Assembly (NCBI RefSeq): GCF_963921235.1
Contig: NC_086097.1
Location: 78,556,001 to 78,620,000, forward strand
Direction: 5' to 3'
Length of the DNA: 64,000 nucleotides
Source: Mobula hypostoma
Taxonomy: Eukaryota
The notes beneath the pieces are model-generated. The model made no database searches and was not told the origin of the DNA. It saw only the letters and a program-made list of their open reading frames with translations. A program made the position numbers and the translations under genes. Numbering within the stretch: the first letter of the stretch is position 1; each line of letters starts with the position of its first letter. This document shows positions 1-64,000 of this stretch, one piece after another.

Positions 1-1070
1 CTATAAAAGAATCACCAAAACTGTACAAAGTGCTCCAAGTGTAGCCTCATTAATGACTTATATAACATAGTATCGCAACTCCTATTCTCAGTGCCCTGAC
101 TGATAAACACCAGCGTGATAAATGCATTTTACACAACCCTGTCTACTTGTGAAGCCACTTTCAACAAACTATGTACCAAGTCCCTCTGTCCCATTACACT
201 CTGTATAACCCTACTTATCATCACATAAATCCTACATGTTTAAATTTTCCAAAATACATCAACCCGCATTTATCTGCATTGAAATCCATTTGCCGCTCCT
301 TGACTGTCTTCCCTTCCTGATCAAGATCCCCTTAAAATTATTTTAAGGTTACATTTATCTGTCGCATGTACATTGAAACATACAGTAAAATGCGTTATTT
401 GAATCAATGATCAACAGGGTCCGAGGATGTGCAAGAGGCAGCCCACCAGTGCTTTCATGCTTCCGGCACCGACACAGCAATCCCACCACTTACTAACCCA
501 AACGTGTACACCTTTCGACTATGGGAGGAAACTGGAGCACCTAGAGGGAACCTGTGCAGTTATGGGGAAAACATACAAACTCTTTACAGAGAGCAGCGTG
601 AATTGAACATGGGTTACTGAAACTGTAATAGTGTCAGTAACCACCACACTACCATGTTGCCCTCCTGTAATCTTCGATAACCTTCTTCACTATCAAAATC
701 TCTTAATTTTATGTCATCTGCAAGCTTCCTGATCAAGCTTTATGCATTCATATCCAAGTCATTGATATAAATAACAAATAACAAGGGTTCAATCACTGAT
801 TCCTGCAACATACCACTAGTCATCAATCTCCATTCGAAGAAACAAATTTCAAACAACACCCTCTGCTTCTTACCTTTCAGACAACTTTGAATCTACCTAA
901 CTACCTCTCTGTGAATTCTTAGGCTATGCTGGACCCTATCAAAGGCTTTGCTTAAGTCCTGATAGATAACATTCACTACTCTACCCTCGTGTACCCTTTT
1001 GGCTACCTCTTCAAAGAATTTGTCAAACACAACTTTATGTGCATAAAGCGATGCTAACTCCTTCAGCAGG
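1..1070 (-). mobile_element. Decayed CR1-clade LINE ORF2 (RT) fragment, interrupted by a SINE at ~345-662
   Basis: Minus strand resembles the CR1 RT of the clearer copies in the window (e.g. tcatctgcaagctt as the KFADD region, tcaaaggctttgcttaagtcc as the DFSKAFD region). No intact ORF; ends approximate. Confidence 0.7.
345..662 (-). mobile_element. tRNA-derived SINE (V-SINE-like)
   Basis: Reverse complement begins gggcaacatggtagtgtggtgg (A-box-like), has a B-box-like ttcaattc and the core tgctccagtttcctcccatagtc, also seen at 25668 and 35545. Confidence 0.6.
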
Positions 1071-2107
1071 TTTTATAAATCAGCTGATCTGTACTGGTAA
1101 CTAAGACCCCGCAGCAAATTATATAGTTTTTTAGTCAATGGTACAAACAATAACGTTCAGAACCCTATTTCAAAGGAAATGTTGGCTTCTGTAAAATAGA
1201 TTAAGCCGATTGCTTTGGCATTTGATTAAAATGTTGCAAGGCAACTTATCAAAATCATACAAATTCCCAGAGGCATTTCTGTCTCCAAAAAGAACAAAAA
1301 ACTATATCCTTTCTATACTTTCTCTATGTAGTAAGCTATTCGAATTCCTAGACTTCTATTAACATTGCATTATTACAAAAAATATTCTGTTTTTCTTTAA
1401 ATTTTATTTCTTTTGAGATTTTAGATAAACAATAATTCTTTGCCAGGACTGGAAAATTTTTCTTGCCAACAATTTAGCCCAAAGGTGGAAAGTACGTTCC
1501 AGCTCCAATAAGATAAATACACACCGCAAGTCACCAGAATGCTGATTCCCATGAATTTTTGGCAAGTTAAAAGGCAAATGCAATACAAATCCAAATATGC
1601 CAAAAGAATATCACTCAGAAAGAAATACTAAAAAGTTATTGCAATAAAAATACTTCCATTCTCTACAATGTTTATTTACAATCTTATTATATTGTAACAA
1701 TGTAGAGGACATTTTAAACTCATCCACCCATCTTGCACCCAAATGCAAGATTGGGAAGAATATAAGGTAGATATCTGATCTTATTTAAAGCTTCTCTTTG
1801 ATGCTGGCAGTATGAATTTGTCAATATGATTGATTCCCGTTTCTCTCCTGAAATAACATCAAAATCATATCAAAACTGCTACTACATGAACTGAAATGGT
1901 TCAAGAAGATGGCTTACTACCATCTTCAAGATTAATTAGGATAGACTCCCACATCCATTTTGTGATGGAGCAACTGATGAGTGTAAGCAAAAGAAACAAT
2001 GACATTCATCACTGGATGGTGAAATCTGTGCTTCACATAGTAAAGCAACACACATCAAAGTTGCTGGTGAACGCAGCAGGCCAAGCAGCATCTATAGGAA
2101 GAGGCGC

Positions 2108-2143
2108 AGTCGACGTTTCAGGCTGAGACCCTTCGTCAGGACT
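2108..2143 (-). ncRNA. Minimal type I hammerhead ribozyme (left pseudo-LTR)
   Basis: Minus strand reads AGUC-CUGACGA-AGGGUCUCAGCCU-GAAAC-GUC^GACU: both catalytic boxes, stem I AGUC/GACU, short stem II, palindromic ACGU stem III. Confidence 0.8.
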
Positions 2144-2435
2144 AACTTTAGGAAGAGTGAGTAAGGGATTTGAAAGCTGGAGGGGGAGGGGGAGATGCAA
2201 AATGATAGGAGATGACAGGAGGGGGAGGGATAGAGCCGAGAGCTGGACAGGTGATAGGCAAAAGGGGATACGAGAGGATCATGGGACAGGAGGTCCGGGA
2301 AGAAAGACGGGGGGGGGTGACCCAGAGGATGGGCAAGAGGTATATTCAGAGGGACAGAGGGAGAAAAAGGAGAGTGAGAGAAAGAATGTGTGCATAAAAA
2401 TGAGTAACAGATGGGGTACGAGGGGGAGGTGGGGC

Positions 2436-3719
2436 CTAGCGGAAGTTAGAGAAGTCAATGTTCATGCCATCAGGTTGGAGGCTACCCAGACGGAATATAA
2501 GGTGTTGTTCCTCCAACCTGAGTGTGGCTTCATCTTTACAGTAGAGGAGGCCATGGATAGACATATCAGAATGGGAATAGGATGTGGAATTAAAATGTGT
2601 GGCCACTGGGAGATCCTGCTTTCTCTGGCGGACAGAGCGTAGATGTTCAGCAAAGCGGTCTCCCAGTCTGCGTCGGGTCTCACCAATATATAAAAGGCCA
2701 CATCGGGAGCACCGGACGCAGTATATCACCCCAGTCGACTCACAGGTGAAGTGATGCCTCACCTGGAAGGACTGTTTGGGGCCCTGAATGGTGATAAGGG
2801 AGGAAGTGTAAGGGCATGTGTAGCACTTGTTCCACTTACACGGATAAGTGCCAGGAGGGAGATCAGTGGGGAGGGATGGGGGGGACGAATGGACAAGGGA
2901 GTTGTGTAGGGAGCGATCCCTGCGGAATGCAGAGGGGGGGGGAGGGAAAGATGTGCTTAGTGGTGGGATCCCGTTGGAGGTGGCGGAAATTACGGAGAAT
3001 AATATGTTGGACCCGGAGGCTGGTGGGGTGGTAGGTGAGGACCGGGGAACCCTATTCCTAGTGGGGTGGTGGGAGGATGGAGTGAGAGCAGATGTACGTG
3101 AAATGGGGGAGATGCGTTTAAGAGCAGAGTTGATAGTGGAGGAAGGGAAGCCCCTTTCTTTAAAAAATGAAGACATCTCCCTCATCCTAGAATGAAAAGC
3201 CTCATCCTGAGAGCAGATGCGGCGGAGATGGAGGAATTGCGAGAAGGGGATGGCGTTTTTGCAAGAGACAGGGTGAGAAGAGGAATAGTCCAGATAGCTG
3301 TGAGAGTCAGTAGGCTTATAGTAGACATCAGTGGATAAGCTGTCTCCAGAGACAGAGACAGAAAGATCTAGAAAGGGGAGGGAGGTGTCGGAAATGGACC
3401 AGGTAAACTTGAGGGCAGGGTGAAAGTTGGAGGCAAAGTTAATAAAGTCAACGAGTTCTGCATGCGTGCAGGAAGCAGCGCCAATGCAGTCGTCGATGTA
3501 GCGAAGGAAAAGTGGGGGACAGATACCAGAATAGGCACGGAACATAGATTGTTCCACAAACCCAACAAAAAGGCAGGCATAGCTAGGACCCATACGGGTG
3601 CCCATAGCTACACCTTTAGTTTGGAGGAAATGGGAGGAGCAAAAGGAGAAATTATTAAGAGTAAGGACTAATTCCGCTAGACGGAGCAGAGTGGTGGTAG
3701 AGGGAAACTGATTAGGCCT
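2436..3719 (-). pseudogene. PLE RT-GIY-YIG ORF, left arm (5'-truncated; a local frameshift is compensated downstream)
   Basis: ORF 2436-3737 contains QTKGVAMG, RYIDD, a Cys linker CKWNKCYTC and GVIY...YIGET. A segment after NRVP is out of frame relative to the right arm. Confidence 0.9.
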
Positions 3720-3729
3720 AGGTGTAGCT

Positions 3730-4902
3730 ATGGGCACCCGTATGGGTCTTAGCTATGCCTGCCTTTTTGTTGGGTTTGTGGAACAATCTATGTTCCGTGC
3801 CTATTCTGGTATCTGTCCCCCACTTTTCCTTCGCTACATCGACGACTGCATTGGCGCTGCTTCCTGCACGCATGCAGAACTCGTTGACTTTATTAACTTT
3901 GCCTCCAACTTTCACCCTGCCCTCAAGTTTACCTGGTCCATTTCCGACACCTCCCTCCCCTTTCTAGATCTTTCTGTCTCTGTCTCTGGAGACAGCTTAT
4001 CCACTGATGTCTACTATAAGCCTACTGACTCTCACAGCTATCTGGACTATTCCTCTTCTCACCCTGTCTCTTGCAAAAACGCCATCCCCTTCTCGCAATT
4101 CCTCCGTCTCCGCCGCATCTGCTCTCAGGATGAGGCTTTTCATTCTAGGACAAGGGAGATGTCTTCATTTTTTAAAGAAAGGGGCTTCCCTTCCTCCACT
4201 ATCAACTCTGCTCTTAAACGCATCTCCCCCATTTCACGTACATCTGCTCTCACTCCATCCTCCCACCACCCCACTAGGAATAGGGTTCCCCTGGTCCTCA
4301 CCTACCACCCCACCAGCCTCCGGGTCCAACATATTATTCTCCGTAACTTCCGTCACTTCCAACGGGATCCCACCACTAAGCACATCTTTCCCTCCCCCCC
4401 TCTCTCTGCATTCCGCTGGGATCGCTCCCTACACAACTCCCTTGTCCATTCGTCCCCCCCATCCCTCCCCACTGATCTCCCTCCTGGCACTTATCCGTGT
4501 AAGTGGAACAAGTGCTACACATGCCCTTACACTTCCTCCCTTATCACCATTCAGGGCCCCAAACAGTCCTTCCAGGTGAGGCATCACTTCACCTGTGAGT
4601 CGACTGGGGTGATATACTGCGTCCGGTGCTCCCGATGTGGCCTTTTATATATTGGTGAGACCCGACGCAGACTGGGAGACCGCTTTGCTGAACATCTACG
4701 CTCTGTCCGCCAGAGAAAGCAGGATCTCCCAGTGGCCACACATTTTAATTCCACATCCCATTCCCATTCTGATATGTCTATCCACGGCCTCCTCTACTGT
4801 AAAGATGAAGCCACACTCAGGTTGGAGGAACAACACCTTATATTCCGTCTGGGTAGCCTCCAACCTGATGGCATGAACATTGACTTCTCTAACTTCCGCT
4901 AG
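3730..4902 (+). pseudogene. PLE RT C-terminal half, Cys-rich linker and GIY-YIG endonuclease (open 390 aa; N-terminal RT missing)
   Basis: RYIDD catalytic motif, FLDL, YYKPT, IPFSQFLRLRRICS thumb, CKWNKCYTC, GVIYCVRCSRCGLLYIGET...RFAEH...GMN. Confidence 0.92.
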
Positions 4903-5194
4903 GCCCCACCTCCTCCTCGTACCTCATCTGTTACTCATTTTTATGCACACATTCTTTCTCTCACTCTCCTTTTTCTCCCTCTGTCCCTCTGAATATACCT
5001 CTTGCCCATCCTCTGGGTCACCCCCCCCCGTCTTTCTTCCCGGACCTCCTGTCCCATGATCCTCTCGTATCCCCTTTTGCCTATCACCTGTCCAGCTCTC
5101 GGCTCTATCCCTCCCCCTCCTGTCTTCTCCTATCATTTTGCATCTCCCCCTCCCCCTCCAGCTTTCAAATCCCTTACTCACTCTTCCTTCAGTT

Positions 5195-5230
5195 AGTCCT
5201 GACGAAGGGTCTCAGCCTGAAACGTCGACT
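5195..5230 (+). ncRNA. Minimal type I hammerhead ribozyme (right pseudo-LTR); predicted cleavage after C5226
   Basis: AGTC CTGACGA AGGGTCTCAGCCT GAAAC GTC GACT. It lies ~290 nt after the ORF stop and ~100 nt before the element end. Confidence 0.82.
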
Positions 5231-5539
5231 GCGCCTCTTCCTATAGATGCTGCTTGGCCTGCTGCGTTCACCAGCAACTTTGATGTGTGTTGCTTGAATT
5301 TCCAGCATCTGCAGAATTCCTGTTGTTCACATAGTAAAGGATAGGTTCTAGGAAAAGGCTTGCCATGGCCATAGTACTCTGGCATTCCTATTGGAAAATT
5401 CTGTTAGGTAGGTTCAACTACTTTGTGGTATGTTGCAAAGTATATACGAACACAGTAAATGAGGCAAACACTAATCACAGAGTAAAACAACATTTTCAAG
5501 TGTCAATGAAGACCTGGAAGTGAAATGGAGGAACTATTT

Positions 5540-5727
5540 CAGAAGTGGTTGAGGCACGTTCGATGTTGTCATTTAAAGTTAAATTGGACAGCTATACGGA
5601 CAGGAAAGGAATGGAGGGTCATGGGCTGAGTGCAGGTTGGTGGGACTAGGTGACAGTAGGAGTTCGGCACGGACTAGAAGGGCCGAGATGGCCTGTTTCC
5701 ATGCTGTAATTGTTATATGGTTATATA
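5540..5727 (+). mobile_element. Short CR1-type 3' end
   Basis: gtggttgaggca...catttaa...gaagggccgagatggcctgtttccatgctgta followed by a short repeat tail. Confidence 0.55.
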
Positions 5728-6519
5728 TTTCATTTTTCTATGGAATGTACAAAAATGACCAACCTTGGCAAAGCAGGCTAGTGACAATGATTTACTGAGA
5801 TTTACTTACTCTTTAAAAGATATAATAAGGGAGTTGTAGCTTTACGAGTAGATAGCGCAGAATTAAAAGAAAATTTCACCAACAATATGAAAGACACTGC
5901 AGGAATTTACACCAAAGTTTCACTCAGGGATATCTAGTGTTTTGAAAGATATTTTTGAGTAGTGGAGCATCAGGCAATGGAAAGCAAGTAATGAAGATAT
6001 TAGATGATTTTTGGGCCTTTTTTGTTTTATGTTTCAAATGCCGTTATAAGTTCACTTTAAATTAATCAGGAACTGCAATACCCAATTATTTTCTGCAAAT
6101 CTTATTTTCTAACAAAAAGTTTTAGAAATATCTGGGTGAGGGAATAGAATTTTTATATTCCAATATGGAATATCCTCAGTTTTCTATTATTGATATGAAA
6201 TATGTTTATTAGCATTCCTCTTTTTAAATTTATTTTAACCTTTTATGCTTTCACAAAATTCAATTCAATTACTAACTTCATTTAAAAAGTAAAATCCCAA
6301 GTATTCACAAGACACTGCCAAATATTTAAGTATTTCCTTTTGTTTTTCTTCAATCAATTGTCTAACCCAATTTTGAAAATAGTTATGTCCCAAGATTGCT
6401 GTATTTTGAAAAATGTTTGCTTTGTTCTACTCTCCAGAATCGTTATGACTGAGCTATTTAGGCCTACAAGCTTGATTTAACTATAGTTGAGAGCATACAA
6501 GCTTGATTTAACTTTAGTT

Positions 6520-6808
6520 GAGGGTTGAGGACACAGTTTTAAGGTGCTTGGAAGTAGGTACAGAGGAGATGTCAGGGGTAAGTTTTTTTTTTACGCAGAG
6601 AGTGGTGAGTGCGTGGAATGGGCTGCCAGCAACAGTGGTGGAGGCAAATACAATAGGGTATTTTAAGAGACTCCTGGGTAGGTACATGGAGCTTAGAAAA
6701 ATAGAGGGCTATGGGTAACCCTAGGTAATTTCTAAGGTAAGAATATGTTCAGCATAGCATTGTGGGCCGAAGAGCCTGTATTGTGCTGTAGGTTTTCTAT
6801 GTTTCTAT
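6520..6808 (+). mobile_element. CR1 LINE 3' end
   Basis: FFTQRVVSAWNGLP ORF2 C-terminus, 3' UTR and GTTTCTAT tail; same family as 58231-59327. Confidence 0.8.
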
Positions 6809-7869
6809 AACTCTGCTATGATTGCTTTCCAAACTCTTGCCTTTGGCCCATATTCCTCAACACTTTTGATGAACAAATGCAATTCATTCAGCACCATGAG
6901 ATGATCTGCGTGAGGTCAAAACAAATGTGAAAGGTAACGTTCTCCAAAAGGGAAGATATTCAGATATATGAGTGACACTTCCACTGCATTGGACTCAGCA
7001 GAGGAACAGTGACTTGTTGAAGAGAGATTTTGGATACACCTTGCATCAGGACCTGTTTTATGCGAGAAAGGGAGGGCAGCTGAACAAAGATACCATTAAT
7101 TTGTCCAAAATTGCAGTTAACTGCTTTACAAATATTACTTTATATCACTTTGTTTCTAATTATTTGTTGTTGTATTTTAATTAAATGGATTTTTTCATTT
7201 AACTGATTTAATTTATCTTGAAAATATATTCTATCAATTTGAATAGCTGGTAAATGTCCATGATTAAAATCTGTTAAAAATGTTTTTGACAGCTAACTAA
7301 GTGACAATAGCTATCAGGAGATGGGAAACCAAGGTAAGATACTTCAGAGCAAGTCATCAACTCAAATACCATCTGGATCTGGCAAAAGTGTATGCAGAAA
7401 GGGTCCCCAGTTGACATGTACAACCAGTGGACTAGATTCAATTTGATTCAATCCATTTGCCCATATAAAATTAAAATTTCATGTTATGTACTGTCTTTTC
7501 TCTGACTTACGATAAGCCACAACATAAGTCATCAGGCATTCTACAACCCTATTGTACAAACTGGGGTGAGATAAGTGAGTGATAGCACATTCACTGCTGA
7601 AAATTTTTACTTTATTTTGTTTAGAGATACAGGAAGGAACAGGCCCTTCCGGCTCACTGAGCCGTGCCACTAGGTAACCCACTGATTTGCACAGTTTGTT
7701 GTCTTTTGCATACAGTATTGGTTTTATATCTAGTCAGTGCAGTCTTTCATTGATTCTATTATGGTTATTGGGTTTATTAAATTTGCTCACAAGAAAATGA
7801 ATCTCAAGGTTGAATATAGTGACATTTATGTACTTTGATAATAAATTTCCTTTGACCCTTAAACCTTGT

Positions 7870-8640
7870 GAGGTCAGTTATGGTCAGAATCAACTCCTAC
7901 TTAAGCAAGGACCTGAAACCACTGTAATTTGCCTATTACCAGAATAGGTTTACAGCAGATGCAGTCTCACTCTGAATTCGATCCTTGGACAATAGCAAAA
8001 CCTACATCAAGCTGCTATTTATTGGTTACAACTCAGCATTCAATACCATCAAATCCTCAATACTAATCAAAAAGCTCCAAAACCTGGCTCTCTGTACCTG
8101 CCTCTGTAACTGGATCCTTGACTTCCTCATTGGGAGACCACAGACAATACAGTTCTCAAATAAAATCTCCTCTACAACACTGCTCTACTTTCTCTATACC
8201 TACAACTGTGTGGCTACACAAAGTTCAAACCCCATCTATAAATTTGCCCAATGCTTATTAGCTCAGTTTCAGATGGTCAAAGAGGCATACGGGAGTGAGA
8301 CAGATCAGCTGGTTGAGTGGTGGTATCACAACAAAACCCTTGCACCCAATGCAAGACCAAGGAACTGATTGTGGACTTAAGGAAGGGGAAGTCGAAGGAA
8401 CATATACCAGTTCACTTCGAGGGATCAGCAGTGAAAAGGATGAGCAGTTTCAAATTCTTGGGTAATCAACGTCTCTGAAGATCTATTCTGGGACCAACAT
8501 ATTGATGAAATTACAAATAAGGCATGACAGCAGCTATATTTCATTAGCATTTTGAAGAGAATTGGTACGTCATCAAAGACATTTGCAAATTTCCAGAGAT
8601 ATACCAGGGAGAACATGTTATTATGTGTGTACATAATAAA
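7870..8640 (+). mobile_element. Decayed Rex1/Babar-like LINE RT fragment
   Basis: ORF 7985-8368: KLLFIGYNSAFNTI, LCNWILDFLIGRPQ, IYKFA. Confidence 0.75.
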
Positions 8641-8724
8641 GAACATCAGTTCCCAGTGTGCAATGCAGGCCGTTCACCAGAAACCAGATGTGACATTGGG
8701 GAGCTAGTCTCATGCACTCAGGTT

Positions 8725-11150
8725 CTAGTCCTTTTGAAATAGTCCTTACCACTGACTCAACCTGCAAATTAACCCTTAGGGAATCCTGCTCAAGAAACCA
8801 CAAGTTCCATTGCACCTCTGATTTATGAATTTTCTCCCCATTTATAAAATATTCCACAGCTTTATTGTTTCTGCCATAGCATATGACCATGCACTTGCCT
8901 ACACTATATTATGTCTGCCACTTCTTTGTCCATTTCCACAAACTGTCTAAGTCCTTCTGCAGACACCTTGCTTCCTCAACACTACCTTCCCCTCCACCTA
9001 TCTTCATATCATCCACAAACTTGAACACAAAGCCATCAATTTCTACATCCAAATCATTGACATATTTCATGAAAAGAAGCAGTCCCAACACCAACCACTG
9101 CATCACACCATTAGTCACCGACAGACAACCATAAAAGACCCCCTTTGTTCACACATTTTGCCTCCTGTCAGTCAGCCAATCTTCTATCCATACTAGTCCC
9201 TTTCCTGTAATATCATGGGCTTTTATCTGGCTTAGCATGCTCACATGTAGCACCTTGTCAAAGGCCTTTTGAACATTCAAGTAAACATTAGCCACTGACT
9301 CTCTTTTGTCTGTCCTGCCTTTTATTTCCTCAAAAACTTCCAACGGATTTGTCAGGCAAGTTTTCCCACTGAGAAAACTGTGGTAAACCATATATATGTT
9401 GTAACTGGGTTACCTGTCTGGACACACCCCTCTGCTGACTGCTCCTGTGGCTCCTCCCACAGACCCCTGAATAAAGGCCACTGTGCCATTGCTCCTCCTC
9501 TCAGTCCAGGGGCAGATACTCAGCATGGTGGAGGTCACATTTTACTGCTAATAAAAGCCTTTCAGTATTTACTCTACTTCCAGTCTTTTGGAGTTATTGA
9601 TAGTGCATCAGAAACCAAGCTGACTATGTCCTATTTTATCATGTGACAAGTACCCTGAAACTTCATCTTTAATAATAGACTCCAACACCTTCCCAACCAC
9701 TAAGATCAGGCTAACTGGTTTATAGTTTCCTTTCTTTTGCTTCCCTCCCATCTTAAAGAGTGGAGTAACATTTGCCATTTCCTGGTCCTCAGGAACCATT
9801 TCAGAATCTAATGATGCCTAAAAGATCATTACTAATGCCTCCACATTCTTTTCAGCTACCACTTTCAGAACACACGAGCATAAGTCCATCTGGTTCAGGT
9901 GACTTATCTACCTTCAAACCTTTCAGCTTCCCAAGTACCTTCTCCTTAGTAATAGCAGTTACATTCATTTCCATTTCCTAACACTCTCAAATTTCTGGCA
10001 TTATTATTAGTGTCTTTCACAGTGCACACAGATGCAAAATACTAATTAAGTTTGTTTGCCATTTCGTTATCCCCCATTACTATCTCTCCAGCACCATTTT
10101 CCAGCAGTCTAATATTCACTCTCTCTTTTATTCTTTATATATTTGAAAATAACTTTTTGTATCCTCTTTTATATTATTGTCTAGCTTACCTTCATATTTC
10201 ATCTTTCTCCCCTTATTGCTTTTTAGTTGCCTTCTGTTGGTTTCAAAAAGCTTTCCAATCCTCTAATTTTGCACTAATTTTTGCAGTACAAATATGTATT
10301 ATATGCCCTCTTTTTTTAATGCTTGCTTTGACTTCCCTTGTCTGCCACGGTTACCTCATCCTCTCTTTAGAATACTCCTTCACTTTTGGAATGTATTTTT
10401 CCTACACCTTCTGAATTGCCCCCAGGAACCCTAGCCATTTCTGTTCTGCTGTCATCTCTTCTAGTATCCTCTACCAATCAACTTTGGCCAGCTCCTCTCT
10501 CATGCTTCTGTAATTCCCTTTACCCCACTGTAATTCTGATACATCCAATTTTAGCTTCTACTTCTCGCATTGCAGGATGAATTATGTCACATTTTGATCA
10601 CCAGCTCCTAAGGGTTCCTTTACCTATGCTCCCTAATCAAATCTGGGTCATTACATAACACCCAATCCAGAATTTCCTTTCACCTAGTGGTCTCAACCAG
10701 AAGTTGGTCTGGAAAGCAATCTCATTGGCATTCTAAAGCTTCCTTCTCTTGGGATCCAGCACCATCCTGATTTCCCCAATCTACCTGCATATTGAAATCC
10801 CCCATGATTATCGCAACATTGAACTTTTTACATGCCTTCTCTATTTCTCATTGTAATTTGGAGCTTACATCCTGACTACTGTTCTCAGGTCTGTATATAA
10901 ATCCCATCAGGGTCTTTTTATCCTCACAGTTTCTTAACTCTACCCACAACAAGTCTACATCTTCCGATCCAATGTCACTTCTTCCTAAGAATTTGATTTA
11001 ATTTTTTAACCAACAGAGCCACCACACTGATTCTGCCTATCTGCCTGTCCTTTCGATATAATGTGTATCCTTGGATTTTAAGTTCCCAACTATGATCTTC
11101 TTTCAGCCATGGCTCAAAGATGCCCACATCATCATACCTGCCAATTTCAT
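8725..11150 (-). mobile_element. Decayed CR1 LINE ORF2 (APE-RT), with a solo LTR nested at 9379-9610
   Basis: Minus-strand ORFs: GYTLYRKDRQ, NVTPLFK...NYKPVSL, KAFDKV, KFVDD. Confidence 0.85.
9379..9610 (+). mobile_element. Short solo LTR (232 bp)
   Basis: TG...CA termini (TGTGGTA...TGCATCA), internal AATAAA, flanks AAAAC/GAAAC (5-bp TSD with 1 mismatch). It interrupts otherwise contiguous CR1 sequence. Confidence 0.7.
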
Positions 11151-11154
11151 ATAG

Positions 11155-11550
11155 AAAAGATTTACCAGGATTTGCCCAGACTTGGGGGCCTGAGTCACAA
11201 GGAGAGATTGTGTAGATTTGGGGTTTTATTCCCTGGCAGGTGGTAGATGGAATGGTGACCAAATAGGAGATCATGAAGAAGATAGACATGCTGAAAGTGC
11301 ATAGTATTTTTCCCAGGAAGAAGGCATAGGTTCAAGAACAGAGGCGAGCGATTTAAAAATGGACATCAAGGGAAACTTCTTCATGCAAAAAATGATGAGT
11401 ATTTGGAATGAGCATCTAGAAATAGTGGTTAAGGTGAGCATACTGGCAGCATTTAAAAATGGGCAGATGGGACTCATTCTCTGGGCCACACTGTTGGTAT
11501 GAACAAGTTGCGTCAAACAGCCTGTTTCCATGCTGAGTGACTATGGCTAT
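11155..11550 (+). mobile_element. Old CR1 3' end
   Basis: tttaccaggat...aacttcttcatgcaaaaa...tggaatgagc...cctgtttccatgctg pattern. Confidence 0.55.
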
Positions 11551-12419
11551 GATTTAGTCAACTTTATGTTACTGGGCACCAGCAACTTCCTTAGTAACTA
11601 TCTACTACAACCAATATGGTTTGACCCATTATAATTAGGGAGAGACAGAAATTAAGAAAACAAGTTTGGCAAATTTAATATTTTTCTGATTATGCAACAA
11701 GCAGAGGAGGCATAAAAGGCACTGGATCAACCTAGATTTTATTGAATGAGGGAGACAGCTTCATGATCGTAAAGCCTACCGTAGTTGTTCTTTCTTGAGA
11801 GAGCTCATTCACAACTTTTCAAGACCATGCAGCAACAGATAAAATACCCTATCTTTCCAGTAACCCTACTTTTTATATAAATTTTCTATACTTTCCACTG
11901 AGAAGGAAGTCACTCAGCACACTGACTCAATGTTAACCCTCAAACCATGCCATGTTGTTGTAATCATTGAAATGGAACAAATTTTAATGACAATAAACAT
12001 TGAAAAATTTAACTGGTCATCCAGGCTCTTGGAGCAACTGTTAGTAACTCAATCAAATGAACAGACCTCAGCTTTTGAGAGAATGAACACTAAAGTAGAG
12101 CTGAGAACATAGCTTTTATGCTAAGTTCATCAAGTTCTCTTATTTTTATTTATTTAGAGATAGAGCACAGAACACGCCTTTCCTGCCCAACTAATCGCAC
12201 TGCCCAGCAATCCATCTGTTTAACTCTAGCCTAATCACAGGACAATATACAATGACCAATTAACTAGTATATCTTTGGACTGTGGGAGGAAACCAGATGA
12301 TCTGGATGAAACCCAAGCTTTGCAGAACTTTCTCAAAGATAATTATAAAGGTAATTACAAAAGATAATTTTAAAACATAATGTACAGTCAAATGCGAAGC
12401 ATTTTCATTTATTTTTCGG

Positions 12420-13300
12420 AAGTAGGCATCACTGGCAGGTCAACATTCAAACTCATGCCCAGCTGACCTTGAGAAGCTGGTGTTGGGCCTCTTCATGGGG
12501 AACCATTCCAGTTCTTTAAGTGAAAGTACCCCCACAATGATTTTGAAAAGGAGATTTCAGGACTTAAACCTAGTGACATGAAGCGCTAGACTTACAGGAT
12601 GGGGTGGTTTCCTGAGGGATATTTACAGATTTTAGGTGCCTATCTGTCTGATGCCCTTATCCATTTTGGTGGTAAATTTTGTGTATTGGAAGCTGCTGTC
12701 AGAGTAGCTTATGTGGGTAACTGTGATGAGTTTTGTGGATAACATGCAGAGCACCCAGAGAGCCTTACTGATGGATGGAATGAATGTTGAGAGCAGTTCA
12801 TGAGGAATCAAAGAAATTTCTTTTTCTGGATAGTGTTCAGTTTCTTGAGTGTCTGGATTTACACCTTTTTCAGACAAGAGACAAGTTTTCTATCATGCTC
12901 CTGACTTGTGCCTTTTGAATGGCAAAGATGAAATGAATCAGTTCCTGCCGAACACGGAACCTCTGAATTGCTACTAAAGTTGCAGTCTTTATTCAAATGC
13001 TTCAACTGAGTTTCAGGTCAATGGTAACTCCAAGGGGGGAATTTAACAATGGCTAACTAACTTGACATTCTCTTGATGGAGATACTCATTGCTTAGATTT
13101 TGTAACATGAATGTGGCTTGCCACTTTTCAGCCAATGCTTGAATGTTGCCTAGATCCTGCTTCATACAGGCAATGACTTGTTCATTTGTTAAGGAATTGT
13201 GTAAGAAGTTGAACATTGAGCAATCGCCACCTAAAATCTGACGTGATGGAAGATAGGTTATGGATGAGGAGAATGAAGATGCAATCATCATTGCACCTAT
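12420..13300 (-). mobile_element. Ancient CR1/L2-like LINE remnant
   Basis: ORF 13043-13291 contains QDLGNIQALAEKWQATF, the typical segment after motif C. Confidence 0.5.
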
Positions 13301-13671
13301 TAAACAAAATTTTCAATCTGGTCTATTAAATATTTCTGGGGAAATAAGAGTTAATGATGTCAGCCAAATATATGGTGTGAAGGATAGCATGATAAAGATG
13401 TTTTCTGAAGTTTGTGTTAATAGCTAATAATCCATGAAGTTCGCTATGGAAGATGGAAATTACAAAACCTCAACAAAATGCTCTGATGCTTTCAATTTCA
13501 TAGTTCTTAGCTAAATGTTGTTGTTACGCATTACTTGTGTGAAGGAAAACTAAAAAAAATACAAAGTAGAAATGCAACCTCAGTGGAAAATGTGTATTGC
13601 AATTGTGATGAGAATAAAAGCATTTAAAAAAAAAGGGAACATGAGTAGGTCATCTAACCCTCCAGCATTCC

Positions 13672-14135
13672 AAAGTTCAAAGTATATTTATTATCAAAGT
13701 ATGTATACATTATACAACCTTGAGATTCGTCTCCTTACAGGCAGCCACAAACAAAGAAACCTCAAAAGAATATTTAAGAAAAAGAAGACCGTCAAGCACC
13801 CAATGTGCAGAGAGAAAAAAAAACAAATTGTGTAAACAATAAAAGTAAGAAAACAGCTTAAGAACTAAAGTTTTATGAAAGGCATGAGGCAGACATCATT
13901 GCAGCTGGAGCAGACCACTGCCTCAGTTCATTGCAAAGCTGAGTAAATGCTGCAAGACCACAGACATGAAGCTGAGCATCACTGCGGCCAGAACAGGACG
14001 CAGCCTCAGTTCAGTGCAGAGCTGAGTAAACATTGCAGAGCAGCGAGCAGAACCAGACAAAATGTCTCACCTCACCTCCAGTCCTGACACCATGACCTCT
14101 TCAAAACTGGCCCGGCACTTAAATTGTCCATTGGT
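13672..14135 (-). mobile_element. Non-coding LINE-tailed repeat (partial; same family as 17920-18717)
   Basis: Shares aagttcaaagta...attatacaaccttgagatt..tctccttacag.cagccacaaa and the gcctcagttcagtgcagag repeats with 17920-18300. Confidence 0.6.
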
Positions 14136-14149
14136 TGTTTCTTGGAGAT

Positions 14150-15878
14150 GTACACAGAGTCTATAGAAGTGAGGCAAAGTGTGCAGGTTATAGAGGAGGA
14201 GGTGTTTTCCATCCTGAGGCAGATCAGGTTGGATAAATCCCCAGAGCTTGACAAGGTGTTCCCTCAGATCTTACAGGAGGTACTGAAACAGCAGATATTG
14301 TCGGGGCTCTAGCAGAGATATTTAAAACATCCTTAGTGAAAGGAGAGGTACCAGAGGACTGGAAGATAGCCAATGTTGTGCTGCTGTTTAAAAAAGGTTC
14401 TAAACAGAAACCAGGAAATTATAGGCAGTGAGTCTGACATCAGTTGTGGGAAAGTCATTGGAAAATATTCTAAGAGGCTGGATATATAAGTATTTGAGGG
14501 AGTTAGATATGGCCCTTGTGGCTACGGGGGTCAGGGGGTATGGAGGGAAGGCTGGGGCGGGGTTCTGAGTTGGATGATCAGCCATGATCATAATAAATGG
14601 CGGTGCAGGCTCGAAGGGCTGAATGGCCTACTCCTGCACCTATTTTCTATGTTTCTATGTTTCTATTTGGATAGGCATAAATTGATTAAGGATAGTCAGC
14701 ATGGCTTTGTGCATGGTAGGTCATGTCTAACCAATCTTATAGATTTTTTCGAGGAAGTTACCAGGAAAATGGATGAAGTCAAGACAGTGAATGTTGCCTA
14801 CAGGGACTTTAGTAAGACGTTTGACAATCTCCCGTAGGGAGGCTGGTCAATAATGTTCGGTAGCTTAGCATTCAGGATGAGGTAGTAAATTGGATTAGAC
14901 ATTAGCTTTGTTGGAGAAGTCAGAGAATGATAGTAAAGGGTTGCCTCTCTGACTGGAGGCCTGTGACTAGTTTGTGCCACCGGTATCAGTGCTGGGTCCT
15001 TTGTTGTTTGTCATCTATATCAATAATCTGGATGATAACATGGTTAACTGGATCAGTAAATTTGTGGTTGATACCAAGATTGGGGATGTAGTGGACTGTG
15101 AGAAAGGCTAGCATGGTTTGCAGAGGGATCTGCATCAGTTGGAAAAATGGGCTAAAAAATGTCAGGTGGAATTTAATGCAGACAAGCGCAAGGCTTTCCA
15201 TTTCGGAAGGACCTACCAGGGTAGGACTTACATAGTCAACAATAGGACATTGAAGAGTGTGGTAGCACATAGGGATTTAGGAATACAGATCCCTCATTCA
15301 TTGAAAGTGGCGTCACAGGTAGATAGGGTCACAAAGAAACATTCTGGCACATATATGTATTGAGTACAGAAGATGGGATGTTATGTTGAAGTTGATGAGG
15401 CCTAATTTGGAGTATTGTGTTAAATTTTGGTCACCTACCTACAGGAAAGATGTAAACAAGGTTGAAAGAGTACACAGAAAATTTACAAGGATGTTGCTGG
15501 GTCTGGAGGACCTAAGCTATAAGGAAAGATTGAATAGGTTAGGTCTGTATTCTTTAGAACATAGAAGACTGAGGGGAGATTTGATAGAGGTATTCAAACT
15601 TATGAGGGGTATAGATAGGATAAATGTAAGCAGGCTTTTTCCACTGAGGTTGGGTGGCACTACAACCAGAGGTCATGGGTTAAGAGTGGAATGAGCTGCT
15701 AGCACAAGTGGTGCATGCAAACTCCATTTCAATGTTTAAGAGAAGTTTGGATAGGTACATGAATAGTGGGGATATGGAGGGCTATGGGAGTTGTTGGGAG
15801 TAGGCAGTTTAAATAGTTTTGGCATGGACCAGATGGGCCGAAGGGCTGTTTCTGTGCTGTACTTCTCTATGACTCTAT
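14150..15878 (+). mobile_element. Decayed CR1 LINE ORF2 and 3' UTR, with a nested ~170-bp CR1-type 3' end at ~14495-14665
   Basis: DSQHGFVHGRSCLTNL, DFSKTFD, RPNLEYCVKFWSP, RRLRGDLIEVFK; tail ctctatgactctatg. Confidence 0.85.
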
Positions 15879-17919
15879 GGTACCTGAAATTTATATTCAC
15901 ACCTATCATTGCCATGTTGAATCAGCATCAAACATGTTATTGAGGATATTTTTACATTTTCCCTAGATGAAATCTTGGAAAATGCTAGCACCAGCTGACT
16001 CTTACTGGGCTAATCATACTTGTGCCTTTTTAGAGGAAATGCTCAGTTTTGCCAGCCACTGCTGTTAGACTTTCCAGAGGTCTGGACAAAACAGTCTGTC
16101 ACAAGATTGAGCACTGAACTGTTATAAAGCCATTTTTCATATGCTGTTGAAGATGGGAGAATGGAGAAGTCCTTGGCACACAAGAATTTAGAAAACCATT
16201 GAGATCTATTATGTAAAGTGACCTAGAAGATCATCACCAGAAGCAAAATGCTTAAGAATGGATGCAGTGCCATAAAAGCTCTACTTGAACAAACGTAACT
16301 GCTTTACCACACTTCCATGTTGCTCTATGCTAAGCATCACCCATCAAACATCACCTTCAGTCAATTAAGATTAATACTTAACATGTTTTTTAGTATCACA
16401 CCTTCACATACTTGTCACAATTCCAGCATGCATACGACCTCTCAAACACACCCTCAAATCATGAAACAGGCTCAGCACTCAGACGCATTATCCTGCACTT
16501 ACTAACACTTGACTTTACAGGAAGGAGCACATAATTCCTGTTAGGAGCAATACACTAATGACAGACAATTTAACACCAATAATTAATGATAGATCTATTT
16601 TGCTGACCATTACTGTCCATTCATGCCTGCAGTCAGCAACAACACTGAGCTCACTAAAGATGGTGTATTCATGTCATGTCAATTTGTCTATTGACAATAA
16701 AATCATGCTCAAATCATATTTTACTTTCCATAACCTACTGGAACTTCATCCCATAAATCTTCTATGATTTACAAGATATAAATTGAGGAAGAAAGCACCC
16801 ATTATTTTCACTCAACACTCACAATCAGTTAACACCATCTTTCTTTCGCCAGATTGCCTCGAAGTGCTGATGTACTTAGATGATTACTGCTTTGATTAAC
16901 TAGATTCTGAAGGTTGTGAAGGGATATTTCATAGCATTCCTGACTTGTGTTTTATAGCTGGTCGTAAAGGGATATTGAAGTAACTTTGGCAGGTTATCAT
17001 CACCCATTTTGTAAACTCTTATGCACTGTTTCTGAATGCAGTGCATTGAATCTTCAAACGTGTACAAATTCTAGTCAAGCTAATTTCTTTGCTCTTGATA
17101 GACATGCCTTTTCAGAGTGGTTGGAGCTCACTTACTGCAGGCAGATACAGGATATTTCATAACATTCCTGACTTGTGTTTTATAGTTGGTGGAAATGTTC
17201 TGTGGTCAGGATCCGCGTCCATATCTGTAGAATTTACTGTTGCCACTTCAGACATAACACAATATTGTCCAGGCCTTTGCACAGTGATACAGACTGCCTC
17301 AGTTTGATCCATGATTATGTGAAATGCAATCCTCATCTGAAACTATCAATCGCACCTTGACCACATGCACTGAGAAAGCTTCTTGTCCTTGTCTCCTACT
17401 ACTGAGGCTGTGGTATGAGCTGCACCTACACTTTGACCAGAGTATGCAGCTGGAAGCAAGCACCAAAACAGAAGGCTCAGACTATACTGTACAGCTTCTA
17501 AACCAGAAGACAAATTATACAACGGAACATTTAATAAAGAATCCCTATGATGAATAACTGAGCTGTGCTTGCTGGCTGAGTCACCAATTGGTTTGAGTAC
17601 GATATTCAGGGAAGTGCCCCTAGGTCAAGTAAGTTCTCTGTCTGGGTGCTTGGAACTTGTCATCATTTTCAGAGTTACTAGGCAATTTTACAGTGAGTTT
17701 GGTTCAGAGAGCTTTTGGACTTTAGTCCAATACCTTCAATTGCCATAAGGGCTACTACCTGATGTCATATTCTAGCACATCGTGCAAAATTACTTCCAGA
17801 AAAATCCCACACTCTTGAAAAGTCAGTATGTCCCTGACCAAAGACAAACTTAATTCAGCAATTTCACTTGAATCAAAACCAGAGTTTATTGACACAAGCT
17901 ACTCATGAACAAAACAGAA

Positions 17920-18717
17920 GTTCAAAGTACATTATACAACCTTGAGATTTGTCTCCTTACAGCCAGCCACAAAAGAAACCCAAAAAACCCTACAAATACC
18001 CTATGTGCATTTAGAATGAATGTGAGTCCTCAGACACAAAGCTCAGAGCAGCCAGAGCAGGCCATGGCACAGCCTCAGCCTTAGTCCAGTGCATAGCAGA
18101 GTAAATGTCAAGGAGCCCATAGACACAGAGTCTGCAGAGTAAATGTCAAGGAGCCCACAGACACAGAGCCCGCAGCAGCTGGAGCAGGCCACAGCCTCAG
18201 TGCAGTGCAGTGAAGAGTAGATTAAATGTCACAGAGCAGTGAATAGAAATGGCCTGACCGTCCCCTCTGGTCCCAACACCCTGCTTTTAATCCATCTAGC
18301 TCAGCATTTAAGTAGTCCAAACTTCAGGTCATTCCATGCTCTAGGACCCAGGCCCCACTGCCACATCTTGGCCCATACCCACCTTTCCAAATTGGCCCAG
18401 CGTTTAGATCAATCAAACCTCCCTGTCAGTTTAGGTGGATGGGTCTCGAATCTGCCTTTCCTCCGCTCCGACTTCGCTCCACCTCACTCGCCTCGACTTT
18501 GTCTCGAATGTTTGGTCCTCGCCTCATCTTCGCCTCATACCCACATGCTTTAACTCTCAACTCAGCCTCACCTTCACTCACCTCTCCATTGAATGCTGTG
18601 ATCGTTTACCATCCTTTTTTTTAAACAGAAAAAGTGTTATTAATAATGTATTTTGCTGTATTCCTTGTTTTGTCTAATAACCAGTAAGTAGTCACTCACC
18701 TTCAACAGTACCATCTT
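17920..18717 (-). mobile_element. Putative non-autonomous LINE-derived element (~800 bp, non-coding)
   Basis: Minus strand starts AAGATGG and ends in a TTTGAAC-type tail; AAACAGAA direct repeats at 17912-17919 and 18718-18725; internal tandem repeats. Confidence 0.55.
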
Positions 18718-19094
18718 AAACAGAATGGTGTTCCACTATAAAATCTCTGTCTGGTTTGACGTTAGGGAACACTCCTGCCCTAGCAGAATGAGCTGCTCTC
18801 ACCAGAGTGATAAGATGCATGGAGTGGAGCTACTGTCAGTAAATACAGATTCTCTTTGCATCTAATTGATCAGTATTATTGCAGGAAAATACTTGTAACA
18901 CTTTCTTGTTAATTGTAGATAATTTTTTTTAAAAATCTTCAAATGCTTAAAAAAACAAAATTGTATTTTTTCCAATACAATTTGTTTAAGATTACAATAA
19001 AACTTTTACCATAGTAACTCCTCAGCTTTCATTTATTTTTAATTGATAAAAAATGGTGTCCTAGCCTGTCCTGCCAACTCAGTAAATAATTCTC

Positions 19095-19545
19095 CATATG
19101 ACCATGAGACCATAAGATTTAGGAGCAGAATTAGACCACTTGACCCATTGAGTCTGCTCCGCCATTTCATCATGGCTGATCCAGTTTTCCTCCCAGCACC
19201 AATCTCTGCTTTCTCCCGGTATCCCTTCATGCCCTGACCAATCAAGAATCTAACAACCTCTGCCTTAAGTATACATAAAGACTTGACTTCCATAGGTGCC
19301 TGTGGTAAAGAATTCCACAGATTCACCACTCTCTGGCTAAAGAAATTCCTCCTCATCTCTGTTCTAAAAGGATGCCCCTCTATTTTAAGACTGTGTCCTC
19401 TGGTCTTAGACTCTCACACCATTCGGAAACACACTCTCCACATCCACTCATTCTTCTGAATTCTAGTGAATACAAACCCCGAGCCATCAGACTCTTCATA
19501 TGACAAGCTATTCAATCCTGGGATCACTTTCATGAGCTTCATTTG
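19095..19545 (-). mobile_element. CR1 LINE 3' end
   Basis: MRRNFFSQRVVNLWNSLP plus 3' UTR. Confidence 0.8.
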
Positions 19546-20639
19546 AATTATCAATTTTGTGGTCAACATTAGATGTCATAGATTATAAATGAAGTTGTTA
19601 TGACTGTGTTTAAACACACATTCATTAGTTGCTAATAAGACTGAGGGAAGACTTTAGCTTCTATCATACTGAATGCCTGTCCTGCAGAATTGCCACAATT
19701 AATGTAAACCATAAGATTGTAAAACAATTAACTGGTCACGAATGCTAATATGTTTTGCTATTGTAAAATGTGTAGTTATGTAGAAATGTTCAAAACAAAT
19801 CACATGGTAAATCACTCTGATGCACTTCACTAATTCTAAACATTACAGAAGTGGAGAAGTTAATTGTTCTTGCAAGAGCTGGTGAAAATGAATACTAAAA
19901 TGTCATTACAAGTAGAGTTATAGTCATAATATACAAAAACAATATAATATTCACTAATTGGATATCTACCCTGAAAACCAGTCTATTGCCAAATTCTGGA
20001 GAACTTCAATGCACTGCACAGTGTGTACACCACTTCTCACACCCAATTTGCATTCCTATACCGTACACAGATTTTATTCCCATTCACCTTAGGCACTACA
20101 CCAACTGAATAAAGATGACTCTGAAACAAAGCTGGATATAGTTTCAACAAAACACTGGCACTGACGCTGGATGTAAAGGCAACATCCAAATGAACCTCTC
20201 CTTTCAAATTTTCACATCCTTCGTACGGCATAGAGACTGGAAATGCGCACAATATTCCAAATATGGCCTTACTATATTTTTATATAGAACCTCAAAATGA
20301 CTTTGCTCACTTTTATACTCAGTGCCCCTATGAATGAAGGCAATCATGCCAAACATTTTCTTTACCACCAAGTCAACTTAAATTGTTATTTTCAAGGAGC
20401 TGGGCTTTCCTATGAATCATATCTAAAATATTTCAAGGATAAATGCATTCATGATCAAACTTGTCCTTCCTTTATTCATCTTACCTGACCTGTCTGGTTT
20501 TTCCAATTGTTACTTCCTCAAAACACATCCAGTTACTTATTTGCTGCCTAAATCTGTTACTTTCACCAATAAGGACATTACCTTATGGTATGAGAAGTCA
20601 ATTTCTCACCACAGCTTCAGTATTTTCTGAAGCAATGCT

Positions 20640-21285
20640 AAAGTTCAAAGTTCAAAGTAAATTTATTATCGAAGTACATATACGTCACCATATCCAAACC
20701 TGCAATTCATTTTCTTGCAGACATGCTCAATAAATCCATAATAGAATAATAACCTTAACAGAATAAATGAAAGACATTACTGACTTGGGCATTCAACTGG
20801 TGTGCAAAAGACAACAAACTGTACAAACACAAAAGGAAAGAAAGAATAACAATAAATAAACAATAAATATTGAGAACATGAGATGAAGAGTCCTTGAAAG
20901 TGAGTAAATGGGTTGTGGGAACATTTCAGTAATGGGGCAAGTGAAATTGAGTGAAGTTATCCCATTGGGATCAAGAGCCTGATGGTTGAGGGGTAATAAC
21001 TGTTCCTGAACGTGTGGGTATGAGTCCTAAGACTCCTGTGCCTTCTTCCCAATGGCAACAGTGAGAAGAAAGCATGGCCTGGGTGGTAGGGATCCTTGAA
21101 GATGGATGATGCTTTCCTGCGACAATGTTTTGTGTAGATGTGCTCAATGGTGGGGAGGGCTTTAACCGTGATGGACTGGGCTATATCCACTACTTGTTGC
21201 AGGATTTTCTGTTCAAGGGCACAGGTATTTCTAACCAGGCTATGATGCAGCTAATCAATATACTCTCCACTATACATCTATGAAA
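20640..21285 (-). mobile_element. Rex1/Babar-like LINE 3' end
   Basis: DPYHPGHAFFSLLPLGRRHRSL...FRNSYYPSTIRLL; tail (TTTGAAC)n at ~20640. Confidence 0.75.
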
Positions 21286-21479
21286 TTTACGTCTGTGTGC
21301 AATAATTTAGAATTATATCATCATGATTAGCTCAAACAATTATCAAGTGGGTTTGAATAATATATTATTTTGTTCTTAATTTGAGCCCAAAGTCTCTATA
21401 AGTAGTAATGCAGATATTCCTGAAAGGGTTTCTGATTGTATCCTGCAAGTACATAAATATAAACTACTTTGGACCAAAG

Positions 21480-23097
21480 GAGGAAAGGAGGGAGGGGGGA
21501 CACAGGGGGAAGTAATAGGCAGGTGAGAAGAGGTAAAGATTTAGACTGGGGCATAGAGGAGGGGGAGTTTGTTTACTGGAAGGAGAAATCGATATTTGTG
21601 CAGTCAGGTTGGAGGCTACCCAGACAGACAAGGTGTTGATCCTCCACCCTCAGGGTGGCCTCATCTTGGCACAAGAGGAAGCCATGGGCCAACATGTCGG
21701 AATGAGAATGGGAATTGGAATTAAAATGTTTGGCCACTGTGAAGTTCCGCTTGTGGCGGATGGAATGGAGGTGCTCATTGAAGCAGTCCCCCAGTTAATG
21801 ACAGGTCTCACCAGTCTAGAGGAGGCCATGTTGGAAGCAGGGGACACATTGGATGACCCCAGCAGCTTCGGAGGTGAAGCGTTACCGTATCTGGAAGGAC
21901 TGTCTGGGGCCCTGATTGGAGGTGAGCAAGGAGGTATATGGGCAGGTCTGGCACTTAGGCTGCTTGCAAGGAAAAGTGCCAGGATGGAGATTAGGGGGAG
22001 GGATGGACGGACAAGGAAATCGTGCAGAGAGCAATCTCTGAGGAAAGCTTTAGGGGTGGGATGGGGAGGTAAAGCTATGTCTAGAGATAGGATCCCTTTG
22101 GAGATGGCGGAAGTTGCAGAGGATAATGTGTTGGATGCAGGGGCTGATGGGGTGGTACGTAAGGACAAGAGGAACCCTCAAATTGTTAAAGTGGCAGGAA
22201 GATGGGTGAGCACAGGTGTTCCAAAACTGGAGGAGGTGCAGGGAGGGCAACATCAATAGTAGAAGGAGGGAAACCCTGTTAGCATCAATAGTAGAGGGAG
22301 GAAAATATCGCTCTCTCCACGATTCCCTTGTCTAATCATCCCCCCCAGCATGATCCCTGCAAGTGGCCTAAGTGACACACCTGTCCCTACACCTGCTCCC
22401 TCACCTCCATTCAGGGCCCCAGGCAGGTGAGGTAACACTTCATCTACGAACCTACTGTGGTCGTCTATTGTGTCCGATGATTGGTGAGACCCGTTGTAAA
22501 TTGGGGGACCACTTCATCGAGTACCTCCACTCCATTAGCCACAAGTGGAACTTCTTGATGGCCAAAACATTTTAATTCCCATTCCTATTTCATTCCAGCA
22601 TGTTGGTCCGTGGCTTCCTTTTGTGCCAAGATAAGGCAACCCTCAGAGTGGAGGAGCAACACCTTATATTCTTTCTGGGTAGTCTCCAACCTGTTGGCAT
22701 GAATATTGATTTCTCCTAATGGAAAACAAATTTCAGCCCCCCCCCCCATTTCCCACTCTAACCCTTCACTTTCTCACCTTCCTATTACTTCCCCCTGGGT
22801 CCCCTCCTCTTTCCCTTTTTCCTATAGCCCGTTGTCCTCTCCTATCAGATTCCTTCTTCTCCAGGCCTTGACCTTTCCCACCCACCTGGCTTCACCTATC
22901 ACCTTCCAGCTCGCGTCCTTTTTCTTCCCCCACCTTTTTATTTTGGCATCTTCCCCCTTCCTTCTCAGTCCTGAAAAAGGGTCTTAGCCCAAAACATCAG
23001 CGGAATATTCATTTCCAGACCTGCCTGACCTGTTGAGTTTCTCCAGCATTTTGTGTGTTGCTTTGGGTTACCAGCACGTGCAGAATTTCTTGTGTTT
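21480..23097. mobile_element. Older Penelope-like element, again as an inverted pair (minus arm ~21480-22270, plus arm ~22305-23097)
   Basis: Minus arm reads RVPLVLTYHP. Plus arm reads IGETRCKLGDHFIEYL, then a decayed hammerhead (22967-23002) and the tail ccagcacgtgcagaatttcttgtg. Confidence 0.85.
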
Positions 23098-25667
23098 ATA
23101 CATTGCAGGTGAAACTGGATTCACTCGTGATCAACAGCAGACACCATTTATAACCAAATGGCATGATATTATTCTTGTGGAAGCTGAAATCCAATATCTT
23201 TGACTCCTCCATGCAACCAAGTCAGACACACAGAAGAGAGTGACCGCTCATTGCACTTGCTGTAGCAGTTCTCATTTAAAATCAGGTTAGTAACATCAAT
23301 GGCCACTCTGTTAGATTTAAATCTGTTGACCTAACATCTATAGCAAGGAAAATGCTAAAATCCATAATGAGGTATTAACAAAACACCTTGAAAATAATGG
23401 GATTCAACAGAGTCACATGGATTTATTAAGGAAAATATCATGTTTGATTACTTTGTTGGCAGGGATTGGAAATTAACTATGAAATGGATGGGAGTCTACC
23501 AGAATGGGTAAGTAATTAATAAAGGAACCTATGTTAATGCAGATTGGCATTTCAGACACTTGAACCTCATGTCATGTGGGGATGGATCCTTTAACAAGTA
23601 ATGGAGCAGACTTTGATCCTCCAGTTTAGATTCCAGTCAAAAATCAAGTAAATGACATCATCCGTGTGAGAGCCATACATATATTTTATATTCATGAAGA
23701 ACACATATTAGCAACCAGTCTGCCGATCAAATATATTGCTGCACTAAATAAGAGGATTTCTTGACTTCTGGGTCTTCATACAGGTCATAATTTGATTCTT
23801 TCACCCCTGCAATGTCCATCATTTCAGATCTTAATTCAAATAAGGTAGCCGAATTGTGTTCCATATAGTTGACGTTTCATAATAATACCCCTTCCCCCAC
23901 CCACAACCCCAACTCAGACATGGCCAGACTAACCTCTCAAAGCGCTGTAAACTGCTACAAAATAACAATTTCATGACATACAAGTCAGTGATGATAAACC
24001 CGATTCTAATTTATTGCACTAAACGCCATTTCTCTACTCCTCTCCCGCCAGACACAACCCTGTGCTGTCAGAGGACATTTCACTTTTTTTGAAAGATGTT
24101 TCTGATATTCAGAAACATCCTTAAACAATTATATGAATTTAAATATTTTAAATATAAATTAGAAATATAGAAATAATGAATGTACTAAAGATATGAAATA
24201 GAAATGAAGAGCACAAAATTACCAAAAAATTAACCTTTTTTTATGGGAGGTCATCAACCTCATTCAAAAGGTCAGTGTAGTAATTTGGTTGCATTCATAG
24301 CTGGCATGGAGCTGTAGGGCTAGATGTGGTGCATGCAGTACCTTAAGTCAGAACAACCCAGAACTACCATCGGACTTGGTAGTGAATCCAGCAGTAAAGC
24401 TGATGGTCAGATGTGTGGAGACAAAAACTGAAGATGTCATGAATAGTTTGTGAGAACGGATGCAAGGACTATCTCAATCCAGCCAGATACTCACTAAGAG
24501 AGAAGATGGTACATTACTTCCACATCACACTGTTTAACTATCTCAATATAACAGCAGGAGAGCTAATTGTGAAATAATGAGTTCCACACCAAACCATCAA
24601 CACTTCTGTATAAAAGTGTAATTCCACATAAATATACAAGCTCTAAACTTGTTGACCAAATTTCACTCTAACCTTCTTACACTCACAATCACATTCCAAT
24701 ATTGAATTCCATGTGAAATTCACTGGTAGAACATAAAAATTGGCTACAGTTTCTCTGTGCTCACACTGGTGAAACTATCTGCTAAAACTGTGCCAGCTCC
24801 AAAGTAGGCTATTTCAAAGGAGAGCAGAGGGCAAGTATCAGTTCACTTACATTTCTTTTTTTAAGTGCTTTGAGTTTAGTGAAATGTTTCTAACTGTTTT
24901 AAGTGTTTTAAGGGGCTTATTTTTCAAAATAATTCTTTAAAATTTTACCTTCTCTATATTTTGTTTAAATAGTATTTCCAAATGTCAGGAAATGCCCAAA
25001 TATTCAAGTCTTTGATAGATTTATCCATGCTTGGGCCATGGCTTAGCTGCTGCCTACATTTCTCACCTGCTATTTGGACAGGACTTACTCTGAAACCAGC
25101 CCACAGCACATGCTCCCCCCACCCCCTCACACCAAGAACACAAAATGGCACTGAGCTGCATCAGACTCCAGTACCCCATAAAGCCTCACCATTCAGAGTT
25201 GGAATAACATCTTCAGCCAATGATTTCTTTAAAATTCTGTCTGACACAAAAATGGTGATCAGGATAATCATAAAAGGCTTGTTTAGTATTGTTATATAGA
25301 GAATAAATAATAAATATTATTTTCATCTATTTGCAACTTGATTAACAAGGAAAGAGGAATGTCAATTTCATATTTTATTTAGATGTTTTTCTTCATTGTA
25401 TGTTCCTCTTGATTGAGCCACTTCTCTCTTGAGCCACTTCTCTCTTTAGTTCAGTACATCACCGAACATGTATTTCTTAATAAGCACCTTCTATTTCTGA
25501 GTAAGCATATGTGCAGTATCTTGTTAGCTCAAATCTAAACTCATGTTGGTGTAATAAAATGCTATTTTACTTTGTTTTCCACAAGAACAGATGTTCTTTC
25601 AGATATCTGCCAACATGAGCCCAGCTCTGCGCTGCAAGAAGTTTGAGTCTCAAACATTAAGGATCAT

Positions 25668-25960
25668 TGGCACCACAGTAGCTTAGCAGTTCGCACGAAA
25701 CTATTACAGCTCAGAGTGTCAGAGTTCGGAGTTCAATCCCAGCAAGGGGTGTGTACCTCCTCCCCATGAAATGCCTGGGCGTTCCCCAGGTCCTCCATTT
25801 TCTTCCCACAGTCCAAAGACAGACCAGGCTAGGTTAATTGGTCATTGTAAATTGTCCTGTGATTAAGTTAGGGTTAATCGGGTTGTCAGGGGTTGCTGGG
25901 GCAGGTCTGCTCGAAGGGCTGGGAAGACCTACTCAGCACTGTATCACTAAATGAATAAAA
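25668..25960 (+). mobile_element. tRNA-derived SINE (V-SINE-like)
   Basis: ggcaccacagtagcttagcag (A box), ggagttcaatccc (B box), cttcccacagtccaaagac core, LINE-like 3' end. Confidence 0.7.
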
Positions 25961-26559
25961 TCATTGCTTTCTTTCATTGTGCTACATATATTACCAGTTG
26001 CTGACCATTTTCCTTTCATATAATACAATATAGGTTTAACTAAAAAGACATGGAAACATTTTAACTACTTCACACATTTTTATTAGTACCAGCATTATAT
26101 CAAACAAATCACGCTCAGAGTACTTTCTATAGTAGATCAAAGTACTTTCTATAGTAGATTCACCAAATATTTTATTAGATTATAGAAAAATGTTTGAGTC
26201 TAGCTCGGCAAAGAAAATACGATCACTTCTATTAGAAGTATGCTTCTAAGTTTACTTCAAAAAACACTTCTCATCTTTCACTATTGCAAAAACAACACAG
26301 TAAAATAACAGAAGTTTACCTCATATCAGGCAAATGTACCTAATATTTTGAATGACAGACTTGAGCAAATTAGCTGGTATTTCAGCGAACCTACTGGTGT
26401 TAATTACATTCTCTTTGGTTATCCTATTATTCATTATTAGTAATGAGATAGATTTTTTCCCTGCCTTCCAGATGTAACATAGCACTTCCGAATGGATCAC
26501 CCATTACAGAAACAAGGCAATTCTAACTTCCTAGTTGAAAATCTATTCCAAGGTGTCCA

Positions 26560-27857
26560 ATGGACTGATTAGGGATAGTCAGCTTGGTTTTGTATGTGGT
26601 AGGTCATGTCTAACCAATTTTATAGAGTTTTTTGAGGAAATTAACAGGAAAGTGGATGAAGACAAGGCAGTGGATGTTGTCTACGTGGACTTTAGTAAGG
26701 CCTTTGACAAAGTCCTGCATGGGAGGCTGGTCAGGAATATTCAGTCGCTCGGCATTCATGATGAGGTAGTATATTGGATTAGACATTGGCTTTGTGGGAG
26801 AAGCTAGAGAGTGGTAGTAGAGGGTTGTTCCTTTGACTGTGACTAGTGGTGTGCCACAGAGATCAGTGCTGGGTCCTTTGTCCTTTGTCATCTATATCAA
26901 TGATCTGGATGATAATGTGGTAAACTGGATCAGCAAATTTGCGGATGACACCAAGATTGGGCGAGTAGTGGACAGTGAGGAAGGCTATCATTGCAGAGAG
27001 ATCTGTATCAGCTGGAAAAAATGGGCTGAAAAATGGCAGGTGGAACTTAATGCAGACAAGCGTAAGATTTTGCATTTTGGTAGGACCTTCCAGAGTAGGT
27101 CTTACACAGTGAACAGTAGGGCTCTGAGGAGTGTGATTGAACAAAGGGATCTGGGAATACAGGCCCATAATTCATTGAAAGTGGTGTCACAAGCAGATAG
27201 GCTCATAACGAAAGCTTTTGGCACAATGGCCTTCATAAATCAATGGATTGAGTATAGGAGATGGGGATGTTAGTTGAAGCTGTATAAGACACTGATGGGG
27301 CCAAATTTGGAGTATTGTGTGCAGTTTAGGTCACCTAGGTAGGGGAAAGATGTAAACAAGGGTGAGAGAGTACACCTTGTTTCACAGGGATTTACAGGGA
27401 TGTTGCCGGATCTGGAGGACCCAAGTTCTAAGAAAAGATTGAATGGGTTAAGTCTGTATTCTTTAGAACATAGAAGATTGAGAGGAGATTTGATAGAGGT
27501 ACTCAAAATTATGAGGGGTATAGACAGGGAAAATGCAAGCAGGCTTTTCCCACTGAGGTTGGGTGAGACTACAATAAGAGGTCATCAGTTAGGGGTGAAA
27601 GGTGAGAAGTTTAAAGGGAACATGAGGGGAAACTTCTTCACTCAGAGGGTCACGAGAGTATGGAATGAGTTGCCAGCGCAAGTGGTGCATGTAATCTCAA
27701 TTTAAACGTTTAAGAGAAGCTTGGATACATACATGGATGGTAGGGGTTTGGAGAGTTATGTCCGGGTGCAAGTCAATGGGAGTAGGGAGTTTAAATGATT
27801 CCAGCGTGGACTAGATGGGCCAAAGAGCCTGTTTCTGCACTGTACTTCTCTATGACT
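26560..27857 (+). mobile_element. CR1 LINE RT and 3' end, frameshifted
   Basis: DFSKAFDKV, GVPQRSVLGP, KFADDTK, FFTQRVTRVWNELP; same family as 14150-15878. Confidence 0.9.
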
Positions 27858-28415
27858 AATAGCCGAGGGTAAGAATGACCTCATATAGCACTCTTTGGAG
27901 CAGCGCAATTGTCTTAGTCTATGACTAAAAGTGCTCCTCTGCTCAGCCAAGGTGGCATGCAGAGGGTGAGAACATTGTCCAGAATTGCGAGGATTTTCCG
28001 GAGGGTACTTTGTTCTACCACAGTCTCCAGTGTGTCCAGTTTGACTCCCGCAACAAAGCCAGCCTTTCTAATCAGTTTATTGAGCCTGTTGACATTACCC
28101 GTGTTGATGCCATTGCCCCAACACAGCACCCCATAGAAGATTGTATTGATAACAACAGACTACTAGAACATGTAAAGGAGAGGCCTGAATATTCCAAAGG
28201 ACCTCAGTATCCTCAGGAAGTAGAGGCAACTCTGACCCTTCTTGTACACAACCTCTGTTTTGGTGCTTCACTCAAGGCTGTCATCCAGGTGCACCCCTAG
28301 GTAATTGTAGGTCCTCACCACATCCACGTCACCATCAATAGTAACAGCAAGCAGTGCAGGCTTAGTCTACCTGAAGTCCATCACCATCTCCTTTGTCTTA
28401 CTGATGTTGAGCTCA
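27858..28415 (-). mobile_element. Rex1-like LINE 3' fragment
   Basis: NRLNKLIRKAG...LDTLETVVEQ; same family as 47620-48422. Confidence 0.75.
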
Positions 28416-28419
28416 ACCA

Positions 28420-30375
28420 ATGCAGTACCTCAAGAATGGTCATCTCACGGCCCAGCCAGAAGTTCTGGCTGAACACAGAGGTGCGCTCCCTTCTAAATAT
28501 CTAGGACATTGCCCTCAAGTCTGTGATAGAACAGATCTCAGAGCATCTAGGAAAAATCTTATCTTAGGCATCAAGAGGGCAAGAGAACTTATGCAAAAAC
28601 ACCTATCTGATAATAATCCCCAGTGTATGTGGCTGGTTATCAAGGTCATTACTGAGTACACAAGGAAAAACAGCATCAGCTGTGTCAATTACTCCTCCCT
28701 CCTCCCAGATGCTCTGAATAACTTTTATGCACACCTTGAGAAATGCAATACAACACTGGCCAGAAAAGCTACCAGTTGAGCAGCCACTATCTGTAATCAG
28801 TAAACGTGAGAAGGACTTTGCAGAGAATCAACCCACCACCCCGCACCACCCACGCCCCCCCCGCCCCCCCGTAATGCAACCAGACCAGACAACATCCCTG
28901 GCCAAGTACTCCACAAATCCAGGCTACTGTCCCCACATGCTTCAAATCAGCCATCATCATCCCTGTACCAAAGAATTCTACATCCTCAGAACTAAACAAC
29001 TACTATCCAGTGGCACTGATGCTAATCAGCATGGGGTGCTTTAAACAGCCAGTAATGGTACATATCAAAAATTTCATCCCTACTATATTGGACACTTACT
29101 TATGCTTACCAACAGAACCACTCTATGACAGATGCCACAGCATCTATCATGCACTTGGCTCTGACACACCTAGAAAATAAGGACACTTGTGTCAGAATGC
29201 TGTTTCTGCGTTTTAGATCAGCATTCCACACTACTGTCCCACAGACCAGGGTGAACTACTCCTCACTCTAAATATACCACTGTGCAGCTGGGTGTTGGAC
29301 TTCCTAACCAACAGACCTCATGGTCAAGATGCATGACCACTCCCCCCACCCCATCATCCTCAACACGCATCTACCCCAGGCTTGTGTGCTGAGCCCATTG
29401 CTGTACATTCTGCTCACATATGACTACACTGCCAAACACTCAAGTAATCACATTGTCAAATTCACTGATGACATGAAGGTGGTGGGGCTCATCACCAACA
29501 ATGGTGAGACAGCCTACAGAGAGGAGTTGGAAGAGCTCAAGGCCTGCTGCCAGGCAAATAACTTCTTCCTCAATGTCAACAAGACAAAGGGCATTGTTAT
29601 TGACTTCAGCAGAACTCGCAACACTCATACCCCTTTTTACATCAGCAGTGGATACTGTGCACAGTTTCAAAGTCCTGGGAATGCACATCTCACACAACCT
29701 CTTATGGTCCCAGAATACATTCTACACAATTATGAAAGCTCACCAACACCTCTTCTTTCTGAGGAGGCTGAAGAGAGCTGGACTGTACACATCTATACTC
29801 ATGTCATTCTATAGATACGCAGTAGAGAGCATCCTAACATGCTACATCACTGCTTGGTATGGAAACTGCTCTTTACCAGATAGGAAGGCTCTACAATGGG
29901 AAGTTAACACTCCCCAATGTATCATTGGCACCAGCCTTTCCCATCAAGGTCATATATACAGGCTGGTGCCGGAAAAGGGCCATTAACATCATGAAAAGTC
30001 CCATCCACCTCGTTCATGGGCTTTGTCCCAGGCCCATCAGGGAGGAGGCTACGTATCACCTACACCAGGATCACTAGGATCAAAAACAGTTACTTTCCCC
30101 AAGCAGTAATGCTGATCAACACCCCTCCACACCCCGAACCACCACTGCTTTAACATTTCCTGTTAGTCATCTTATGTATAGATACTCTGATGCCTAGCAT
30201 CACTTTAAGAACCTACGATCAACCTACATATAGAAGTCATCTTATGTATTTGTATTTATATTTATTATGTTTTTAAATACTGTATTCTTTAACTTTTGGC
30301 TGCCCTGGATCCGAAGTAACTTCTTTATACTTCTGCACTGTAAATGACATTAAACAATCTTGAACCTTGAACCTT
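28420..30375 (+). mobile_element. Decayed Rex1/Babar-like LINE ORF2 and 3' UTR
   Basis: LPDALNNFYAH, PQACVLSPLLY, KFTDD, FFLRRLK; tail cttgaaccttgaacctt. Confidence 0.8.
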
Positions 30376-31056
30376 AAGTAAGGTCATGGCTGAAATGTAT
30401 CTTAACTCCGCTCACCTGCCCTATATGATTGTTTACCTTACTGAGCAGAATTCCAATAATTTCTTATTTAAAATTATTAATTGAGCTAACATTTATTTGT
30501 TTTCATGGAAAGGAAGCTTGACACTCTTCATCACATTTCCATTTTCTCTCCTGAATAACATAATTCTGAGTTTAACATTGTGTCCTCTACTTTAAGTCAC
30601 TATTGATAGAAAACATTTTTCTTATCCAACGGTAAAATTCTCTTCAAAAATCTTAAACTCTTCAATCCAATCACTCATACTCCTTTATTCCAAAGAAAAC
30701 AAACCTAGTTTATTTAGTCTTCACTCAAAATCTTTTCTTTGGGGTCTTGGTAATCTTCTGGTAAATCTTTAGCACACTTCTGCTGAGGCCAATATCTGAC
30801 GTAAACCACATTAACTTGCTTTGTAAGGCAAGTGGTAAGTGCCAAGCTTTTGCTGGAAGAAACTCATTTATTTTCAATTCTGCAATCTACAATCATTTTA
30901 AATTAAAGACTTTCCAAAATGCTTTCAACCACAAAGAATAAGTCCACAGGATCTATTGCCAGGGCTTTAAACCTTCTGAATTTTAAACCATCAAAGTCTA
31001 TTCAAATTTCAAGGTTGTTTATGCAGTTAATGTACATCTGAGTTATTCCATGATAT

Positions 31057-31912
31057 TGTTACGAGAATACACATAAAATTAAGATGTTTGCTGGCCTGGG
31101 CTAGCATCAGTGGCATCAGCAGTTGGTCTGCCACCTGCCCTCAGGGGAAGGAGAGATAAGGAACAATGGAGCAGCGTCTGGAGATGTGTAATGAAGGGAT
31201 GTGGGAGGAAGAGCTGTCTGGAGCGGCTCCCCCCTTTGAACCCTGAACTGTTTGAAGTGATGGACAGGCGATACCCCAGCAGGGGGATAAAAAGGGACAG
31301 GTTCGCTAAGACAGACACACGCCACCCGAGGTAACGAGACCCTGGAAGCGGTGCGCCTCTCACGAGTGGTGAGAAGTACCGGACAACGCACAGGGTGGAA
31401 AGGTACGATCAGCGGGAACCCGGTGTGTGTCCGCCCTTGCCTGGGTGCCGGGTTCACTGCAGAGGATCGACCGCATCTGGAGGAGGGGTCACAGTCGGTG
31501 ACCTCAGGTGACATCACCAAGGACCTGCCCAAAAGCTGTTTGTGAGCCATCTCGCTGGTCTGTGAGTGAAGCAGTGTTCTGAATGATCAGTTGTTCCTAT
31601 TCTGTCTCTCTTCCCCCACCTTGTCCATCGCCATGGCAACGATTACTGCGAACTGAACTACAAACTGGACTGAACTTTGAGTCATTTTGAAATTGGTCAT
31701 TTACCCCTAGACAACGATAGAGCTTGATTGATGCTGTTATCTTAATTCTGTGCACATGTGTGGTTATCATTGTTGAATTGTTGCATTTATTATCCTTTCG
31801 ATTACTGTGTTGCTTGTTTCTTTAATAAAACTTTCTTAGTTCTAGTACTCCAGACTCCAACTGAGTGATCCATTTCTGCTGGTTTGGCAACCCAGTTACG
31901 GGGTACGTAACA
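31057..31912 (+). mobile_element. Solo LTR (856 bp), Gypsy/ERV-type
   Basis: Perfect 7-bp terminal inverted repeat TGTTACG...CGTAACA; 4-bp TSD ATAT (31053-31056, 31913-31916); GATAAAA TATA-like box near 31286; AATAAA at 31824; CpG-rich. Confidence 0.88.
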
Positions 31913-33679
31913 ATATCATTACAAAGATATTTTTAAAAAAGATCATTTCCTTTACAAAACCCATCTTTGTAGATCATCTAATCTCTGATTGTTTTTCAAT
32001 GTCACTAATGAGGCAGCTCTGTTGAATGCAGAGGTGACCATGACCTCACATCAATGTTAAAAACTATACTGGAACTGTTCTATTTGAAAAATAACCCCAC
32101 CATCTTGCCCCTTAGAGTTTCATTTGTACTAATTATTGTCATGTGTATACTAAGAAATGATCCTCTCTAGATTCTTCATTGAGGATTAAAATGGCAAGCA
32201 ATTATAAATAAGGGGTTAAGACTGCTCTGAAAGAAGAATTAAGGATAATGATCAAGAATTTGTCAGTATGTAGGAAAATTGCAAACTGCTTTGTAAGGTT
32301 CCAAGTAGAAGCAAATTACTTAACAATATGGTACAGAATATGAATTGCCTTAGGTACTAGTATTCTCAACAATTACAACACATTGTTTAGGATAGAATTA
32401 TGACATAATTTCCTTTATAGATGAACTTTCTCAAGTAGAAGCTGGTGAATTCCACTACCTGTTTATCTTTCAGGGCTCTGCATAAATGATAGATTCAACC
32501 ATCTATTTACTTAAGGACACAACATTCTGTCTGCTTCATTTCAAAGAAGTAAATTTATCAATTGCTGTATAGATCTCAAAGATTGCAATAAACGGGATAT
32601 AAACTTCAATAGTAAACATGTTGCGACATCCAGTCTGAATTTTATTGACACAATAGCTCAACTTAGCTATACTGCATCTGGCTGTTTAGAGCAGGAGGGA
32701 GATACAGTTACACAGCTCCTACCAGTGTGCTGTGCTTCAAAAATGTAAACTTCAGAAAGGCAAAAAGGGCCAACATTCCGCTGCGGCGCCACTTTCCAGC
32801 AGTTTTGCCATGAACAATTCTGAATCAGAAGCTGCATTAAAGCTATTAAGAATTCAGTATTAAACTCTATCATATGCATGAGCAAATGATAGCTTTTGTT
32901 GAAAAATAAAATGCTTGAATATTGCAAAAATACATTTCCTATAATTAACACATTAAAACAAGTCCCAAGAAGCTACTACTTTAGTTCTCTGAAAATATCT
33001 TGGGAGAAAAAAAAAATCACAGTTCTATAATTATGCCAACATTCCAGAGGGAAGAGATTTTTTGCAGTATGGGACACAGCTCAACTTAAACTTTTTCTAA
33101 AGGCCTAACAATTTCATAGCTGTAAGAAAGATTTCAGTGCCAAGTTAATATAAAGAAGGCCCAACTCATAACTAGATGTGTAAATTAAAAGTGAATAGTT
33201 AGTCACAGAATAAATAATTTTACTTCAATGAATAGTTGACCCTTTCCGAGCAAGAAAAACAATTGTCTAATAAGGAAAGATTAAATAGAATTCAAATTTT
33301 TAAGACATTTCAAATTATGGCAAACACACTTTGTAGTCACTATTGCAACATTTATGTTGCACTCAAAATGTTTAAAAGCAGTTAAGTGATCGATAAGGTA
33401 TATCTTCCAAGTTGAAATAATACATCCCATTTGAAAGCAGCTTTCATGAAATGAGACATACCACAGTATTTCCAAACAAAACAGTCACATCCATATTCAA
33501 ATTAAATGCTGTATTTCATGCATTACAATAGAAATTATTTTTCAGCAGTGTTCCATTGGTCATTGTCTTCAATAGCACTAGTAAAGGCTTTGGATCTATT
33601 AAGAAGAAACATCCCCAGATCTGGCACAAAATACAAGGTTTTCTGGGCACCAGTGAGCCTTGACTTCCTAAATCTTACA

Positions 33680-35010
33680 TAAGATAAGCAATCAGAGTAT
33701 GCCATCTGGCTCAGTGAGCCTACTCCACCATTCAATGAGATCATGGCTGATCTGGATGTGAACTTAACTCCAGCTACCTACTTTTCTCCATAACATTTAA
33801 TTTCCATACTATACAAGAATATATCTAGCTGTGTCTTAAATATATTTAATGAAGCAGATTCTCTACTACTTCCCTGGGTAGAGAATTCCAGATTCTGGGA
33901 AAACCCATTTCTCTTCATCTCCGTTCAAAACCTATTCATCCGAATCTTGAGGCTATCAGTGGAAACAATGTTCCTGCCTCTATCCTATCTATCCCTTTCA
34001 TAATTTTCTCTGTTTCTGTAAGATCCCTCTCATTCTTCTGAATTCCAGTGAGTACAGTCCCAGGAGACTCAATCTCTCATCATAGGTGAGCCCCATTATC
34101 TCCAAAATCAACCTGGTGAACCTCCACTACACCATCTCCAAAATCTCTTTTGGTCTTAAATTCAGTCCTTCTAGCAATGAAAGACCAACATTCCATTTGC
34201 TTTCTTGATAAGTTGTTACACCTGCAAACTAACCTTCTGTGATTTGTGCTTAAACACTTCCAAGTCCATCTGTAGAATTGCATTTGCAATCTTTCACTAT
34301 TTAAATACAGTCGACTTTCACTGATCCGACTACCTGTAATTCGGTTCCTTCGATAATCCAGCACTGATGATGCTTAATGTGATCCTTCTGTAACTCGGCA
34401 TTTTCACTAATCTGGCACTCCTCAGGTCCCAATGGTGCCGGATTAGTGAAGGTTAGCTATTGCTCAAAGTGATCCTTCTGTAATTCGGCATTTTCACTAA
34501 TCCGGCACTCCTCAGGTCCCAGTAGTGCCAGATTAGTGAAGGTTGACCTGTAATAACCTGATCTATTTTTCGTTCCAAAGTGGATGATTTCACATTTACC
34601 AACATTATACTCCATCTGCCAGACCCTTACCCACTGACTTAACCTATCTAAATCTTTCTACAGCTTCTGCACTATTTGCTTTTCCACTGAATTTAATGTC
34701 ATCTGCAAATTTAGATATGATCCACTCTGTTGTAACTTCCACAATTGCTTTTTAGTCTGGGATGCATTCTATTAGGGCCAGGGAACTTGTGTGCCTTTAA
34801 GCCCACTAGTTTGCTCAGCACTACCTCTTTAGTGATACCAACTGCATCAGGGTCTTCAACTCCCATCACAAGCATAACATCTTTCTTTACTGTATTAGCG
34901 TATCTTCTACTATGAAGACCAACACAAAATAGTTGTTCAAAGCCTTGTATATTTCTGTATTACTGAATAGTAAGACCTCTTTCTCATCTTCCAAGGGACC
35001 CATGCTCCAG
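33680..35010 (-). mobile_element. Decayed CR1 LINE, with a nested MITE
   Basis: 3' UTR near 33680-33800; tcatctgcaaattt (KFADD) near 34700; resembles other CR1 copies. Confidence 0.7.
34308..34550. mobile_element. Tc1/pogo (Tigger-like) MITE with an internal 90-bp tandem duplication
   Basis: TA flanks at 34306-34307 and 34551-34552; imperfect TIR CAGTCGACTTTCACTGATC versus CAGGTCAACCTTCACTAATC; units 34371-34460 and 34461-34550. Confidence 0.7.
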
Positions 35011-35339
35011 ACTCCTAAAGCAGACGCACTATTTCAAGCTCTATCAGGGGAGCAAATTGTCAGAAAGGCAGAGAAGGAAGTTGAAAGATGTGCTCAAATT
35101 TTTTTGAAGGGGTACACAACCCGACTGGTTCATAGCAACTTCTGAGCCATGAGTGATCAAATCGAAGGAGGTACATTCAAGATGGTATTGAAAACAAAGT
35201 GCAGGCATCAGGAGCACAGAGAAACCCTACATAAACTGCAGAAGAAATACATCTCTACACAGACAACCCATCCATTGTCTAACTAGCCATTTCCCACCCC
35301 ATCTGTGGAAGAGTTAGTGATGCCTACATTGTTCCCAGT

Positions 35340-36665
35340 TGTAAACTCAACAAGGTCCCACATAGTAAACTAATCCAGAAGGTTACAGCCCAAGGGATGA
35401 GAGGTATGCTAGCAAACTGGATCCAAAACTGGCTTGATAATGAATTAGAGGCAGATGTAGTAGTGAAAGTATGCTTTCATAACTGATAGTCTGTAACAAG
35501 TGGTGTACAGCAGATTGCTGGGGCCTTTGTTTGCAACATATTTAGTTTATTTAGAGATACATCGTGGAACAGGCCCTTCTGACTAACAACCCACCTATTT
35601 ACCCACAGCCTAATCACAGGACAATTTACAAAGACCAATTAACCTACTAACCAATACGTCTTTGGACTGTGGGAGAAAATCAGAGCATCTGAAGGAAACC
35701 CACATGCTCACAGGAAGAATGTACAAACTTCTTACAGAACAAGCCAGAATTGAAACCCAGTGTCTCGAGCTGCAATAACATTGCGCTGACCACTGTCCTA
35801 TCGTGGTGCCCTAGAGCTGCTTTGGATAAGAACATTGGTAGTATAATTACTAAGTTAGTAAACAACATAAGAATTGGTAGTCATAGATAGCAAAGAAAGA
35901 TATTAAAGATACAGTGGGACATAGATCAGATGGAATTTAATCCAGACAAGTGTGAGGTACTGCACTGTGGGAATTCTGATTCTGGGAGGACATATAGAGT
36001 AAATGGCAACAATCTAAGGAGCATTCTTATAGAAAGAGATCTTGGGGTGCAAGCCCATAGCTTCCTGAAAGTGAAGACACAGGTTCATAGGCTAGTTAAA
36101 AAGGCATTTTGTATGCCTGCCTTTATAGGAATGGCATTGAATAAAAGAGTTGGGACGTCATGTTGCAGTTGTACTAAACATTAGGTAGACGGACTTAAAG
36201 GACTGTGTATAATTCTGGTTGCCACACCACAGGAAGAACATGGCAGCAAAAGGGAGAGGACAGATGAGGTTCATTGGGTTGCTGCTGAGAATAGAAAACT
36301 GTAGTTAATAAGATGGGTCAGTTCTCACTGGAACATAGGAGGCAGGGGTGACCCTACAGAGGTTGATAAAATCTGAGTGCCATACCCAGACTGTCAGAAT
36401 CTTTATCTCATGTTAGATTAGAGCTATATAGCACAGGTTGAAGGTGACAAGATAGAAATTTTAAAAAGATCTGAGAGGTAAGTATTTCCATGCAGAGGGC
36501 GAACTGCTGGAGAAGGTAACAAAGGCAAATGCAGATACAATGTTTGAAGATATTTGGACAAATATTTGCTTAGAAAATGTGCTAAAGGCAGGCTTAATGA
36601 AGGCAAATGGGATTGGTAAATATTGGCATGGTGAGATGGGCTGAAAGAGTCTGTTTCTATTCTCT
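35340..36665 (+). mobile_element. Old CR1 RT/3' fragment interrupted by a SINE
   Basis: MEFNPDKCEVLH...ERDLGVQ. Confidence 0.7.
35545..35812 (-). mobile_element. tRNA-derived SINE (V-SINE-like)
   Basis: Reverse complement gggcaccacgatagg...gggtttcaattc...ttctcccacagtccaaagac. Confidence 0.7.
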
Positions 36666-38479
36666 AAATGAGCTCATTTGATAGGTAAGCAAAATATATT
36701 AAAACTACTAAAATAATAGGATTTTCCCCTAACTTCATTCTAATTTGATTTATAAAAGATTTATTTTTATTTTAGCAATCCAACAAGCTTTACTAATATT
36801 CACAAACACTTTACTAATATCTTACAGCAATTCCAATATTATTGGGTAATGACTGCAGATAAAACTGCAGTATTGACGTTTGCTGCTGTTATTTATAGGA
36901 AGCATGACAATTCAACCAAAATAACAATACATTTTGCCAAAGAAACCAGTAGATTAAAAAAAAGTTAATAGGCTCCATATGAGCTTTATGACATGATATT
37001 CTGTTTATTAAAAGCAGTATACTTTTTCCAAGTTCATCATAGAAATACAGATAGCAAGAAACATCAATTTTTTTTTAAGTAGAAGATAGGTGAATACCTT
37101 CCAAATATTCATGCAGTTCATCAATTTTTCACAAGCAAGGAAGGTAATCAATATTGCTAATCTGTTCTTACACATAATTAATTAATAAGCAAAAAAAACA
37201 AAATACATTTTACTTCCTCATCTTGAATTCATATGCAAAGTTCAAATTATTCATACAAATTTATACGCAATCTAAAATATATAACACAAAACAATTCTTA
37301 AAAATGACTGTGACAGATCATCAGTATTCATTTCAATTTTGCTGGAATTTGGAAATCAATGTGCAACTTAATTAGGCAATTTCAGGAGTTTACTAAATTC
37401 CACATTATTCTATTCCATCAATTCCATCAATCTCTGGAATCATGGAGCAATAACTACAGAAAGTCATTGTTTTACAACTTATAACACACAGAAGATGCAT
37501 ACATCCTATTAAAATGCATGGATTAGTACAAAGTTTGTAAATGCAGCAGCAAAGCAAAACTATAAAAGCAATAACCAGCACTTGTTATAGTTCATGAAAT
37601 TTACTCAAATAATTACAGTATTGAAAAGTTAGAGTTAGTGACTTGCAATTAAAACCCGTTCTCGGAGTTGAGCAAATACTCTAAATTTATTTTTCTCCAT
37701 CCTACTGAAGGAAAGTTATACAATCAGAAATATTAAATGATGTATTAACCAAAGTAACTGGTTTATTTGCTTTACTTTAATTAAAATGAATGTTTTAATT
37801 GACTTGCGTCATTTTTTTCAATAAACTTACTTTACTTTCTATTCTATAAATTACAGAATAGCTCCTATAGGTTTGATGATAATCTCACCATTCAAAAAGG
37901 GACAGCAAAAGAAAAACATGGGAAACTACATACTGCGTTATCAGTCATGGAGAAAATGTAAGAGGATTTGATAAATGATGAAATAAAAGGAAATTTAGAA
38001 GGAATCAACAATGTTAGACTATCAACATTGATTTTTGGAAAGAAACTTCTGTATGACAAATCTAATGAGGATCTTTTTGAGGATGTAACTGGTAGAATAG
38101 AGTAGTGAAAACCAATGGATGTGGTGCAACTGGATGTGGTCCAAGCAAAGGATTAGTGAAAAATTAAACCAAATTCTTTCGAGGGCTATGTATTGACATG
38201 TTGTAAATTGATTGTTTGGAAGGAGGAAGGTTCACATTCAGACTTATTTATCACACGTGTACATGGAAACATACACTAACAAGCAACACACCCAAGGATG
38301 TGCTGGGGGAAGCCCACAAGTATCGCCACACATTCCGGCACCAACATAGCGTGCCCACAATGCTTGGCGGAATAACACAGAGCACAACAAACAACAAAAA
38401 AAAAACAAAAGCAAAGCAACCCCCTTTCCTGTCTGCCACCCACCTACACATATGGACAGTTCTCCAACACCAGGACAGG

Positions 38480-39430
38480 ACAGGTACTCAGAGTGATGAA
38501 ATGCTTTGAGAGGATGGCCATGGTTAGGATAAACTCCTGTCTCAGCAAGTACCTGGACCCTCTGCAATTTGCCTATTTCCAGAATAAGTCTGCAGCAGAC
38601 ACAATCTCAATGGCTTTCCACATGGCCTTGGATCACCTGGACAATACAAACACTTATGTCAGGATGCTGTTCATCGACTATAGCTCAGCATTCAACACCA
38701 TCATTCCTACAGTCCTGATTGAAAAGCTACAGAACCTGGGGTCCTGTACCTCCCTCTGCAATGGCCCCACGACTTCCTACCCAGAAGATCACAATCCGTG
38801 TGGATTGGTAATAACATCTCCACCTCACTGACAATCAATACTGGCGCACCTCAGGGATGTGTGCTTAGCCCACTGCTCTACTCTCTCTACACCCATGAAT
38901 GTGCGACTAGGCATAGCTCAAATTCCATCTATAAATTTGATGATGATATAACCATTGTTATCAGAATCTCAGATGGTGATGAGAGGGTGTGCAGGAGTGA
39001 GATATACCAACCAGTTGAGTGGTGTCACAATAACAAACTTGCACTCAACATTAGTAAGAACAAAGAGCTGACTGTGGACTTCAGGAAGGATAAGATGAGG
39101 GAACATAACCAATCCTCACAGATGGATCCGAAGTGGTGTCACTGTCTCTGAGGATCTAACCTGGTCCCAACATATTGATGCAGCTATAAAGGCGGCCAGA
39201 CAGTGACTATATTTCATCAGGACTTCGAGAAAATTTGGTTTGTCACCTAAAGCACTTGAAAACCTCTACAGACATACCGTGGAGAGCATTCTGACTGGCC
39301 GCATCACCTTCTGCTATGGTGGGGGTGGTGGGGGAGGTATTACTGCACAGGATCGCAGTAAGCTGCAGAGAGTTGTAAAATTAGTCAGCTCTGTCATGGG
39401 TACTAGCCTCCATAATATACAAGACATCTT
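38480..39430 (+). mobile_element. Rex1/Babar-like LINE RT fragment
   Basis: [44 protein letters not shown]. Confidence 0.85.
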
Positions 39431-39431
39431 A

Positions 39432-40410
39432 GTCATAGTCATAGTCATACTTTATTGATCCCAGGGGAAATCAGTTTTCGTTACAGTTGCACCATAAATA
39501 ATTAAATAGTAATATGTAAATTATGCCAGGAAATAAGTCCAGGACCAGCCTATTGGCTCAGGGTGTCTGACCCTCCAAGGGAGGAGTTGTAAAGTTTGCT
39601 GGCCACAGGCAGGAATGACTTCCTATGACCCTCTGTGCTGCATCTCGGTGGAATGAGTCTGTGGCTGAATGTACTTCTGTGCCCAACCAGTACATTATGT
39701 AGTGGATGGGAGACATTGTCCAAGATGGCATGCAACTTGGACAGCATCCTCTTTTCAGACACGACCGTCAGAGAGTCCAGTTCCATCCCCACAACATCAC
39801 TGGCCTTACGAAAGAGTTTGTTGATTCTGTTGGTGTCTGCTACCCTCAGCCTGCTGCTCCAGCACACAACAGCAAACATGATCGCACTGGCCATCATAGA
39901 CTCGTAGAACATCCTCAGCATCATCCGACAGATGTTAAAGGACTTCAGTCTCCTCAGAAAATAGAGACGGCTCTGACCCTCCTTGTAGACAGCCTCAGTG
40001 TTCTTTGACCAGTCCAGTTTATTGTCAATTCGTATCCCCAGGTATTTGTAATCCTCCACCATGTCCACACTGACCCCCTGGATGGAAACAGGGGTCACCG
40101 GTGCCTTGGCTCTCCTCAGGTCTACCACAAGCTCCTTAGTCTTTTTCACATTAAGCTGCAGATAATTCTGCTCACACCATGTGACAAAGTTTCCTACCAT
40201 AGCCCTGTACTCAGCCTGATGCATCCAACTATGGCAGAGTCATCAGAAAACTTCTGAAGATGGCAAGACTCTGTGCAGTAGTTGAAGTCCGAGGTGTAAA
40301 TGGTGAAGAGAAAGGGAGACAAAGCTGTCCCTTGTGGAGCCCCAGTGCTGCTGACCACTCTGTCAGACACACAGTATTGCAAGCACACGTACTGTGGTCT
40401 GCCATTGACT
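39432..40410 (-). mobile_element. Younger Rex1-like LINE 3' portion
   Basis: GAPQGTALSPFLF...KFSDD, a 224-aa ORF (YKYLG, RLYFLRRL) and a (TATGAC)n tail at ~39432-39449. Confidence 0.88.
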
Positions 40411-40864
40411 ACAACTAAGAGGTAGAAAGAATTCAAGATATAAAAGGTGCTTGGGGCAGAGAGCAGAAACTGGGTATTAAGATACATGATCAGCTATAAT
40501 CAAACTGAATTATCATCGCAAGCTTGTGAAGTTCAATTGTCTCCTTTTTATGTTTTTATGTTTCTATAATTCCTTGGATAAGGAGGTTGTTCTGAAAGGA
40601 GAGGTTGAATAGTCTAGGTCAATATTCCCTTGCGTTTAGAAGAATGAGAGACAATTGCATCGAAACATTTCAAATTCTTCAAAGGCTTGGCAGGGTAGAT
40701 CTTGCAGGTTGTTTCCTATGGCCAAGTCTGTAACTCAGAATCAGTATTTAAACCCAAGTTGAGGAGAAATTTCTTCAAAAAAGTGCTCAATGAGAGGAAG
40801 GCAATGCAAAACTGTAAAGAGTCAGTGCCATCAGAAATTTGAGTCAACTTTTAATTTTTATTAA

Positions 40865-41965
40865 GTGTACCGCACACAAGATGCTGGAAGAACTTAGCAG
40901 ATATGACAGCATCAATGGAGAGGAATAAAGTCAACGTTTTGGGCCAAGACCCTTCATCCAGAATGGAAACAAAGGCGGAAGAAGCCAGAATAAGAAGATC
41001 GGGGTGGGGGGGGGAGACAGTAGAACCTGAAAGGTGATAGGTGAAACAGATAACGGGGAGATGGGTAGGTTAGTGGGTCGGGGAGGGGGATTAAGGAAGG
41101 TGAAAGGTGGAGGTGGTAAAGGGCCGAAATAGAAGGAATCTGATAGGAGAGGAGTGTGGACCATGGGATAAAGGGAAGGTAAAGGGCAACAGAGGAATGT
41201 GATGGGCAGTTGATGAGGAGAAGGGGAAAAGGGGAGCCAGAATGGAGAATGAAAAAAAGAGACAAGGGTGTGGGTGCAGAAATTATGGGAAGTTAGGGAA
41301 ATCGATGTTCATACCGTCAGGTATAGGCAATCCAGATGGAATGAGGAGTCGTGAGTATGGCTTTATTGTGGCTGCAGAGGAGACCATGGCTGACATATTG
41401 GAATGGGAATAGGACTGGGAAGTTGAATAGAAATGAGTGGCCTTTGGGAAATCCTGCCTTTTGTGACAGACAAGCAAAGGTGTTCAAGGGTGGCTTTCCA
41501 ACTAACATCCGGTCTCATCAATGTAGAGGAAGCCACACTGGGAGTACTGGATACAATAACTAACCCCAACAGACTCACAGTGAAGTGTCACATCACCTGG
41601 AAGCATTGTTTAGGATGCCGAATACTGACAAGGGAAGACATGTAGAACTTGCTCCACTTGCAGGGATAAGTGCCAGTGGGGAGGAACAAATGAACAGGGA
41701 GTCACATAGAGTGTGTTGGAAGACTTGTGGTCAGCAAGCCCAATACCATCACATGAGAAAAAAGAATATTATTTTTACAAGAGACAGAGTGGAAAAAGGT
41801 ACAGTCAAAATAACTGTGAGAGCCAGTACATTTATAAGAGATACCAGTAGATAGTCTGTCTCCAGAAATAGAAACAGAAAGATCAAGAAAGGGGAGAGAG
41901 GTGTCAGAGGTGGACCAAGTAAGTGACAAGAGGGTGGAAGGTTGATGCAAAGATGCTGAAACTCA
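40865..41965 (-). mobile_element. Decayed Penelope-like element, single arm
   Basis: TWSTSDTSLPFLDLSVSISGDRLST, PDGMNIDFPNF and a decayed hammerhead at 40929-40964. Confidence 0.85.
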
Positions 41966-43625
41966 AACTTGGTCCTTCCATATCGTTTTTCTTAAGTAAT
42001 ATTGCATGACACATATAATGTCTTACTTTTTAAGTAATGTTTCATGAAATATTTGTTCTGTCAGGAGTTAAGTAGTTTAACAATAAAGTGCAAATTCAAC
42101 AATTTTATGCAACAATAACTTTCAAAGATATCATTCAAAAGGTAACAGAATCTAAATAAGAGTTACCTAGATTCAAAGTTGGAATGAATGGTACCTATAA
42201 TCGATTGTTAGAATTCAGATGCATAGTTGATATAACTGCTGATGCCTAGAAAATGGATCATATGACACTTCTTTATCTAGCGTTAACTTTTCCAGAAGGG
42301 TTCAATCTGGTCTAAGTGAATGGTGGAGAATTGGACCAGGCATATTCAGTTGCAATCCAAATAAATGTGGTTTAACTTTTCTCAATATTGGGTGTACTCA
42401 TAACGATGCCAAATATCATACAAATTAATCTCAGCCAAGACTAACATAAATTGGAGCTCAAAGCTTCATATGAGTGCAGCGGAACAATGTCAGGAGGAAC
42501 ACAGTACGTTACAAACTAGCTTTTCTCAATAATTAAAGATATGTTATGCTGATATCATAAGATTTCAAAGGAAAGTTTCAAAGTGTAAAAATGTGTGTGA
42601 AAAAGACCAGGGAACATTCAGCTGCTGATCTGTCCTTTGGGGTAACCTATGAGTCCTCGCTTTCTGGTGATAAAGGCCCTGGTCATTCTCAGCATCTGAA
42701 TAACTCCAGGTGGCTCCCACCAACCTCTGTTGCCTTTATTATGCTTCCTGTTCACCATGGTTGAGGAAAGCTATCAGAAAGGTGTCCTTACCGGACATCA
42801 GTAATTTCATCTTCCAGCTGAACAGAGGAGGAAGACATTGAACAGACAAGAAGGGATTCTCTCATAGAAAAATAGTTTACATTCCACAAAAATCAGAGAT
42901 CCTTCTGCAATCAAGTGACAATTTCCTTACTCCTAGTATTACTACCACTTCACAAGCTACTTTTTAGTTCTATCAGCATTGTTTATAACCCATCCAGATC
43001 CAATTAGTTAAGTGGCTTACTACCTCATCTCTGCATTCCTGGCAAATGACACTTTGCTGAAAAAAGTCAATTTGTACATTACTTGGAGGTGTTTCACTGT
43101 GAACCAGAACTTGAATGGTTTTGACTGCTGTTCAACATCAATGGGTCAATGCAGCACAGAGTAATGAATATCACAATATTTAACAACTCAGAGCAAATGA
43201 AAATAGTTCATTTTTTCATGTTCTTTTGTCAATTATTTTTACTTTATACTCTATGGATATGACACCTGCCAGTAGAAACAGCTCCTTATAAAATTTATAA
43301 GAACTCATTCCATTAATTAACCATGTTCAATTTGTAGCACGCAGAGGTAAAATTCTGTGGATTCAAGTTTTATTCCATTTGAAACCAATCTGAAGTAACA
43401 GTTCAATGTAAAACTATTCAAGTACTGCATTATCCAAAACATCCTTCTCAAATTAAGTGCTGAAGAGCCAGGGTTATTTTTAAAAAGAATGGTGTTCTTC
43501 TGGAATCCTGGCCACCATTTATACCTTCATCAGTAACACATTACCTTGTCGCTAGAACATTAATTTTGACAGACTTTGCTAAACACAGAATGGCAGCCAT
43601 ATTTTTTCAATGACTTTGTTGGTTG

Positions 43626-43735
43626 TAGAAACCATAGAAACCATGGAAAAACTACAGCACAGAAACAGGCCTTTTGGCCCTTCTTGGCTGTGCCAAACCA
43701 TTTTCTGCCTAGTCCCACTGACCTGCACACATAGA
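43626..43735 (-). mobile_element. ~110-bp CR1 3'-tail insertion
   Basis: tagaaaccatagaaacc tail and acagcacagaaacaggcc; GGTTGTA on both sides. Confidence 0.6.
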
Positions 43736-44873
43736 ATAGGTTGTATTGCATGTTAGGACATTTTGAAGTTGTGAAAGATGATTTGTGTATGCACATAGAA
43801 ACAAGACTTTCTTGCATTTCTTTCTCAACTTTAGTAATAATATTGATGCATCTAGGTTGTCACATACATTGTCCCTAAATTCTGGTAATTCTTAAAATTT
43901 TCCATGGTGAAAACAATTTTAAAACCAAGGATAATTTCCACCACTTTCAAATAAAACGAAAGTGTATACATGCACTAGAGTTGTCATGGGTGACTGAATC
44001 ATCCTCCCACCCCCATGTGTCAATGAGTTGCTGAGTTCCTGTGCTCTATCCATTCACCTCATACTCTGTGCTTTTTGCTGGATCTCTTCTTCAGTTATTT
44101 GTTTCAGGTGCTTGTCCTCCAAAATTGGAAGTTACCTCAATGCAATCCTGCCAGAAATAATTTCTCGGTGCCACTATGAGGAGTCCTTTTCAGCTTGTCA
44201 AAGAAACAACAGCCCTTCAACTCAGCCAGCTGTCATAATTGTCAAAATGCAACCATCGGTTGCAGATAGTGGAGCACATCCTAATACCCCAATCTCAATA
44301 CAAATAACTTCATATCTCAATCTTCCATTATAGCAAGCATTCGCTCAGTGTTGCATGGGAACTCCAAAACAAAGTTTCAAATTCTTTTCATTCCATAAGA
44401 TGTAGGAGCAAAGTAGACCATTCGGCCCAATGAGTCTTGTTTATTCACTTGTTTATTATCTAGAAGGAAATATACAACATGCAGCTTTCTTCCAAATCTT
44501 CTCACCAAATGTCTGTCAACTGATTAGTCATGATGCAAGGATTTACGATAGAATAATGGACATACACACCTTTCAAGGTATATTGGTCTGCATTCCAAAG
44601 GAAGAAAAACTGATAAATTCAAGGATTGAGGACAACTCAAAAGAGCTTTTATTTCACAAAAACTAGCAGTACATACACATATATGTATAAAAAATAGGTT
44701 TCTTTAGAGAGAAATATGATATCATGGCAACCCCTCCTCCCCCACCCAACCCACACACCATCCACAAACTGGCAACTGCTACCTTTTATAGATGTCTAAG
44801 CAAAGGAATGTAAAGATGGCTACATCACCTGTGTCATAATAAACATGAACGACTGCTGGACAAACCACCTTCT

Positions 44874-45188
44874 AAGCAACCCACACAAAATGCTGGTGGA
44901 ACTTAGCAGGCCAGGCAGCATCTATGAATGATTTCACTGATCAACCTCCCAGCTCTTTACTTCACCTCTCCCCGTCTTCCAGTTTCATCTATCATCTACC
45001 ACCTTGTACTTCTTCCTCCCTCCTCCTAACTTCTTACTTTGACTTCTCATCTTTTTTTCCAGTCCTGACAAAGGGTCACGGACCAAAACATCGACTGTTT
45101 ACTCTTTTCCATAGCTTGCAGAGTTCTTCCAGCATTTTGTCTGTGTTGCTTTGGATTTCCAGCAAATGCAGATTTTCTCATGTTTGTG
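44874..45188 (+). mobile_element. Mini Penelope-like insertion (short inverted arm plus pseudo-LTR with a decayed hammerhead)
   Basis: TSD AAACCAC(C/A)TTCTAA at 44862-44875 and 45189-45202; left arm aagcaac..cacaaaatgctgg; hammerhead remnant 45061-45096. Confidence 0.8.
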
Positions 45189-45239
45189 AAACCACATTCT
45201 AATCTGCTTTATTAGCTTCACTGACTTGACCTCAAACAC

Positions 45240-47400
45240 CAGAGTCAACAGAAGCAATGCCAGAAGTCAGTGTCAAAGCTTTAAAGAACATGACAGTGCA
45301 ATCTCAGTGCCTACTTATCAACCTGACAAACCTCAGTCTACGGGAGCAGCAAGGTATCCACAGCATACAAACGGTCCTGATGTCCACCTTAACTAGCACA
45401 TGTGCAGAGACTCTGGCTTCTCTACCAATAAACACCAGGATTGGTTTACTGAGAATGATAAGGGGAGTGGGGAGTGAATTAACCACAACTATAAAAAATG
45501 CCTGGATTTTAAGTTCCATCTTTCTAAGGGAAAAGCAGCAATCCAGCAAAAGGAACTCAGCAAATGTGTTTTTTTTTTCCCCAGTTATCTATGGCCCCAA
45601 AAGTCAAGGCCTCACCATCTCCCCCTCCACCCCACAGCCTGAAATTATGAATAGGGACGAACTTATTCATGACAGGGAGGCTCTTAACACCCACTCAAAG
45701 AAACATTTCAAATAGCTACTGAAAACACGAAAGTCCTTGACATGAGAGCTCATGAGACCCACAGTAGTCTATCCGGGTGAGCCTTGCCACTACTCCTAAC
45801 CAACAGGGAACCAGGTGGTCATATCCCAACTCAAAAATAACAATGCCTTGAGAGCAGACAGTATTATGGCTGAAGTCCTCATTCTCAACAGTGAAAATCT
45901 TCAGCTAACAAATTCACAGCCTTATCAACTGTGCTTGGAAAAAGGAAGAATTCCTGAGGACCTTCGAGATGCTGGTATTTTTGAACATCCTCCAGAAGAA
46001 AAAAAGACAAGTTCATGGTGATAGAGAGTCTGCCTGCTCACTGTTGCAGAAAACATCATCATCAGGACTCATCTCCACCACAGCATTCTGCTGGCCAAAC
46101 AACTTTTCCTAGAATAATAATATAGATTTCATCCGTTCCAGGTCAGAGTGGTGTTATCTCTACATAAGTAGAATCAGCCACTATACATGGGCTTTCTCAA
46201 CCGCACCAAAGCCTTTCGGTCCATCATTCAGGAGGAACATCATCTCCATCTTATGTGTATTTCACTGCAGCATGTGAGCCTTGATGTTAACCAATGAATT
46301 TACAGAACATTTTTCAGTAAAGGTGTCAGATAAGGATTATCACCTCCTCTACCATTCTCAATGTTTTTGTTTCAACAATATTCCACTTCATCTCCAAACA
46401 ACCTGCTGCAAAAGTGCAGTTCATCTTCAGAGTTAATGGGAAGCTACCAACTTTCAGCAATTGCACTCCAAGATCAAGGTTACCCAAATCTCAGAGTCAA
46501 GCTGCCTGTCGATGGTGGACGATGGACGATGCCTGTGTTTAAGTACATTTAGGGCCCAAGCTCACTGAAACACAGGGAGAATGGTTCTTGCACTCAACAT
46601 CCAGCTCCTCTACAACTGGCCCCCATATTGCTGTCTGACAATAAAGTTTCATGGTCAAACCCTGGAAAAAGTATTCCCTTCTCATACCTCAGGAACAAGC
46701 TCTCAAAAACCAGACATCACTGATAAAATTCATCCTTGCCTCATGCACTAGCACAACCTTCAGCTGATTGAGGAAAATGGTATTTAAAGACTTGTAAAAA
46801 AAAAACCCTAATCAACCAGGCAACGGTGATCCCTGCCTTCCTCAATACTTTAAGAACCTACCATCTCAGAATTGGAAAAACACCACTAATTATTTTCACT
46901 CAATTCAAGCTCCTTTGTGGGGAAAATCATCAAGCAGATGAAAAGATTCAAAGAAATACTGAAAGCCTCCTTAAATAAATGCAAGGAATCAAATAATGAT
47001 GCAGGGTTTTGATTTAAGATAGTGAACAATGTTCCTCCACCAACACACAGTATTTAGCCTGCTGAGGTCCTCTGGCACATTGTGGATGTTGGAATCTGGA
47101 GCAGCGAACAATCTCCTGTATCTACAACTTATCAGAATGCTGCATTGTGACTAATCAAAGCGGAGAAAGAACATTTTAGATGATATTGAGAATGACAAGG
47201 CCATACTTTGAGAACACACAGAGACCCTACTTTTAACTGGAAACAGCAAATTACCCATCCACCTGTCCAAAGAGCCACTGCCTGCACCATCCGTTACTTT
47301 GTCTGTAGTTCTGTATTGGGCTCATCATCCAACTGAGAATCCACAAAAATGGTGTGGAGCAAAAAAAAAATCATCCTTAACCTCGAAGTACTGCCTAAAA
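45240..47400 (+). mobile_element. Ancient RTE-clade LINE remnant
   Basis: IYGPKSQG, QLKNNNALRADSIMAEV, DLRDA, ttc..tacct.gg (F.YLG-like) and a 3' Cys/His remnant; heavily decayed. Confidence 0.55.
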
Positions 47401-47619
47401 AGAGCTAATGAAAATATAACACTGGTTTATTTTGTTTGCATAATTTATATAAAACAAAATTTGATATTTCACTTGCAAAATCTGGAATTCTCAGAATTTT
47501 ATTATTTTAAATGCACTACAATCACATTATTCGTGACAGTCATAACTCAATTGATAGCTTACTTGTGTGTAAAATGAGAAGGGTGGGAGTTAAAGTCCCA
47601 CTACATCTAGGAAACAATA

Positions 47620-48422
47620 ATCTAAGGTAGATACTTTATTGATCCCAAAGGGAATTACAGTGTCATAGTAGTGCACAGATATACAAATATTAGAAGAGAG
47701 ATAAGAAAGAATAAAGTCACCACAAATGTCTAACAGGAGGGAGTCGTCACTTCCCTGGCTATAGGTTGACTTATTATAGAGTCTAATAGCTGAGGGCATG
47801 AATGACCTCATATAGCACCTTTTGGAACAGCGCAATTGTCTTATCCTATTACTAAAATTTTTCTTCTATTCAGCCACTGTGGCATGTAGAAGATGAGAAA
47901 CATTGTCCAGAATTGCCAGGATTTTTCAGAGGGTCCTTTGTTCTACCACAGCCTCCTGTGTGTCCAGTTTGACTCCTACAACAGAGCCAGACTTTCTAAT
48001 CACTTTATTGAGCCTGTTGACATCACCCGTGTTGATAGCATTGCCCCAGCACGTCACTGCATAGAAGATTGCACTAGTGACAACGGATTGGTAGAACATG
48101 TGAAGGAGAGGCCCGATACTGCAAAGGGCCTCAGTCTCCTCAGGAAGTAACAACAATTCTGGCCCTTCTTGTACACAGCCTCATTGTTGGTGCTCCACTC
48201 AAGTCTGTCACCCAGGTGTACACCCAGGTCCTCACCACATCCAAGTCCTCACCATCAATAGTAAGAGGGAGCAGTGTAGGCTTAGTCTTCTTAAAGGCCG
48301 TCACCATCTCCCTTGTCTTACTGATGTTGAGCAGCAGACGATTAAGCATGCACCATTTGACAAAGTCCTCCACCAGGGCCCTGTATTCATCCTCCTGTCT
48401 TCCTCTTATACACCCAACTAAG
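47620..48422 (-). mobile_element. Rex1-like LINE 3' fragment
   Basis: EYRALVEDFVKWC, FYQSVVTSAIFYAV, NRLNKVIRKSG. Confidence 0.8.
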
Positions 48423-49193
48423 CTGATGCTCCAGTGCAGTACCAAAGGAGTGTTGGGATATTCTTTCTTCTCATTTTGATGTTAAAACCAAGATTACATC
48501 TGCTTTCAAGGTGGATATAAAAGATCCCAATGTTTTTGCGAAACATCAAGGAACTGGTTTCCTGCATCATATTTATCCCCCATTACTAAATTCATTTATG
48601 CAGTTATCATCACAGTGCTGTTTTGGCCATAAAGCATTTTGATGCTTCTGGAGGCAGTAAAAGGTAAGATACAAAGGCAAAATTTTTTTGTAAAAGAATT
48701 TCAGCATTCCTACTGAAGAAACTGGAAATGGATTTGCTGTCCACCAGGCTCTTGCACACATTTGAGTTCTATATTTACCTGGCAATCACAATAAACCATT
48801 GTACCAACAGTGTTATTGCCACATGGTAAAACAATACTTAAACACAATCACAGAAATGTAAAATTGAAACAGGTTCACCCACTGCTACTATAAAACTCAT
48901 TAAACAATGGAAATTGAATCCTAACATCCCAATATCCCAGCGCCCTTAACTTTAATTGGCTTCCATTGCTTTGAAAGGTGTTTTGTTTTACAGATCCAAA
49001 CTGAGAGCCTCAAAAGCAAACGTATTTAATTAATATTGTGTTTGTATGAACTCTATCAATCTCAGTGAAACCCAACTGGAGTAATTCTGAAATAGTTATG
49101 AACACTTAATTGTCAAATAAACTGAAATACAATATGCCCTTGATCAAGATAAGATGACAATTCTTTCCTTAATATTAACATGCTCCATATCTA

Positions 49194-49752
49194 CACACAG
49201 TGGCCACTTCATTAGGTACAGGAGGTATCTAATAAAGTGGCCACTGAGTGTATATTTGTGGTCTTCTGCTGCTGTAACCCATCCACTTCAATGTTCAACA
49301 TGTTGTGCATTCAGAGATGCTCTTCTGCACACATCTGTTGTAACATGTGGTTATGTGAGTCACTTGCTTTCCTGCCAGCTTGAACCAGTCTGGTCATTCT
49401 GCTCTGACCTCACTCAATAACAAGGCGTTTTCGCCCACAGAACTGCTGCCCAAAGGTATGATTTTTTTTTTTGTTTTTCACACTATTCTCTGCAATTCTA
49501 GAGACTTATGCATGAAAATCCCAGGAGACTAGCAGTTACTGAAATATTCAAACCACTCCATCTGGCAACAACAATTATTCTATAGTCAAAGTCACATTTT
49601 TCCCCCATTCTAATGTTTGGTCTGAACAACTGAACCTCTTGACCATGTCTGCATGCTTTTATGCATCAAATTGTTGCCACATAATTGGCTGATCCAATAT
49701 CTGTATTAACAAGCAGGTGTACAGGTGTGCCCAATAAAATGGCCACTGAGTA
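49194..49752. mobile_element. Tc1/mariner MITE with three TIR copies
   Basis: Left TIR cacacagtggccacttcattaggtac after TA; right-type TIRs ending at 49250 (followed by TA) and at ~49752. Confidence 0.7.
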
Positions 49753-51095
49753 CATTTTACAAGAATTCTAAATGGTGCATAAATTCAGACAGCAGTAACT
49801 ACTCCAATGTCAGATAATACAAATAAATGTATTACAAAAAATGACAAACAAAGATCAAACAAAGAATTTGAAGATCAGGCAAGCTCAATATTTGAAATTA
49901 TTCATGAGGGAAATAGATCGTTTTGCCATTTACAAATATTTCAGATGCTGGTGAATACACCAAATGAAATTAATCAGCCTCGTAGAAGTTTCAGTCCTTT
50001 CAATATATTTTGGAGGTTAAACTGGATAGACTCAAACAGACACTGGCATGACACCTTGATTGTAATGTATGCAACTTGGCAGTTTTATATTACCTACTCA
50101 AAAAAGACTTCAGTCAGTACTAAAATTACGGTTTACTGGTTATAATATTGGCAAAAGAGCCATTTTATAATTTGTTAGCCCTTCTTAAAATAAGCCTGAA
50201 CCTCAAAAGAGAGATAAACTGTTTGTAGGGGTATTAACAATCCTGCAGGAATTGACTCTGACTTGGAAAACAGAAGAAATGAGATTACATGGGAGACAAT
50301 GGACTAAATCTTGATGGATAGCCCACAGAAGATGATGGTGACATGTAGGATGCTTTGGAGGCACCAAACATGAAACACTAACCACTATCAATACAATACA
50401 AAGACATATAAATATTACGTACTATTTTTTGTGATTATTTATTTTTTCCAATTCAGTTTTAAAATACATCTAGACGAATTTGCAGGGCTCAGACTGCAAC
50501 ATTCTGACCAAAATCTGAAAAGCACAAAATTAAACATGGCTCAGAAAAGAAAATGCCCCTTTATGCATCAAAATATATTATTTTTACTCTTCCACTAAGC
50601 AACCCCTTGGCCAAATAATTAAAAATATATGGTTAGACATGTGGAGCTCTGAGTCTTATGGCAGTTTCCATGGTCAGAAATCTACTCATGAATATCCAAG
50701 GGCAAATTTAATTTTAATTTAAGTTGAAAAAGTTAATTTTAAAATGCTTAAGAAAATCAAAATGTTAAAAGAAATTCTCGTGAACTTCAATGAGCACATA
50801 AGAGTGAGAGACAGTTTTATAGAAATATAGAAGATTCTGGGGAATTGGTGAAGTGACAAAGTTAACAATGAGATGATGTTTTCTCTAGTATAGGTTATCT
50901 AGAACTAGGGAGCACTGTTTCTATAAAAGGAATTATCCATTTAAGAGGATAGAAACATAGAAAACCTACAGCACAATACAGGCCCTTCGGCCCACATAGC
51001 TGTGCCAAACATGTCCTTACCTTAGAACTACCTAGGCTTACCTATAGCCCTCTATTTTTCTAAGCTCCATGTATCCATCCAGGAGTCTCTTGAAA

Positions 51096-53044
51096 CAGGG
51101 GTCCCCAACCTTTTTTGCACCGCGGACCGGTTTAATATTGACAATATTCTTGCGGACTGGCCAACCGCGGGGGGTGTTAATCACGACCAGAATATAGGTG
51201 ATAAGTCAACTATAAGTCACTTATCAGTGGCTAATACACTCAATTTTGTTTCTGAAAGGGTTTATATAATGAATTTAATATTAAACACACAGTGCATATT
51301 TTCCTCCCATGAATATACTGATAAGTCAATTATAAGTCATAAGGGGGTTCTTTATGTCCAGTCTATTCTGCAATTTAGTTTTCATTGCATTCATTGCAGA
51401 AAACTCCGCTTCGCGGAGGTATGATGTTGGAAATGGAAGCAACGTCTTCAGTGCTTTCGTGGCTGTCTCAGGATATTCAGCCTTGACTTTGATCCAGAAC
51501 GCCGGCAGAGATTTTATGTCAAACATACATTTCAGCCCACCGTCATTTGCAAGCTTGAGGAGTTGATCTTCTTCCTGCGCTGACATGGATAATTCACTGG
51601 GGACCCATTCCTTTGCACGTCTTGGGTCATTTGCGGTTGGGAAGTAACGCTCGAATTCTGTCGACAGCGAAGATAGGTGTTAGCGCACCAGATATGAGCC
51701 TCAGTCTCTCCCAAATTCCCAGCTAATGTTGGGAACATGTCAAATATGCCCCTGTCCACTCGCCGACCCACAGTTCCAGTTTGGCTGTGAAAGCAGACAC
51801 TTTATCTACCAACTTGAAGACAGTTGTCATTCTCCCCTGAAGTGACAAATTGGGTTCATTGAGCAGGTTGAAGATGTCACACAGATAAGCGAGTTTTGCT
51901 ATCCACTCCTCGTGACTGAAGTGTTCAGCCATTGGTGACTTTTTTCCTGAAAAAATTCTCTGCAGCTGCTCTCTTAATTCAAAAACCCTGGCCAGGGCTC
52001 TCCCCCTTGATCGCCACCTGACTTCAGTGTGTGAGAGAAGGCGTTTGTGCTCTGCATCTACTTCCTTGCAAAGCTGCTCAAACAGATGTGAGTTAAGGGC
52101 TTTTGCTTTGATGTGACTGATAGCTTCAACAATGTCACTCAATAGGCCGTTTTTCGGCTAGCCAGCATTTCCCTGTGTGTGACACAGTGTGTAGACTGGC
52201 ATTCAGGAGCAACCTTTTTGACTCAGGTAGTGAAACCAGACTCGTTAAGCCGTTCCAACAGCTGTGCTTCGATGTCCTCCGCTATGTCATCGATTCTCCT
52301 TGAAACTGTGGTAGCTGAAAGAGAAACCTGTGCCATCTTGTTAGCTGCAGCTTCTCCCAACAGTTCATAGCACATGTCCTTGGCAGCAGGCAGAATCAGT
52401 TCTTCACCGACAGTGAAAGGCTTCTTAGCCTTAGCAATATGGCTAGCCACTAAGTACACCGCTCTCAGAGCAGCAGCAGTTGTGGAGGTGGTGGCTGTCA
52501 GCACTTGCTTCTGTCCCGCTTGCTCACGTTTTTTCTGCTCAAAAAACTCAATGGGTTTGTCTTTAAGTGCAGGGCGCTTGGACTCAAGGTGCCGAAGCAG
52601 TTTTGAGGGCTTCATTGCCTCATTGGACAGCTTGTCTCCACATATCACACACAGGGGGCTTGGAGCGTGCGAGTCACCGGTCGCAATAAAGCCATATTTT
52701 ATGTACGACTCATCGTATTTTCTGTTGAAGGAAACTTTCTTCTTTTTGCAGTCTCGGCCTCAGTTGTCTCTGCATTATCATCATCGTTAGGCCTTTTATG
52801 TCCCCTACCATCTCTTCCAAAGAAACTCTCAAGCGACGTTTGTTTTTTACTCATCGAGTAGTTGTAGGTTAATGACCGACTGATATCCTCGTGTGGGTAA
52901 TGACCTCGTCTGCATTCAAGTTCAACAGTGGACATGACAGGAAATGAGGAAAGGTGCAGTTGACTCATATCGTTTTCTCGCGGCCCGGTAGCACATGCTT
53001 TGCGGCCTGGTACCAGTCCGCGGCCCAGTGGTTGGGGACCACTG
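51096..53044 (-). mobile_element. hAT DNA transposon, Charlie/Buster group, internally deleted
   Basis: 15-bp TIRs CAG(G/T)GGTCCCCAACC; 8-bp TSD TCTTGAAA/TCTTAAAA; ZBED5/SCAND3-like transposase fragments. Confidence 0.93.
51326..52853 (-). pseudogene. Buster-type hAT transposase pseudogene
   Basis: MSKKQTSLESFF start, BED finger C..CGDKLSNEAMKPSKLLRHL, KKPFTVGEELILP, HTEVRW.SRG, LAYLCDIF, LLPFPTSYLREAEFS; frameshifts and an internal deletion. Confidence 0.88.
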
Positions 53045-53694
53045 TCTTAAAAGACCCTATTGTTTCTGCCTTCACCGCTGCTGCCAGCAGCCGATTCCAC
53101 GCACTCACTATTCTGCAGAAAAATAGATGAGGAATAAGCTTTTCCCCTCAGTTTGTTGGAATTCTCTACACCTCTCTGCCATGGAAGCAGAGTCATTTAA
53201 TATATCCAAGGAGAGTGGAAGACATTTAAACTAAAAGGGAGTGAACTATGGGGAGAGAAAGCAGGAAAAATGGTGTTGAGACCAAGACTGGATTAGCCAT
53301 AATGCTTTTGAAAGGCAAAGCAGACACAAGGGGATAATGGCCTATTCCTGCTACTGCTATTTCTCTTGAAAATCATGAGATACCAGGGGTAAAATGCAGC
53401 CATCAAGTTCTGGAGATTCTTATCTCCTAATCCCCTAGTTTTCAGGCCAGTTTGTGCACCAACACTCTGTTATTCTTGCAGAACACTTCAGCGTTTCAAT
53501 TTCCTCTTCTTGTTTTCCAGCCTGCGAATAATTGGCCTCCTCCCAAGAAGAGAAGTTAGCTGTTCCAACCTAAAGAAACTTGAACTATCAACAAAGTTGC
53601 TGACTGAGCTGTCAGCAATATGTGCCAATCAGACTTGCTTCCTACAAAGCTATCCCATAACAAGAAATGCAAAACTATTTCAGTGTTTCAATAT

Positions 53695-53758
53695 CTGGGG
53701 TTCCCTACCTGGGGGAAACAGACCCCTCATGGCATAAAAAAAAGGCTGGGAACCCCTG
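53695..53758. mobile_element. Possible 64-bp hAT MITE
   Basis: Ends CTGGGGTTCCCTACCT and AGGCTGGGAACCCCTG are imperfect Charlie-like TIRs; the TSD is poor (5/8). Confidence 0.45.
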
Positions 53759-56700
53759 TTTCAGATTGTTAAATGATTAATAACTGATAGATTGATTCTT
53801 GATTAACATTTTGTTCCTCTCAATGAAATTCATGACACTTAATTTGTAATTTCCTCTCTCTCAGTATTTGAAAGGCAAGCTTTGGTTAGGCAACCCACAC
53901 TAAGGTATTTAATCTTAATTCAGAAACATTAACCAATACACATACAAAATAAAGATACAGTGTGTTGACATTTGAGCAATACAAAAGCAAATCCAGTGTT
54001 CAAGCGCCAAATGTTCAATGATGAAAGCCCACAAGTTTAGATCATTCGAAATAAAGTTAACATTACAAAACAAGATAAACCACTGAATTAAAGGGTATTT
54101 TATATCACCAGAAAAGAGGAATTGTTGAGCAATATTTTAATGTTATCCATAAAGGACAGTCCTTAGCCTGTTAGCCACAATTGATTAGTAATTATTTTTC
54201 TCAAACTTGGTGTCCACGCTGGTTAGATAGCTGAACTTTTTCTTTATGGATGTAACTTGTTTGTTCGTAGTTTAGTGAACAGTACACCATCAAATAACCA
54301 GCATATCAGATAGGCTCTAGCCTGCAGTAAATTGGCTAACTTTAACTTGGGCAGGATTGAGAGCTGCTATAGATTCTTTCCCGTGGAAGGAAAGGGAAAG
54401 AAGTTCTGCGAGTGTTTCAAGTTGTGACAGCTAAATTCGGCATGTGAAAAATGTGACAAAATTATAGGTAATGTACTTTTTCAGGAAATGTAGATGATGA
54501 CCCAGTAATTATAACACACCTTTACTGTCTTGCTAGTAGAATCATCCCATGGCCCCATTTCCATCTGGGGCTTGCCATGAAAACTTCAATATTCGACGCC
54601 TTGAACCTACAGTAAGCATTGCAAAAATTATTTGTGCATTTTCACATGGTCACTGAACATAAGCCATCCAGAACCAAGACCCTGTTCAGGAACTTGGGGG
54701 CTTGCTGAAAGAGCAGGTTGGAAGTCCAGAGAGCTTGAACAAGGCATGCAGGGATTATAAATTATTATAGATCTCTACTGCAGAGAAGTATACGTGTTCA
54801 GTCATTGAATATATTCAAGGCTAGGATAAATAAATTCTAGGATTGTCAGGGAATCAGAAGACAAAGGAATACGGTAGTAAAGACAAGTGGTAAAGAATCA
54901 TCCATGATCTTACTGAATTGCACAGAAGTCTCAAGCAATTATTTGGTCTAATCCCCAACTCTAATAAAGTTTCTGCTAATGTTAAATTGTGGAAATCTGA
55001 TTTTAAGCCCTGCCCTGATTACAGAACAAAACAGAATAGTAACTCACTGTTATTAGACTGTTAAATAGATGTCAGCTTAAGTGGTGCAGTCAAATAATAG
55101 ACTTTCTATAAAACAAAGCATTTCTCTTTCAATTACACATAGTACCCATGAAATTCAGCACTGCTTGGACATTACAGGAGCGATTTGCTTCAAAATTAAA
55201 ATAACTTGTCATTTTGAGAACACAGCAGCATGTGAGAAACACCTGCACCCACAGAAGTACCCACAAGTTCCCAGGTGGTAACATTGATGAGCAGAAGTTA
55301 GGACAGTTTTAGTAGTCTACACAATATGGTGTTGCCGAAAAATTGATAGGCTTCAAATGGCAATCTGTGGCATTATTGAGGTGTTTCCATGGCAGTTCAT
55401 GACAGTGCAGCATACTGGAAAGATGTGGGAAACTCACACAGAGCTTAATCACAAGCCAAAAGAAGGAGAAGGCAATGGTGTGGAAAATAATGCACTCAGT
55501 ACAATGTCCAACCAAGCAAGAGTATTTTGAGGTTTTTTTGTTCTTCCATCTTTAATGAGGAGACTCTGCTTCACTATCAAAATCCTGACTTGATAGACCA
55601 CATGCTGCAGCCACAAATATAACCACAAACTGCCAGAATCAGTTGTCAATATCTGTGAAGGTCATAGTGGCCATAAAATTTTATAATTCTGGATTTTTAC
55701 GGACTGAAGTATGAGTCATCTGCAACAGTAGTAGAAAATATGGCAAACATCTTTGAAAAATGCCCTTGAACAGCCATGAGCCTTGACAGTATTGAAATTG
55801 AATGTACAATTCTGCATAAACTCCAGTGGACTGGGTTGACAGGCTGTCAACCTGATAGATAAAGCAGCAGAAAACAACAGACTGATGTTCCACAAAATAT
55901 GGCCAAATGCATCATCAGTGTGGCATTCATCAGTCATAATCTGCTGGGGAACAGTTTTGTGGTCTTGCAAAATTTAACCAAACTTCTTTTAACATTGATT
56001 TTCAAAACCAGACTGACAGTATTCAGAGATTCCAAGGCTGCAAACAATCTTACAGAAGACTGAGTGTTTGCAAAGAGAATCATTTAAGCTATCACTGCAA
56101 ACTCAGATGTTAGCTTCTGCTTGTGTTACAGTGGAAACGTATGCATCAGATGCTGCATAAGCACTTGCTGATCCAAGGTTTGGGTGAGTCAATACACTAA
56201 GGGATGGATGCAAGCCAGTGAGGGCAAGGTGGAATAAGTGAACATATGAAAGTTACATGCCAGTTTTGACTGCTAAGAGAATTTTGGAAAGTGAATTGAG
56301 AGCTTGGAAGGATGTGAAGGGATTTGGGGGGGGGGTTGTTTTGATGGTAATAAGGTAGTTGTACTGATCTGTTTCAGGTCTGGCGGTATACTTGGTGGAG
56401 GATAACATTTGAGTACATACTTACCGATCTTCATCATTCATAGGTGATCACCAAATTTTTTTGTGGTACTACGTCCCTGTCTTTTGAGCTTTACTCCTGA
56501 CATTAACATGTTCTGCTGTCTTTACTCACTTGCACTTTTCAAATACCTGGAAGCTTTCCTGACTTCCAAAAGATTAAGGATTTATTTCCACCTCATGATT
56601 CAAGGCTCCAAGCAACGCATCTGACAATGTGGTTTCTCAGTCTCACCTGTGCCCATTCATGTCTCACAGCAGGAAGAAAAGACCTCTTAAATAATTTGCA

Positions 56701-57496
56701 AAGACACTTACAGCCACAAAAGACAATCTATTTAAGAAAAGCAAACTGGCTTTTAATCAGTGCCAGCGAACTTGAACTGTTTCTATTTATTCGCCATATT
56801 GTATTGCTTTATGACCAAAAAACATTTAAATAGCATGTGCCTGGCACAATTTATTTGTTATAAGATCAGGATGATAGCCTAGTTTACACTTCTAATTATA
56901 AAGCACCTGTGTGTATACCACATTAATATCGAATTTCCAAAATAAAAGCTGAAACATCCAAAAATAATTTGATTTTTCACAAGTTACATTTTCATACCAG
57001 TACCTTCTAATCCATATAGTTTATCAATGTTAAGTGTTACTAATGTACACCATGATATTTCAACTCACGGCAGTTCTTGTTTTAAGAAGCATTACAGAGA
57101 ATACATTAATGTAAACCTTAAAAATGGTTCACTGGAAAGTCTGCATCTAATAACAATTTGAACTAGCATAAAATTTATAATAAAAATGTTGCATCAACAA
57201 AATATTGTACATACTTAGTGAAAGATGAAATACTTAGCTGAAATACAAAATGAGTTGATGAATACATATTAATTTCTCCAACATACTGCAAAAAAGGTAC
57301 TTAATTTATAAATTGCTTGTTCTTCTACTCAATCAATCTCATGCAAGTTACTCATTTGTTTGAGTCATTTGTTAATCAAATACATAACCATTTCAGAGAA
57401 AGTGTATAAAATTTTATGGTAATCATATTTTAAACATTTATACTCTTCACAGATAAATTAATTATGTACTTTCCATTGAATATATTTATATCTTAC

Positions 57497-57670
57497 CTGA
57501 TTATTCCAGATTTGTACACTGGATCTTGTGCTTGTTTTCATGGGTATATTCTCAGCTGAAAGGTAAACTTGCAGTTTAGCATCAATCTCAGCCAACTGTT
57601 GTTGCTCTATGGGTTCTGGCGTATATCCATCCCTTTCTGCCACTGTTACTGCCCAGGGCATCAAAGTATC
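57497..57670 (-). CDS. FSIP1: Internal coding exon of fibrous sheath-interacting protein 1-like gene (174 bp, phase 0-0)
   Basis: tttgttag acceptor and gtaag donor. Peptide DTLMPWAVTVAERDGYTPEPIEQQQLAEIDAKLQ...WNNQ matches my recollection of vertebrate FSIP1 (GY...QQLAEIDIKLQ...NNQ). Confidence 0.75.
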
Positions 57671-58230
57671 CTAACAAACAATAATATGTAAAACTTCAAA
57701 GTATTATTTGTGTATATAAGAGTAAAACTCATTTTTTACATCTGAGAACCAGAGCATAGGAAGCAGCCGGGTGAAAACATTTATTCTCTGCAACACTGAT
57801 GGAACAGAGTTTAATACAGAAAAAAGATAAAAGAAGAAAAGCTTGAGAGAGGCTATTTAGCATTACATAAAATGTATGATGGTAATTAATCAAGTGGTAG
57901 GGAGTCAACAGATAATCGTGTACAAAATTCAGAAATCACTAGTAGTGCCAATGAATTCCACAGATTCACTACCCTCTGACTAAAGTAATTCCTCCTCATC
58001 TTTGTTCGAATGGATGTCCCTCTATTCTGTGCCCTCTGGTCCTCATAATGGACTCATTGTAGATGTTTCCAGTACTGCACTCACCCACCATAGGAAATCT
58101 TCCCAAATCTACTCTATCCAAGCCTTACAATCTTCGATTGGGGAGAGGAGATCTCATTGAAACCTTTCTTCTAAACTCCAATGAGCACAGGCACAGAATC
58201 ATCAAACACTCCTCGTGCATTAATCCTATC

Positions 58231-59327
58231 AGGCAAAGAGTGGTTGTAGACAGGTAATATTCTGCATGGAGGTCAGTCACCAATGGAGTGCCTCAGGGAT
58301 CTGTTCTGGGACCCTTACTCTTCGTGATTTTTATTAATGACCTGGATGAGGAAGTGGAGGGATGGATTAGTAAGTTTGCTGATGACACAAAGGTTGGAGG
58401 TGTTGTGAATAGGGTGGAGGGCTGTCAGAGGTTACAGCGGGACACTGATAGGATGCAAAACTGGGCTCAGAAGTGGCAGATGGATTTCAACCCACATAAG
58501 TGTGAAGTGGTTCATTTTGGTAGGTCAAATATGATGGCAGAATATAGTATTAATGATAAGACTCTTGGAAGTGTGGAGGATCAGAGGGATCTTGGGGTCT
58601 GAGTCCATAGGACGCTCAAAGAAGCTGCGCAGGTTGACTTTGTGGTTAAGAAGGTGTACGGTGTATTGGCCTTCATCAATCATGGAATTGAATTTAGGAG
58701 CCAAGAGGTAATGTTGCAGCTATATAGGACCCTGGTCAGACCCCACTTGGAGTACTGTGCTCAGTTCTGGTCGCCTCACTACAGGAAGGATGTGGAAGCC
58801 ATAGAAAGGGTGCAGAGGAGATTTACAAGGATGTTGCCTGGCTTGGGGAGCATGCCTTATGAGAATAGGTTGAGTGAACTTGGCCCTTTCTCCATGGAGC
58901 GACAGAAGATGAGAGGTGACCTGATAGAGGTGTATAAGATGATCAGATGCATTGATCATGTGGTTAGTCAGAGGCCTTTTCCTAGGGCTGAAATGGTTGC
59001 CACAAGAGGACACAGGTTTAAGGTGCTGGGGAGTAGGAATGGGCTGCCGGCAACGGTGGTAGAGGTGGATACGATAGGGTCTTTTAAGAGGCTTTTGGAT
59101 AGGTACATGGAGCTTAGAAAAATAGAGGGCTATTTCACCGACCTCCATGCAGAATATTACCTGTCTACAACCACTCTTTGCCTGATAGGATTAATGCACG
59201 AGGAGTGTTTGATGATTCTGTGCCTGTGCTCATTGGAAATCCTAGTAATTTCTAAGGTAGGGACATGTTCGGCACAACTTTGTGGGCCGAAGGACCTGTA
59301 CTGTGCTGTAGGTTTTCTATGTTTCTA
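58231..59327 (+). mobile_element. Young 5'-truncated CR1 nested in the opposite orientation
   Basis: PQGSVLGPLLF, KFADDTK, RPHLEYCAQFWSP; GTTTCTAT tail. Confidence 0.9.
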
Positions 59328-60086
59328 TCATTCTCGTGAACTTCCTTTGGACTCTGTTCAATGTCTGCACATCTCTTTTTAGATAAGGGGCCCAAAACTG
59401 CTCACGATACACCAAGTGTGATCTGATCAATGCTTGATAAAGCCTCAGGTTTATATTCTTGTTCCTATATTCTAGTCCTCTCAAAATAAATGTATTTGCT
59501 TTCTTTACCACTGACTCAACCTGCAAGTTAACCTTTAGGGAACCCTGCACAAGGTCTTCCTAGTCCTTTTGCACCTCTGATTTGTTGAATTTTCTCCCCA
59601 TTTAGAAAATAGTCTACACCTTAATTCCTTCTACCAACATGCATGACCATCAACTTCCCTACACTATGTTCTACTTCTTTGCCCATTCTCCCAATCTGTC
59701 CAGGTCCTTCAGCAGACACCCTGCTTTCTCAACACTATCTGCCCCTCCACCCATCTTCATATTGTCCACAAACTTTACCACAAAACCATTAATTTTGTCT
59801 TCCAAATTATTGGCATATAATGTGAAAAGAAGCAGTCCCATTACAGACCCCTGAGGAACACCACTCATCACCAGCAGCCAGCCAGAACAGGCTCCCTATA
59901 TTCCCACTCATTGCCTCCTGCAGGTCAGCCAATCTTCTATCAATGCTAGCATCTTTCATGTAATACCATGGGTTCTTATCTTATTTATCAGTCTCATACA
60001 TGGCGCCTTCTCAAAGGCCTTCGGGGAATCCAAGGAAATAACATCAACTGGCTGGCCTTTGTCTATCCTATCTATTTGTCTATCTA

Positions 60087-60146
60087 TTCACCAGCAACTT
60101 TGATGTATGTTGCTTGAATTTCCAGCATCTGCAGAATTCCTGTTGT
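60087..60146 (+). mobile_element. 60-bp terminal fragment of the young PLE family
   Basis: 59/60 identical to 5267-5326; TSD CTTTGTCTATCCT at 60057-60069 and 60147-60159. Confidence 0.88.
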
Positions 60147-63100
60147 CTTTGTCTATCCTGCCTGTTATTTCCTCAAAGAGTTCCAACAGATTTGTTACGC
60201 AAGATTTCCTCTTAAGGAAACCATGCTGGCTTTGACCTACTTTATCATGTGCCTCCAAGTACCCCGCAACCTCATCCTTAATAACGGACTCCAACATCTT
60301 CCCAACCACTGAAGTCAGGCTAACTGGCCTATAATTTCCTTTCTTCTGCCTCACTCCTTTCTTAGAGTGACATTTGCAATTTTCCTATCCTCCAGAACCA
60401 TTCTAGAATCTAGTGATTCTTGAAAGATCACTACTGACGTCTCTGCAATCTCTTCAACTACCTCTTTCAGAACACTAGGGTGTGGTCCAGCTGGTCCAGG
60501 TGATCTAACTATCTTCAGCCCTTCCAGCTCCCCATGCACCTCTTCGGTAATAACAACTACACTCACTTCTGCCCCTGACACACTCAAATTGCTGGTATCA
60601 CCACTCATGTCTTCCACAGTGAAGACTGATGCAAAATACTTATTCAGTTTGCCTGCCGTTTCTTTGTCCCCCATTGCTACCTCTCCAGCATCATCTTCTA
60701 TCAGTCCAATATCCACTTGTCTCTCTTTTACTGTTCATATATCTGAAAAATCTTAAAGTATTCTCTTTTGCATTACCTTCACATTTCATCTAGTCTCACC
60801 TCGTAGCCTTTTTAGTTATCTTCTGTTGGATTTTAAAAGCTTCCTAGTCCTCTAAAAATCCACTAATTATTTCTATATTATATACCCTCTCTCTTGCTTT
60901 AATGCTGTCTTTGGATTCCCTTGTCAACCACTGTAGCATCATCCTTCCTTTAGAATACTTCTTCCTCATAGGCATGTGCCTAGCATGTAGCTTCCGAGTT
61001 GCCCCAGAAACTCCAGCCATCGAGGTTCTGCTGTCATCCCTGGTAATGTCCCTTTCCAATCAACTTTTCCCGACTCTTCTCTCATACCTCTAATTCCCAT
61101 TACTCCACTGTAACATTGATATGTCTGACCTTATCTTCAGCCTCTCAGACTGCAGGGTAAATTCCATTATACTATGATCTGTCTCCTAAAGGTTCCTTTA
61201 CTTAAACTCGCTAATCAAATCTGGTTCATTACACAACACCCATTTCAGGATTGTCTTTTTCCTTGAGAGCTCAAAAACAAGCTGCTCTAAAACGCCATCT
61301 CTTAAGCATTCTAAAAATTTCATTTCTTGAGATCTAACACCAACCTGATTTTTCCATTTTACCTGCATATTGAAATTACCCCATGACTATTGTTACATTG
61401 TCTTTATTACGTGCCTTTTCTATCTCCCATTGTAATTTATATCCCACATCCTAGTTAATGTTTGGAGGCCTATATACAACTCCCATCAGGGCCTTTTAAC
61501 CCTTACACTCTCTTAACTCTACCCGCAAGGATTCTACATCTTCCAATCCTATGTCACCTCTTCCTAAGGATTTGATTTCATTTTTTACCAGAGACACACC
61601 ATACCATCTGCTTACCTACCCGACCATTTGATATAATGTGCATCCTGGGATGTTTAGCTCACAGCTATGATCTTCTTATGGCCACAACTCAATGATGCTC
61701 ACGACATTATACCTACCAATCTCTAACTGCACTGCAAGATTATCTACCTTATTGCATATCCTGCATGTATTCAAATATAACACCTACAGTCCTGTATTTG
61801 CCACCCTTTTCAATTTTGTTGCCATGTTACACTTCAACTCATCCCACTGACTGCAATTATTCCATCATCTGCCTGTCTTTCCTCACAGTTTCACTACACA
61901 TTGTATCGATTTGTATACCAACTGCCCCATCGTCAGCCCTATCACTCCAGTTTCCACCGTCCTGCTAAATTAACTTAAATCCTCCCCAACACCCTCTACC
62001 AAACTTGCCCGCAAGGATTTTGGTCCCTTTTGGGTTCAGGTGTAACCCAGCCTTTTTCTACATGTCATACCTTTCCCAGAAGAAATCCCAATGATCCAGA
62101 AATTTAAAACCCTGCCTCCTGCACCACATCTTTAACTACTCATTCATCTGTAATATCATCCTATTTCTGCCCTGACGAGCATGTGGTATTGGGAGTAATC
62201 CAGAGATTGGAGATCTTGCTCTTCAGACTCTTCTTTAACTCCCTACACATACCATAGGGAGTATACTCACCATCTCCCTCCCGTCCTCTGTAAATTGGTG
62301 CCACAACCTCTGGCTGCTCACCCTCCCTCTAGAGAATCTTCTGCAGCTGCTCGCAGACATCCTGGACCCTAGCACCTGGGATACCATCCTGGTGTCTTTT
62401 GCATGGACAAAGAATCTCCTATCTATCTCCCTAACTGTAGTCTCTTATTGCAATTGCTCTTTCCTGCTGGGCCTCAGAGCCAGCCACAGTGCCACTAGCC
62501 CGGCTGATGCTGCTGTGCCCTGATAAGTCCACCCCCAGCAGTATCCAGAGGGTTGCTGAGGGGAACTCTGCCTTGACTACTTACTCCCTTTATTTCTCCT
62601 AGTGGTCACCCATCTACTATCTGAAGCCTGCACTCTGGGTGTGATAATTAAGCTTCTTTACAAGAAAGTAAACTTTAAGCTGCATGTAATAGCAATTCAA
62701 TAGTCATAGAATCTAGATTTGTCCTAGAAAATCCTTCGAGAAATATTGAAAAATATAAATATTAGAACAAATAAACAACAATATCATTTTTCTTAAAAGC
62801 ATTATGAACACAATCAATTCTGTAGAACAGTACTGGATTCATTTCCTTCAGCTTCCTGTTATCTACTACCAGCACCATAAGCTGCGATTTAGTATTTACA
62901 GCAATAGGCTCTTCATCAATGCCAATTAAAGCAATTGTATCTGTCATGTTCTAATAAAATGTGGTTTGAAGTGTTGACAGGATTTTAAGTAAGATAATTA
63001 TAAATCAATGCCAGATGAGAATCAGTACTATGTTCATTAAGATAAATCATTTTAGTTCCCTAGCATTGTTACATTCTAAAATGCAGTGAAGTGGTGAGCC

Positions 63101-63861
63101 ACATAAAACTCTTCTCAGGTTAATTTCAATGATTTTTCACTTTGTGGAGGCTGAGTTGGGAATGGAGAAGGGGAAATTAATCCAATTAATGGATCACACA
63201 GTCCGTGAGCATTCTCCGGTTGTACAAGTCATGGCAATTTATATATACTCAGTGATAGCAGCACAAGCTTTACAATGTACAAACGTACTGGTATCACTTC
63301 TGTACCAATCCCACACAAGAAGTCACATTGCCATTCTTCTGACTTCACCTTCCCTGCCATGTCACGTGCCTGTGTTTGGTACATGGTAGTCTCATGGCCA
63401 AAGTATCACTTTGTTCAATGAAAGCCTTGGTTACCATTCTGATGGGCCAATTCCCACATTCCTCACTGCAGCCTTCTTGTATTTCTTATGCTGTTACACA
63501 AACCAGCTCTGACTTATTTGATGGGGTAGAAATATACTTTTATCTAACACTATGCTTTCATAATATAATTTTAAGTTAATATTATAAACTGGGGATGTCC
63601 AAATATCTGTGCTATAAGATCCTTCAAAAAGGTTAGAGCTCAACACAGCAGTCACATTGCATGTTATTGATGCTTTAAATCCATTCCTTCTACAAATTGG
63701 TGATGTGCAAAAATTCTTTAGTTTAATGAACATCCTGAACATTCTTACTGAATAGCCCATCACCTCACATACCATATGAGGACACGCATGACAGCTCCCT
63801 CAACCCTCTTCCCCTACACAGTTCATACCAACTTTCTCTTCTGTCCATAACCACTTTCATA

Positions 63862-64000
63862 AGACTATAAGACATAGGAGGAGAATTAGGCCATTCAGTC
63901 CATCAAGTCTGCTCTACCATTCCATTATGGCTGATTTATTATCCCCATCAACCCCATCCTCTTGTCTTCTCCCCATAATCTTTGACACCTTGACTAATCA
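63862..64000 (-). mobile_element. CR1 3' end running off the window
   Basis: agactataagacataggaggagaattaggccattcag, as in the 19095 copy. Confidence 0.65.

Follow-up and report, generated by a model that had tools for sequence, protein, structure and literature searches.

A Penelope-like element (PLE) insertion lies at 2043-5327 of the 64-kb window (the whole stretch of DNA that was analysed), and consists of two 5'-truncated copies arranged head to head, with their 5' ends abutting. The left copy (2043-3719, minus strand) has its 3' end directed leftward and lacks a 32-nt tail, while its 5' boundary falls within 3716-3719; loose contig ends in runs X1, X5 and X14 show that the family extends past 3716 in other copies. 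The right copy (3720-5327, plus strand) carries the complete family 3' end, and it is at this position (5327) that 320 X1 contigs depart from the family sequence. Alignment with blastn showed that the arm at 2043-3615 is the reverse complement of the arm at 3720-5295, with 98.8% identity and 15 substitutions over 1573 aligned positions (11 of them transitions). Three extra bases present only in the right arm (one at 4292 and two near 4401-4403) bring the total of distinguishing positions to 18, some of which are clustered (3183/3184, 2979-2989 and 2148/2149). The whole unit is enclosed by a single 14-bp target site duplication, TTCACATAGTAAAG, whose left (2032-2045, plus strand) and right (5326-5339, plus strand) copies are the only two occurrences of this 14-mer in the window; of 20000 pairs of 30-nt stretches drawn at random 3290 apart, 6 had at least 14 exact bases in common. 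The last three nucleotides of the left copy of the duplication (AAG, 2043-2045) also fit the element, and the final two of the tail overlap the duplication on the other side, leaving element and target with 3 nt in common at the left junction and 2 nt (AA) at the right.

The two copies are not identical in extent. The right open reading frame remnant (3721-4902, plus strand) comprises 393 codons with no start and a stop at 4900-4902, and contains the motifs GVAMG (3721), YIDD (3835), FLD (3961), CKWNKCYTC (4498) and GVIY-CVRC-YIG (4606-4656). Its left counterpart (2436-3719, minus strand) spans reverse transcriptase (RT) motifs B' to E, the thumb, the linker and the GIY-YIG domain, and losses of 1 nt at about 3044 and 2 nt at about 2935 put 36 of its codons out of frame. 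A 32-nt tail (5296-5327, plus strand) is found in the right copy only. The sequence-only reading had described two long, nearly identical inverted arms with outward-facing 3' ends, both bearing RT motifs, a Cys linker and GIY-YIG, inside one 14-bp duplication, and in all these respects it was confirmed. The 104-bp spacer that it placed between the arms, on the other hand, turned out to be part of the left copy: 3616-3719 (minus strand) is in-frame RT coding sequence leading into motif B'. An unrelated loop is ruled out by tblastn with P0001, P0006 and P0008 (relatives are about 800-900 amino acids long), whose in-frame alignments pass through this segment and reach 3704-3719. The head-to-head junction itself (3713-3722) holds two short overlapping palindromes of 8 nt (3713-3720) and 6 nt (3717-3722), within which 3717-3719 may have been inserted by a 3-nt snap-back or may reflect synonymous variation in the left copy.

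A pattern scan predicted a minimal type I hammerhead motif in the pseudo-LTR of the right copy (5195-5230, plus strand; core 5199-5226, 4-bp stem I) and an identical one in the left copy (2108-2143, minus strand), the only two matches in the window to a core pattern that we take to be that of the hammerhead. An Rfam scan at E values of up to 5 returned 0 matches, hammerhead included. Minimal hammerheads of this type are described in the portion of PMC4209133 available.

The features of the coding sequence support the assignment of the element to the endonuclease-containing (EN+) PLEs with a Neptune/Nematis-type linker. As in other EN+ PLEs, RT motifs B', C (YIDD) and FLD lie upstream of GIY-YIG in one frame, and the predicted hammerhead in the pseudo-LTR, the inverted 5'-truncated partner, the one-sided tail in the 30-40-bp range and the short duplication all belong to the same group. 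The endonuclease domain matches PF01541 with an E value of 2.6e-4 and a score of 21.7 bits, just below the curated cut-off of 22.6, and it contains the CCHH motif by which PMC8557442, in the text available, defines EN+ PLEs (GVIY-CVRC-SRCGLL-YIG at 4606-4656, with two Cys between GIY and YIG, and H at 4693 and 4741). The best homologue is an 803-residue protein with PF00078, 53% identical over 98% of the right remnant, and 108 of 120 homologues show the same RT-linker-EN layout; a sequence search of the PDB yielded nothing relevant (1 weak match, E 0.52). The linker CKWNKCYTC at 4498 reads CX4CX2C and conforms to the CX2-5CxxC pattern that, in Neptune, lies between the RT and the C-terminal endonuclease. 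According to the same part of PMC8557442, such a linker excludes Penelope/Poseidon, Hydra and Naiad, and since Nematis has the same linker we name both groups. The earlier identification of a PLE with a Cys-rich linker is thus upheld, with the linker type specified as Neptune/Nematis. The combination of a C-terminal GIY-YIG with two internal Cys, a CX2-5CxxC linker and a minimal hammerhead is that of Neptune PLEs as presented in the accessible parts of PMC8557442 and, for fish, PMC12602865. Neptune PLEs are widespread in vertebrates (bioRxiv 10.64898/2026.07.22.740005, in the part available), and our literature search found no report on this PLE family from a cartilaginous fish.

To place the insertion in an orthologous context, contigs of four of the 23 runs were compared over 1400-6000, namely X1 (organism A), X5 (organism B), X14, and X15 (organism F). 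A 1904-nt contig of organism B joins 2031 directly to 5326 with no gap, its left part (record positions 1029-1660) matching 1400-2031 of the window with 10 differences and its right part (1661-1904) matching 5326-5569 with 3 differences. The site is empty and holds the 14-mer once, exactly what the sequence-only reading had expected of an orthologue, and its clean join bears out the single insertion event that was proposed there. In organism F, one X15 contig ends at 2045 with 34 letters unplaced and another begins at 5374; these ends hold no join and are compatible with an empty site. A contig of organism A (possibly the source sample, so not independent) crosses the left junction as far as 2068 with 0 differences. 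Among the contigs listed, none from organism A crosses the right junction, and none from the four runs spans the centre junction or the whole unit, gaps that carry no weight. We also considered whether the organism A contig, which runs unbroken through 2045, indicates a homozygous locus, for which it is too weak as evidence. The summed depth in X1 was 10-18 on flank bins and 3e5-4e6 on the element, a sign of no more than high family abundance and not usable as a copy number. To the right of the element lies a 190-bp high-copy repeat (5535-5725), present in organisms A and B and skipped in organism F, where one contig links 5534 to 5726.

The window contains five PLE loci, three of which (2043-5327, 21471-23097 and 44874-45185) are head to head. 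The older pair at 21471-23097 belongs to another subfamily (63-71% identical to the young element, with arms about 72% alike) and carries its tail on the plus arm; no duplication was found around it. At 44874-45185 (44862-45204 with its duplication) there is a miniature unit in which a tail-less minus arm of about 68 nt faces a tailed plus arm of 245 nt, within a degenerate duplication of 16 bp that contains 2 mismatches. In this unit and in the one at 2043-5327, the tail-less arms end at one and the same position of the family sequence. The fourth locus is a 60-nt 3' fragment of the young family (60087-60146, in the region 60057-60159), a single short arm that is 98% identical, has a 13-bp duplication and ends at nearly the same 3' position as the right copy. 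A 17-nt filler on its 5' side resembles target sequence. The last is an old arm at 40873-41966 (minus strand) that ends near the tail-less position, and no inverted partner was found for it in the window. Beyond the window, 14 of the 15 joints listed (of 3026) from other copies are joins of left arm to right arm, and with sides of 18-29 letters they provide a hint of a family habit and no count. In X1 and X5, the head-to-head joints with the best support gather at the hammerhead's 5' edge (2142 to 5192-5197), several of them as near-perfect fold-backs.

Neither copy is functional alone. Relative to P0001, some 380-410 residues at the N-terminus, the first half of the ORF, are absent from both. 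The right copy has a P-to-L change in the conserved RT motif GPxYA, and the 438-residue open frame of the left arm includes the 36-codon out-of-frame stretch. The product of the insertion would have been dead on arrival. The open frame had earlier been taken as a sign of recent activity; that claim fails on the N-terminal loss, the P-to-L change and the left frameshift, and what remains of the proposed recency is the youth of the insertion, whose copies are decayed and whose arms are 0.95% apart. Four of the 10 substitutions between the arms within the ORF are synonymous, as expected for neutral decay (neutral expectation 0.33, p=0.74; p=0.006 against the 0.8 assumed for two selected masters). 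The flanks, for comparison, differ by 1.3-1.5% from organism B, which puts the age of the insertion at roughly two-thirds of the split from that organism, provided that the arms were identical at the start and that rates are similar (the element is CpG-richer than its flanks). The insertion would therefore be young, yet much of the time since the split would have passed with its copies already in decay.

Other copies of the family bear on the source of the two arms. An X14 contig agrees with the right arm at 4 of the sites at which the arms differ, and none of the listed differences between it and the left arm falls on the remaining 6 (with no more than 2 possibly hidden). Because it sides with each arm at some sites, both arms must have private changes. 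Conversely, the arms agree with each other at 10 of the 14 tabulated sites at which this contig differs from the left arm (14 of its 20 differences are tabulated; the rest are 2 unlisted, 2 at indels and 2 in left-only sequence). One of these 10 is 2794/4544, where both arms have a letter that accounts for about 1% of the family depth in X1 and X5, and such a rare letter in both argues for one source. At 8 of the 9 sites tabulated (picked from 40; the ninth is 2794/4544) the letter of the window makes up 24-68% of the family depth in X1 versus 1-11% in X5, which points to a subfamily expansion in the lineage of organism A. That the arms were copied from two different subfamily templates is unsupported, given the agreement at 10 of 14 sites and the 4 of 10 synonymous substitutions.

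The architecture had been regarded as unusual, an assessment that does not hold, since it follows the published PLE pattern and recurs within the window. EN+ PLE insertions with an inverted 5'-truncated partner and a one-sided tail of 30-40 bp are shown in the legend to Fig. 2 of Craig et al. 2021 (PMC8557442), and in the accessible text of Arkhipova et al. 2013 (PMC3846280) head-to-head is the commonest arrangement, with units inside 9- and 10-bp duplications. As far as the descriptions available go, our unit resembles Pen2a_Av/Pen2_Av of Adineta vaga in its inverted 5'-truncated copy at the 5' end, its junction palindromes and its pseudo-LTR hammerhead, and the one-sided tails are of similar size (31 bp in Pen2a_Av, 32 here). 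The single duplication is 14 bp here and 8-10 bp in the known units. Our unit is without an upstream direct pLTR or a full ORF, and while the inverted arms measured in these sources are pLTR-sized (181-218 bp), each arm here extends for about 1.6 kb, as far as RT motif B'. The only departure from the published unit is accordingly the length of the arms, that is, of the truncation; long tandem or inverted structures in Pen3 and Pen4 are also mentioned in the available part of PMC3846280.

We consider it probable that the unit arose in one insertion in which both target strands were nicked and then extended with element RNA as template, the two start sites lying some 32 nt from each other. Either junction has the geometry of target priming: the strand expected to bear the free 3' end runs on as antisense element sequence, with matches of 3 nt on the left and 2 nt on the right. 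From nicking to the final structure, we infer the following steps. The GIY-YIG domain would make staggered cuts in the target, 9-14 nt apart. Synthesis of the left cDNA, without tail, would be primed by the top-strand end (AAG, with its 3-nt match to the RNA), and that of the right cDNA, with tail, by the bottom-strand end (AA, with its 2-nt match). Both cDNAs would halt early within the RT region, after about 1.6-1.7 kb, and their ends, bearing complementary AGG and CCT, would be joined by host repair, with the second strands then filled in. Such priming accounts for all the features seen and fits them best, and the tail on one arm recurs at 44874-45185. The sequence-only reading had left priming on both strands and fold-back synthesis side by side. 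The former is the likeliest route, and a simple fold-back of a target-primed cDNA is excluded because neither arm contains everything found in the other. The left arm has some 100 nt more at its 5' end and the right arm 32 nt more at its 3' end; a left-primed cDNA cannot supply the tail, and a right-primed one cannot supply the extra 100 nt.

Priming at two target ends within one event has a known parallel in L1 twin priming, in which both ends prime cDNA and produce an inversion inside one duplication. In L1 twin priming, however, the two cDNAs derive from different parts of one RNA, whereas the unit here holds the same 1.57 kb in duplicate, an outcome that would require two RNAs, a tandem RNA or the re-use of one RNA. 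Among PLEs, the Poseidon element PAc of Anolis carolinensis, which like ours combines an RT with a C-terminal GIY-YIG, cuts and extends both strands in vitro. The PAc protein starts reverse transcription from two neighbouring sites with the tail between them, and a dimeric form is predicted for it (Frangieh et al. 2024, PMC11167929, in the sections available). PAc belongs to Poseidon, not Neptune, and is without the CX2-5CxxC linker present here; moreover, those sections show neither simultaneous extension nor the joining of two cDNAs, do not trace the head-to-head unit to dual priming, and state that the steps of PLE integration past first priming await validation. We give about even chances to the more specific proposal that a Neptune enzyme acting as a dimer left this unit as its footprint, by extending the two nicks simultaneously from two fixed start sites on the RNA. 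Our literature search, in which older Penelope papers were thinly covered, found no explicit derivation of head-to-head PLE units from dual priming, and the accessible parts of PMC9977147, PMC12910113, PMC12602865 and bioRxiv 10.64898/2026.07.22.740005 contain nothing on inverted PLE units.

A less likely course, though one that deserves serious attention, is a self-primed hairpin, in which the template is copied, folded back and recopied off the chromosome, its ends are resolved by the endonuclease with one tail trimmed, and the product is then integrated. The short palindromes at 3713-3722 are of the kind taken as self-priming in the available text of PMC3846280, in that of PMC8557442 the tail is explained by an intermediate that the endonuclease resolves, the family-rare letter at 2794/4544 is common to both arms, and many near-perfect fold-back joins lie at the hammerhead edge in other copies. 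The rare letter and the junction palindromes would be expected from a hairpin copy of one cDNA, or from later gene conversion, as well as from priming at both nicks. The hairpin requires an extra trimming step, as the long arm is without the tail that the short arm has, while the two RT start sites reported in PMC11167929 (in the part available) account for the tail with no trimming; the short primer-template matches at both junctions likewise speak against it. Formation in two steps, with a single copy followed by an inverted arm gained through a second insertion at its 5' end or a repair duplication and homogenised by gene conversion, seems improbable to us: the partial clustering of arm differences and the existence of a single-arm insertion with its own duplication (60087-60146) would suit it, but one duplication surrounds both arms with none seen at the centre, the empty site in organism B is clean, and another pair (44874-45185) has its tail-less end at an identical position in the family sequence. 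That the palindrome is an assembly artefact of fold-back reads, a notion left room by the unspanned centre and whole unit among the listed contigs, is hardly credible given the 18 arm differences and the sequence unique to each arm, flanks that agree with the orthologous empty site to the base, a left junction present without differences in an X1 contig, and older pairs of the same build elsewhere in the window.

Taken alone, the locus has little weight: it shows the usual PLE insertion unit in clean form, with well-defined limits. Its verified empty site, fixed one-sided tail and unequal 5' ends nonetheless narrow the models of PLE integration, and a 3.3-kb near-palindrome whose arms have drifted about 1% apart shows that such structures can persist in this genome. 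If the unit is indeed the footprint of extension at both nicks, the PLE integration pathway would be readable statistically from genomes alone, by drawing on many units, the species-specific subfamily expansion and empty sites in sister species.

Other repeats were noted in the window. Two 101-bp segments (58177-58277 and 59137-59237) form an inverted pair, 99% identical, around a LINE-like fragment of 860 bp; a young inversion or an insertion with inverted ends may have produced this arrangement. Broken ORFs at 51723-52759 (minus strand) resemble what we take to be a hAT/Buster-type transposase. Finally, two long copies of an old repeat (8743-11148 and 59502-61723) are 74-76% alike, the second of them broken by the 60-nt PLE fragment.

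Follow-up and report, generated by a model that had tools for sequence, protein, structure and literature searches.

The analysis makes it probable that positions 5195 to 5230 (plus strand) of the window, the whole 64,000-nucleotide stretch of DNA studied here, hold a conserved minimal hammerhead from the pseudo-LTR of a young PLE, that the hammerhead would be cut only slowly after C5226, and that cutting would need either two motifs paired through their ACGU palindromes or the element protein, the RNA that is copied into new insertions being likely uncut. As a PLE motif it is ordinary, and the value lies in the insertion statistics. The family would be a test bed, as it offers open-frame copies, near-identical motifs numbering more than 56,000, a sharply placed candidate start of the RNA, and two end sites that are fixed. 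It would suit study of hammerhead cutting in vivo and of head-to-head and tail formation, which are left open in the accessible portions of three earlier papers (PMC4209133, PMC8557442, PMC11167929).

Anatomy of the hammerhead motif

AGTCCTGACGAAGGGTCTCAGCCTGAAACGTCGACT is located at 5195-5230 on the plus strand, with exactly the letters given in an earlier note, which had described a hammerhead with stem I, both cores, and a loopless palindromic ACGU. The sequence and a minimal-hammerhead descriptor agreed on that description. Stem I pairs 5195-5198 with 5227-5230 (AGUC/GACU, 4 bp) and is followed by the core CUGACGA (C3 to A9, 5199-5205), an unpaired extra base after A9 (A5206), and stem II (5207-5210 with 5215-5218). 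The GAAA core (G12 to A15.1) occupies 5219-5222 and overlaps the loopless palindromic ACGU of stem III (5222-5225), in which C15.2, G16.2, and U16.1 are 5223-5225. The GUC (NUH) triplet lies at 5224-5226; C17 is 5226, and the cut is predicted to fall after it. Both cores, the NUH triplet, and the type I topology with a 4-bp stem I are therefore all found in this stretch, as is a trait of PLE hammerheads, an unpaired base after A9 followed by a paired G10.1 (A5206 and the G5207-U5218 wobble).

The descriptor matched the window at two places, 5195 (+) and 2143 (-), and matched nothing in 300 first-order Markov resamples of the 64-kb window. The minus-strand match is a second, identical motif at 2108-2143, overlooked in the earlier note, in an inverted arm of the same insertion. 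The earlier note had proposed both a descriptor search, which thus recovered the motif, and an Rfam search, which returned no hammerhead family among five matches at E up to 10 over window positions 1-12000.

The earlier note had also given stem II 3 bp. The helix stands, and that register does not: a 4-bp register with A5206 unpaired (G5207-U5218, G5208-C5217, G5209-C5216, and U5210-G5215) is preferred because its energy is lower (-6.0 versus -4.6 kcal/mol) and because the two bases common at 5218 among 190 arms (41 C and 146 T, with 3 other) both pair with G5207, whereas C could not pair with A5206. The 10.1-11.1 pair is G.U, not G-C, in the 5195-5230 copy and in most young copies, whereas position 11.1 is usually C in PLE minimal hammerheads. 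The lowest-energy fold of the 36-mer is an inactive hairpin in which the core GACG pairs with CGUC (-10.0 kcal/mol, z-score of -0.97), and so folding energy by itself gives the motif no support. The energy of the ACGU duplex is only -1.7 kcal/mol. Lunse et al. have reportedly addressed hammerhead dimer cleavage.

Minimal hammerheads of this class were already described, as the earlier note had said. Cervera and De la Pena (2014) found them in fish elements of the Xena, Poseidon, and Neptune types; monomers were inactive, and dimers showed weak activity (PMC4209133). As far as the available text of that paper goes, our motif resembles its minimal hammerheads in being type I with a 4-bp stem I, an extra base between 9 and 10.1, G10.1, and a loopless palindromic 15.1-16.1, and also in its pseudo-LTR location, its many solo copies, and its nearby opposite-strand pairs. 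It differs in having a 4-bp stem II, compared with 7 to 8 bp in the Schistosoma families, and in copy number, with 56,248 near-identical copies compared with about 4,000 in coelacanth and about 9,000 in Xenopus. No cartilaginous fish is named in the portion of PMC4209133 available to us. One chondrichthyan genome is covered in the accessible part of a preprint (bioRxiv 10.64898/2026.07.22.740005), and related work, likewise seen in excerpt, includes PMC6765202 and PMC13725137. Searches of literature titles, with subscription papers mostly outside their scope, returned nothing on this family, on a short/long asymmetry this close to obligate, or on stem I as a start site.

The element family and conservation of its motif

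A 31-nt pattern built on the motif had 56,248 matches in the 3.48-Gb genome, and its reversed control had none. A 140-aa reverse transcriptase (RT) piece was 100% identical in all 150 matches scored (150 of 48,027 candidates). Among 20 long loci, the partial tandems L043 and L044 have a frame that is open over 1043 codons, and their motifs are separated by 3514 and 3519 nt. The motif occurs in both repeats of the tandem copies L043, L044, L053, and L056, which is the pseudo-LTR location. These findings, together with a best named homologue in the bamboo shark Chiloscyllium punctatum (72%), bear out the earlier proposal that the pseudo-LTR of a vertebrate PLE with recent mobility holds a minimal type I hammerhead. 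The bamboo-shark homologue also makes a cartilaginous fish the likely host. A non-LTR retrozyme, which would consist of short tandem noncoding hammerhead units, was rejected: this element is coding and arranged head to head, with no tandem array.

The protein P0001 carries, in one frame, RVT_1 (E of 3e-05) plus, at its C terminus, GIY-YIG (E of 0.00038), both just under the Pfam cutoffs. Between RT and endonuclease (EN) lies CKRNKCYTC, of the CX2-5CxxC type, and GVIYCVRCSRCGLLYIG is a two-cysteine CxxC inside GIY-YIG. By this cysteine pattern, and under the definition in the available part of PMC8557442, the family would be a Neptune/Nematis-type PLE; the tentative choice of Neptune over Nematis is based on host range. 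The traits of EN+ PLEs are all present: partial tandems, an inverted truncated partner, a one-sided tail, and target duplication. Inverted truncated partners and one-sided tails were reported before (Craig et al. 2021, PMC8557442; Arkhipova et al. 2013, PMC3846280), and in the parts of these papers at hand the EN+ Neptune and Nematis units likewise show partial tandems, an adjacent inverted 5′-truncated copy, target duplication, a tail often at one end only, and a CX2-5CxxC linker before GIY-YIG.

A chance match or an assembly artifact can be given practically no weight. The lack of an Rfam match and the folding z-score of -0.97 are what it would predict, but the genome-wide count against its empty control, the 300 resamples without a match, the presence of the family in contigs of runs from other organisms, and the structure of the window insertion, with 19 differences between the arms over 1576 columns and a 14-bp duplication at its borders, all go against it.

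To gauge conservation, an older subfamily with 1,160 pattern matches in the genome was compared with the young one, using 30 older loci chosen by their flanks and aligned with 12 young copies. Modal bases were equal at 34 of 36 motif positions, and both differences were CpG C>T changes. Agreement in four upstream blocks, which are pyrimidine rich and hard to align, was 10/35 (directly 5′ of the motif), 27/40, 12/60, and 25/60, and downstream it was 26/36, 19/29, and 28/32. Since the downstream sequence is also fairly conserved, part of the constraint may stem from a promoter or from protein binding. Within the young arms, common variation in the motif is confined to CpG sites and to C/T at 5218, a change that keeps the pair. 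Conservation across the family, which the earlier note had made a check on its reading, was thus found, but covariation was not, as no compensatory change occurs within the young family. Among flank-anchored copies, 61 of 73 retain the cores and 47 of 73 match the full descriptor. Contigs of runs from three other organisms and one close holder of the family had many loose ends at both motif edges; inside the motif, among the rows listed, only 5218 and one CpG exceeded 10%.

A search for longer stems II gave 1,572 matches in the genome and 907 in the control. Among 30 of these loci, recurrent repeats had stems II of 6 to 8 bp after one extra base, with differing stems I, and these other hammerhead-like repeats retain the cores, the extra base, and ACGU. 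A PLE frame was nearby at L196 only.

These comparisons bear on a rather improbable alternative, in which the hammerhead-derived motif no longer cuts and is kept as an internal promoter, a splice signal, or a protein-binding fold at the RNA 5′ end. It would fit the pile-up of 5′ ends at the first bases of the motif (below), the inactive hairpin as the lowest-energy fold, and the fixation of G.U in place of G-C in the subfamily with the most copies. An internal promoter has been reported for Drosophila Penelope (PMC2377424), and catalytic mutants had no effect on insertion in vitro (PMC11167929), as far as the available text of both papers goes. Yet the catalytic positions, both stems, and the palindrome are all retained in two subfamilies with diverged flanks, and unrelated stems preserve the fold in other repeats, which argues against this alternative.

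Some side observations concern these and other motif copies. The genome has at least three further hammerhead-like families with longer stems II (L187, L191, L196, and L201; L184, L198, and L204), and for these a parent element was mostly absent within 1.5 kb. In two short pairs, G000:C1:2811794-2811941 and 3964942-3965093, the arms share rare changes inside the hammerhead, one of them at G8; either a template with a dead motif was copied or the arms were later homogenized. The upstream repeat of the tandem L053 has older-subfamily alleles just past the motif, and its downstream repeat is young.

Copy ends around the predicted cut

Ends of genomic copies were compared with the predicted cut position. 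The 3′ ends of 292 arms fell into two groups, with 133 at +57 to +76 (short) and 142 at +94 to +107 (long), and a single end of the 292 lay 10 nt or less from the cut. Breaks between 5209 and 5244 were picked up in 3,793 copies by a masked search, and 95 of the 100 copies listed were analyzed. Of their 5′ ends, 3/95 were at 5227, one of which looks by eye like an internal deletion, and 1/95 at 5226, against an average of about 2 per position, a result compatible with up to a roughly twofold excess at the cut; 12 nonindel rows at 5209 lie on the mask edge, and microhomology leaves 8 rows at 5223-5224 ambiguous. No start at the cut was seen among 10 tandem copies, and in a nearly unselected sample 94 of 100 listed copies extended through the site (by eye). 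Most of the pairs and breakpoints sampled lie in the first 110 Mb of a single contig, and the masks enrich for short copies. In these samples, genome copies bear no mark of cutting, which suggests that element RNA is mostly copied without being cut.

The Poseidon element PAc of Anolis carolinensis offers a biochemical comparison (Frangieh et al. 2024, PMC11167929). According to the accessible part of that study, the PAc ribozyme depends on the element protein, the substrate is mainly uncut RNA, cutting and extension take place on both strands, and two internal start sites flank the tail. The present family is like PAc in that two end sites past the ribozyme bound a tail of 30 to 40 nt, targets are AT rich, and ends at the cut site are lacking. 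It differs in several respects: a CX4CxxC linker is present, element ends match the target by 1 to 2 nt, more than permuted controls do, and no part of the motif falls within the frame, with 144 nt from predicted cut to likely ATG in tandem full-length copies, whereas the PAc cut is 26 nt into the frame. In this genome the short/long asymmetry is close to obligate, and PAc in vitro showed no strand difference.

In contrast to the cut site, the first bases of stem I accumulate 5′ ends

With a second mask, 6,053 of 55,587 motif-intact copies were broken between 5170 and 5199. Ninety-nine were analyzed, 6 of which were indels; among the other 93, 76 started at 5190-5199, with the mode (33 copies) at 5195-5196. 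Genome-wide, roughly 15,000 copies, or about 28% of motif-intact copies, would start at 5190-5199 (plus strand), a rough figure that applies a mask pass rate of 0.30, the host rate. Without masking, 11 of 30 loci started at 5167-5199 (by eye). Starts in the pile-up adjoin the target duplication or the inverted arm. The interval 5190-5199 is likely the RNA 5′ end, judging from where copies begin. Under the initiator rule, a start A follows a pyrimidine, and A5191 and A5195 are each preceded by one. An extra G, as might derive from a cap, was present in 7 of 16 cases at 5196, which gives no clear signal. Alternatively, the pile-up could reflect exonuclease trimming back to stem I.

Splicing of an upstream exon to the AG at 5195-5196 was considered and rejected: no long foreign piece was found in the 47 of 80 copies that could be judged (duplication of at least 11 bp), of which 13 adjoin the duplication, 27 adjoin the inverted arm, and 7 have 4 to 17 nt of filler. 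Separately, positions 5177-5196 contain a branch-point-like CTCAC, a pyrimidine tract, and two AG dinucleotides (5191-5192 and 5195-5196) directly before the core; the older subfamily likewise has a pyrimidine tract and AG at 5195-5196. A Drosophila virilis intron ends at helix I, according to the available text of PMC4209133.

The same ends and the tandem copies bear on a circular template, which we regard as unlikely. Here, tandem transcripts would be cut efficiently, the 3.5-kb unit would be ligated into a circle that serves as the productive template, and copying around it would regenerate partial tandems, as proposed in the accessible text of PMC4209133. Absence of run-off at the cut is expected under this scheme too. 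The hammerhead-to-hammerhead unit of 3514 to 3519 nt, the 7 of 10 tandem copies in which the upstream part begins upstream of the likely RNA start, and the common alleles of the upstream and downstream repeats in L043, L044, and L057 also fit it. A circle has no 5′ end, however, yet about 28% of motif-intact copies begin at 5190-5199. L056 spans from 5190 through the whole unit to the long end, like a linear uncut RNA, and the repeats of L053 carry different alleles.

Head-to-head insertions and their geometry

Both hammerhead motifs of the window belong to one 3.3-kb head-to-head PLE insertion with a 14-bp target duplication (2032-2045 and 5326-5339, plus strand); the last 3 bases of the left copy and the first 2 of the right copy also fit the element end. 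The right arm (3720-5327, +) is a 5′-truncated PLE comprising the C-terminal part of RT, the Zn-finger linker, GIY-YIG, the 3′ UTR, the hammerhead, and a long end with tail. Its open frame (3712-4902, +; 396 codons from stop to stop, with the stop at 4900-4902) runs from the RT remnant to GIY-YIG. The 32-nt tail (5296-5327, +) is found on this arm only, between the two end sites of the family, the short one at about +65 and the long one at about +102. The left arm (2043-3719, -) is a 5′-truncated PLE in opposite orientation that reaches about 104 nt further at its 5′ end and has a short end without a tail. The arms are 98.8% identical (1557 of 1576 columns) and have three variants in common that are absent from all others of about 50 young segments. 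The 5195-5230 motif lacks a same-strand partner at the locus because its partner sits in the inverted arm, and a transcript across the locus would be expected to carry one sense and one antisense motif. The window hammerhead is a passenger in a truncated insertion.

This geometry recurs across the family. One short and one long arm end were found in 127 of 131 head-to-head pairs (all 353 sequences) and in 84 of 87 pairs of an earlier set (binomial P of 1e-21). Where a pair had a target duplication of at least 12 bp, it measured 13 to 15 bp in 60 of 66 cases (67% AT). Element ends matched the target by means of 1.1 and 1.5 nt, compared with 0.4 and 0.7 nt when permuted. Arms within pairs mismatched at 2.0%, compared with 6.4% in permuted pairs, and agreed at subfamily sites in 66 of 69 cases versus 29 expected. 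Among pairs that resemble the reference at 95% or more, sites with a roughly even split among young copies agreed in 25 of 26 cases (13 expected) and in 24 of 24 (12 expected). Rare variants were shared by both arms in 15 instances and unshared in 166. Later gene conversion between arms could partly explain the agreement. Near-obligate short/long ends together with a common arm haplotype point to one RNA primed twice.

A pair of separate RNAs held together through the hammerhead ACGU, with two templates per particle and one per palindrome arm, is very doubtful. Head-to-head pairs are indeed very common, and the palindrome permits intermolecular pairing, but the match of arms at evenly split sites and the private variants shared by the window arms argue against two templates, and two RNAs alone would not force one short and one long end.

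Self-priming was also considered. In the available text of PMC3846280, self-priming on an antisense template is the explanation given for head-to-head copies. In the present family, the tailed arm reached further 5′ in 27 pairs, less far in 47, and equally far in 10 (n = 84); the 47 pairs with a 5′-shorter tailed arm could not arise by simple fold-back, and fold-back self-priming of the tailed cDNA was rejected. A template jump across the motif gained no support: linkage across the motif was no lower than inside the upstream block (77 arms). Solo copies also exist: 26 of 107 unpaired arms had a duplication measuring 10 bp or more, 19 of them long ended and 7 short ended.

A mechanism with uncut RNA can be proposed from these statistics. 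Transcription would likely begin near the first stem I base (5195). The element protein would nick both target strands, 13 to 15 nt apart, and two cDNAs would be primed on the same RNA, at about 65 and about 102 nt downstream of where the cut is predicted. Both would extend past the motif and be joined head to head, forming the palindrome. By analogy with the literature, occasional cutting might trim about 32 nt off the RNA 5′ end or free a 3.5-kb unit. In a fuller version, which we put forward only tentatively, the genome would preserve a large-scale record of PLE insertion: RNA beginning at the first base of the hammerhead would be copied uncut and primed twice by an asymmetric protein dimer (one nick invariably near +65 and the other near +102), tiny copies would be run-off "strong-stop" products, and the 32 to 36 nt of hammerhead common to both RNA ends would allow cDNA to move to the 3′ repeat, yielding long copies and regenerating pseudo-LTRs; a circle made by the ribozyme could have the same effect.

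Other PLE remnants occur in the window. A 60-nt solo end fragment of the same family (60087-60146, +), 98% identical, has the long end without a hammerhead and is flanked by 13-bp direct repeats with a short filler. An older head-to-head pair (21583-22239, -; 22339 to about 23100, +) is 68 to 72% like the young family, and its plus arm terminates in a decayed hammerhead with C at 11.1. More old PLE fragments lie at about 40850-41952 (-), with a decayed hammerhead, and at 44874-44925. Many dispersed repeats, 60 to 88% identical, occupy 6599-64000; some have RT-like frames that resemble remnants of CR1/L2-type LINEs.
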